From NCBI GenBank assembly GCA_045837725.1, contig JBEWZL010000064.1:248001-312000 (forward strand): a stretch of 64,000 nt of DNA, given 5' to 3'. The notes beneath the pieces were generated by a model. The model had not been told where the DNA came from and ran no database searches. It saw only the letters and a list, made by a program, of their open reading frames with translations. Shown here piece after piece: positions 1 to 64,000 of this stretch. The stretch is from Vermamoeba vermiformis (Eukaryota). The translations under genes and the position numbers were made by a program. The number at the start of each line of letters is the position of its first letter. The stretch's first letter is position 1.

Positions 1-822
1 CGTTAGGCAAATCAACACCTTCTTTAGAGACGATAACACCGCTAATACGACCCATAGCACTTTGCGTGTAAGACTCGAACTTGGTCTCTACATCCAATAT
101 TCGGTTAATTTAAATCGAAATATGATTCAACTCCTTACCATCCATGACCTCTATATTCTTAGTGTTTAACACGCGATCTCGCAGCAAATTTTCGAGCAAA
201 AAGCGTTGGATTTGTTTGACGGTAATTGAGGTGCCTTTTTGCAATACCAGTAACTTGTTGCCTTCGCTATGCCAAAACAAATCACTGCCATAATCAATCG
301 AAAACACATCCTTGTTTTTTTCGGGCGATAGTTGCTCCTCTGTAAGTAAAAATCAGATTTTAAACTTCAGATGCAAAGTTAATAAATAAATACTTACCAA
401 TGCCAGGGAACAATCTAGTGATTATATCGCAGCCCCGAGTGAGGAGAATATGAACAAAGTTGCCATGAGTTGCAACGCTGGCCGAGGAGTTGCGCATCTG
501 CTTTCTTTCCACAAGGATGACTTTTTGGGCGTGGTTTGACAAGCATTTGGCAGTTAAAAGACCTGATTATCTATTAGATACATACATGGTTTAGTATTTA
601 ATAATTACCCGAGATGCTGCCGCCCAAAACGACTGCTGTATTTAAAGGTTTGGTTGGATTAACCGAACCAAGCTTGCTTTCGGATAAATTGTCGTGCTCA
701 AAATGCTATACAAATAATTTAAGTATATTTCTTGACACTGGCTGGCCATTACTTACGCGGATCAGCTTTCTAAAAGCAACAACGACAACGAGCAATAATA
801 ACAGAAGAAAGAAACCGATCAT
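1..822 (-). CDS. FAD-dependent monooxygenase/epoxidase-like protein with N-terminal membrane anchor (3' part outside window)
   Basis: Spliced reading: MIGFFLLLLLLLVVVVAFRK...TAVVLGGSISGLLTAKCLSNHAQKVILVER (Rossmann FAD motif)...HGNFVHILLTRG...IQRFLLENLLR; GT-AG introns. Confidence 0.7.
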
Positions 823-1205
823 AATGCGTGGTGTTACTGCTATGTTTCAGAAAATATAAATGGTGGTTTGGGGTTTGGGTTTTTGGCGTGGGCTGGTCTA
901 ATTTTAGACCGGACTTGAATTCGGGTTTATTAAGTCCAGGAAAGGTATTTGGAGCTACGGATGGCCATGTCTTGGTATGATCAGCACTAAAACAATTGAA
1001 ACGCGCCTTAAAAAATAAAATATATTTACTTAGTGAAGTTTTTTTTTCCTAAAACCTTTTATTAAATTTTTCTCGACGCGTGCACCCGGCACGCTACATC
1101 TCACTGTGAAGGCACACGCACCTAGTTCACGCAATGCAGGGTAGGAAGAAGCTCGAATGATTTTTTCGCAGTGACCTCCAGGCCCCGGACTCACTTATAC
1201 CATCA

Positions 1206-1682
1206 CTAAGTTGTTGTTTTTGTAAGCCCTGCCAATATAGGGTTTCTAAGAAGAATTGATTCTTCGGCATCTGGAAGTGGCATCTGTGGGTGTGTAATTA
1301 GGATATTGAGGGTTTTGATCATCCCTAACATGTCGTTCATATTGTTATTATTCATTTTCATTAAAACTAACTTACGTTTCGCTTTTTCATGCTGGATCTG
1401 CTCTTCGGTACTCAAGATCAGATCCACAAAAGCTTCCATGTCAATTTTATATTGTGTTAAACCCGTACTGTGCATTATGTGATACAGAGCTTCAAACGCT
1501 GCCTCAGTAAGCTTTCTATTCGTAACGAAGTCTCGAGCGGATGCAGGATCATTATTTTCCTTGATAGCTTTAATTGCATGATATCCGCCGTCACGATGCA
1601 ATGTATATGCCTCTTTCTCCAACCACAGCTCCGAGCGTTTTTGTGGAGTAGAGGACCGAGATGATGAGATATGAATCTTCAT
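1206..1682 (-). CDS. Hypothetical 158-aa ORF, possibly part of a decayed gene
   Basis: ATG-started ORF with no recognised motif; neighbouring 1700-2250 has broken ORF fragments. Confidence 0.3.
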   Translation of the reverse strand: MKIHISSSRSSTPQKRSELWLEKEAYTLHRDGGYHAIKAIKENNDPASARDFVTNRKLTEAAFEALYHIMHSTGLTQYKIDMEAFVDLILSTEEQIQHEKAKRKLVLMKMNNNNMNDMLGMIKTLNILITHPQMPLPDAEESILLRNPILAGLTKTTT

Positions 1683-2383
1683 TGTTTTTCGTTAATCCAA
1701 ATCGTCTCCTTCCCTATGAATATATTTCCTGATCCAATAAAATAATTTTAATTTGTATTCGAAATCCGGCAATACCGATGTTATTTAACTGCCTTGGGCT
1801 TGGTTAATAAATTGATATTATCAGCTCGACTAATTCAGGAATTGAAAAATTTGACTTCGATGTTGTTGCTTCTTGGCTGGCCTATCGTTACTATCGTATT
1901 CAATCTTTCGTTTATTTGGACTTGCTTGCATATTTAGGCGTTGCTGTGGTTGTTGTTCGTGTCTGAAAGCTAAATAACAAATGTAAGATTTGAAGTGGAG
2001 TCTACCCTTGAACCAGAACAAGTAGAGGAGGGCTTGACAGACCGAGTAAACCAGCTACGCACTGCACACAATAGATCTCGGCTTTGTCGACGATGGTCTC
2101 AAGCCTTTCCGACAGCAGAGCGCTCGAATAAGAGATCAAGTACAAAGTCGCCATTCTGCTGTATGGATCGAAAATGCGGCGTACGAACGGGTGAAACGTC
2201 TTGTATAAACTGAGGCCTACAACTAAGCACTCTTTAAACTTCAATGTGTCAGTCACAATCGGATTCTATGTACTAGATATCATCGTGGCCAAGCAACCAA
2301 AAGGATAAACGGATAAACGGATTAATATTAATTGAGTATTTACATTCACGTTACCAATATATCGACAATCATATTGAGCAACT

Positions 2384-2623
2384 CTATTGTCTCTTCGATT
2401 TGACGTTGCCTTTTTCATCCAAATCTGAAAAGTCGTCTTGTTTGACTCGAGAAATAGCCAATCCAAATATGCCAAAGACAGCTGCGCCTAGTATGGCTAA
2501 TGATATCATATTGCGCGATCTTCTTTGCGCGGTCAAACGCGTTGTAATGGAGTCTTTGAGTTTAGGCGGAGTTTGTTGCGAATAAGATCGCGTGATAATT
2601 GTTGGAAAAAATCCTCTGTTCAT
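2384..2623 (-). CDS. COA3: Cytochrome c oxidase assembly factor 3
   Basis: 79 aa; basic RRSRN, one TM helix, then VKQDDFSD, the Coa3 signature. Confidence 0.8.
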   Translation of the reverse strand: MNRGFFPTIITRSYSQQTPPKLKDSITTRLTAQRRSRNMISLAILGAAVFGIFGLAISRVKQDDFSDLDEKGNVKSKRQ

Positions 2624-2891
2624 TCTTAAATAAGTGCGCGTTAGTCGGTACTCTTAAATGCAATAAATAAATTATACAAAATTATTTTGGGTATTTTCTT
2701 GAATAATTTTCAGATCCAAGCGTGACCTCGAGTGAATTCATTATTATGAGCCTTATTATTAATATTTAAAATACCTTGTTATCTGTTGTGGTGGTCTACA
2801 AGAGGGCTGTGAAGATTTACAAGTTCAGTGCAAAATTGTCTTTTGTCAACACGAACACAGATCGCACGTTGAAACAAGTCTGAACGTGACA

Positions 2892-3325
2892 ATGGCTGCG
2901 TTTTATGATGAGATTGAAATAGAAGACTTTACTTACGACGAGGACAAAGAAATATTTACTTACCCTTGCCCCTGCGGTGATAAATTCCAGATCTCTTTGG
3001 TAAGTGCACCGAATCGCGTTTAAATTATCCGAATATATTGTATAATTAGTTTCTTGTATTTTTACATCGTTATGCTAATATCAAGACTCAATTGAAAATT
3101 AATTCTAATTTTTTTAACAATTACAGGATCAGCTCCGTGCTGGCGAAGAAATTGCTCGATGCCCTAGCTGCTCATTGCTCTTGAGAGCTATTTATGACCC
3201 CGTAAGTATAATATTATTGTTCTCTGAATTCGATAAACTGACACCAGATGTAGAACGATTTTGCGGATTCAGACGAATCGGACGAGGAAGGAGAGCTCTT
3301 GGCACCTGAAATCGTTGTTGCTTAA
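2892..3325 (+). CDS. DPH3: Diphthamide biosynthesis CSL zinc-finger protein (Dph3/Kti11), 3 exons
   Basis: [13 protein letters not shown]...[30 protein letters not shown]. Confidence 0.95.
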
Positions 3326-3605
3326 ATACTATATTATGGAACAACCTCAATTCTTGAATAATACGACGATGTAAATAGCTGATCGGTCATAATATTTGGA
3401 TCTCAACCAAAGTTTTCTATTATCACCCCCGAATAATGTAAAATGTGTAAATAAATCTGCGATACATAATAATTAACAATAATAATAATTTTAAACTCGC
3501 GATCTGATCGTGGATCTTACTTTTGAATTTTGTTCTTATTTTTATGTCCAGTTTGAAAACAACAAATTACAATTGCAGCTCTATACATGTCTTATCAATC
3601 AGCGC

Positions 3606-5971
3606 TTAAGCATTGGTTTGGTTGTCGCTGTCAGGAGCACCAGTGTTCGCGGGTGTCGCAGCTTGGCCAGTGCTCGCGTTGCCAGTCGACTTTTCTTCAG
3701 TCTCCATCTCCTCGCGGGGCCAAGCATCGGGCTTCGAGGGTGTCTCGTCCTCCTCGTCTGAGTCGTACAACTCGCCTTCGTGCTGCTTCTTGTCTGTGTT
3801 GTGGGCTGTGGTACAAAAAGTATGTTAGACACGTGTCAAAAGAATTCAAAAGCAACAGGCTTAGACATATTTTGATATTGACTAAAGGTGCTTTTTTGCG
3901 TTGTTGTTTGGTCTGTGAAGAAAGATAAAAATAACAAAAAAATTCGAGCTGAAAAATTTGGTCTTTTTTTGTGTCTATTTATGGTCTTCGTGTGCAAGCC
4001 AGAAAAAACCACGAACCCAAAATAATCAATCTCCGACGTTTGACGTATCGTCTATGCTAAGATACTTACGATGCAAACGGACGTCAGGGTCAGCCAAGTC
4101 CTCGTCATCATCGTCAAATTGAGTGTCAGGAGGGACTTGTTGCATGGGCACACTGGGTGCGGCTTCAATGTGACGCAAATTATCGATCAATTCGTTACTG
4201 CACAACCATTAGCATTCAGTACATAACACTACCAACGAGTCACTTACAGTTGTTTCATCAAATATTCTTTCGAGTTTAAGTTCTCCATGTTGCTCGGTTC
4301 AATGTGTAATTTGTAGTCAGGGCCGTAGTATTCCAAGTAGTCATTGTACGGCAAGTCTAACACGAACATTAGTAATCAGGTAGTGCGCGATAGTGTTATT
4401 CAAAAGACTTACTGTTGCTCAATTCAGTGTCGAGAATGATGGCAGTCTCGTAGGTCCAGCAGCGCGACACGTTGCGGATAGTGTAGCCACCACCGCCGAG
4501 GACGAGTGTGGGCACGTTGAAGCTCTTCACGAACTCAACGCATTGAGCGTGGCCGTGCAGCGACAAGTTGAAGCAGCCCAAACGATCACCGGCCAATGAA
4601 TCAGCACCGCACTGAAGAACAACTGCGCCAGGCTTGTACCATTCCATAATTTTAGAAATGAGCTGCGAGACAGTATGTTAGTCACGTGGTGTTAAAGATA
4701 TCGGTGTCACGTACGGGTTTGAACACTGATTGATAGCTCTCGTCATCAATACCGTCCTTAAGCGGGAAGTTGATTGAGTAGTATTTGCCCTCACCAGTAC
4801 CAATGTCCTAATGAAGCTTGTTAATAACCATTTAAGGCAATGGCGCGCTTCTCGTACCTTAATGTCACCAGTGCCAGGGAAATATTCACCGAATTTGTGG
4901 AACGAGACAGTCATGACGCGATTGGTCGTGTAGAACGCTTCTTCGACACCGTCACCGTGATGAATGTCGATATCGATGTACAGAATGCGTTGGTGATATC
5001 TGTGCGAAGGGAAGGTAAGTACCAAGATCGAAAACTCGTAGCCCTCGAAGCTTATAACGCTTTCTTCATTAAATGATGAAAATATGAGACTTACTTAAGA
5101 AGTTCCAAAATAGCCAAAACAATGTCGTTGACGTAGCAGAAACCAGATGCCTCAGCCTTCTTGGCGTGATGCAAACCACCAGCCCAGTTGATGGCAATAT
5201 CGGCTTCACCGTGATTCAATTTAACGGCACCAGCTATAATAGTTGTTTAGTTATTGTCTCAAATAAACTAGTCGTTTCGTTGGATCGCGACGGAAAATTT
5301 CTTAATTTTCATTAAAAACAGTACTTACCAACTGAACCACCTGCGGAGATTTGGCAGAATTGGAACATGCCGTCGTATACAGGACAGTCTTCTCCGACGT
5401 TAACTAGAAAATTCAAAAAATATCAGATTCGTCCCTCACCCGCCGACATTTTCTATTTTTGTTTTCTACGGATTATTTCTACTTACATCGTGTGAGTTGC
5501 TTAGAATATTCGTTCATATTGTCAGGAGTTACTGTTCGGAGGAAGTTGACATAGTCATCAGTATGGAACTTTGTCATCTCCTTAGGGGTAGTTCTAGGAG
5601 GTCTCTGTAGGTTCAAAATAATTTTAGTTGTATTTTTATGACATAAAGAGGCTAAAAATAATTTTAGGCGTAATTTGAAAAAGATCTTCGCAAAGAGCTG
5701 ACCGAACGCACGAGGATCAAAAAATGTTTGAAGCGAAAAAACTTACGTAAATTTGCATCTTCTTATAGAGACCGTAATTAAGCAATAAGTTGTGAGTCAT
5801 TCTAATACGGTGAGGTTTCATCGGATGACCAGGGCCATAGTGAAAGTTGCCAACCTCGGCTGTAACGAATATAAAAATGAGATATCGATACCTATGACAT
5901 TATACAACGCTAGGGATCATATTTTGTAAAGACGTACCGTCATAGTAATAACAAACTCTTTTCTTGCTCAT
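3606..5971 (-). CDS. HDAC1: Class I histone deacetylase (HDAC1/Rpd3), multi-exon
   Basis: [71 protein letters not shown]; acidic tail ending at TAA 3606. Confidence 0.96.
3850..4041. repeat. 192-bp direct copy of the MVP 5' region (19814-20005) inside the last HDAC intron
   Basis: 191/192 identical on manual comparison (4023 T vs 19987 A). Confidence 0.95.
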
Positions 5972-6288
5972 CCTCGGTTCTAAAAATAAGATCAGCCAAA
6001 AAATTTGAATAATCCTCAGGAGTGCTTATTTGAAATAACGTACTACTGTGGTGCGCGGTTAATTGAAGATAGCAAAATGAATTTATTTCCAAAACAAAAA
6101 CAAGTGTTTGACCGAACGTTGACCGACTTACATAAATCCAGATCCAGTCCTGCTTCTGGAACATTTTGAGAGCAGTAAAGATGCGGAATGTTCCTAAGCA
6201 TTAATTGGCTCGCAAAAGCGAATACTACAATTTTTTTAAATAAGCGATACTAATTACATTTATTATTAACACGCCGCAATACAATTGC

Positions 6289-7832
6289 TTAGTTGAATCT
6301 ACGGAAGGCAAAATTGAACTATAATAAGGACAATTAGTACCAATACGAGGATCACTTTTCGTTCATGAACCACGTACCCGCAATGCTTTTCCTTCATTCG
6401 CGCTCACAGTCTCCCAAACGCATTCCTCTGCGTTACGTAAGTATTCAGAACGCAAGAATAAGAAGAAAAAGATTTGAGACACGAGATAGAGCAGATGCAC
6501 CAGATCGGCGATACTTCCGACTACGAACACGCAAGCAGGAGCTGAGTAGAACAATTAATCGCTGCACGAGCACCTATTGTCAGGAGTGAATACTTACCGA
6601 ATTCGTATAATTTGCCCCAGAGCGAGGCCGGCAAGTCATTGACAAAGTAGAGAATGGCTGCAATGATCAACAGCACTCTGCTGCGCGTGGTGGGTCCATC
6701 GGCCTTGCAATTGAACACAATCATCACCGCCATCACTAGCACAATAATAATATGTTAGCCAAGTGTGATACTAACACGATGTGCGTAAAGTGTCTAAGGA
6801 ATGACACGAGCTCGATTAAAGGACACATTATTTCCTAATTAGGAAGGTGTACATGCAGTATTATGTCCAAGCATTAACTCACCAGCTAAAGGCACGCGTT
6901 GAGCCACAAAGACGCAAATAAACACGACCCAGAAGATCTGTTCATTCTCTGTGGATGATGTGCTGCAATATGACATTAACATATATTGTACACTATATGA
7001 CCTATGAGTTCCTATTATGACTTACAACATCTCGAGGTACAGTGCGGCCATGTAAATGATGAACAATACGATCAAAAAGCCTTCAATGGATATCAACAAA
7101 TTGCCCCAGGTCTTAGGCTCGTCACGTGGCTGGTTGATCAGCGGCTGTTGCTCGTTGTTGTTGATGTTTATCGTGGCTGTATTATATAATCGTTATTATC
7201 GGACCATTAAATAGTGCCAGATCCGATCGCGTACCTGAATAAGTTCTGTATTTTCTTTGGTGATTTAACGCAAATGATAAACAAAGCACAGTTCCTCCGT
7301 GCAAAATACGGCCAGCTGCATATAAATAAAGAGAGACCTAAGCAATGGTGTCAGTTTTTTTTGTGTTGCTTCATTTCGAAATTACGCTCTTCCGCACCCA
7401 TAAATTCTCTTCAAATATGTATTCCGCTGCTTGTACTAGTGACCTGTGATTCATATTATGAGCGCCAATAATAAGATGAATTCTCCTCTACATACATGCA
7501 AGCTACGATCACATAATACGCGATCCACGCTACATTCGAGATTTTCTCAGCAGAAATTTTTCTATACACTCATTATTAGTATACACGCTATTATTTATCG
7601 TTAATTATACTGACATCATAAATGCAGAATTTTACGAATAATTTTCGAAATTATTTTACCTGTTTTTCGCTACCGTAATACTGTTATATTTTATGCCTGT
7701 AAGTAGTGCAAATATGATGCTGACGAGGGCTAGAGTTAAATAAATAATGACTACACTTGGATATCGCAAAATTTTCGTCAATTCATCATTGCCTTCTGGA
7801 CACGATGGAAAGTTGTCGTGCAGAATCTCCAT
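6289..7832 (-). CDS. Orphan seven-transmembrane (GPCR-like topology) protein, multi-exon
   Basis: Spliced reading MEILHDNFPSCPEG...; seven hydrophobic segments; LSFALNHQRKYR after TM3; FLRSEYLRNAEECVW after TM7. Confidence 0.7.
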
Positions 7833-8168
7833 CGTAGCGACGTCTAATTAGCCAATATTGCGACGTCGTGTGTACCAATACAATATCTTAATGGATGGCT
7901 TAATTGAGCCGGACTTAATTGCCAGAAGAGTTTTTTGGCTCAAATTTTTTGGCCTTTTTTCTTTTAAAACAGTGTGGATTCAACAAAAAGCACTCTTCTT
8001 TTCCCTACAGAGCATTTTTATTTTCCACTATCCAAACTGTCGTCTACAACTCTCGTTGATCAGGACAACCGCTCTTTAAAAAAGAGAAAACTCAACCCTC
8101 AAGACCTTGACAATATTGACACCCACAGCGCAGATAATAATAACCACATTGTTACAAACGACCACACA

Positions 8169-11100
8169 ATGACTGACGTTGAAAAGCCCGAGGATTACTA
8201 TGATCGCTACAGCCGTCAACATTACGTGCTTGGTGAGAAAGCTATGTCAAGGATGAACAAAGCCAACGTCTTTGTTAGTGGCTTGGGAGGTGTTGGAGTT
8301 GAAATTGGTATGTTTGGTTAATTTACAAATTATTTTCGAATTTATCAAATTGACTACGAATTGAGGAAAATTAAAATAAAAATTCAATATTTGTGGATGC
8401 GAGTATCACAAATTAAGGCTTGTATTTTATCCATAATTAATTTATTTTTTTAAATAGCCAAAAACGTTGCTCTTGCTGGCGTGCGCAAATTGACCCTCCA
8501 TGATACGAAGACTTGCACTTTGTTGGATCTTTCTTCTCAATATTACCTCTCTGAAAAGAACATCGGAGAGAACAGGTACTATTAAATACGAATTTTTTCT
8601 AAATATTCTGATAATATTGACTCATTCCCCGAATTCAACAGAGCCAAAGTTTCAGCTGCTCGTGTCTCAGAGCTCAATCCTTACGTTAAAATCGAGGCTT
8701 CAGATGTTGATTTAAATGGCGATATCTCATTCTTGAAGGACTACCACGTAAGTCCCAAACAACAAAAGATTTTGTGCATCCAGATCGTTTACTAACAATT
8801 GCGTGTTGCCAGTGCGTTGTATTGACAGATGCTCCGCTTGCCTTGCAAATTAAAGTCGATGACTTCTGCCACGAGCACAACATTCGTTTCATGTCCGTAG
8901 ACGTGTACGGTGTGTTTGGCTGGGCCTTCACTGACTTCGGCAAGAACTTTGAGATCTTTGATAAGAACGGCGAAGAGACCAAAGAAGTGTTTTTGTCTGA
9001 CATTACACGCGAAGCTGAGGCCACAGTGACCACTCTCGAACATCACATGCACGGTCTCGAAGTCGGTGATGCTGTCAAGCTGACTGAAGTTGAAGGCATG
9101 ACAGATCTCAACTACACTGAGCGCAATCCTGTCGTCTTCAAGGTCACTAAAGGTACGTATTAATGCACGTATTAACGAGTGTATGACGGTACTAATACGA
9201 TGAACTTCAGTTGTCTCGCCGTACAAGTTCACCATCAACATGGACACGACCAACATGCCCGCCTATGTCTCGGGCGGTGTTGCTTCTGAAGTGAAGATGC
9301 CCGTCACTGTTGACTATGTAAGAGCTCTATATGATGTGCATATAATACCCGAACTAACGTGTGCATTAGTTGCCGCTCTCCCAATCACTCGAAAAGCCTG
9401 TCTTCACACCCGCAGACTTTGCCAAGTTCACGCAGCCCAATCAATTGCACATTGCTAACCGTGCCTTGCACAAGTTTGTTGAGACTAAGGGTCACTTGCC
9501 CGAGCCTTGGAACAAGACTGATGCCGAGGAATTAGTCAAGCTTGCTAACCAAATCAACGACTCGACCACTGCTAACGTTGAAAAGCTCGACGAAGATTTG
9601 ATGCGCAAGTTGTCGTTCACTGCTCGTGGCAGCATTATTCCGTTGACTGCTTTTATGGGCGGTTTCTTCGCGCAAGAAGTCATCAAAGCGTTGTCTGGCA
9701 AGTTCACACCGCTCAACCAGTGGTTCTATTTGGACGCTATTGAAGTTCTGCCCGCCACTGATGTTGACACTTCATCGTTCTTGCCTAAGGGCAATCGCTA
9801 CGACGCTCAGAACATCTGCTTGGGCGCTGAATTGTCGAACAAACTCGCCAACAGCAAGCTCTTCATGGTTAGTCACGTGACACTTTTACAACCTACGTAA
9901 CATACTAACCGGCGTTAGATTGGTGCTGGTGCCATTGGCTGTGAAATGTTGAAGAACTACGCGTTGTTGGGTGTCAGTGCTGGCGAACACGGCAAAATCA
10001 CCGTGACTGACAACGACTTGATTGAGAAGAGCAACTTGAACCGTCAATTTTTGTTCAGAGACGGTGACATTCGCGTAAGTGTCGTCATTTTAATTGTTAA
10101 ATAAGTTCACTCCTAATGTCACTTGTAGTCTCCCAAGTCCAGCACTGCCGCTCGTGCTGCGTTGGCCATGAACCCAGCGCTGCACATTGAAGCCAATCTC
10201 GACAAGGTCGGCACAGAGACTGAAGCCAAGTACTCAGACTCGTTCTTCCAAACACTCGACATTGTTGTCAACGCACTTGATAACGTTCAAGCTCGTCTCT
10301 ACGTCGATCAGCGCTGCGTCACCAATCAAAAACCATTGCTCGAGTCAGGTACTATGGGCACCAAGGGCCACGTCCAAGTCATTTTGCCCTACTTGACCGA
10401 GACCTACGCCTCGCAACGTGATCCTCCAGAGAAGGACGTGCCTTTCTGCACGATCAAATCATTCCCCGCACAAATTGAGCACACCATTCAATGGTCTCGC
10501 GACAAGTTCAAGGCACTGTTCATCGACAAGCCGCAAGAAGTTCAAAAGTTCTTCGATGACAAACAATACTACCTTCAAGTACGTAACAGACTAAAATTGG
10601 TTGAATGAGCTGCGGATCTAACTTTAAACAGAATCTCCGAGGTGCCAATGGTCCCAAGATCGGTGCTTTGCGTCACTTGATCTCGGTCATTAAAAACAGA
10701 CCGAAGCACTTTGACGACTGCGTTGCCTTTGCGCGTGTCAAGTTCGAGTCCTACTTCAAGAACGCCATGTTGCAATTGTTGCACGCCTTCCCCTTGGACA
10801 TGACCATGAAGGACGGATGTAAGTACTACAATTGGTCTTTGTTCCGAACCACCAATTGACACGTGTCACTTTCACAGCTAAATTCTGGACCTTGCCCAAG
10901 CGACCTCCCACGCCCTTGGAGTTTGATCCAGCAAACAAGAGTCACTTCGACTTTGTCTACAATACTGCTTTGTTGTACGCAGCGGTCTACAAGATCCCTG
11001 CGTCAACTGATCTCGAGCGCGTCAAAGAAGTGGCACTCAAGACACAAGTGCCCGTCTTCAAGCCCAAGCAAAAGAAGATTGAAACAGACGAGAAGGCACA

Positions 11101-11812
11101 AAAGCCCAAGGAAGATACCGTGGACGAGAACGAGTTTGAACGCCTGGCCAAAGAGATTGAACAGATTGGCCACACCGTCGACAAGATTGACCTCGAGATC
11201 ACCGAGTTCGAGAAGGACGATGACACCAATCACCACGTCGACTTCATCACTGCCGGTGCCAACTTGCGTGCCAGCTGCTACAAGATCAAAGAAGGCGATC
11301 GCTTGGAAGTGAAGCGCATTGCAGGCAAGATCATTCCAGCCATTGCCACGACCACCGCAGCTGTTTCAGGCCTCGTCAGTCTCGAGCTGATCAAAGTCAT
11401 CATGAACCTCAAGCTCGATTTGTACAAGAACGCCTTCATCAACTTGGCCTTGCCCTTCGTGTGTCTCTCCGAACCAGCCCCGTGCGAGAAGATTCCTATC
11501 ACCGGCACTGCCTATTACACCATTTGGGACCGCTGGGAAGTCAACGAAGGTGACATTACTTTGCAAGAATTCTGCGACTACTTCCAAAAGAAGCACAATC
11601 TCAAAGTCACTGGTGTGTTCCAAGACGTCTCGATGATTTATGTAGGATTGATGCCGCTGCACAAGAAACGTCTGCCACAAAAGATGAGCAAGCTGTTGAA
11701 GGGTGGAGAACAATTGGAGTACGCGGATCTGATCGTCGCGTACAGCAAGGAGGACGGCACTGACGTCAACGGACCTTCAGTGCGCTTATATTTGAAGCCC
11801 AAGGCTAAATAA
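8169..11812 (+). CDS. UBA6: Ubiquitin-activating enzyme E1, UBA6-type, multi-exon
   Basis: [25 protein letters not shown] and catalytic [17 protein letters not shown]...WSRDKF match UBA6 rather than UBA1 signatures; C-terminal UFD. Confidence 0.88.
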
Positions 11813-11863
11813 GAACACTGGTCCAAGCCCAAATAAATCAACATTAATCTCTAAATCTGTATT

Positions 11864-14047
11864 TTATTTGAGGTTTTGTGCCTCGCGTTTGAGCTCATTG
11901 AACTTTTGATCGTTCGGTCGCTTCACCAACACTCGATTAATCAGTTTGAGTGCGTCATCTGCACGTGACTGATGGATGTACAGCCTCGCGAGGTGCTCCG
12001 TTGACTGTTGCTCGTGCGGATTGATCTCGAGCACTCGTTCGTAGTACTCAGTCGCCGCCTCAACGTCGTGATTTGCCGCCAACACCGCGGCCTTGACACG
12101 GTACCCTTGACCACGGTCTAAGGAAGGTGTTTCAGTGCTTGCCAAGAGTGACTCAATCGCCAAATCTGCGTACTTAATGGCCTCACTGAACTGACCAATG
12201 TCCGACAAAAGTTCAGCGAGCAGAACGTAATTCTTGTTCTCGTTCTTTTTCAACCATTTGAGCGTTGGTTCAAATAAGTGAGCAATGTGTTGTAACTGAC
12301 CAAGACGAGCAAATGAAGAGATCATCTTGCACGTAGCGAACTGTTGCAATGATTCATCTTGAATCCGATCCAAACTGACCGCAAAAAATTTCCGCGCTTC
12401 ATCGGGTTGGCCCTGTCAGGGATCAGCATTATACTCCAGTCTCGTGGGAAAAATAATCGTACCTTTAGTAGCAAAACATTGGCCCGGTTGACAAACAATT
12501 GGATGTCCTTGGGATATTTTTGGATCAGCTCGTCCATATACGGTAGCAACTTGTCGTAATCTTGGCTGTACCGAAAATGTCAGTATTGTCATCACTATCA
12601 TTATAATCTCGCTTACTCGGCCATCTGCAGCGCCACGTTCAATTGGTAAGCAGTCACTGCGTCACAGTACTTCAAGTGACATTCATGCATGGCCCGCAAG
12701 CTCTCGTGTTCTGCGGCGAACTGTTTCAATTTGGCATGGGCAACTGATTGTTTATAAAGAGCTCGCTTGCGCGTTGAAAGAAGTGGTCGTAATGTTAAGG
12801 CCTTTTCATATGCTGATACTGCCTCTTTGTAGTTCTGTACGTGACCTACTGCGTGTCAGTGACATGTGACACGTGTCAAGTCAATGGCCACTACTTACTC
12901 AACGAATCAGCGAGTGCTAAATGTACTGCCGCATCTTGTGGATTGATTTCAATAGCTTTTCTAATTATGTCAAACCCTTGTTCTGTGTTTGTGCCTGAGA
13001 AAACCATTACTCTGCCGAGGTTAGCCATAGCATGTGCATCATTCGGAGTGAGTTTCAAAGCACTTTCATAGAACTCTTTCGGTGACGTGGACTTAGTTAT
13101 CTCGGCAATCTCGCCTAAATAAGTCAAGTACGCGGACCTTGGTTTGGATCCGAGTAACATTTGAAATCGTCTGACTGCGTCATTAAACCTTTCCTAAGGA
13201 CACATTATAACCTTATAATATATATATATATATACTTACGGTGCTAAAATAAGCGTACGCAAGGCATTCGTTGGCGTAGCGCTTCAGATCCAGTTCGTTT
13301 GTGATGGTAGCTTCTGCATCAATCACTGGGACTTCCAAGAACTTTTTCATGGCTTGAATGGCCTCATCATAATTACCCTGCCATCTATAATTAGAATTAT
13401 ATTATAGCTAAGGGTAATACCTTTTCATAAGCGACAGCACCGAGCACAAAGTGAGGGGTCGACAAAGTTGGATCTAGCGCAGTGGCTTTAGTAGCACATT
13501 CAAACGCCTCGTTGATATCTTTTTTAATAAGCAATACAATGCCTATATAATAGTTTGTTAAACTTTTGCTCTTCGCGTAACAGATCCAATAGATGTACCT
13601 TTTTCAGCCCAAGCTACAGCGTCTTTATTATTGTCGCTCAAATTACTATTCGCGCGTTGCAATAGCTCGTTGAGTTTAGTGGTCCTATTATCGCTTTGAT
13701 TGCTCCAAGGCACTGCGAATAGATGCATCTTAGTTGACACAACCGAACTGTTAGGAATAAAAATAATTGTCTTACGTGTAGAATTACTTTCATTTGGTGT
13801 AGTAGAATATAGACGTCTTGATAGTGCCCTTGAGGTTGCTACAGTAATTATTTAATAATTTTTAATTTTTTTCGGGTTGTAAATGCATACCTTTGTTATA
13901 TTTGCTATGGTTACGCGATGTAGATGTCAGATAAAATATGCAATTTTTTGTTTGCGTGCTTGAGGTAAGGGAAGCTAATGGCAGCTTGGATGCTGATCGA
14001 CAGCTTGACGCTTGGCGCAATAAGATAAAATTTAGTCGTTGTAGCAT
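11864..14047 (-). CDS. TPR-repeat protein with predicted mitochondrial presequence, multi-exon
   Basis: R/S-rich, acid-free N-terminus; TPR motifs (YESALKLTPNDAHAMANLG, AIEINPQDAAVHLALA, YERVLEINP). Confidence 0.75.
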
Positions 14048-14399
14048 ATTATAAGGTGGTTATAATTGCTTATACATCGGAAACTGTAAATAAAGCTGAA
14101 CGGCCGAAATTATAACTTAAACACAGCTCTTGATCAGAGAAATCCCCTGCAGCCGAACTAGTTCGCTCCGAAATAGGTGTCAGTACGTGACTGATCTTGC
14201 CGTCTTTGAGTTCTCGGTGCTGAGCGGGAATGGGGGACCCCTAAATGGCCGAAATCTCCTCCTTGTTTAGAGAAATTTCGGATCAAGCGTGGAATGAAAT
14301 TTCGGCCAAATAGATCCAAAAACTTAAAAACACGAAGCCAAAGCTAATTTGATCATCAACAACAAGAAGACAACAAACAAAACAACTGAGATATACAAA

Positions 14400-15328
14400 A
14401 TGCTTTCCTTCCTCCGCTCAACAGCCACTCACCTCAACAAATCCGTTCGACCTGCTTCTAAGGTACTGTACCGATAATAAAGGTTGCGACGGTAGACTGA
14501 CAGTCCTTAGGTGTTCAAAACAACTGCAATGCCTAGCATCTTTGCTACCACGGCAATCCGCACTGTGAAAACTGTATGTAAAACAAACGTAAAAATTAAA
14601 GATCTATTCAGTCTAACTAATAAGCTAATAGGAACCCACCAAATTACAGAACTCAGAGGTTCGTGCTAATTTTACCACAAACGCACCCAGAACTATCTTC
14701 TCGTCTTTCAAGCCGATCCGAAACCTTTCGGTAAGTCACATACCCTTTTGTCACGTACAACCGCATTAGCTAATTTACGAAACAGACCTTCTTCACCGCG
14801 TCAAAGAAGGCAACTACCTTGCAAACACGTGCCTTGCAAACTACGACATCCACAACCCAACCCGCAACTGGCTTCTTCAACAAGCCTCTCTCATTCTGGC
14901 GTAACTGGCTCTTAGTCGCATCAGCAGGCTTCGGTGTCGTTGGTTTGGAGATGATGCTCTTCCAGAACTTGCTCGACACGTACTTGTGGAACAAACTGTT
15001 CTTCTCCAAATCGATGCTGCACACTACCTTCACACCCGAGATTAAGAACTACATTCATACACTCTATGGTATCTTGGGTGCTGTCACCGTTGGCTGGGGG
15101 GCAATGATGTACTATCACGTCAAGAACTCATTCGCCACACGAGACATTCGCGCTTGGAACGCAATTGCTGCCTCAATAGGAATATGGTTTGTTATTGACA
15201 GCGCCTTCTCAATCTCCATGGGCTACTGGCAGAACGCTCTCTTGAACACCGACGTCGCTCTTCTGTTCGCCATTCCTCTGCTCGCCTCTCGAAAATACTT
15301 CAAGAAGATCGAAGGACCCACCGCTTAA
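14400..15328 (+). CDS. Four-TM membrane protein with long mitochondrial-type presequence, 4 exons
   Basis: MLSFLRSTATHLNKSVRPASK... in three small exons; last exon encodes YGILGAVTVGWG...AWNAIAASIGIWFVIDSAFSISMGYWQNALLN. Confidence 0.75.
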
Positions 15329-15398
15329 GCCAACGATGTTTGTACAAAGTAGTTTGTGAATAGTGCTAGTTAAATAAAAACCCGTTTATATATAAAGC

Positions 15399-16569
15399 TT
15401 ACTGGTGGCCCGAGATCTTATGTGGCTTGTATACTTCTTCGATAAGCTTGACTTCTTCGGGAGTTAATTGGATCTGCATTGCTTGGTACGCGTCTTCCAA
15501 ATGTGAAATCTTGCTCGCACCAATGATAGGGGCCGTGATCTCGGGCTTATTTAATAACCACGCTAGTGAGATCTGAGCCATACTCTTGCCCTTCTGTTTG
15601 GCGAGTTGTTCAACGCGATCAACGACCTCGAAGTCGTTCGGATCCGTGTACAGAGTGTCGCTGAATGTGTCAGTCTGAGAGCGAATTGTGTCGCCCTTTC
15701 TGCTTTGATCTCTCTTTCCGCAGAGGAACCCACGAGCTAACGGGGACCAAGGCAACAAACCGACGCCTGTTGATTTGCAGAAAGGAATCATCTCGCGTTC
15801 TTCCTCGCGGTAAATGAGATTGTAATGGTTTTGCATGGTGACGAACTTGGTCAAGCCCTTCATCTCTGCGTAGTGTTGGGCCTTCATGAACTGCCAGGCG
15901 TACATGCTGCTGGCACCAATGTAACGCACTTTGCCAGACTTGACGAGGTCGTGCAGAGCCTCCATTGTTTCTTCAATAGGTGTCTCGTAGTCCCAGCGGT
16001 GAATTTGATACAAATCGATATAGTCCGTGCCTAAACGACGCAACGAATCCTCGACGGCGTGCATGATGTGCTTGCGCGACAAGCCTTTGTTGTTGGGACC
16101 AGGGCCTTGAGGGAAATAACACTTTGATGCAATTACTACATCCTCCCGCTTAGAGAAGTGCTTTTTAATGGCACGACCAAGAATCTCTTCACTGACGCCA
16201 ATAGAGTACATGTCAGCTGTAAACAAAGTGAGCAAAATGGAAAGGAGGATCAGATCGAATAGAAAATCGAAATTAAAACTCTAAAAAATACATATAAATA
16301 AATATGCAGGCCATTAATGATTACTTGACCGGTGTCATAAAAATTAATGCCCATCTCGACAGCTTTTGCAATAATAGGCGCGGCTTGCTCCTCCGTCAGG
16401 ACCCAAGGACGCCATTGAGGGTCTCCATAAGTCATGCAACCAAGGCTACGACGATAAGTACATTAATATTGCCCCGCGGGATGCATCCGACATATGCTTA
16501 CCAGATGCGCGATACCTTTAGGCCAGTGTTGCCCAAGCGAACGTACTGCATTTTATATTCTGACGCCAT
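15399..16569 (-). CDS. Aldo-keto reductase (YajO/aryl-alcohol dehydrogenase-like), 3 exons
   Basis: MQYVRLGNTGLKVSRICLGCMTYG, GINFYDTADMYS, SLRRLGTDYIDLYQIHR, GKVRYIGAS, PWSPLARG. Confidence 0.92.
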
Positions 16570-16858
16570 ACTGAAGATAACAAGCGTGTTGTTGTCTTCA
16601 ACAAACCAAATAAATTGAAAACAGTGAATAGGTTTTGCACGCACCGCAACCAAGTTCATACCTACAAGGAAAATAGAATCAAGATTTCGCACCCAAGTTA
16701 AACCTACAATCACCCAGAGAGCATGAGAAAGACAAACATATACATTAAGGGGTTTTTTATTTTGTTACAGTCCTCGGTAGTGTGCTATTAGACACCTCCT
16801 CGGATAGGGTCTGTAAAATCTACAAAGGGGGTTGTTCAATTCGCGTCTTACGACTCTC

Positions 16859-19832
16859 TTAGAGTTCGGAGACAGTGGGGCCCTTGGCTGAAGGGGCGGC
16901 ACCGAGCAAACCTTGGGCAGTGTTGAACAAGTTGATGGGTGAGTTACCATCAGTGACCAAGAATCCCTTGAGGCCAAGACCTTGGAGCAACTTGACTTGC
17001 ATCTCAGGGCCGGCTTGGGCGATTTCTTGGATGGTATCAGAGCCGATAGCATCAACGATTTGAGCGAACTTCTCGGACTCGATTTCAGCCAACTTGCGAG
17101 CGCGTTCAACTTCCAAATCGTTCAAAGCCTTCTTGTGAGTGACTTCGGAAGTGTTCTTGGCCTTGGATTGAGACAATTCAGACTCAGCCTTAATCTTGGC
17201 GGCTTGAGCGTGGAGCTTGGCTTGAGTAACAGCGGCTTCACCCTCAATAGTAGCGGCTTCAGCGCGAGCCTTAGCTTCGGCAGCGGCTTGACCAGTGGAC
17301 TCGACGGCAGCTGATTGAGCTTGCAATTGCAAGAGTTCCTTTCGGGTCTTCTCAGCTTCAGCTTCGTCATTGATCTTTTGACGCTCGAGTTTACCACGGG
17401 CCTCTTGTTCACGTCGTTCAGCCTCGTGTCTGGCAGCGGCTTCTTGAGACTTGGTGGTAATCTCAATAGCCAATTGGACGGACTTTTGCAAGGCATCACG
17501 AGTACGTTGGTCGACAGGCTCGACGGATTGAATATCAACGTTAGTGATGACCAACTTGTTGGCAGAGAATTGGAATCTGTTGCGGATGGTGCCATCAGGG
17601 TCAGTGCCGAAGACGGCCTTGCGAATGATTTGAGCAGAGTTTCTGTGGAAAGTGTCGAAGCTGTGAGCGGCAACGGTACCACGAACTCTGGAGGCGATAG
17701 CCTTGCAAGAGTCACCGATGAAGTCAGGAACTTGGAAGATTTGTTCGGCATCGGCAGCGCTTTCTCTGTTGACATCGAAGAACCAGTTGTATGACAACTT
17801 CAATGACAAACGAGCGTGATCGGAGGTCTCGACGACGACAACGTCAGTCATGAAGTCAGGGCCCAAGAGCAAGGCAACAGACTTGATTTGATCAGGTCGC
17901 TTGGGAACATCACCGGAGAGAGACAAAATGGTGAATTGCTCATCAGGACCCAACATGACCAATTCAGGGCCAAAGACGACGCGAGCCTTCTTAGCCTTGT
18001 AGTCATAGATTTGAACGGCAGAGTTGTGAGGAGTGCGGAAAGTGACGACACGGGTTCTGTCGCGCTTGGCAGAAGCACCGGGAGCGCCCTTGGCAAGTTC
18101 CTTTCTGTCGCGAGTCATTTCCTTGCTGAGCAATTCTTCGACAACAGCAGGAAGTTCCTTCTCCCAAAGTTCTTCGTTGGGCTTCAACATGTAGCTGACA
18201 CCCTTGATCATGACGACCTTACCGGTCTTGATGTCTCTGACGTAGATACCCTCGTTTTCGTCGAGAGGGATGGCACGACGTCTTTCGACGATTTCGACTT
18301 CAACGTCGGGGATGAAGTCGCAAGGACCGTAGATCATCCAGCGGTCACCAGGCTTCTTCTCTTCCTTGTTGAATTTGCAGTGTTCACGAGCACGGAGCAA
18401 GAGAGCTTCTTCGGCGTCCAAGACGTGAATGTTTTGAATGCCAGATTCCAATCTTTCGTTGGGCTTCAAGAAGAAAGACAATTCTCCCTTTCTGAGTTCG
18501 CGCTTGCCCAATTGAGGCTTGCCGTCAGCACCGACGGGGTCCAAGACGACGCAGTATTGGCGAGAAGTCAAAGTGGTGATCTTGACTTCACCGACAACCT
18601 TTTCGTAGACGTCGGGAATGTGTGTTTCAGCGTCGTTGAAGGTGACCAACCATTCTTCACCGGCCTTTCTGGTCTTGCCGAATCTGTCCTTGAAGGTTTG
18701 AACGGCAGAGAGGTGAAGAGCCTTCTTGTCAGTCAAAACGTAAGCAGAGACGGTTTCAACAACTTCTTCGTTAACGTCGGGCAAGTAAGCACCGGCTTCA
18801 GAAACCAACCACTCTTCACCGGCACGTCTGGCAACACCGGCGCTAGTGAACTGTAATAACAACGTTATTAATTGATCCAAGCAAAGAAAGAGCAGAAAAA
18901 AGTACAAATTGGATTTGAAAAGAGTCTTACCTCCTTGCGGGCACGGAGTCTGAGGGCTTGGTTAGGCTTAATAATGATGGCGCGAACGATTTCAGCGACT
19001 TGAACCTCAACTCTGGGGTTGTAGGTACCTAAAATAAATAAGGTCTTAGATATTTTGGGCCAATAACGGATTTTGAATCAAGTTCCAAGAAAAGTTCAAG
19101 AAAAGATAGCTTGCTTAAAATCAAATATTGTGGATATTATATTGGTAGTTAGATTATAAATAATACTTACCAGGTCCCTTGAACAACCATTCATCACCAG
19201 CGAGTCTCTTAGTTCCATCAGCTTCCTCGAAGTCTCTGATAGCACGGAGTCTCAAGGCAGTGTTGGGAGCAACGACTTGCAAAGGAGAAACCTTTCCGTA
19301 GAGCTTTTCACCAGGGTAGAGAGGGAAAGGTTCTTGTTCGAATCGAATCTCCTCATCTCCGTGGCGAAGCTTAACTTGACCCTCAGCATCGACAGCAACC
19401 TTCTTAGCAGCGTCTCTGTTAAATTTAATGCATTAGTCAGCTATCCAGTAAACTCAATCCAGAAACGCCTTATTTTAGGCCGAATTCCAGTAAAAAGTTG
19501 AATAAAGACTAAACCGTTGATTTATCAAAATATCAGTACTAATGGTATTTATATTAATCAGATTACGATAATAAATTGATGAGAAGCGAAATTAAATTTT
19601 AAACTGCTAAATCTTTTTACCTAACGACGGGGTTTGCAATAATGCAGTAGTGGCGAGGAGGGATCATAACCATAGGCTCGGGACCAGCAACGACGATTTC
19701 GTGGTCTTGTCTTGTGAAGGTCTTAGGTCCTACCTCAACACGAGTAACGTTTGTGTTGTTATCCAAAACATGGATGTAGTGGTAGGGCTTAATACGAATC
19801 ACAGAGGCTCCAGAAGCAACAGGCTTAGACAT
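16859..19832 (-). CDS. MVP: Major vault protein, multi-exon
   Basis: Vault repeats ([22 protein letters not shown]), shoulder domain GPDFMTD...ETSDHARL, cap helix [30 protein letters not shown]. Confidence 0.97.
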
Positions 19833-20645
19833 ATTTTGATATTGACTAAAGGTGCTTTTTTGCGTTGTTGTTTGGTCTGTGAAGAAAGATAAAAATAACA
19901 AAAAAATTCGAGCTGAAAAATTTGGTCTTTTTTTGTGTCTATTTATGGTCTTCGTGTGCAAGCCAGAAAAAACCACGAACCCAAAAAAATCAATCTCCGA
20001 CGTTTTTCTTCGGAGCAGTCTTTACTCCACATGAATTCTGGATATCTTGGTCTTGTGGTTGCTGTTCTCAGATCTTCCACATCCACCCTGCTTGCTCGAT
20101 CTTTACCGTATCCACAAACTGGTTGCAGCTTTGGCCTTGCATTGGCATTGTGGACGAACTTTAGCACTCTCAGTATGCACGTGATGTTTCAATCGTTGTA
20201 GATCATGGTTTTAAGCTGCGTTCCAAGGAAGGCAACCCTTCGGTCAGTTTTGAATCCCTTAATTGTAGCTAAAAGACGAAATTTGTTGAGCTTCTCCTTA
20301 AAATTAATCTCCTATTCCTCCATTTTACTACCACCCTTACTATTATCCTATTTTTATTTGAGGCGTAACGTCCACAAATTGAAATTGTTATGAACGGTTT
20401 ATTGAAAATATCAGCGATCTAATTTTATTTTCAATTCGTCTGGCTCGTTCATTCATACCCAGACCTAAATTACCACGATAAGGCTCCATTTAAATACTAG
20501 TATTTTTCTTAGAACCTGCTGTGAGCGGATTTGAATCTGAGGAGAGAGCTGCTCTTACCTCTGTAAAGCAAAACCAATTTTTCTCTTTTAATTCTATGGA
20601 GGGAACTAAATAACGCCCACATTTATTTACATCAATGACAAGATC

Positions 20646-22631
20646 TTACTTATCAATTATCTCAATGGGTTCTCGGGGATCTGAAGGCTGATTAGAGGTG
20701 CCGTTTGCGTTACTATTATTTACAATTGATATGGTGTTTGTAGTTGTAGTGCCTCCCGTTGAGCTCGCACTTCCTGTCGCAGGGGTACTTGCGATCTGCT
20801 GATAGTAGTACTGCTGCAAGATTGTTTGCACGATTTTGAAGCCCAGCTCGTGCAAATACTCTTTGGACTCTTTAAACTTGACGGTATTTCCTGACTGCAA
20901 GGTCATTGAGGGAGCTGTTCTTTCTTTAGTCTGATCTCTTTTGTCGGTTGACCCTGATCGAGCCGGCTTAGTTTCAGTGTCACTCTTGGCCACGGGAGTC
21001 GGTTTTATCGCAGGTATCTTAGTTGTAATCGCGATAGGCTCTTTCTTCTTCTTTTCAGTGTCCGCACCAATCGAGGAGGCGGTGAACACGACCTGCTTTT
21101 CCTTATCTGGCCCTGAATGCGTCCAGCTCTTCAATGTCGAAGTAGTCGTCACAGGTTTCGAAGCGTTATTGATAATGGATTGAGTTGATGAAGAGGCTAC
21201 AAGATTCGGAGCTGGAGTGACTGCAGCAGTGGGCACGGGCATTGGTTGAATTGGCTTGAGTGCGGATGATTGTGCCTGTTGTTGCTTCTGTAACTGCACT
21301 TGAAGTTGATACTGCTGTTGCAAATAATCTTGCACAGCTTGTTGTTGCTGTTGATACCTACAGAGGAGGATGAGATCGGAATAAAGACATGGTCATATTC
21401 AGCGATCTAAATGATGTTCGTTGACTTACTGCCTCATCTGATAGCTCTGGAGAAGCTGATTGTAGAGCAATTGTTGTTGCAATGCCAGTTCTTCTTGAGC
21501 AGTGTAGGGGTAGTTCCCAGTGCGTCCAAAATTGGCGCCGCCGAATTGACCTGCACTAATCGCACTTAATGCTGCACGGGTCGCTTGCTCGCCATAAGCG
21601 GCAGTATCAGTCAAGCTGCTAAGTGGTGGTATTTGATATGCATTAGAGGAAGCTGTCGTGGCTGGTGCTGTTGCTGCGGATGTGGCACTCTTCGTGTCGT
21701 TGTTTGCATTCTTGTTATTAAAGCTGATTGTTGCATCTGATTTGCTCTATAATATAGTTTGTTAAAATATATCACAAATATTGTTCTTAAAATGATAGTG
21801 CAGAACAAATTACGGCAGGTTGAGATTTGTAACGGTTACATGGAACGTGTGTCAGATCGGGTCTTTAAGCAACACTTACTTGATTTGTAATTGTCATTTC
21901 AGGTGCTTGTTTCTGAATAAGCTCTTTGAGTGCCGAGCTAGTCACGGAGGGGTTCTTGGCGACGACACCACTAAAGACCTGATCCTGCAAGCAGATCGAG
22001 ATCACGTATGTGCCCGAGTGTGGTCCGTCAATAACTCCAAAAAATTCACCAAAATCAAAAATCGAGCCTTTGAATGCTTTGTTTTTGATGTCAGGCGATG
22101 AGCCGCTGTTCAGTATGCTATTAATAATGGCAAGGTTCGGATTTGTTGCAGATTCGTCTGCTTTTGCACTAGCAGGTTGAGATTGAGGTGCGTTTTCTTT
22201 TTGTGGAGATGAATTTTCCAAATCAATAACTGAAATAGAGATCGTTAATACATTATGCAGTTGGCGGTAATTCTTTAAGGGATCATAATTTTGAAACACT
22301 CCCGAGCGCAAAATTAGATAATGATTAAGAATATGATAGGGCTATATTTATAAATAATATTTTGGAATATTTTAATTTTCTATCGCGGGCTCGGAGTGAA
22401 TATCAAAAAGATTACAAATTAGGCAAACTACAACGGAGATAAAATTATTACATTACCTTCAATATCTTTATTTTGAGCAGTGCTGGCAGAAGGCGAATTA
22501 TTGTCAGTCTTTTGAGCCTTAGTTGGTCGCGGATCTATCGTTTCAGTCGCTTTACGCTTTGACGAGTCAGCTGAATCCGCTTCCATTTTATTGCTTTCGT
22601 CAACGCTCGAATTCTCTGATTTATTCGACAT
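20646..22631 (-). CDS. Low-complexity Q/S/T-rich putative nuclear protein, multi-exon
   Basis: Spliceable exons from MSNKSENSS; KRK NLS-like patch; compact beta segment FFGVIDGPHSGTYVISICLQDQVFSGVV; poly-Q tracts. Confidence 0.6.
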
Positions 22632-22755
22632 GATGGCGGCTAATTGTTGTGCTCCAGAGACAAAATAGAACAAACTAGTTACGATTCGAGCACGTGACAC
22701 ACCTCCGAGCCAAGGTTGGTTGATTTTTTTTTGCATTATTTCAACAAGCCTGTTG

Positions 22756-24995
22756 ATGAACAACAAAGACCAACATGAAAATGGAGCTGTAAATAATAAT
22801 AATTTTGCAGCCACCCCTAATACTTCTGACTCTGAAAGCAACAAAGAATCGCCTACTTCCTCCGGAACTACATCTGGTGTAGGACGTTATATTCCTCCTC
22901 ATTTACGAAAGAAAGTGCTACTTGTTCAAGAAAATAATAATGACAACTTAGAGAACGCACCTGTTTCTAAAAGAGACGATCGAGTAGTAATAGGCAAATC
23001 TAGAAGCAAGAGACCAGCTGAAAAGCCGTCAAATCATAGCCCATCGCCCGTTGGAGCCACACCACAGGCTTATGGTCCTGATGGCCTAATGCCTCGCGAC
23101 ATCCGTGCTGAGCGAGAGTTGTTTCCAAACGTCGAATCGTTTTCTTCCTTCACCTACGAAAGATTCGAATACGACATACCTGTGCAAGCTTTTGGTGACG
23201 ATGTTCCTGCGCCTATTCAGCGCTTTGAAGATGCTGAACTGGGACCAGTCGTTACCAATAATATTAGCTTGGGCCGGTATACCACAATTACGCCAATCCA
23301 AAAATACGCCGTGCCTGTTATATTAGAAGGACGCGATTTGATGGCTATCGTTGAGACAGGTAATTAATTTATTTAATAATTAGAATAATTGAAGAAAATT
23401 CTTTTCCTAATTGAAAATTCTCGTAGACTACTACACCTTTTGGTTCTTCGTATAGTCGTTTAATATCATTATATATTATTAGGATCTGGCAAGACAAATG
23501 CGTACTTGTTTCCTATTGTCGCAAAACTTTCGCGTGTAGACCAAACCTCGAAGCCTGCCGTAAGTACTTTCTGACTAATTTAAATTTCATTATTATATTG
23601 AACTCAAACTCTTTTATCCACAGATTACTAAAAAGGCCACTCCTAAGTGCTTGATTTTGGTCCCTGTCCGTGAATTGGCCTACGGGATCCATCACGAAGC
23701 TCGCAAGGTATGTTAACAACTATACGAACAGCTGTTAGTTATTCATAGGCAATTTTTGCTTGATTTTTTAACTAACAGCTCATTTGTAGTGCTGTTATCG
23801 CTCTCATTTGAAGACAGCTGTGGTGTTCGGAGGTGCACCTGTTGGCGATCAGATCAAACAGCTCGCACACGGCTGTGACATCTTGGTCGCTACTCCTGGC
23901 CGTTTAGTCGATCTACTTGACCGCTCAGTGCTATCACTTTCCGAGATCAAGTACTTTGTCTTGGAGGAAGTTGATCGCTTGCTGGACATGGGCTTTGAAC
24001 CGCAGATCCGACGCATTGTTGAAGAGAAGGACATGCCCGCTGTGGGTGTTCGTCAAACGCTTTTGTTCTCTGCTACCTTTCCCAAGGAGGTTCAGCGCTT
24101 GGCACAAGATTTCTTGTACGACTACATCTTGTTGCGCGTCGGTCGTGCTGGGTCTTACAACCACGGACTCGATTTCCTAACTCAAAAGATTTTGTATGTC
24201 GATGATGACGACAAACATAGTGCTATTGTTGATACATTGGGTGCTGTTGATGGTTTGACTCTTGGTAAGTGCTTTATTTATCTTATTATAGTTCTACTGG
24301 TAATTCACTATGACTGATACAAATATTTTATTATAGTCTACGTGAACACGAAGAGAGGTGCCGAAGAACTAAACAATTATCTCATTGGCATTGGAATGCC
24401 TTCCACCTGCATCCACGGTGATCGAAATCAACCTGAGCGTGAACAGGCCTTGAAAATGTTCCGTCAAGGCGCGAAACCCATTCTTGTTGCCACAGATATT
24501 TCGGCACGTGGTTTGGAAATTCCTAATGCAGCACACGTGATCAATTATGATTTTCCTCACAGCATTGACGACTATGTTCACCGGATTGGTCGCACTGGTC
24601 ATGTAGCCGGCAAGGGCTTAGCAACAGCCTTCTTCAATGAGAAAGACAAGGCCATTGCCAAGGACCTCGTTGAGACCTTGGAGCAGTCGGGCCAAGAGGT
24701 CCCTGGCTGGCTCAGAGAGTATGCTGTTGAAGCAAACAGAGGCCCAGACAATAGTCATCGTGGCCGTGGAGTACGCGGTGGTCGTGGTGGCCGAGGCCGT
24801 GCAGGCAGCCGTGGTTATGGAGCTCGTGCGAGTGGCAGAGGCTACGGCGACATTCACTATGAACTACCTCCTGCTGAGGGACAGAACGATCACGAGATGA
24901 ATGATCGTACTGACAACAATCACGTGTCCTTCTCGTTCAATGCTGGCAGCAACAGCGGCAAATACAGTGGTGGATCGAACACCAATTGGTGGTAA
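22756..24995 (+). CDS. Ded1/DDX3-family RNA helicase paralog with altered catalytic motifs
   Basis: YIPPHLR, Q-motif TPIQ, TGSGKT, ATPGRL, SAT, RGG tail, terminal WW; motif II reads EEVD. Confidence 0.9.
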
Positions 24996-25142
24996 AGGTT
25001 GAGTGACGACTTGTGAATGAAGACAAGCCAGGTAATGAAACCTTGTTCGTGCGGTAGATCTTTGCTTGGTTGGTTCACCAGTCGTGATTTATTTTGACTC
25101 CAATCAAATGGGTCAGGTAATAAACGCCACTATTTTACTTTA

Positions 25143-26537
25143 TTAAGAAGACACGATCATATTTTGCTCTTCATTATTATCGTGTTGATCATTATAATTG
25201 GGTATATTCTCATATTGTTCTCTCAATGCACGACGTTGACGACATTTCAAAATGCCGATCGCGACAGAGGAGGCGAGAAGAAGCAACAATGAGAGTGCTG
25301 CACTCACGATGTACATCCAATATGACTCGATGAAGGTGGGTGAGGACGTATAATCACCGTATATTTTGGTTGGCGCTAAAGGACAATCAGTGCTTGTACC
25401 AATTTATATTTAATGATAATTACTTACGATAAAGTGCGACCGAAACGTAATTATTCTTCCACGTGGAACTTCTTGCCAATTCAACAGAGACAATAAATGA
25501 AACGTTTTGAGGAAGATCTTGAAGCAAAATTGTTCTCATCGTTACTGTCGAGTAATTGAAGGTCAGTATCATTCATAGTTAGCTATATGGAAGGTCGTAC
25601 CATGCGAACTCGAAAAGTCAATGGAAAATGAATAGTCTTTGGCAGTGGTTGGCGCATCCAGACCGCGCGTGCACGACTTGCTTCCGATCTGACGGAATGT
25701 GATGCTTTTAAGCGCATCCGAGATCAATGTCTTGGCGTTATAGTTGGCATTAACTCGCAAATAGAGCTTTGAGTCGTTTTTTGGTGCTTTCCATTGAGCG
25801 TAGTACACGCATATTTCTTGATCTGAATTTTCCGAACTACAACTGCTATGCGAGAGTTGCCAGCTAAGTCCAACGATGATATCTGGCAGATGATTCCCTT
25901 GGCTTGTGGTTACTCGAAATGTGCCCGTTTGAGAGTTGGTCCACGCTTCAGGAAAATTGACATCGAAGTTGTGATTCACCATCAAAAAGCATGGATCTGC
26001 TTGCAGTGAGCAATAAGTTAAGGGAGAGTAGATGGCTTACCAACTATTTTTTCTAACTGGAATGATTTTGTACTGAATACTGGCCCATCATAGACGACTC
26101 CAGGCATTGGCACCTAAAAACGTAATCAAAGTCAAAAATCATAAGAATTATTATTTAAATAAACACTAGCTAGCGCGTGCATGAATTGTTCTCGTAATAA
26201 GTAATCAAAAAAACGAAAAAACGCAAATTCAATCAATTTTTTTTAATAAAATAAGTATACCGATGGCATAATACCAGTGTTAATAAAATTAACGTACCGT
26301 ATAGTTTTTAAAATTTGGCTGGTTGTACGTTTGTAACAAGGCAGGCCCGAGATTGAAAAAAGAACCGTTGTTTAGTGACACTTGCACAGTGAATGAGGGA
26401 ATTCTGTCGGGATAAAAATAGTTGTAGGGATCGTAAGGAGGAATAGTCAAGTTTTGGGTCGCTGAGAATGGCCAAGTCCGTCCAAAGCTGACATCCAGCA
26501 TTGACAGACTCGCGATGAGTATTAATATCCTGCGCAT
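25143..26537 (-). CDS. Orphan type-I membrane glycoprotein, family copy 1 (5 exons)
   Basis: Signal peptide MRRILILIASLSMLDVSFG; family blocks PFSATQNL, GPALLQTY, FPEAWTN, QIGSKSC, KDYSFSIDFS; TM then RRALREQYENIP. Confidence 0.8.
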
Positions 26538-26545
26538 CAATAAAT

Positions 26546-26990
26546 AGCGCTAAATATCTATTGTTGTGCGCATCATATAAGATAAACTTGATTATGTCAA
26601 ACGGTAGGAAAAAAGTGCCGTAAAAACTTCCCATGATTTTGCTACCAAGGAATTCTACACAATCTAGAAATATGGCATTGTTATGTCGGTCCTTCCCAAT
26701 TATGTACGGACATTGTATTTGTTTGCCGATTAGGATAGCTCCATTCTCTTGTTGCGAACTCGGCGTCAATTCTTGCAGATACAGATCAACCAATAGCACC
26801 AATAGCACTTTTACATGTCGGATCAATTGGAGGTAACGATAAGTATGCTTAGCACCTTGTAACATCATCATGTACATAAATACTATAATAATCGCCCTCT
26901 GCACAAAAGCACGCCTTGAAATCGATAAAGAACGCACTGCCTCCAAGGTACGAGTGCAGCGCTCGATTTATATTTTAAAACAAATAGACC
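26546..26990 (-). pseudogene. Possible decayed paralog of the multi-TM gene at 29075-30530
   Basis: Short shared blocks (cctccaaggtacgag vs cctccaaagtacgag at ~30373; tactataa) and hydrophobic translation; similarity otherwise weak. Confidence 0.3.
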
Positions 26991-27018
26991 AGCCGATAAT
27001 TGTCAACACATAGACTGC

Positions 27019-28699
27019 TTAGCTGGTCATGGGAAAAGAACCGGTAAAAGAGCAACCGTTGTTATCAGTGACAGTGATCGTATTGGGGCCGGTGGCAGTG
27101 ACTTCGAAAGGACCATTGCTACCGGTTAACTCACTAGTGTTGGAGTCCCAAGAGGCATCATCTTCGAGGAAATTAATATTCATATTATTATTGAAAGACC
27201 AATGTTGGGCGACTTACTGATAACGGCAGTGAAAGGTGTTCTCTTGACGATACAACCACTCCACCAGCTTTCAAGAACGTAGCTACCAGCTTGAGTTAAA
27301 GTAACGGATGTGGTCACATTCGAAGCGACAACTTCACCATCAGCGTTGAGTACGCGATGAGTAATGCTTCCAACCAATGTAGTGCCAGTAGTAGAGATGG
27401 CAATCTGAGCCCCAGAGGTGGAGCACTTGTCGGCTTGGGTGACCTCGATCGAAACTTTAGAACCGAACGCGGCAGTACAAGCATCCCAATTCATAATCGA
27501 GGTAATATCATCATTCTCAAGCTCTGTAACAAGAATTAATAACGGACATTATACCAAAAGCATATTTTTAAAGAGGATCGAGACTGGTGGAGCAAAGATG
27601 CCGATCTCGATCAGACTTACTTGCGTAGAGCTCAGCAGGGTTTGTATCCACCCACTTGGCAGTGTTTGTGGCTTGACTGATATTCATATTCTGCGAGTAG
27701 ATGTGCATGAAGCCAACCGTCGCACCTAATCCGTTCGAAAGTTAAAATTTGGATTTGGAATCCTGAAGGTGTTTTGGATTAATTACCCGGGGCCAAATCA
27801 AATTCAGAGGTCAGGGCATAGACAGTGCAATCCAAACTGAAAGCATTACTGACTCGGAGTCGCGCATTTTTGCCCATCCAGTTGATCGTTGTTGGGAAGT
27901 AGGTAATAGCTCTGCCTTGGTCAATGTCGGAGCTTAATTTGGAACACAGTTAGTAAGAGAACAAAATATAGGGCTTTTCCTTACAAAATGCCGAATCGCT
28001 CGCTACCGCCTGCATTGATGAACATAGCGGAAGGATTATGGTAGGCACTTGCTGTATAATACATGCGCAGCGTCTTGCCTCCAGGATTATGGATGTAGTG
28101 AATGACACGGGCCCAGTTAGCGGTCGGAGCTGCAATTAACCGTCCGTTAGTCTTTGGATTTAAATCCATTAATGGTACGTACCAGATGGAACGTAAACCT
28201 TCTGCCAGAACGTCAAATTATAAGCAGGCGGAAGAAGGTCATCCCACCAAGAAGTGGAGCTCATCATGACGCCAGGACCATCGATGAAAGTTTCGTTATC
28301 GTTTCCGCACATGCGAACTTCTTTGTTAGTGTTGCTACTGCCATCATAATTGTTGTTCCATTCCCATCCGTTAAAACCTGGAGCAGGAAGATTCCAGAAC
28401 ATGCCAAAATCGTTGTCAGTATCAAAAGTCGGTGTGCGACCACCATTGCCAGAGTTGTACTTTCGGGATTTCCATGGCCAGGAGAAGCCTTCGTAGCTGT
28501 TAACAGCATTTATTTGATTGCCAGTAATATCGGTGAAGTTGTACGAGAATGGGCCGAATGCCTGACCGTTGACAAAGACCGGATCAGAAAATTGACCGCT
28601 CTCTGGATTTAATCCGTTGACTAAGTCATAGCATTGCTCAAACTGCGCAAACACTGCGCTAAGTCCTACAAGCAACAATAATATTTGAATTGTGGTCAT
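27019..28699 (-). CDS. Secreted beta-rich protein with C-terminal SprB-repeat-like motifs, multi-exon
   Basis: Signal peptide MTTIQILLLLVGLSAVFA; W/N/G-rich N-terminal domain; LTQAGSYVL and ITVTDNNGC near the C-terminus. Confidence 0.72.
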
Positions 28700-28811
28700 C
28701 GTTGTACGATTTTGGTGAAGATAAAAAAAAAATTTTGTTTGCCGACAAAGTTAAAAAAAAACGGCCGTGGTCTTTTTTTAGGAGCCACGTGCCTGTTTTT
28801 AATCTTTACCG

Positions 28812-28990
28812 CATCCAGACTCCGCATGCACAACTTGCTTCCGAGTTGACGGAATGTGATGCGTTTAAGCGCAAACGAGATCAATGACTCGTAAAAATAG
28901 AGTTTTGAGTCGTTTGTTATTTCTGAAAATTCAGATCAAGCTCAACAAATATGAATAGCAAACATTCCATTGAGCTTAGGACAACGACTG
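28812..28990 (-). pseudogene. Relic of the type-I membrane family, closest to copy 1
   Basis: gcatccagac...acttgcttccga...gacggaatgtgatgc...taagcgca...gagatcaatg aligns to 25653-25730, with deletions downstream. Confidence 0.8.
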
Positions 28991-29074
28991 TAATTTTCGC
29001 CGCATCTTTTCGCTGGACGGATTGCTTACTATGTCGAACATTCATTTTTTTACGATCCTAAATCTATCACTTTT

Positions 29075-30530
29075 TTATCTCGAAGCAAACTTTACATGAT
29101 GATAAGTGATCGCCACTAACAAGGGCAGTATAAACAAGCCGTTGATCAAAAAGATTGGATTGTTGACGGCGGTGAATGTCGCAGCCATAATTAAAGGCCC
29201 AACAAACACAACCACCAAGAACACGAGCCACTGCACCCACGCCTTGTTCTTCCAGTAGTCCGTCACTTTGATGATAGCACTGCGAATGGACGGTTGAAGA
29301 GCGACTGTCGAACCAATCGTGAGCACGGTGGTCAAGATCCAGGTTGAAAATGAATACTCTTCGATGGTCACTGTCTTTGTATTCAAGTTACGTCGTTCAT
29401 AGTGAAGTTTGAACGAGTAGGCTGGCTCGAACGGTCTCTCGTGTGACACGGAGATGATGCTGTCGCACTCGGGCCACACCGGCTGCTTGCTCGGACTGGC
29501 CGTGGAATTGAGTTCGCGCGTCTCGAGTTGCACGGGATTAATGTGCATTTGAAAGGGCGGCTGTGCTGACAAAGACAAGAACGCCAAGGCCTGGCTGTTG
29601 ACTGTCTTAATGAGTGTGACATCAGTCGAGAACACAGGCACTGTCGCATCCGAAGCAGTTTGTTTCAGTGTCACTTTTTGAATCGTGTCGCTGAACACAC
29701 CTGCTGGCGGGTAGGCGGAGAGAGGCGGCGAGATGGGTGCGTACAGACTCACGGTGTAGGGAGAAGCTGGCCTGTAATACCGCTGCGTGCATATAGTCGC
29801 ATAGTAGTCGCACGAGTCTTCAATGCTGCTGAGTTTGAGCGAATAAGCGGCTGTAGCATTGGCGAAAATGCAAGTTGAGGAGCGAGAATAATCGCCGCAT
29901 GTTTCGGTGTATACAATAGCCACGTTGGATGAGCCAGTATATGTTGACACGAGTCCTATTTCTACGTCAGGACGGTAGTAAGATCTGTAATCCAGCTCGA
30001 CGTCATTTTGAATTCCAACAATTGTTCCACTGGCGAAGTAATTGGTGTTAAATGCAATGATGGTGAGTATGATAGCAGCTGTAATGATAATAATCGTTGC
30101 TACTCCACCACTCAGTCGTTTTGATTCTTTCTTTTCATCCTCGTCCAGTGCTTTGATAGTCGGCGTGATATCGATTGCAATAATCAAGTTGCGTATTCGT
30201 GGTATAGGTAGTAATATGAGGGATATAATACATTGTGCCAGCAGCAGCGTGGCGAAGATTGTGTAAGTCGTGATATCTTGGATGCGGTCTTGAATTGTGT
30301 TAATCTCATCGAGCCCTAAATATACTATAAATATCTGCATATATTGTGCTTATTTCGAAATAATGATATGGGCCTCCAAAGTACGAGGATCGTAATTTTG
30401 AAAAAACGAAATCGTATCACCTCTATCTTTATAGGCTTTAAACTCTGTATAAATAAATAACAATATTTATATAAATTAACTGACCTGTACGAGGCGAGAA
30501 TACCGGACAGAATTCGTTTGTTGTTGACAT
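29075..30530 (-). CDS. Orphan multi-pass membrane protein with large Cys/Tyr-rich loop (3 exons)
   Basis: MSTTNEFCPV exon splices in phase via two introns into the 421-aa ORF; 2 N-terminal and about 3 C-terminal TM segments. Confidence 0.7.
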
Positions 30531-30831
30531 TTCAAACGTTCAATCCGATCCAATCCGGCACAGTGCTTCAGCAATTTATAGTAGGTTAAGTACTATTTGA
30601 CGTTATTTGGTAGTGGACCAAGTAGTGGTCCACTGTTCATTTGTGGTGCGAAACAAAAGAAAAAGCAACGTACCTTTCGCTGGTGGAAATTCAGGAAGAA
30701 ACATAGAACCCTTAGAAGGACACCAATATACACGCTGTAGAAGTATCTCTTATTGTAGTGGCCGATGACAGTTTATTCATTAGCAGTACGAGCAGTGGTC
30801 GCAAAAACAAAAATTATATTGCATGGCAGTA

Positions 30832-32160
30832 TTAATACTTATTTTCAGTAAGTAAGGCACCTTGATCGATACCTTCATCGGGTATATTCTCGTATTGTTC
30901 TCTCAATGCTCGACGTTGCCGCCGTTTCAAAATGCGGATGGCGACGGATGCGGCTAAGAGCAGCAACAACGAGAGTGATGAACTCCATATAAATGGATAT
31001 ACATTTTCAAACACACCTCTAATGTAGATGTTCGGTGGCCATTTAACTCGAGGTCCTTCGAGGTTAAAAACTGTCAGCCCAAGTACGCGTACTCTTTCTA
31101 ACTTAAATACAGGGTACTTACGTTGCAAAGAGAACCCCACAACCACCCCATCTTGACCTTTTCGTTCGTACGAAATGATGAACGATACATTTTGCGGCAC
31201 GTCGCGTAACACGATCGTTCTGTGCGGTTCTGAGGGGTACAGAGTTAGTGAGTCCTGTTTGTGCTGGTAGTATTGAAGTGCTTACCGTGACTATTCGAAA
31301 AGTCAATGGTGAACGAGTAGTCTTTGTCGGTGCTAGGCTCGTGAAGGCCCATTTTGCACGAGGCACTTCCGATCTGACGAAATGTCATGCTTTTGAGCGA
31401 GGCCGAGAGCGGGGACTTGTTCCGCGCAGTATGAACTACCAAGAATAGCGTGCCAGTACGAGATTTATCGGAGATTTCGCGATCTGGTTGTGCATCCCAG
31501 CGAAAATAATTACTGCACTCCAAGTCTGGCCAAAGGCTGCAGCCTTCACCTGGCCACCAGAGTGACTGACTCCCTCCTTCACGGATTGACATCATAGCAA
31601 CTTCCGATTTGTTGATGTACACCGAGCCACTTTGTGCATTTGTCCACGCTTCAGGAAAATCAATAGCGAAATTGTGTGTCACATCCGTGAGACATGGATC
31701 TGCTTCCGGAGTTAGTGAGCAAGTTTGATGTGTTTCGATACATACCGACTACCTTATATAATGCGAATGATTTGGAGTCGAATGAGGGGCCATCATAAAC
31801 AACTTCTGGCATTGAAATCTGAAAATTGAAAAAAACGGAATTAAACCTTTCGAAATATTTTCTTAAAATTAATTATCATAAGTAATCTAACAGCTTAAAC
31901 GGCGCACTTACGCTATAATTTAAATATCTATTGTCACGGTACGTCCGAAATAATGCTGGTCCGAGATGAAAAGTGGATCCGTTATACAAATGAACGTTAA
32001 GTTCAAAGGTTGCTATTTTTGGGGTAGAATATGTCTCATAAGGCTCGTAGGGTTGCACTGTTAGGTTTTGAGAGGCGGAGAAAGGAAGATTAGCAGAGGA
32101 GCATACATCCGCGGTCGCCAAACTTGCTATCGCAACAAATAAAAGCCATACTTTGAGCAT
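30832..32160 (-). CDS. Orphan type-I membrane glycoprotein, family copy 2
   Basis: Signal peptide, same conserved blocks and intron positions, tail RRALREQYENIPDEGIDQGALL. Confidence 0.8.
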
Positions 32161-32273
32161 AGTATTAAATATTACTATTGTTGTATTGCTTTCTTTAAAA
32201 ATCCTTTATGAAAAAAAATTAAGAACGCAGAGTTTGTACTGGTACAACTTTATCGGCCAAGTCTAATTCGTTT

Positions 32274-33614
32274 CTAATCGTATTCGTTGATCGCTTCATT
32301 GGTGATATTCTCATTATTGTCGTGTTGATGATTATGATTGGGTATATTCTCATATTGTTCTCTCAATGCACGACGTTGACGACATTTCAAAATGCCGATC
32401 GCGACAGAGGAGGCGAGAAGAAGCAACAACGAGAGTGCTGCACTCACGATGTACATCCAATATGACTCGATGAAGGTGGGTGAGTACATATAACCATACT
32501 CATACCGCTCGGTAGGGGCTATTTAAGAAAAATCCATGTTAGACGTAGTTGACGAAGTAAAAATCCATATTAGGACCAAGTAAAAAAATGCATTTTTCAT
32601 AATACTAATGCACGACGCTTACTTCGAAGCCTTAATTCAGCGTATACATCAGTTTTAGGTCCTTGTTCAGTTGAAATGATGAATGAAATGTTTTTTGGCA
32701 GATCGCGCAGCATGATTGTTCTACGTAGTTCTAAAATCCACGAATCAGTTTAATATGCATAGATTTAAGAATATTACCGTGAGTATTTGAAAAGTCAATG
32801 GTGAACGAGTAGTCTTTGTTGGTGATTGGTGATTTGAGACCCATTTTGCACGAGGCACTTCCAATGTGACCAAATTTGACTCTTTTGAGCACATCCGAGA
32901 GCGGGAATCTATCGCTATATGCAGTGAAGTCCAAAAATACTGTATTAGAATTGGCCTCGGTTATTTCGCTATCATTTCGCAGATCCCACCGATAGAAAGA
33001 TCTGCACCCCTTTCCGTTGCAAATTAGCGTTGTAGTGCCCACTGAAATGGGTTTTATATTGTCTGACGATGTTGCGATGCCGAAATAGCCATCTTCTGCA
33101 TTTGTCCACGCATTAGGAAAATCAACAGCGAAATTGTGTGTCACATCCGTGAGACAGGGATCTGCTGTGCCGTTAGAAAACCAGCCGGTTGATGTTATAA
33201 TACATACCAATCATTTTATATAGTTTGAATATTTTAAGGTCGAAAGCAGGCCCATCATAATCCAATTCTGGCAGGGGCATCTAAAATAAAATCGAAAAAA
33301 AGAAATTAATCCTTTCGAAATATTCGTCCTAATTTCTGATATCCAGATAGATGCTATTAACTTACACTATAATTTACATATCTGCCATAGCGGTAAGTCT
33401 GCAACAATGCTGGTCCGGAGTGAAACACGGATCCTCGAACCAAATAAACGTTAACATTAAATGCTGCTATAACTGGAGTACGATAAGCATCATAAGGCGT
33501 ATAAGCATGTATTGACAGGTTTTGAGAAGCAGAGAAGGGGTATGTTACATCACTTCCAAGACACACATCCACAACCGCCAAGCTTGCTACCACCAATAGC
33601 CATAATTTGCGCAT
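32274..33614 (-). CDS. Orphan type-I membrane glycoprotein, family copy 3
   Basis: MRKLWLLVVASLAVVDVCLG; same blocks; intact splice sites. Confidence 0.8.
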
Positions 33615-33952
33615 TGTATTAAACAAAAGGCCACTATCGTGTTGCTCGTTTCGTCATTTTGAAAAAGCTTGCGATTTTTTTAAGTGTCACCTGTCACGTG
33701 ACATCTTGTAATTTTTCTGAAGCTCGTCAATCAAATAAATATTAGTTACGCTGAAACAACCAAAAACAACGATATGCGGCCACAGCTCAGCACTAGGGCA
33801 TTAATCAACTTAAGGTGCGATCGTAAACGATGATTTGGAGCATAGTATTAACTATTACTATTGTTGTATTGCTTGTTGTAAAAATTTATGAAAATAAATT
33901 AAGAACGCAGAGTTTGTACCGCCACAACTTTTCGGCCAGGTCTAATTCGTTT

Positions 33953-35467
33953 CTAATCGTATTCGTTGATCGCTTCGTCGGGTATATTATCATTATTGTC
34001 GTGTTGATCATTATGATTGGGTATATTCTCATATTGTTCTCTCAATGCACGACGTTGACGACATTTCAAAATGCCGATTGCGACAGAGGAGGCGAGAAGA
34101 AGCAACAACGAGAGTGCTGCACTCACGATGTACATCCAATATGACTCGAGGAAGGTGGGTGAGGACGTATAACTATAGTCATATCGCTCGGTAGGGGCTA
34201 TTTAAGAAAAATCCGTATTAGACGTAGTTGACAAGTTTCGCTATCATAGTAAAAAAATGCAGTTTTTCTTAATATTAATGCACGACGCTTACTTCGAAGC
34301 CTGAAATCAGCGTATGCATCACTTTTAGGTCCTTGTTCAGTTGAAATGATGAATGAAATGTTTTTTGGCAGATCGCGCAGCATGATTACTCTAGATATTT
34401 CTAAAATCCACGAATCAGTCTAATACGCACAGATTTAAGAATATTACCGCGAGTATTTGAAAAGTCAATGGTGAACGAGTAGTCTTTGTTGGTGCTGGGC
34501 TCGTCAAGGCCCATTTTGCAACAGGTACTTCCGATCTGACTAAATTTGATGCTTTTGAGCACATCCGAGAGTGGGTAACTTTTTCTATCTCCAGCAGCAA
34601 CGCCCAAAAATACTGTATTAGAATTGGATTCGGTTATTTTGCTATCATTTTGCAGATCCCATCGAAAGTAAGAGCTGCACCCCATCCGGTCGCAGCTGAA
34701 AATTAGCTTTGTAGCGTCCACTGAAATGGGTTTTATATTGTCCCACGATGTTGAGATGCCGAAAGAGCCTTCTTTTGCATTTGTCCAAGCATTAGGAAAA
34801 TCAATAGCAAAATTGTGTGTCACATCCGTGAGACATGGATCTGCTGTGCCGAACCAGCCGGCTGATTTTATAATACTTACCAATCATCTTATATAGTTTG
34901 AATATTTTATAGTCGAAAGCAGGTCCATCATAATCCAATTCTGGCAGAGGTATCAAAATAAAATCGGAAAACAAGAAATTACTGTAAAGTAGAAATAATT
35001 GATAACTGATCAAAAAAAAAGATAATTTCGAAGAAAGCGCAAGAATACTCCGAAAAAGAACAAAAGTGCAAAAAATAGATTAGAGACGACATTATAAAAA
35101 CCACAGCCGGAGGAAAAAAAAAAAGTAATTCCTTTTCACGCGGACGATACTTTCGGTATTACAGTAATCCTTCGGAATATTAGTCGAAATTAGGATATCC
35201 AGATAGATACAATGAACTTACACTATAATTTACATATCTGTCGTTGCGGTAAGTCCGCAACAATGCTGGTCCGGAGTGAAATACTGATCCTCGAACCAAA
35301 TAAACGTTAACACTAAATGCTGCTATAACTGGAGTACGATAGCCATAAGGCGTATAAGCTTCTAATGACATGTTTTGAGTAGCAGAGAACGGATATTGTA
35401 CATAAGTTCCAAGATACACATCCACAACGGCCAAGCTTGCTACCACCAATAGCCATAATTTGCACAT
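33953..35467 (-). CDS. Orphan type-I membrane glycoprotein, family copy 4 (possibly pseudogene: intron-1 acceptor lost)
   Basis: Tandem duplicate of copy 3; acceptor ttttag of copy 3 reads ttttg here. Confidence 0.6.
34982..35164. mobile_element. 183-bp MITE-like insertion (Tc1/mariner-pogo type, TA target-site duplication)
   Basis: TA-CTGTAA...TTACAG-TA; the paralogous intron in copy 3 (~33301-33312, agaaatTAatcc) has the empty site with a single TA. Confidence 0.85.
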
Positions 35468-35685
35468 TGAATTAAATAAATACTACTATCGTATTGCTTG
35501 TTTCGTTATTTTAACAACGAAGCTTGAGATTTTTTTTAAGTGTCACCTGCCACGTGACATCTTGTAATTTTCCTAAAGCATCAATCAATCAAGTGGTATG
35601 AAGTTATTTAATTTCCGCGAGAAGTACAAAAAAATTCACAATGGTGAGGTAAATAAATAAACCGATTGTTGAAGTGGATGTGGCA

Positions 35686-38600
35686 TTACTTGAACTTAGC
35701 TTGTTCTTCAGGGGCCAATGTCGAAAGTCCAGCTTGCAAAGTAGCAGCAGGGATGGCTTGTTGCATCAGTCCTAATGTGTTGCGAATACGTGCAGTCACT
35801 TCTTCGTTGACCATGTTGGTGCCAAGTGACTTGCCAAAGATCTTCAAGATTTGCGGCAGATTGGCCATGTTCGCACCGAAGATGTGCGGGTGGTTGCTAC
35901 ACGGTATACATTAGTATATAACAACATAAATATGGCCGTTAGGGACATACCTTTCGATGTATTGGCACAACAAAGAGAGCACGGACAATGACTCAGTGTC
36001 GTCTTCAACGAGCGGCTGCCAGCCCAACCAAGTGGTAATCAACGCGGGCAAGTCATTGCCTAGCACATCGCCGTGGTAGAAACAGATCTTGCCAAATGCT
36101 GAGATAGCGTTCTCAGTCGGACAAGCGTTCTCTTCGTCACGCGAGTCCTGTTCTGCGACAACATTTCCGAGTCGTTGAATAGCGTCTGAATATATAGATA
36201 TTAGACTCAAACATTATGCATGAAATTGTACCCGTGTAGACGTACCTCTGACGAAGGGTTTGAAGATTTCAATAGCGTGTTGAGCGCAGACACCAATGCC
36301 ATAAACTGAGGCTTGACGAATGCCGTTGTGCTCGTTGTTAGCAAAGTTGAGCAACACGGGGAGATAAGGCTGCACGTATTGCAATGACAGCTGACCACCG
36401 TGCTCGATAATGTCGTCAAACATGCACAGACCCAATTGCTTGTCAGCGTCACGAGTCTCGGGGCCCAACAGAGCTTGTGCGAGAGGAGTGTACTCGTGGA
36501 ACACGGGCACGAATGTTTGTTTGTAATAGCGAGCCATAATGCCGACACAATCCGCGAGTTCAGTGGTGATCATGTCTTCTTTCTCTTGCAACTCGTCAAT
36601 AAAATCTTTTTCTTCGTCATCAACGTCATCACCAACTTTCTTGGCTGTTAGAACAAGCGTTAATAAGTCACGTGTGAGCTATATTAGTGTTAAAATGGTG
36701 CGTACATTCGCGCTTCAAGATGCGCTCGTGGACTTGAGACAAAACTTCCTTGAGCATTTCCATCACTTCTTTCATTTGTGCCGTGGACATGACACCTTCG
36801 CCAACTACACTGATGACCTGCACAAGTACTATTAGGACCTGTAATCACGTGAAACGTATTGAGAATGCGACTTACTTCGTGGACAGCGACGACCATGACG
36901 TAAATCAAGTCAATGTCGGGTTCTTGTTTGGCAGCTGTGAGCAGATCCGGCAAGAGCCAGTCGAATCGTTGCTTGATCATTTGAGGATTGCCGCCCTTGA
37001 CCTTGCAGTACGACACTAGTGATTGCATCAAGTGAGGCATTGACGCGGCAGCAGCACCTCTGACACGTGTCAAGTTGTCAAGGAAAAATTAAATAAACGA
37101 ATGAACAGCGTTAGTATAATATGTATATAAATGTTAATAAGGATATCATCGTGGTAGTAGAAGAGCATCATGGGCTTCAACTTTTCAAAGCAGTCGTCGA
37201 GGTAAGGATAGAACTCTTCCTTCAAGTCATCAGCGTAGCTCAAAATCATGTTGACAGCAGTGGCCTTTTCGTTCAACGGAGTAGTGTGCACACCGACATA
37301 CTAAATTAGGAAATTAATACAAAATTATTATGCAAGATCCAGTGTTTTGGGCGCGTACTTTATCGCCAACGGGCATGAACTTCCATGACTCAATATCGTC
37401 GTCTTCAAATTCATCAGTAGTCATCTAAATGCATATAATTAATATTTGCGTAGTCAACAAATGGTAAAATGAAGTTGTTTCGTACGTTGAAAGGCAAGAT
37501 CTTCAAAGTGGGCTTAATGCCGACGGAGGTCATCAAAGGCGGCATAACGTATTGCATGTAAGGCACAAAGTCAGGGCCGAGGACCTTGCAAATACGAGCA
37601 TAGCCCTAATAGACATTATATGAGTTAGTTAGCTGCTATGTCGACATAATTTAAATGATCAATATGGATCTTACTCGGAGCATGTAATCGCGCAAAGGAT
37701 CATCGGGGTCCATATCGACGGTCTGTTGTGTAGTGACCAAGAGGTGCATAATGTCCTATACATTGCGTAAGTATAAGAAATTTGCTAAATAATAAGTTTT
37801 TTGTAACGAAAAGATCCGCTCTTGGATTGAAGCTTCAATTACAAATTACTTGCTTAAAGAGTTCGAATATTCATAATAATAATTACCTTGGCGTCTTGAG
37901 AGAATTTTTCTTTGCCAACAGCCATACCAATAATGCTAATAGTTTCGACGGCTTTAGCGCGCAACAATCTGAAGTCCTTGCCAGTAGCCCCAGTCAAAAT
38001 ACGCTTCAAGAGAGGTACGACATTATCGTAGTACTATATTATAATAAATATTAGCATTTTGGAATTTTGAACTGCGATCCACTTATGAATTCTGAATTTA
38101 CCTTAATGAATAAGGTTTGAGCGCAGGTAGCTACGGAAGCCATAGTAGTCAAGGTCTGCTCTTGCAAGTAGCGCATATTAGTGCCCAAAGTGAGCATCAA
38201 CTTCTCCATGATCACATCCAAGAACGGTGCCAACAACTTGCTTTCAAACTTCTCCAACCAGTTAACCAAGCAAGCAGCAGCATGTGATTGGACTCTAGGA
38301 TTGGCTTTATCGTCGAAGAGCATCAAAACACGAGGCAAGAGCTCGCTGTAGTAAGTTTCTTGGAATTCGGGCTAGATCCGTTACAAAACCATTAGTTTAA
38401 TCGAAATAAATGATTTAACGCTTAATTAGCAAAGAAATATTCATATGATAATATTATTAAGACTTACGGCAAAGTCGGTAGCCATTCTACCAACGGTGTT
38501 GGCAATAGCCCAACGAACGCGCGGGTGAGCGTCAGTGAACGCAGTGTACAACATCCTAATAAAATATTACGTTAATATAATACCATGTAGGCATTAAAAT

Positions 38601-40602
38601 CGCTTTATACAATCGAGGTAGTCGTCTAAATTATTTTCTGAAGCAGATCTGGAATTATTTTTGAGACTTACGGTACTAATTTAGGCAACAAAGGCTCCAT
38701 CTGTTCAGTGCAGCCCTCACCAATGAGCGAGATGATCATTAAGCCGACATATCTGTGCTTCCACTCAGCGCTGCCCAACAAGCCAGGCAAGTGCTCGAAC
38801 AAGACGGGCACGAGGGCGACACCACCTGCATTTCAGATGAGACTAGGCCACGATGATTATACTCTATTATACGTACCGAGGGCCATAGACAATCGATCCA
38901 AAGCGTCTTCTGCAACATCAGCGTTGGAAAGCTCGTCAACATCTTCTTCCTAGAAATAAATTGTTTGAATTAATATGTACGATCCGATTTGTATTATGAG
39001 TGACTATGTACCTTGGCGTTCCATTCAGCAAGTTCGTACTCGTCCATCTCCAACATCATAGAGAGAACTAATTGAGAAATATTGCGAGGGAAGTCCTTCA
39101 ATTTACGACCGTAAGCGGGTCTGTTTTCAGTCAAGGCGACTAAGAACTCCAAGGCCAATTGACGGAGAGCTACGGACATATTAATTAGAGTCATATTTAC
39201 CGATTACAAGAATACGAAATAGATCCGAAAATTGTTTCATCATTTTTAAAAATTATTAAATTTAAATAGGAATCGGTCTATTGTACTTACAGTTATCAAT
39301 AGGAGCGCCGGCAATTTGGAACATAGCAGTCACGATTTGGTTGATGCAAGGACGCAAGAAGGAAATACCAAAGTCCAATTCGATCAAGTCAATAAAGACC
39401 TGAATAGCCAAGCCTGCGTCCTTAGTGTCCTTCGCGTTCAAAGCAGCAGCAACGACTTCGAGCATGGCAGGCACGAAGGCTTGCAATTGCTGCATAATAG
39501 TGCCGTCCTTGAGGAGGACCAAGAGGTAAATAGTAGCGTTCAAAGCCTCGACTCGGACCTATATTTGTCATAATATAAGATATATATCGATATATAACAA
39601 CATTTGAATTAAATATTCCACAAATATTTGCGTTGAAAAAACAGTAGAATTTGTGGCGTGTCAGATCTGCTCCTTTTAAGTCAATAATAGTGAAACAATT
39701 TGCTTACCTTGACGCTTTGAGGGTCTACTAAAGCAGCACCAATAACGTTGCGCACAGATTCAAAGTTTTGAGCATAAGCGTCCTTGACTAAGGGCGTGAT
39801 CTGACCCATAATCGAAATGGCATTTTCTCTGTGATTAGCATTTGGTGATTGAGCGAATGCAAAGAGACCGCTCAAGAATTCAGGCCAAGCGGTAGACTTA
39901 TCTTCGCTTTCTGTAATAATTGCAAGTCAGATTAGATTCGGATCGCCAAAAAATAATTTGAGTTGGAGTATTTTTGGCGATTTCACAGGCACATAAAATT
40001 ATTGATATTAATATTACCTTCAAATAAGGCAATAACGAAGCAAGCCAATGCATCCGCAACTGATCTGCGCGTCAAGTAATCTGTTTCGCTCTCCAAAGCC
40101 TTGATAAATCCTTGTTTGAGCAAGGCGGTGGTTTGAGGAGTAAGTTTTGACCACCATTCGTCCTTGAATCTCATCATTGTGCGAATGTAAGTGAAGCAGA
40201 GCATACGAATCTGGATGGATCGTGATCAGAAAATGAAAAAATTATTTAATTGTAAATAACAGGTTATAGGCTATACAATACGCATTATCATGGCAATATC
40301 GCAATTAAAAATATTAATTTAAAAAAGTTTCGACAATTGTGATCAAAACTTCAGCTCTTTTTCCCAACCGTCGTGTAATTCAATAGAAATATGATTGTAC
40401 GCCATAAATAATACGAGTATAATACTATAACACTAACCTGAGTATTTTGAGACGAGATAGCCGTTTGAATTAAAAGAGCAAGTGCTTTGTCGGGCTGCTC
40501 CTCTTGCATCTGATTGTAGACCTTCTCGGCATGGTTTCTAATAGTATTATCACCAACCATCAATTGAGATAGTAGCGCTTCGAACTGCGATAATTCTGAC
40601 AT
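35686..40602 (-). CDS. IPO5: Importin-5 (Kap121/Pse1 family), multi-exon
   Basis: IRNHAEKVYN, HPRVRWA, PRVQSHAAACLVN, EKATAVNMI, FYYHDGVRGAAA, IRQASVYGIG, TENAISAFGKI. Confidence 0.93.
37067..37146 (-). other. U12-type (minor spliceosome) AT-AC intron in IPO5
   Basis: 5' ATATCCTT, branch TTTTCCTTGAC about 10 nt from terminal AC; removal restores FYYHD-G-VRGAAA. Confidence 0.93.
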
Positions 40603-40926
40603 GGCGGTCTGGATGTAGATCGGGATTCGCTTTAAATAAAAACAAATAGGAGATCAATAGCAATTACAATGCACTGTGGGTTGCAATCCAGTACCGAGCG
40701 CTGAATAACAAAATTCTATCGGGACCACTATGGGGACCGAAAAAAACTGGCTGAAAAAACTGGTTGGCCAAAAATTGCGAAGCCGCTGATCGAGACCAAA
40801 ACTAGTGCAGCACTTCTTATAACTGTCATCCAATGTGATAATTATTTAATTTCGGTCGACTACCATTGTTGTTTTTACTAACAGCAAACCACCTGGATTC
40901 CCGATCAACAATTTTATTTTGGAATA

Positions 40927-42318
40927 ATGGAGAAAAATAGCGAACCAAAAGAAGTGTTTGAAGTGCGTTCCAAAAGTGCGGACAGATTAACAGTTAAGGA
41001 AGCAAAAATTTTGTTTACGGAACTCAGCGCACCAGATTGCCCTTACAAGACGCTTAATATTCGAACAGTAATATCCCCCGAGATATCGGAATTATTATAT
41101 AAGGCTTTATTGAAGAATAAGTCGATTACTTCAATTTTTGGTGAACACACGTTTGCGCACGAATCCGCCTACTTGAAGGCACTCAAAAAGAACCTAGATC
41201 TACCACTCAAGACACTAGTCTTGTCATGCCCGACGCCTTCTAAGAAATTTGCATCGATATTTCAAACGAAGACTTGCAACTGACCCGTCTTTCATTGGCT
41301 TTTAATGGCAGTGGCACGTCAGCTTTAAACCAAACAAAATTGGATATGGACGAAACACTGGATGCTATTAGCACTAATATAGCAACACTAGAGCACCTTG
41401 ATATCACTTTTGGTGCCGATGTTGATATAAGCCCTGGTAGTGTCGAGAACCTGCTGCGCAACAATCAAGGACTTAGATCTGTCGGTATCGACATCAACGC
41501 ATTCAAATGTCACCATAGAATGATCTTAAAGAGACTAATAGCGCTCGGGATAGTATTATCAAAGCTCCCGTTACTGACTTCACTGAAGTTTCTCGTGGAT
41601 TCGTTCGATGATTGTGATCCAGAAGCATTTGTGGAAGGTCTAAAAGGAAGCAAAACCATCAACGAGCTTCAATTAAATCAGTACTGGCTCGGTATAGACT
41701 CGAAACAATTAATAGAAGACATATTGTCATTGCCGTAAGTGTTCTGAATAGGCCTGTTGTACCCGACTAACTCGTGTCTGTAGCGCACTGAAATCGCTAA
41801 GATTGAAGGCCTACACAGGACTAGAGCGCTACAAGAACAATGTGAACGAGAATCATTTGATAGATGTCTCGAGACTGTTTGACGCACAGTCACAACTCGT
41901 TGAGATCGAGGCAAACTTCACGCCGTTCATGAAAGAGAAGTTGTTTGCCGCACTTGAAACGAACACTAGTCTCCGACGAATATACATCCATCCGCTTGAA
42001 AGTCACCGCGTGATTATGCGGCTGTACGAAGAGCTCGATGACAGGCTGACCGTTGACATCTGTCACGTGTCACTCGAACACTTGCCGTACGAACTGTTGC
42101 TCGAGCATCATCATCGTGGTACGAGACGAAGGAATTACATGTCAATTACGAGCAATTTGCAAGTGATTTCAGCGGCACGTGATCGAGGCTTGTTCGCGCT
42201 ACTGCCGCAAGAAGTGCTCGAAGTGATTTGGTGCAAAGTCCTCGGCAGCATTATGGACGTCGATGTCAAGCAAGCTGTGGGTGTGTTTGAACGACTTGGA
42301 GACCGGTACAGAAAGTAA
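40927..42318 (+). pseudogene. RNI-like LRR protein with C-terminal F-box-like motif; apparent frameshift at ~41245-41283
   Basis: LRR-like segments (LLKNKSITSI, LEHLDI, LKGSKTINELQL, LETNTSLRRIYI) and LLPQEVLEVIW; frame change without a suitable GT-AG intron; true intron at ~41735-41783. Confidence 0.55.
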
Positions 42319-42493
42319 CCACGTGGGCCTAAACGGCAATATCCTATAGTGCATGACGTACTATGTAGAGCAATCAACGGAGGCCTCGTAAGTGTTTCAG
42401 ACTATTTCCGAACGGGACGAAAGCGTTCGTCGATCGGTCCCGTCGGGCATCTTTTCATTCGACGTTTGGTAGTATTACTTGTATTTCATCAAT

Positions 42494-43726
42494 ATGCACC
42501 ACACACGCAGCACATTTATTATTTTTTTGGTATTAATAGGCTCGACGGCGCTTTTGTGTGCCTCCGCTATGAGCAGATCTGACGATCCTCAATACACCGC
42601 GTTAATGGATCTATTTCAAGCTACAAACGGCAACAGGTGGGTCAACAATGAAAGGTGGACCCTGGATAATAACTACTGCGTGTGGTATGGAGTCAGATGC
42701 GACAAAGGCAAAAAAGTAGTTTCGTTGGTGCTGATCGGCAACAATCTTCAAGGAACAATTCCAAGTTCCATTTCTGGCCTATCATTCTTGAATACTCTGC
42801 AACTTCCGGTAAATGGACTTTCAGGCACTATCCCTGCTTCTATAGGAAATTTAGAATTGCTAGTGGATTTGCAATTGGCTTTCAATCAACTCACTGGAAC
42901 GATTCCTTCGCTGAAAAATCTCAAAAAATTAAATTCATTCGGTGCTAATTCAAACGGCTTGAATGGAACGATACCAGAGTACTTTGGAGAAATGTCTCAG
43001 ATGCAGCGCTTGATGCTCGACAACAATCAATTCACTGGTACTATACCTTCTAGTCTAGCTGCTCTTAACAACCTGATATCGCTGACTATGGGCTCAAACA
43101 ATCTCTATGGAACAATTCCGAGCTGGATCGGATCTTTTCCTAATTTGGCATGGCTTCGGCTGAGCGGCAACCAATTCACAGGCACCATACCTGATACTAT
43201 TGGTCAATTGACACAAATGAAAGAACTTTATTTGCACTACAATCAGTTGACAGGGACCATCCCTTCGTTGATCGGAAATTTACAACAAATGACGATCTGC
43301 AAACTTCAAAACAATCAACTTACCGGATCCATCCCCGATTCGTTCGGAAAATTGCAACAACTCTCATTGTTGGAGTTGAACGACAATATGCTCACCGGAT
43401 CCATCCCAGACTCGTTTAGCAGGTGTACTGGCTTGTGGTTTTTACGTTTGCAGAAAAATCAACTCAACGGCACTTTGCCCCAGTCATTCGGCACTATGAA
43501 AACTTTGCAGCAAATTGACTTTAGTTGTAATCTCCTGACCGGAGCCGTCCCGCCGTCATGGGGCAAGCTCCGATTAGCGTCTCTGAATCTGCGCCGCAAC
43601 CAATTGGATGCCGTGTCAGTGGACGTACTGGCTCCTATTCACAGCTCGAATTGTGATTTCAGCGACAATCCTTTTAAGTGCCCAATTGCTCAATGGGCAC
43701 AACTCTGCAAGGCAACTTGTAAATGA
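42494..43726 (+). CDS. Secreted plant-type LRR protein (LRRNT cap plus about 12 LxxNxLTGTIP repeats), intronless
   Basis: Signal peptide; YCVWYGVRC cap; repeated NQLTGTIP; C-terminal Cys cap; no TM or kinase domain. Confidence 0.9.
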   Translation: MHHTRSTFIIFLVLIGSTALLCASAMSRSDDPQYTALMDLFQATNGNRWVNNERWTLDNNYCVWYGVRCDKGKKVVSLVLIGNNLQGTIPSSISGLSFLNTLQLPVNGLSGTIPASIGNLELLVDLQLAFNQLTGTIPSLKNLKKLNSFGANSNGLNGTIPEYFGEMSQMQRLMLDNNQFTGTIPSSLAALNNLISLTMGSNNLYGTIPSWIGSFPNLAWLRLSGNQFTGTIPDTIGQLTQMKELYLHYNQLTGTIPSLIGNLQQMTICKLQNNQLTGSIPDSFGKLQQLSLLELNDNMLTGSIPDSFSRCTGLWFLRLQKNQLNGTLPQSFGTMKTLQQIDFSCNLLTGAVPPSWGKLRLASLNLRRNQLDAVSVDVLAPIHSSNCDFSDNPFKCPIAQWAQLCKATCK

Positions 43727-43976
43727 TCTACGTTACTAAACTGAACAAACAATTGTTGCAATTATTCTGTCGTAACCTTTATTGGATTATGTGCCACAGC
43801 TTATGAACGCGTTTGTAGGCCGCTGCGAAGAGCGGATCTAACTAACTTCGAGTGGTCAATGGTTTAGCTCGTAGACTGGAATACGGACAAGTTTTGCTTT
43901 ACTTTACAGGTGTCAATGCAGACTACTACTAGAGCTAGTCTTCAGATCTCTTCCATAGTTCAATCGAATCACAACT

Positions 43977-46383
43977 TCACATCGACTTTGATTCGTCGCT
44001 GTCAGGCAGTTCATCGTCATCAATATCCACGTACTTGTTCCTCATTGGCCTGTCTTCTTCGACGACGAAACTGCTTGTGGTGTTATTGTTATTATTATTT
44101 AGACTATGGTTATGAGTGTTATTGTTACTGTTGGTATTATGTTTCTTGTCATAAACCACGTCTTCTTTGATCACTTCAGCGACATTTTCAATCCGCACCA
44201 GTTGTGCAGAATTGTACGAACTGAAGATCTTTTCGTCGAAAAACTGCAAAGAAGTTGATTTGTACGCGACCAAGCCGTGCACCATGGGCGCTTTTGCCGC
44301 GTACACGGTCAATGTGGCCACTGCAAGGTCAGGATTGATCGCATGAGGCTCACGTGCAATGTCTTCAGGCACAATTGTTCCGATGGTAATCGGCACTACT
44401 CTTCGCCTTTTCTTGCCTCCAGCGAGCTGCACTGAAATCTTTGCAATCGTGTGGAATTGAAACAGTTCGATGTCATCGATCGGCGCTATTGTCGGTGGAA
44501 CTACAGGCAAAGTGTACCGAAAATCGAGTTGAACCCTAAATTGGCATGGGTTATTATAGTATAATATTATAACTTCCAGTGTCCGTTTGAGCGGATCTGG
44601 TCTTACTGTTCATCAGTAGTGTTGTTCATTGGCACGATTTCTTTCATCAATGCCCACACAGAATGCGATTCGCGTACATATTTGGATTGAATACGCAATA
44701 CTTTGAGCAGTTTGAAGCTCACTTTGACGTTCTGAACTGCCTCTTTATCCACATTGTGAAATTTCTGAGTTTTAAATCAGATCCGCTTTGATCATAATTC
44801 CCTATGTACGAATTTACTTACAATAAGCATTCCATATTCTCTGTTCGGGTATTGTTTTTGACTGCTCAACAGGACTTCACCGGACCAATCATCTTTCAGG
44901 TGCTAATAGGACCATATAAATATACGTTCATTAGATGCAGCTCTATGTTTCGCGTACCTTTTTGAAATAAGCGGAGTTGTGTAAAACCAATGGCGGTTGA
45001 AATTTCGTTTCTTGGCCGTACACGTTGAAGAATGCACTCGCGGACTTATTGACACGCCAGTTTTTCAATGAGATGCATTCAGCTGATATTAAGTACGTCA
45101 TATTGGCACCATAGTATCCTAGACTCGATGGCAATAGCGATGGCAGCTGTAATTCAAAGGGATAAACTTGCATGCCCGCGAACAATGTAACTCCGTCCTA
45201 GATCACGTGCCGTAAAAATTAAGAACAGTAAAACAAGTACATATAGCATTGTATTACCTTATCAGTAGTGCTAATTAAATATTTTTCGGTTGCAAATCGA
45301 ACTCGTGCATCGGCGTAAGTGACTTGATTGGATCCGCTGCCTTCTGTCCAGATGCTGGATTCGGTACACTGGACGATATTAGTTATGCACAAAACTTTAT
45401 AATACTCATAAAGCTTACTGAGGCCGCGATCTTGATATGACTGACATGCTCTATTGTCTTTGTAATATCGAAGATAATGGCGCCACGAACGACCTAATCG
45501 GGGTGTCAAATAACATCAATGTGTGACTCGTGTCAAAACACTTACGCCGCCAGCAAAGTAATTAGCTCGTTCTAGTACTATTTTGAATGACGGGTGCTCT
45601 TTAGTGATGCCTTTTGCGGTGAAATAAGGACTGTTGAGGTGATTGAACGGCCTTTTCCATATGCCGGTCATATTTCTGATGACGGAGTATTTCTTTGCGA
45701 ATGTTTGAGCATCATCTCTTATGCACATCATTACTGTTATCAGTTTGACGGATTTTAACTTCTTTGGAATTTTCTACGATGCCAGATTTAGCGAATCCGA
45801 CTTTAAGACACGTGCGTAATTTGGCGTACCTCTAATGCAAGTTCAACAACCTTAGGTGCATCATTAATAGCCTCTAATGGAATAGAGACCTTGCCAAGAG
45901 TTGTGTTGATAAGCCTCTTCGTTGAAATAAGCTTCAATTTGATGCTCGTATTTAGATCTCGAATTGCGAATGTGTATCCCGCGTGCCACTGTATGTCATA
46001 ATTAATACGATAAATATAGTACTGAATTAGAGTAGTGCTACTTACTTGAGGCATTAACGAGCCCGCGGCTGGTTTCGTTTTGTATGCAATATTATATTTC
46101 GTTTGGACAACAAGCTCGGAATCTATTTTAATTAATTATTATTAAATTATGTAATAGTTATGATATAGCATTAGAACAATGGAAGAAGCTTTGCAAATAT
46201 TATTTAACCAAATTTCAATTTACCTTGAATTTGCTTATTGAACTTCGCTTCGTCTTCTTTGACCTCAATTTGGCCTGAAATAATTTTCAAAAATACTTGC
46301 GCAACTGGCAAATGGTCATTCTTCTCCTTCGTCGAGTTGGAAGGCTTCTTCAAGTCATCCGGGTCGGAAAATTTTTTCTCCAT
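43977..46383 (-). CDS. C2-domain plus arrestin-fold protein, multi-exon
   Basis: C2-like PQW...YTFAI...LGKVSIPL; arrestin-N-like FKIVLERANYFAG...AGMQVYPFELQLPSLLPSS...YLISA; arrestin-C-like VPITIGT. Confidence 0.72.
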
Positions 46384-46646
46384 GGTTGTTGTCTACCTTA
46401 GAAAGAATTACATTTGAATCAACCCGGATGAAAGATTTTGTACTTGCTGAATACGAAAAAGCGAAAAATGGGTGAGTTCGCGTCGGGTCAATGTCTTTCT
46501 GTTTTAAAACAAAAGGTCACAAACTTGATACGCCGACGGCCGACGTGCCAATAAGCAATTATTTGCATTATACATCTAGTTTATTTACGAATATGTATAT
46601 ACGGTGTTGAAGTATTTACAATAGCCATAGCGACTCGGGCGGCTCT

Positions 46647-49600
46647 TTACATGGTGTCGACTTCCATCGTGGTGGCGTCTTTAATCTTTCTGTAGACCTC
46701 TTTGAAGCGGTCTCTGTTCTCAATGAACCGAGCCAATTGAAGTTCCAAACGACCAGCCTTCTCGCGCAATTGAGCGATGCCCAAGTTGAACATCTCTTCG
46801 TACTGTTCGTTGGTCATCTTGCGGAAGTGTTCGGTCAAATCAGTAGTCATCTTTTGGAACATCGGGTCCAAGAAGAAGGCGTTGAACTTGTTGCGAATGT
46901 ACTTGGTGAAGAAGTATCGGACACCCACGAACAACTTGCCAGCCATCATCAACACGCGTTGATAGGTATCGTGATCGACAATACGAGAACGATTGCCTTC
47001 AGCAAGATGACTATAATATCTAGTATTACAATGGGTTACATAAACGAGCTATCAAAGTGCTTACCTTGTCTTGCTGAGCGCCATCATCGATTCCACGCGC
47101 TTCTTAGTGTCTTCTTTAGTGCAGTTCAAGTAGTCGTACTCTTTGTACTCGCTGACACCAGTCATCAAGTCCCAGTCAAGAATCTTAGTGAAGGTTCCGA
47201 AGTCGTCAAGTGCCTTTTGTTCGCATTCGCGTTGGGTCTTCTCGATGAAGCCGTTGAACACACCACGGAGCTCCTTTTGGAACTGCTCGTATTGGCCAAT
47301 GATGCCAAAAGTATGGGCCTCTTCTTTGGTGATGACATTGACGGCAACATCGAAGAGACGCTTCATGATGTAAGAGCAGCGACGGAGGATGTATTGGATC
47401 AAAGGCAACAAAGCTCGCTTTGCCTTCATCTGAACAATGTCGCTAGCAGCGGCCTCGAATAAAGGCACATTGTGAGACTTGCTAGTGCCCAAGGCTGAAG
47501 CCACTTCGTTGATGGAGGTCTTCGGGAACTCAATAGAGTGCGCGACGTATTCAAATTCGTTGAGCAATCGCTCGTACTGGGCACCACCATAGACCTTGAA
47601 CTCGCTGTTCTGAATGTCGTACTTGATGTCGAAGTTCGGCCAGTCACCAACTCCGCTCTCAATCTTTTCTTCCTTGAGAGTCTGGCCGTACTTGTCTGGG
47701 TCGCCAATAACTGAGCCCTCCAAGAAGCGATCAATCAACAGAGCAAAGGATTGAACAAAGCTGTGGACTTTGTTCTTCTGGCATTCAATATCGGCTTGTC
47801 GCAGCTCGTTACGAACAGCGCTCAATTCTTCTTGAGTAGTTTCAACCAAGTTCTCGAGGACTTGTAGAGTGGGAGCGATGCTCTCGGAGTACTTTTGGTG
47901 CAACAAACGTTCGAGATATGCCTTCAGTTTGAAGAAACCAATGTTGGTGCCGAACTTCTTATCGTCAAATCTGACACCCAAGAGCTGTCTGTAGTCGGCC
48001 AAGTACGCCTCCTTAATTTGATCGGAGAAGCGTTGAGGATCCAAGTTTCTTCGTACGGGCATTGACACGAAGAAAGGACGCTTTCCAGCAGGCAAGTTCT
48101 CGCCAACCAAGTACTTGTTGGCAGACTCAGCATCGCGGAGTTCCTTGACACGGTTGTCGAACTTTGTGTTGACCAAGACAGTACGTGAGAAGTTGGGGTC
48201 AATGCTGCGAACCAAGGGGCGTGAGACAGTGTTCGCCCATTCGACTGTCGATTGCTCCAAACAGATGATGATTCTGTTCTTGGGCTTCATGATGCGAATG
48301 ACCATTTCTTCAATATCTTTGCGCAACTTCTCGTTGCCACCAAGACGGAAGCCCGGAGTATCGTAGATTGTCAAGTTGGCACAATGACGATATTCAACGC
48401 GCAAGATGATTGGTTGATCAGAGACGCGATCCTTGTCAGCACCAGTCTTCATGTCAGTTCTGCGGACAATCTCGTCGCTCAAGTAGTTGACAGGTGTGTC
48501 GACTTCTTCAAAGGCGTCCTCGCCAGGAGCAACGGCAGTCTCTTTGCGGAATCTGCAGCGAGGTTGTTCGCGTTCAGGATTGTTGATCATTTGAATGATA
48601 AGTGGGCGACGAGTACCAATGTCTGAGAAAGGATTAGTATGGCATTAATTGAACAATCATTAATTAGGTACGTACTTGTATCGACAATGTTGAACTGGAA
48701 GCCCAATAGACCTTCAATAAAGGTAGACTTGCCGTCAGATTGCATGCCAACAACGACGAGTTCAGGGGACTCGAAGCTGATGTTGAAGCTGTTCACAATA
48801 GTTAATAAAAGCTCAGTAGCATCAATTAAGTTACTTACTCGGCTGAAATGCCTTGGAGGTCGTTAAACAAGCCATAAAGGTCTTTGTTCGATTGATAGTG
48901 TTGTTCTTCGTCGTGGTCAACCTTCTTGCGTTCCTCGTCGATCTTACGGCTGACATTGCGGTACCATTGCTCTTCTTCTTCAGGATCGTATCTCTTTCTC
49001 TTACGCGCGTTCTCCATTTCTGCGTAGTTTGGTTGTGGCGCGTAATTTGATGGTGCGCCGCGAGCGTAGTCCGGAGGAGGAGGTTGATTGTACGACTGTT
49101 GTTGAGGAGGTGAGCGTGCAGGGACATCGTGCGCAGTGTAAGGCTGTGGCTGGCCAGAGAACGAAGGACCAGCGGATGTGGATCGAGAGTACGAAGGCTG
49201 GGCTTGTGGTGGCGAGCTTGGTTGCGATGAGACATAGCTGGTCTGTGGCTGAGCTCGTGCAGGTGAGTAGACAGGCTGCTGTTGTACAGGTGCCGGCGAA
49301 AGATGAGTTGATTCGCGCGTCGCGGGTTGCGCATCTTGTTGCGAATCTCGCTCGAAAAGTTGCCTAGGAGAAAAATACCAATTAGGATATGCCTACAATG
49401 GTTAGGGCTCGCAGTACTTACTGAGCAAGACGCTCTGCGTCGGAGAATTGTAACGAAGCCAGATCGGCATCTTCTGGTTTAGGAAATGTCAGCTAGTTAG
49501 CGAGAATAATAAAAATGAATAATTGTGCGTATGGAAATTAATTTGTAGCTAATTCCAATTATTTAGAATTTTTGGAAATTAATTTTTAGAATAAAATCGA

Positions 49601-49757
49601 TTGGATGCGCAGTATTTTGAGCACTCCAGCGATTGCTTGGATAAAATAGAGCTAATTTATGGTAAGAATACGAGAAAAAATACCTACCAGTTTCTAGACG
49701 TTGAGCAAACTCCAAATCCGCTCGGAATCTTGCGTCCTTGTCAAGGCTAACGCTCAT
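46647..49757 (-). CDS. Dynamin-like GTPase, Dictyostelium Dlp / plant DRP5 clade
   Basis: PELVVVGMQSDGKS, GTRRPLIIQM, DTPGF, NTKFD, YGGAQYERLL; no PH domain or PRD. Confidence 0.88.
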
Positions 49758-50125
49758 TGTAGTGCTTGGATAAATAGGAAAATATTATTTATCGAAAGAT
49801 TCGACCTTTGTTGTGGTCGCGATTGCAAGAACAGAGATAAAAAAAGACATTTCTATCAAACGCTTATTTCTCGGAAATCGAACGCAATTTCGTGGTCAAA
49901 CTTTGTCAACATTAAAAATGGCGCGAACTGTATTGGCACAGCTTTGTTCATCAAGTTACAAGAGAAGGAAGCAAATGATTAATTTATAAGTTCCTCAGTC
50001 TGTAGTTAAAGCTGCTTTTCAAAATTGGAGATCGGCATACTGCAGTCAAATCCGGACTTTGTTAAATAACTGAAGAAAAATCGTTTTAACTATAGTACGA
50101 TTAATCCGTAGTATTTCAATTGCAA

Positions 50126-51393
50126 ATGGCAGATATTAAACGCAAAAAATACAGGTAATAAATTATATTTATTTATATTTTTATTGACACTGATCAGCAC
50201 GCCTAAACTCCAAATAATACCTATGGACTATCAGTTATTAATATTGATATTTTTAGAACACCGAAGTGGAAAGAAACAAATGTTGCGGCTTACACGATCG
50301 CGCAAGAGTCCAAGTAAGACTGACGGTCAAAGACAGCTGCTCGAATATTAACATTTCGCAGGTACTTAATCGCTTCAAATGTTCCTGCACTTGGTTTAGA
50401 AAAAGAGTTGCTTAAGTCATTCGCGTTGTATGGAGAGATCGAGGAATATCGCCACATGGACGACCAAGGCGATAAATTCAACGACGTATATTGGATTAAA
50501 TTCAAAGACATTGCCGCCGCGCGATTAGCGAAGGCCAAGCTGAATAAGAGCTCGTTTTTCAGCAACGAGTTGAAAGTCAAGTACGCGCCTGAATTCGAAA
50601 CTATTGAAGATACACGAGAAAAGATAGAAGAAAGACGAACTACAATATTATTTAAATTAAAGAGTAAGTTCACAATACAACTAAAGCCGAAAAAGAACTG
50701 ACAAACGGTATCTAGATGCGGACAAATTTTATTCGACAACACCCAAGAAGAAGGTACTAACTTGAAACATTCCCTATATTTGATACTAATAGTTCATAGA
50801 ACCCTTTGGAACCGTGGATGGATTCAGAGAATGCAGAGCACTATCAGTTCACAACGGATCCGAACACGGGCGAACAAATGGTCTCACTCAAGCCTGACTA
50901 TAATCCATATGCTCAGCACACACCTCCACCGCCGCAACAACAGACGCCCTCGACGAACTATACCAACTACAGCAATACTAATGTGCCTCCACCGCCTCCC
51001 AAGCCTCACCAAATCATACCTCCGCCACCTGCTAAACGCCCCAATATTCCACCACCGCCACCACCAAAGCAGTCAGCACCACATCATATTCCTCCTCCAC
51101 CGCCTAAAGAGAAGGTCAGTGAAAAACAAGGAGAAGAACGACGCGGTATCAAGCGGCCAAGTCAGGAAGATCTCGTGAACAAGTACGGCGGAAGTTTGTC
51201 GAAAGAATTCCCGCCAAATGATTCAGTGACTAGCTCGGTCATGTCAATCAGAAGCAAATTGAAGAAGACGAATAGAATCATCTTGCCGCCCAGCGTCATG
51301 GCTCAATTGAACGAGCAACCAGATCCGACTAGCAAGTCTCAAGACAACGATCAAAACCCGAACAAACGACGAAAACTGGATAACAAGAAGTGA
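50126..51393 (+). CDS. RBM48: RNA-binding protein 48 (minor spliceosome RRM protein)
   Basis: YTIAQESKYLIASNVPALG...FALYGEIEEY...VYWIKF...AARLAK...YAPEFETIEDTREK; proline-rich tail. Confidence 0.88.
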
Positions 51394-51469
51394 TTCAACA
51401 CTCACAGTTACTATGAACAAGATGTTTATATGCAATAACACAAATGACAATCTGGATCTCGATTTGCTT

Positions 51470-52439
51470 TTAAATTTGCAACACGCAACCGCCGCCAGCA
51501 GAGATGTTTTGGCCAATGACCCAGCCAGCCTTGACAGAATCTGCCACGAAAGCTACCACACGAGCCACGTCCTCGGGAGTACCTAAGAACACTGTTAGCA
51601 CAACTCTCTCGAAAAGTCAATTACAAGTGCGTACCAAGACGGTTCAATGGCGATGCTGCAGCACCCATCTTTGCGAGTTCAGGACCACCAGCAGCCATCA
51701 TGTCCGTGTCGGTGTAGCCAGGCGAGACAGTGTTGATTCGAATGCCTTTAGCGCCCAATTCACGTGCGAGAGTGACGGTGATACCTTCAAGAGCTAACTT
51801 GCTGGCGATGTAGATTGGCGATGGCATGGCGGCCTTAGTGCCACCAGTACTGAGATTGATGATGGATCCGCCTGGCTGGATGTGCGGAATAACTGCTTGG
51901 ATGAGGAAAAGAACGGCCTAAGAAGAAAAATCTCGCGTTAATCTCCGTGGAATTTGGTACGACTAGAGTGGCGATGTGGACTTTACCTTCGTATTGATAT
52001 TGAATACGCGATCAAATTCGGCTTCAGTAAGTTGACCAAGAGCACCTCCTCCGAATACTCCGGCGTTGTTAACTAAAATTGTGAATCAGTATAATGCGAA
52101 CGAGCTTCCATTACCTACCTAAAATATCAATTTTTCCGAATTCAGCGAGAACTTTGTTGACGAGATCTTGGTGGCCTTTCAGCTCTCCCACGTCATTTCG
52201 AATGGCAAGTACACGAACACCAAAGGTCTTAATCTTTTCGACGGTCTAATATAAATTGTTAGAATGACAAACAAGGCGCCAATGGACGAGCAGGATCTAC
52301 GTACTTTTTGTGCTGCTTCCGCGTTGCTGACATAAGTGAAAGCGATATCAGCTCCTTCCTTGGCGAATTCGACGGCAATAGCAGCACCAATACCTCTGGA
52401 AGCACCGGTGATCAAAGCGACTTTACCCTTGAGTGACAT
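51470..52439 (-). CDS. Classical short-chain dehydrogenase/reductase, multi-exon
   Basis: ITGASRGIG, NNAG, YIASK, IRINTVSPG, PLNRLGTPEDVA. Confidence 0.92.
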
Positions 52440-52995
52440 TGCGGATTTGAATTAGATCTTGTGTGTTTCGGTTAGTTTTGACTAATAGAGAACGTGTGTT
52501 GCTCTGTTATTGTTAGTTGTATTGAATGAATAACAAATGGCGAAACTATCGTCTTTTAAAGCTGCGGCGTTACCTTCGTTCTAGAACATACCGGACGACA
52601 AAATTTAACATTAAACCGATTGGAAGCATCACTAATTAGGAAATCTTCTCCGAAAGTACCTTTTTTGTAACTTTCGTACACAACCTAATTTAGAAGATCG
52701 GCGAAACAGGATCACTCTTTCCAAATTAGGAAAGTGTCGCCGCCCTGATCCACGTGCTCGCCAACACCGCGAACCTTCTGTTAGTTGGACATAGTGCTTG
52801 TTTGTGGGTGTTGTTTTAACACAATTTCCGAATATCGATTTTCCGAAAACAGATTTCGAAGCATGCAGCTCCGTTCCCGTTCAGATCCAGCGAGCCCTTT
52901 CCACGGATTTCCGTATAAATAGTGATTGGTATGCTCTATGCCTCATATGATCAAATCCTATTTCTGAGCAAGAACAAGTTTTCATTTTAACAAAA

Positions 52996-54534
52996 ATGTC
53001 TCGGTACGAGAGCAGACGTCGATCTCGCTCACGGTCAAATTCAAGATCACGATCACGCTCTAGATCTCGTGATAGATATCGTTCTAGATCGAGATCACCG
53101 CGTAGAAGGTCGCCGGATCTTAAGAGGAAACGAGAAGAAGAGTTCGATCGAAGAGACTCGTTTCGTAGATCTCCTAAGCGCGCACGAGTCCTTGATGATG
53201 AGGAAGGATTTGCGTTTGATGATACTGAGGATGGTTGGGCCCGTAGAGCTGAAGACGATGAAAAGACAAAAGTAAGAAAAATCAAAAATTAATCATGAAA
53301 TATTACAAACATTTTTATTTAATTCGATTAGTGCTTGTAGTGTATTTACATATGACATTACTTTATGGAAAAAATATTTGATTTATGTTTAGTTAATTGT
53401 GAATTTTGTTTAGAGACAACGCGAAAGAATGGAGGCCTTGCGCGACGAACCAATGCCAGCTATGTACTCCGTTCATAAGGGAAAGGTACGTTCATATGCA
53501 TTGGTATTAAAATAAGCGGTTATTTACACCTTACAATCAACAGGTCGCATCCATCAAAGATTTCGGTGTCTTTGTTGAAATAACTGGCTACAAGCGACAA
53601 GGTACGACCAAATATTGTCCATTAACCGAGCGTTATATATTAATATAATAACGTCTTTGTTACAGGCTTAGTGCACGTAACTCAAATTTCAAACTACAGA
53701 GTTGAGGACATCCGTGCGGTACTGTCAATGGGCGATCCAGTCTGGGTCAAAGTGATTAAAATAGTACGAATACTATATATTACTAATGCACGAGCGAGTA
53801 CTAATATTGTAACTATAGGAAGAAGATCTAGGCAAATATTCCTTGTCGATGAAATATGTCAGTCAAACCGATGGAACTGACTTGGATCCGAACAACAGTA
53901 CGTGCTTATCATATTACTACATACACCTCTAATATTATAACAGTTAAATTAACACTCGACAATGACAAGCGCAAGACTGGTGGCAAGTTTTTCGATCATC
54001 ATCGCATTGAGCTTGAAGCTGTGGTGAATGCAACTTGCACCAAATGTACGTATATATCCTATTTATATAATATTATGCATAAATATTATGGAGCACTATC
54101 ATTAGAAGGTCCCGAGCGGATCATTTTATTTTTGTAACGGATCAGTATGGTTAATAGGAATATTGTGTAGGCGGTGGTAAAGGTCATGTCGCAGTTGATT
54201 GTTGGAACTTGGACGGCAAGAATTACGCGCTGATTGAAGACGACACTGGCGGCGATGATATTACTAAACGAAAGCGCCTTGAAGACGCGGCTAATAATCA
54301 AAACGTTATGCCGCCTGCTAAACATGAGCACCATCATCATCACCACCACCATCATAACGAGCATAAGGTACAATATTTTTTATTTATTTTAATGTTTCGT
54401 ACTGACTTAGATCTGCGTAGGACAAAAAAGATAAAAAGCATAAAGAGAAGGATAAGAAACATAAAAGTAAGGACAAGGATAAGAAACATAAGGATAAAGA
54501 CAAGGATAAGAAGCACAAGAAGCATAAGCATTAA
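52996..54534 (+). CDS. ZCCHC17: S1-domain/CCHC zinc-knuckle protein (pNO40) with RS-rich N-terminus
   Basis: S1 domain (FGVFVEI...GLVHVTQIS...SLSMKYVSQTDGTDLDPNN), IELEAV, CTKCGGKGHVAVDC, K-rich tail. Confidence 0.85.
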
Positions 54535-54594
54535 ATTTTAGCCGATCTAAGTTTATGTACATAAAGAGTTAATAAATAATTAATTGTAGCGTAA

Positions 54595-55113
54595 TCACTT
54601 CGAATTCTTTTCTAGAATTACATTAGCCATAGCATATTCATTGTCGTGAGTAATAGCGACGTGTATTTTACTGATTTCTAGTTCTTCTAATACTCGCTTG
54701 GCATCACCGTCAAAAATTACTTCTGGTCTACCTGCTCAAAAATAAGAATTAGCTCATATTAATATACCACGTGAAATGACTCTTGTATTAATATGCTAGT
54801 ATGGGTTAAACGGATTGTTAGGAAAGTAAAAAATGGATCGAATCTGGATTGGCAATTGAGATTTACCTCGTGGTCCTTCTTTGACCCACAAATCTGTAAA
54901 TGCAACATTACGCGTGCCTAGGGCTTTATACGTAGCTTCTTTAACGCCCCAACGACCGGCTAAGAAAGTGATGGCATTTTTCGTGCTTGATCTCGCTTTG
55001 TACGACTCGAATTCTTTTGGATGCAGAAATTTACGTGCAAATCTGTCGCCATATGATTGCACTAATTTTACTACACGAGGGATGTACACTATATCGTTGC
55101 CTATGCCGTACAT
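54595..55113 (-). CDS. acpS: Holo-ACP synthase (AcpS-type phosphopantetheinyl transferase), 2 exons
   Basis: GIGNDIV, LAGRWGVKEATYKAL, GRP, HVAITHD. Confidence 0.88.
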
Positions 55114-55446
55114 TGAAAAATCAAGATCGTGATCTCTGCAAATAAATCAATAAATACCCATATTAAATTAATTTAATATGCAATTAATCAGTGCTAGAAA
55201 TGTTATGCGATTTCACTTTAATTTAAAAAAACTAACACGATATTTATTTATTTGCTTTTTTCAGCTTAGCGAGTAGCCCGAATACTTACAGTTCTCTATT
55301 CGAGTATATAATACAATACCAATATAATAAATAATCTAATTAAGTAAATTGAATCGTTGTCACGCGTTGAGTGACACTTTAAAAGTGAAAAAAGTTTAAT
55401 TTTCCATTATCTTGATCGCGAGGCCCACACATCGAGACACCAGAAA

Positions 55447-58120
55447 ATGCAGTTTATATTTTATTTGCTCCTAGTGTTGACTTTCTTGTTCATCTATTTA
55501 TACATCAAGCCAAAGACAAGGGTATGAACTCAATGCAAATTTTAGATCGTGATACCCTCAATAATTATAATTTCCGAGCATACCAATACTTTCTTGTACG
55601 CATAATAATATCATATTTATAGTAATCGTATTTAATCTAATTGATTGTAAACAGGATTCTTCTGGTTATCAAAATTTACGCGCCTCAACTGTTTGGAACC
55701 TCAAGGAATCCCCGAGTGTAGAGGTACTCATAAATATCTCATTAAATCATAGTAATATTCCTATAATAATGAAATGAATAGAAGCACCAAACCGAGGAAC
55801 TTGAACCGGAAACCGAAGAAACATCCGCCGAAGAACCAAAGCCAGCCGCTATCAAATCGAACACTTCATTTGCTAACCTCAAAGTATTTACTGGCACTTG
55901 GAATTTAGGTACATATGAGCCATTTAAATATTAATTGCTATTCAATTCAGATCCTTTCGTACGAAATTTCATCAATTTGTCCCGTGCGATTGGACTAACC
56001 GACTGATAGCTTGAATCATCCGTACTCGTATTATTATAGTCCTAAATTATATTATCCTTAGGCGATACAGCTCCTGTTCACGAGCAGATCAGCAGATGGT
56101 TTGACAAAGACGTTTACGATATTATTGCAATTGGTGTGCAGGTAAGAATTAATTCTTCATTTGTCGTACGCTTCTGCATATTTAAAAATTCAAGAATTAC
56201 TATATTAGTCCTTTTTTGGCGACGTTTTCAATTTGTACTGGATCGAGATCGCACTGCATTTTTGATAAATCGATTACTAATTAATTTATTAATAACATAA
56301 ATAGGAATGCAAATATAAACCTGCCCCTGGTTACGCTAATGTCGAAGAAGACTGGTTTGGAACACTCGAAAAGATAGCCGGATCCAATTATTTTGTCGTG
56401 TCCCGTGCAAGTCTGCGAGACTCGATTAGATTGCTCGTGTTGGCTAAAAATGACCACAAATCTAACATTAGAAACGCTGAGGTACGTATAGACTCTCTGA
56501 CCCTGATTTAATATCGGTGTCCGGTGTCATGTTTTGATGACACGTGTCATTTACTGACTCGCGCGAACATGTCAGAGCACGATCTATTCGACGAGCGTGC
56601 CCATCTTCTGGCGCAAGGGCGGCGTGGGCGTGTCATTCATGTACGACAGCACGAGTGTGTGCTTCATCAACTGTCACTTGGCCGCGCATCAAAATGAGGT
56701 CCGTCATTATTTCCTTTTATGGCTATACCGAAAAAACTAATGTATCTCGCGCGCAGATCTTGGCTCGAAACACCGATGCTATTTTAATTTCGAAGAATCT
56801 CAAGCTAGGCAACAAGAACTACGACGTCACGCATCAATTCCATCACACTTTCTGGTACGGTACTTAATGTTGCTATAATTAGGACTATAGGCTATAATAA
56901 TATGATCATAGGATCGGTGATTTGAACTACCGCATTAATATGACCAAGGATGAGGTCGTAAAATATGTCGACGCAAAAGACTATGAGTCGTTGTACAAGC
57001 AAGATCAGTTCAGGTGCGCTTTGAAAATTTGAATTATAATAGCATTTATAATTAATATACTGCCTATATATGCAGAACTGAACAAGAAAAAGGCAAAGTT
57101 TTGGTTAATTTCCGCGAAGGAAAAATCGCGTTCAGACCAACTTTCAAGTTCGACCGCGGCACATTGACTTATTCAGTCACGGTGCGTATAGTACATTCTT
57201 ATAGTAGGCCCCACTAACTGTTAATCTATCGCAGGTGGCGCGTATTCCTAGCTGGTGTGACCGTGTGCTGTATCAATCACTTGACGGTCTCGAAGGAAAT
57301 TTGGTTCAAACTGATTACTCGTGTGTCGAATCAATTGTGTCGAGGTACGTGCATATAAATAGCTATAGTCATATTGAATATGACCTAATGATGTGCTACT
57401 CTTAGCGATCATATTCCTGTGCGTGCTAGTTTCACGCTCAAAATGCCATTGGATCACTTCCCAGTCTCGGCCAAGTGGCACAGATTTACTATCAAGATCA
57501 CCGAGCTGAGCTACAATATCACGTAAGGACTATATTTAGCGTTAATAATACTGTGCTAATGTGTGCCGTAGCAATTTGTTGGGCGTTGTGTTGAACCCTC
57601 GCGTCATCTTCACGGGACCTACCTTAGAACGAGAGCCAATCAAATCAACCATCGCTATTAGCGTAAGTATATACTAAGGACCTACTATCATATCACAAAA
57701 TATCGTTCGTAAAGTCGATATACTATCAATAATACAGCGTTGAAAAGTAACATGCACGCAAAATTTTTATCACTTCAAATGACTGACCGTTTTGTCCGTA
57801 GAAAACTCAACACCAGTTCCCCGATGATGCCGTAGCACCGTTCTTCACGAAATTATTGCCGGGTGAAGGATACATGGAGAATCAACATTTGTTCGTTGCG
57901 ATCTACCATTACCGAGGTGAAGGTCGTGAAGAACTGTTAGGTCAAGGCTGTGTCTGCTATAAAAATCATCTTATGACTAACAACAGCTTCAATGTTAAGC
58001 TCTACGATGGTGGTTTGTTTATTGTAAGTTTCTTGCTGGTGGATCTGGCTAGCCAGCTAATACTAACGTTATTTCTGCTTGCAGGGTACCGTTTCTGCCA
58101 AAATGGAAGTGTCATTGTAA
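55447..58120 (+). CDS. Inositol polyphosphate 5-phosphatase with N-terminal signal anchor and C-terminal C2-like domain
   Basis: GTWNLG, IGVQE, NCHLAAH, WIGDLNYR, PTFKF, PSWCDRVL, SDHIPV across many exons. Confidence 0.88.
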
Positions 58121-58466
58121 TAAATAAGTTAATTAATCATAAAAAAAGCCTTTCAGGGCTATGTGCATTGCAATAACAGCTTTACAAAAAATACTCATCT
58201 CGTGAACCCGTCATTTGGATCTGTGGGAGGCTAGATAAATCGTGACTTCAAGTGCATGTTATTCGGGTGGTAATGGGCATACGGCGCAACGCGGACCGAT
58301 AGTGCAAAATCAGACTAATTCCAGATCTGACCGATAAATTAGTATTTGAGTGTAAATTGCCTAAATAGTGTCATTTTATTATACAAGAACTAATTTGATA
58401 CAAGAAGTGGGCAAGTAATTTTTCAAATAATAGTAGTACATTTTTTTGGTGGCGGATGTAGCTTTT

Positions 58467-58616
58467 TTATTCCGAACCATTTGAAAGTCTTCGTCCAACT
58501 ATGGAACCATCGTCTAATATTACAAGGTTGCTTTCATCGACGTGCTTATCGAGCACGGAGGACTGGAGGGACTCCGGCAGTGTAAGATCTGCTGCACTCG
58601 TCTCAGTATTGCCCAT
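58467..58616 (-). CDS. Small ORF with myristoylation-like start (possible first exon or relic)
   Basis: MGNTETS..., 49 aa, coding-like composition. Confidence 0.2.
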   Translation of the reverse strand: MGNTETSAADLTLPESLQSSVLDKHVDESNLVILDDGSIVGRRLSNGSE

Positions 58617-58782
58617 TAAATATCACTACACTAAATAGCAGTGAAGTCTCTTTCCGTTGTACTTTATTTATACTTTAAATAAACAATGTTCTTTGAGCCA
58701 AAATAATTCGGTCAAGCAGCTCAATAATTTTTCGGCGTACGATAAAAAATTGTAGCAATACAAAATAACCGCCGTGGCATAA

Positions 58783-60043
58783 TTAGACCTCTTTCAAGCT
58801 ATCATGCAGTACTTGCGTCAACATCTTGTTGAACTTCAGCATCGCTGCACTGCGCACAGCATCGAACCAAAAACACCTAACCAAACGAATTAGTATGCGT
58901 ACTCGTGACTCACTAAGGCATGTCTGTTTCTTACTTGACGGTCACCGTTGGATTGTTGGCAGGACTCAACGTGCCAACGAATCGATACGCCAAGTTGACC
59001 TCGAAGTTAGCTCTGGTGTCATTCAGATCCTACATTGACGTTAAGTATGAACTGAACTGAGCAGTATATGACTTGCTTTGACGTACCCAGTACTCCAACA
59101 ACAAGGTCTGCGGTGACGTGTCGTCAGTGATTTTGAGCAGCCATTGCGCTTGTTGAGCTGTGGGACGTTTGATCACTTCTTGCACTGCCGATGCATTGTT
59201 AGTACAAAGGCCTCAATACTAAGTCATTGAAGCAGTACCTCGTGCGATGATCTCGACAAAGTTGAGTGGCTCTTTCAGACCTCGGATGTAGAAGTGCGTG
59301 CCTCGATAGGCAATGTCGCTCAACAGCTTCGAGTTCAGCGGCGTCAATCTGAACTCGTGCTGTGGTCGTTGAGTGCGACGAGGTGCTGCTGGTTGACTAG
59401 CTGCGAGGACAATAGGCGATATGTCTCGCATCTCCACGTCCACATTGTCGTCATCAAAGTACGAGCTAGCACTGCCGTTGGTGTGGTTGAAGATCTGTTG
59501 CTGCGACCTCTTCTTTTGATGCACGAGTGTAGGCTCATCGTAGGCATCGTCCATCTCAACGTCTAAGTCGTATCCATATGATGTATGGTGATAGCGGTTA
59601 GGTTCGTTTTGTTGCGGAGCTGCTCCGTACGGTGCCTGAGGCCTAACATAAACAGATCAGGTGCGATCTTGTCGGAGATTTCTAATACTTACCTAGCATT
59701 CGCTTTTTGAGGCGCAGCCTTAGGAGGAGGCTTATTAGTCGCCGGTTGCTTATAAAAGTTATCTATTCGGAGTTAGAATGCTATTCTATGGACGGATCTT
59801 TAATGTACCTTTCGGAGCCAGACTGTTGCTAGGACCGCTTACTCGCTGAGGTGGAGGTCGATATGAATTTTCCAAAGGCCTTTTCTTAGCGTTGGTATCA
59901 TTTGGAATAGCAGCACGAGCAGACTGAGGCGGTGCTCTGGATGCGTTGTTGCCGATCGAGTTGGCCAACCGCTGACGATAGTACGACGATGCAGGCTGTT
60001 TAGGAGCCGCCTTAGATGCACTGTTATTACTTTTGTTGTTCAT
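58783..60043 (-). CDS. Protein with disordered N-terminus and C-terminal RPA32/Stn1/RMI2-like OB fold
   Basis: PLNSKLL...FYIRG...LNFVEIIARV...LKITDDT...YRFVGTL pattern of RPA2-class OB folds. Confidence 0.55.
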
Positions 60044-60272
60044 TTGTGTCGCTCAGATTGAAAGTAAAGACAAAAAATAAAATTGTTTGAATCGCGTACT
60101 GGAAACTTGACGAACATCAATTTTCAGCGAAATTTCGCTGCAGCGCTACAAACAACGTTGCAGCAGCTACAGTGACTTACCCTTTACAATACTCTGCAGG
60201 TCCTAGCATATACGTGCGTTCCGGAACTGACGAACTGAAGTTGAAGGCGAGATCGCAACTCTTCTCGGATAT

Positions 60273-62398
60273 TTAAATTTTCCTTCTGTTAGCATGTTGT
60301 TTAGCTTGATTTTGTTCTGCTATTCGCACGTTCTTATCGGCAAGACTCTCCTCCTATAAAACTCAAATTAGCCGTTGAAGTTTTAGATGCCGGGCTTCGT
60401 ACCTTAGGCAGAGCTATGACGCCATTAATGCTTAAAATAAGTGTTGATGCCTCGACAGCTGCTTGTAAGGCTGTTCTTTTAATGGCCGATGGCTCCCATA
60501 CGTAAAGATCTTGAATATCCATCGGCTTCTTTTCATTGACTCCAACTCCATACCTTTTGATAAATCATTCGTTATTAAGCATAAGAAATGATATTAATAC
60601 GATATTGTCAAAAGTTCTTACCTTAAGCAATTTTTGTCGTCACTTGCGTGGATCTTCTCAAGATCAATCATAATCTTAGCTGTATCGAGTCCCGCATTGT
60701 CGCAGATAGCAGCGGGTATCTCGCTCAATGCATCACCAAATGTTTCAAAGACCTTCCTAATATCCTTGCCTATATAAAGAAGAAGTCCACATTAGTTTTT
60801 CAGATCCGCTAATACCTCGAAGTTTGACGTACTTTCATTATTGGCAACTTGCTTCAATCGTTGTCTTAATTGCATTTCCGTAGCACCACCGCCAAGTACA
60901 ATGCTGTGATGGCTATTTAGGCGCTTAATAGCTGAAAATGCGTCGATAAAACTGCGCTCAACCTCTTCAACAAGCATGTTCGAGGCCCCATGCAAAATGA
61001 TCGTTACAACAGGACTGCTATTCGTATTTAATATTGAGTAATAGTCTTCTCCTATTTTCTTCTCTTCGTATAAGACGCATTTGCCGGGCTTAACTTTTTC
61101 ATCATCGGCGGACAGGTGCTCAATGGACGATATGACACGCACGTTCATTGCTTTGGACAACAGGTGCATAGTCTTTGCATCAATCCTGCCGATACTTGCA
61201 ATGTTTTTCTTGGCAAAAAATTGAGTGGCAAAGTCACCAACAGCTACAAATATAATCATAAGTCTACGATTCGCAAGAGATGGATCCACCATTTTCATAC
61301 CTTTACGATTCAATATGACAGTGCAGCCTGTTTTTTCTATCTTGCTGAGTTGATTTTCAAACAATTCCCATTCAACTTTGACGAATTCTTTCAGCTCTTC
61401 AGATGAGGTGACAGCAATCTTCGTGTGCTCGCCTTGATGCTTGTACTCAAGTTCTATGTCCAGTAATAATACTTTAGGTTCATTAATGAGCTTTGGTTGC
61501 AGATTATGACCGGCATAAATAAACGGGCGTTTAAAACAAACTCCGTCAATAATTTCCGAGTCAATTGTTCGGCCTTGTTTGATTGTAATAATATGTAAAT
61601 CTTCAATACTGACAGGATTATGTTTCCTAAAGAGCCTTAATTGAATTAATTAGTAAAAAAAGATAAGCAGCGAAAAATGAAAGTACCGTACTTTACGAGC
61701 AGATCTGAAAAGTGATCTTTGTTCAATGCAACAATCTTGCTATTTAATGAAGTACTAGCTATTTTCTTTAATGTCTCTTCATCTTCAATATTAACTTGTT
61801 GTTCCATAGTTTTGAGAGTATTCAAGCAAAAATATAACGCGTCCTACAAACAAATTAGCGGATTAGCTATAGAGATATAAAGTAAAGTTTGACCGACCTT
61901 AAATCCTTTAACTACTATAGTTGGGTGTATTTTAGATTGAATGAGTTCAAATCCACGAGTCAATAGAGCGCCAGTTAATATCACAACTCCTGTTGTCCCA
62001 TCGCCTGCCTAATTTTCATTAGAATTATTTAGATATTGTTATAAAATATTACCTCTCGATCCTGAGCCAAACTAGTATTAACGAGGATCTGTGCTGCAGG
62101 GTGTTCTATCTTCAACAATTTCAAAATTGTTGCGCCATCTACAAAAAAATCAATAACTCAAATTTCAAAAATCACATAAATTATGGATATTCATACCATT
62201 AGTAACAGTGAGTTTTCCATCGCGATAAATTAATTTATCTCTGCCTTTGGGACCGTAAGTTGATTTGATAATATTGACAACTGAGAGCGCCGCTTGAATA
62301 TTACTGATTAACGCTTTATTCTCAAAATAATATATTGTTCCAGGTCGTAATATTGAGCTCGTTTGGGATTTGAACTCGTCATTGGTGTTCGTACTCAT
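60273..62398 (-). CDS. Divergent CCT/TRiC subunit, eta (CCT7)-like, multi-exon
   Basis: STYGPKGRDKL, TNDGATI, GDGTT, FKRPFIYAG..QPK, VGDFATQFFA, EVERS, GGGATEM. Confidence 0.8.
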
Positions 62399-62462
62399 CA
62401 AGTTTTTGTTTCAAACTGTCTGGGATTTTCGTTCAAACCTGATAACAGATCGCAACAAGAGA

Positions 62463-64000
<1,538 letters not shown>

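What the first reader, a model, noticed from the sequence alone, without database searches (positions are those of the whole stretch)
25143..35467. Diversifying orphan surface-protein locus: four paralogs with variable ectodomain and YENI tail
Seen: four same-strand paralogs share a signal peptide, intron positions and framework blocks (PFSAxQNL, GPALxxTY, DPC..V.HNF, FPxAWTN, IGS..C..GL, KDYSFxIDFS). A Cys-containing segment between WTN and SDxLK differs strongly in every copy, and all end in TM + RRALREQYENIP. The locus also holds a secreted protein, a multi-TM protein, relics and a MITE. I recognise no known family. Inference: a birth-and-death recognition or adhesion locus, analogous in logic (not shown homologous) to dictyostelid Tgr loci. 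YENI could be an SH2 docking site or a YxxPhi sorting signal; copy 2 also has a DxxxLL motif, so endolysosomal glycoproteins are a real alternative. Best candidate here for an undescribed system.
Basis: partly seen in the sequence, partly recalled or inferred. Interest (0 to 1): 0.8.

Follow-up and report, generated by a model that had tools for sequence, protein, structure and literature searches.

The report
Orphan amoeba receptor-like gene cluster
The water amoeba Vermamoeba vermiformis has a small cluster of previously undescribed membrane-protein genes whose outer parts vary quickly while their inner tails are copied between genes and kept alike, a pattern typical of receptors that sample changing prey or parasites, though their function is untested.

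Summary
Observation confirmed. Four 5-exon paralogs lie at 25143-35467 (minus strand; intron phases 0,1,1,1). A fifth is on contig C124, and there are two relics. The genome is Vermamoeba vermiformis (18S primer match). The proteins are ~350-aa type I glycoproteins with no Pfam, PDB or fold assignment. A search of 1.84 billion proteins found only one distinct full-length homolog plus exon fragments from a second assembly. The WTN-to-SDxLK segment is 25% identical against 51-64% in the framework (p=5e-5), with omega 0.6-1.0 against 0.26-0.30; positive selection is suggested, not proven. New here: a ~180-bp tract coding TM+YENIP has been homogenised by gene conversion among copies 1, 3 and 4. 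Copy 4 looks broken (lost splice acceptor, TIR insertion). The invariant motif is YExIP, 12 residues from the membrane. That fits an endocytic YxxPhi signal or a Src-type SH2 site, not a LAMP-type lysosomal signal. Best reading: a lineage-specific family of recycling surface or phagosomal receptors with drifting or diversifying ligand sites. A Tgr-like kin-recognition role is unsupported: five copies, no TIG domain detected, no partner gene. Expression of these exact copies is untested.

The parts
25143..26537 (-). Copy 1 (c1), 352 aa; exons 26537-26298, 26113-26041, 25996-25601, 25544-25428, 25375-25143
   Evidence: Open spliced frame with GT-AG introns; colinear with the single-ORF homolog P0001
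30832..32160 (-). Copy 2 (c2), 360 aa; exons 32160-31912, 31818-31746, 31699-31286, 31229-31122, 31070-30832; tail adds a DxxxLL motif
32274..33614 (-). Copy 3 (c3), 352 aa; exons 33614-33366, 33280-33208, 33161-32778, 32730-32623, 32518-32274
33953..35467 (-). Copy 4 (c4), recent twin of c3 (81% aa); intron-1 acceptor reads TG; probably a broken copy, or a one-base assembly error
25722..25934 (-). Variable segment of c1 (aa 126-196), with the invariant C..C-x2-[YF]-x2-W loop
   Evidence: 8 of 9 exon-3 differences to allele P0002 fall here
31407..31637 (-). Variable segment of c2 (aa 129-205)
32899..33099 (-). Variable segment of c3 (aa 129-195)
34569..34778 (-). Variable segment of c4 (aa 128-197)
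25171..25353 (-). Gene-conversion tract in c1 (TM helix, basic cluster, YENIP)
   Evidence: 97.3% to c4 and 96.2% to c3 over 183-186 bp; run test p=3e-4, third positions included
32311..32496 (-). Matching tract in c3
33990..34172 (-). Matching tract in c4
34982..35164 (.). 183-bp MITE-like insertion in c4 intron 1 (CTGTAA...TTACAG ends, TA on both sides)
   Evidence: Absent from the homologous c3 intron; single copy found in G000
28810..28953 (-). Relic of a further copy (3' part of exon 3, c1-like)
   Evidence: 87.5% over 80 bp to c1; tblastn E=6e-8
27019..28699 (-). Unrelated secreted-protein gene (signal peptide, no family above cut-off); neighbour, link to the family not shown
   Evidence: 90-95% paralog at G000:C64:320.5k and a distant one on C246
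29075..30340 (-). Unrelated intronless multi-TM gene of a dispersed family; neighbour
   Evidence: 8 matches on 7 contigs at 27-51% besides itself counted

Best explanation
A small Vermamoeba-lineage family of single-pass (type I) glycoprotein receptors that cycle between the cell surface and endosomes or phagosomes. Shown: signal peptide, N-glycosylation sequons, four invariant ectodomain cysteines, one TM helix, a basic juxtamembrane cluster and an invariant Y-E-x-I-P; tandem duplication and decay of copies; a central segment released from purifying selection; a TM/tail module homogenised by conversion. Inferred: the all-beta ectodomain binds external ligands (prey or parasite surfaces, possibly glycans) through or near the variable segment. 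The YxxPhi is bound by clathrin-adaptor mu subunits and internalises the receptor, perhaps gated by Tyr phosphorylation. Duplication plus conversion yields different binding ends on one standard trafficking end.
For: Architecture in 6 of 6 full-length sequences. The Tyr is 12 residues from the TM in 6 of 6, inside the 10-40 range given for internalisation signals and outside the 6-8 given for lysosomal ones (PMC4584282 passages). c2 adds DxxxLL. AP-mu family: 18 exon-level matches in G000. Omega framework 0.26-0.30, variable 0.59-0.98. c3-c4 nonsynonymous divergence in the variable segment is 29/155 against 72/685 at neutral sites, p=0.009. M2a beats M1a in 7 of 7 alignment treatments. In the c1 allele from a second assembly, 8/71 variable against 1/117 framework residues differ, p=0.002. 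In water metagenome X5, c2 contigs differ at 54/1222 nt against 8/1393 for neighbours. The model's first domain resembles jelly-roll sandwiches, many of them carbohydrate-binding, Z up to 7.3.
Against: No ligand, localisation or phenotype. The fold match is under the tool's reliability level (Z<8, model pLDDT 56). Variable-segment omega does not differ from 1 (p=0.2-0.9), and its synonymous rate is raised too (r=1.7, p=0.008; 9/45), which fits escape from homogenisation without selection. The M2a omega2 of 30-210 rests on a few codons with multi-base differences and is not trustworthy. The c2 allele shows no excess in the variable segment (3/77 vs 6/120, p=1). The X5 counts use only the 8 records shown, and that metagenome holds more than one strain. 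The stalk is equally variable. The family is small (5) for a surveillance repertoire.
Confidence: 0.45

Rival explanations
1. Signalling receptors: a tyrosine kinase phosphorylates YExI, which recruits an SH2 protein. Conversion keeps one output wired to several inputs.
For: 33 SH2 matches in G000. Glu at +1 and Ile at +3 in 6 of 6, as in the Src-preferred pYEEI (PMC7337045 passages). Asn at +2 (Grb2-type pY-X-N-X, PMC3787023 abstract start) in 5 of 6. Tyr-phosphorylated surface proteins act in bacterial uptake in this species (PMC2199037 abstract). Can coexist with the endocytic reading.
Against: There is a single conserved Tyr, with no ITAM-like pair and no kinase domain. c5 has Ser at +2. 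The rest of the tail is short and unconserved. The same motif satisfies YxxPhi.
Confidence: 0.2
2. Resident endolysosomal or other housekeeping membrane glycoproteins whose lumenal loops are weakly constrained. Duplication, decay and conversion are neutral by-products of a tandem array.
For: Omega about 1 in the variable segment, with 29 of 83 columns gapped. Conversion is expected between near-identical tandem stretches. c4 is decaying and the region is rearranged (inverted duplicate 44 kb away). DxxxLL in c2. The only structures spanning both model domains include the lumenal domain of SIDT1/2 (Z 5.1-5.3, rmsd 4.5-4.9).
Against: No Gly before the Tyr, the Tyr is not at 6-8 residues and not C-terminal. 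No Pfam lysosomal family matches. No homolog outside this lineage among 1.84e9 proteins, unlike housekeeping lysosomal proteins. Allelic excess in the c1 variable segment.
Confidence: 0.25
3. Self/non-self (kin) recognition or adhesion locus, working like Dictyostelium TgrB1/TgrC1.
For: Variable outside, constrained signalling end, recombination and gene loss, as described for tgrB1 (PMC13648343 and PMC12745789 passages). Allelic differences are concentrated in the c1 variable segment.
Against: No TIG/IPT match. Five copies and no B/C-type pair. Alleles are 93-100% identical to the reference copies, far from extreme polymorphism. V. vermiformis is not known to aggregate (recalled); the one literature search on this listed no such paper among the 10 of 108 shown.
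Confidence: 0.07

Closest known systems
Dictyostelium TgrB1/TgrC1 allorecognition locus
   Same: Amoebozoan type I surface proteins in a rearranging tandem locus; diversifying ectodomain, constrained TM/cytoplasmic end (PMC12745789, PMC13648343 passages).
   Different: No sequence homology or TIG/IPT domain; ~350 aa; 5 copies; no receptor-ligand pair; modest allelic divergence; no aggregative stage known in this species (recalled).
YxxPhi-bearing endocytic receptors (transferrin receptor and asialoglycoprotein receptor type signal, AP mu binding)
   Same: Invariant YxxI 12 residues from the membrane; acidic dileucine in one copy; AP mu genes present.
   Different: Unrelated orphan ectodomain; multi-copy and fast-evolving; internalisation untested.
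LAMP-type lysosomal membrane glycoproteins
   Same: ~350-aa glycosylated all-beta lumenal part, single TM, short tail with YxxPhi (LAMP layout recalled).
   Different: No Gly at -1, Tyr at 12 rather than 6-8, 15-31 residues after the motif, no Pfam match.
Jelly-roll carbohydrate-binding modules and lectins (4d3l CBM, Fbs1/2 sugar-binding domain); SIDT1/2 lumenal domain
   Same: Model residues 1-122 align at Z 6-7.3, rmsd 3.1-3.6, ~105-115 residues; SIDT1/2 aligns across both domains at Z 5.1-5.3.
   Different: 5-11% identity, scores in the background range, tied with viral capsid domains; low-confidence model.
Paired immune receptors such as CD300A/C
   Same: Tandem receptor paralogs shaped by gene conversion (PMC12447643, search listing only).
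   Different: There the ectodomains are shared and the tails differ (listing, and recalled); here the TM/tail is homogenised and the ectodomain diverges.

Membership tests
Tgr family | TIG/IPT immunoglobulin-like domains (sequence) | tested here: not met
   Pfam scans of P0001 and of exon translations: no TIG/IPT, nothing over a curated cut-off
Tgr family | Ig-like fold (structure) | tested here: inconclusive
   Model pLDDT 56; second domain barely tested
Tgr family | [quoted passage not shown] | tested here: not met
   5 loci in each of 4 own-genome searches plus 2 relics
Tgr family | Extreme allelic polymorphism with dN/dS>1 in the binding region | tested here: inconclusive
   Omega 0.59-0.98 among paralogs; allelic excess in c1 (8/71) but not c2 (3/77)
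Tgr family | Allele-specific trans-binding of a receptor-ligand pair that sorts cells | not testable with these tools
   Needs binding and mixing experiments
LAMP-type lysosomal glycoproteins | Gly-Tyr-x-x-Phi signal 6-8 residues from the TM | tested here: not met
   Q/E at -1, offset 12 in 6 of 6 (rule from PMC4584282)
LAMP-type lysosomal glycoproteins | Pfam match to LAMP, CD36/LIMP or MRH families | tested here: not met
YxxPhi endocytic cargo (functional class) | YxxPhi 10-40 residues from the TM | tested here: met
   YE[NS]I at offset 12 in 6 of 6
YxxPhi endocytic cargo (functional class) | Motif-dependent AP binding and internalisation | not testable with these tools
   AP mu genes are present; binding not testable
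SH2-docking receptor tails (functional class) | Consensus match and SH2 readers in the genome | tested here: met
   YExI in 6 of 6, YxN in 5 of 6; 33 SH2 matches
SH2-docking receptor tails (functional class) | Tyr phosphorylation in vivo | not testable with these tools
   No phosphoproteome at hand
Jelly-roll CBM/lectin domains | Significant structural match | tested here: inconclusive
   Best Z 7.2-7.3, none at 8 or more among 48,161 chains; Foldseek none at E<=0.001
SID-1/SIDT family | Multi-pass membrane domain (recalled) | tested here: not met
   One TM helix only
MITE | Terminal inverted repeats, target-site duplication, empty site | tested here: met
   10-bp TIR, TA duplication, absent in c3
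MITE | Many copies in the genome | tested here: inconclusive
   1 match by DNA search and 1 by exact TIR pattern (control 2); the search skips very common words

The most novel reading that the evidence does not exclude
A unicellular 'variable receptor, constant tail' system. V. vermiformis diversifies the ligand-binding segment of a prey- or parasite-sensing receptor under selection, while gene conversion keeps one phosphotyrosine or endocytic module on all copies. Haplotype and copy number at this locus would then set strain-specific uptake of bacteria or susceptibility to giant viruses.
Probability: 0.13. Interest if true: 0.8.

Novelty: new variant of a known kind. Interest (0 to 1): 0.42.

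Why it matters
Few phagocytic or recognition receptors are molecularly identified in amoebae (PMC5758549 passages for Dictyostelium), and V. vermiformis is a common host of intracellular bacteria in water systems and of giant viruses (PMC2199037 abstract; listings). An orphan receptor-like family with a fast-changing outer segment is a concrete candidate for strain differences in what the amoeba eats or is infected by, and its ectodomain may be a structurally unassigned family. If the neutral or lysosomal reading holds, it is an ordinary lineage-specific tandem array.

Tried and rejected
Homolog searches: profile and single-sequence word searches gave 1, 1 and 2 hits. No relatives in metagenome contigs (0 of 283 pattern matches confirmed) or viral contigs (0 of 50); introns weaken these scans. 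ESM Atlas: best 0.88, unnamed clusters, no usable named hit. PDB sequence search: one chance-level hit to a VSG fragment, E=0.14, rejected. A weak own-genome hit on C73 (E=0.37) lies antisense to a RhoGEF gene, rejected. Full-length AlphaFold model failed (ectodomain pLDDT<50). Alignment A2 of mixed exon fragments was misaligned and not used. Foldseek on PDB and viral models: nothing at E<=0.001. Homodimer prediction gave no answer; not used either way. Exact look-up of 10 control ORFs found 0 of 10, so no neighbour baseline exists for the second assembly. RNA runs X21 and X23 come from a lineage about 90% alike even in importin, so they cannot test the window's own copies. c3-c4 exon-4/stalk excess (15 N vs 1 S) is not significant, p=0.12. 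Literature searches listed no description of this family; the library lacks most subscription papers, only the top rows were seen, and no supplements were read.
Full report
ORGANISM. The genome's 18S gene carries exact sites for the published V. vermiformis primers, 502 bp apart as published (PMC5057267 primer-table passage). G000 has 43.3 Mb in 309 contigs; the window is C64:248001-312000. The cluster lies between a DEAD-box helicase gene and an importin-beta-like gene (read from the ORFs; names from my own knowledge).

OBSERVATION. Four minus-strand genes of five exons each give open frames of 352-360 aa, with introns at homologous positions and phases 0,1,1,1. Deep pairs among them are 48-56% identical; c3-c4 is 81%. 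Each has an N-terminal hydrophobic leader, 4-6 N-glycosylation sequons, four invariant ectodomain cysteines, one TM helix and RRALREQYENIP. Four own-genome searches returned the same five loci: these four and c5 on C124. c5 has the same introns and ends YESIP. A relic lies at 28810-28953, and a second inside an inverted duplicate of 26716-28882 about 44 kb away. c4 lacks the AG of its first acceptor and carries a 183-bp TA-flanked TIR insertion in that intron; the nearest upstream AG would give an immediate stop. It is a decaying copy or a one-base assembly error.

GENE MODEL AND EXPRESSION. P0001 (340 aa, JGI/Logan, 6 contigs up to 2,723 nt) is about 50% identical to c1 and colinear across all four junctions. 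A single ORF of this form most likely comes from a transcript (inference), which supports the exon joins. Of 4 runs laid, the two raw RNA runs are from a divergent lineage (108 and 162 reads laid, mostly on importin, mostly 95% alike or less). They show loose ends at 26369 (4 and 5 reads) and 31939 (3 reads). Translated by hand, these continue in frame as family-like exon-1 sequence, and the second runs past the intron-1 position without a GT. So homologs are transcribed in the species; the window's own copies are untested.

ORPHAN STATUS. phmmer of P0001 on 1.84 billion representatives gave 8 hits: itself and 7 exon ORFs from NCBI contigs of 4,294 and 5,613 nt, which are alleles from a second assembly. 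Pfam gave nothing over a cut-off for 14 and 4 proteins. The ectodomain model is all-beta, mean pLDDT 56. Residues 1-122 align to jelly-roll sandwiches: a CBM (4d3l, Z 7.2, rmsd 3.4, 109 residues), Fbs sugar-binding domains and viral capsid domains, all tied, none at Z 8 or more among 48,161 chains. The SIDT1/2 lumenal domain spans both model domains at Z 5.1-5.3. These are leads only.

VARIATION. Mean identity over five deep sequences (c4 left out): N-framework 51%, variable segment 25%, SDxLK-DFS 64%, exon-4 start 61%, stalk 21%, TM+YExIP 74%; permutation p=5e-5 for the variable window. The segment still keeps I, C, C, W and L invariant in 6 of 6. My codon models on c1-c5 ectodomains give omega 0.26-0.30 for framework and 0.59-0.98 for the segment; the partition is highly significant, but the segment cannot be told from omega=1. 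M2a beats M1a in 7 of 7 treatments (p 6e-5 to 1e-3). It flags about 4% of sites, three consistently inside the segment, but with omega2 of 30-210 driven by multi-base codon changes; with five recombining sequences this is suggestive only. In c3-c4, nonsynonymous divergence in the segment (29/155) exceeds the neutral yardstick (72/685; p=0.009), but synonymous divergence there is as high (9/45), so an older, unconverted segment explains it as well as selection. Alleles: c1 differs from P0002/P0004 at 8/71 variable against 1/117 framework residues (p=0.002); c2 shows no such excess (3/77 vs 6/120); pooled p=0.05. In water metagenome X5, the 4 c2 records shown differ at 54/1222 nt against 8/1393 in 4 neighbouring records; only 16 of 341 pieces were displayed and X5 holds several strains. 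P0005 is a c4-like exon 1 fused to another copy's exon 1, and an X5 contig joins c3 to c4 exon 1. Both fit unequal crossing-over, or assembly and mapping artefacts.

c1 is near saturation at synonymous sites against c3 and c4 (pS 0.5-0.9) except in the TM+YENIP block, where 41 of 41 residues are identical with 1-2 silent changes. The tract is 183-186 bp at 96-97%; run test p=3e-4 on all sites and on third positions. Beyond it the c1 tail resumes resembling c5. In DNA run X1 the depth in the c1 tract bin is about three times the single-copy level (1703 against ~550), as expected if three genes share it, so it is not an assembly artefact. The result is several ectodomains on one membrane anchor and motif.

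THE TAIL. The Tyr is 12 residues from the TM, has Gln or Glu before it, and is followed by 15-31 residues after the motif in 6 of 6. By the review passages in PMC4584282, internalisation signals lie 10-40 and lysosomal ones 6-8 residues from the TM; the acidic residue at +1 is a lysosomal-type trait, so the fit is not perfect. The same motif matches Src-type pYEEI (PMC7337045 passages) and, in 5 of 6, Grb2-type pYxN (PMC3787023 abstract start). The genome has both readers: 33 SH2 matches and 18 AP-mu matches, counted exon by exon. Tyr phosphorylation of surface proteins during bacterial uptake is reported in this species (PMC2199037 abstract); that 170-kDa lectin is far larger than these proteins.

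MECHANISM AND VERDICT. Most likely (0.45): recycling surface or phagosomal receptors with a changing ligand-binding part and a standard YxxPhi end. Rivals: neutrally varying endolysosomal glycoproteins (0.25), SH2-signalling receptors (0.2, compatible with the first), Tgr-like kin recognition (0.07). Tgr proteins have TIG/IPT domains, act as a receptor-ligand pair and sit in a hotspot gaining and losing dozens of genes (PMC12745789 abstract and passages; PMC13648343 passages); none of this was found here. The protein family appears undescribed in the searches run, but a small tandem array of fast-evolving receptor-like glycoproteins is a known kind of system. Real, unassigned and testable, with no function shown: interest 0.42.

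Noticed in passing
G000:C64:320357-322581 (L041, L042): Inverted duplicate (89-94%) of window 26716-28882, holding a second copy of the secreted gene and the relic; the copy's first exon is split into different frames around aa 80-102.
   Followed up: partly
window 29075-30340: Intronless multi-TM orphan with a Cys-containing extracellular loop; dispersed family on 7 contigs at 27-51% identity, no Pfam match over cut-off.
   Followed up: partly
window 27019-28699: Secreted Trp/Asn/Gly-rich orphan; a late exon has a sub-threshold CBM_35 hit (E=0.006).
   Followed up: partly
L033:2150-2620 (G000:C11 18S gene): Group I intron in the nuclear 18S rRNA gene, making it 2,310 nt.
   Followed up: no
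G000:C309:33071-34564 and 55063-56556: Two inverted copies of an AT-rich organellar-type SSU rRNA on one contig: an inverted repeat or an assembly overlap of the mitochondrial genome.
   Followed up: no
L030:2000-6900 (G000:C124, next to c5): Four tandem paralogs sharing a 'RDPKYF..ILS.LR.F.WD.P' block, BTB/KCTD-like by recall, with divergent C-terminal parts; c5 sits beside another tandem array.
   Followed up: no
window 35680-36300, runs X21, X23, X5: Runs under the same species label differ by about 10% in importin coding sequence, pointing to cryptic lineages; run X24 under that label holds none of the locus words.
   Followed up: no
window 34991-35159: A contig of run X1 skips the MITE-like insertion: an empty-site allele, or the c3 intron laid on c4.
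   Followed up: partly
window 26311-26967: 219-aa open frame upstream of c1 with no Pfam match; gene status unclear.
   Followed up: no
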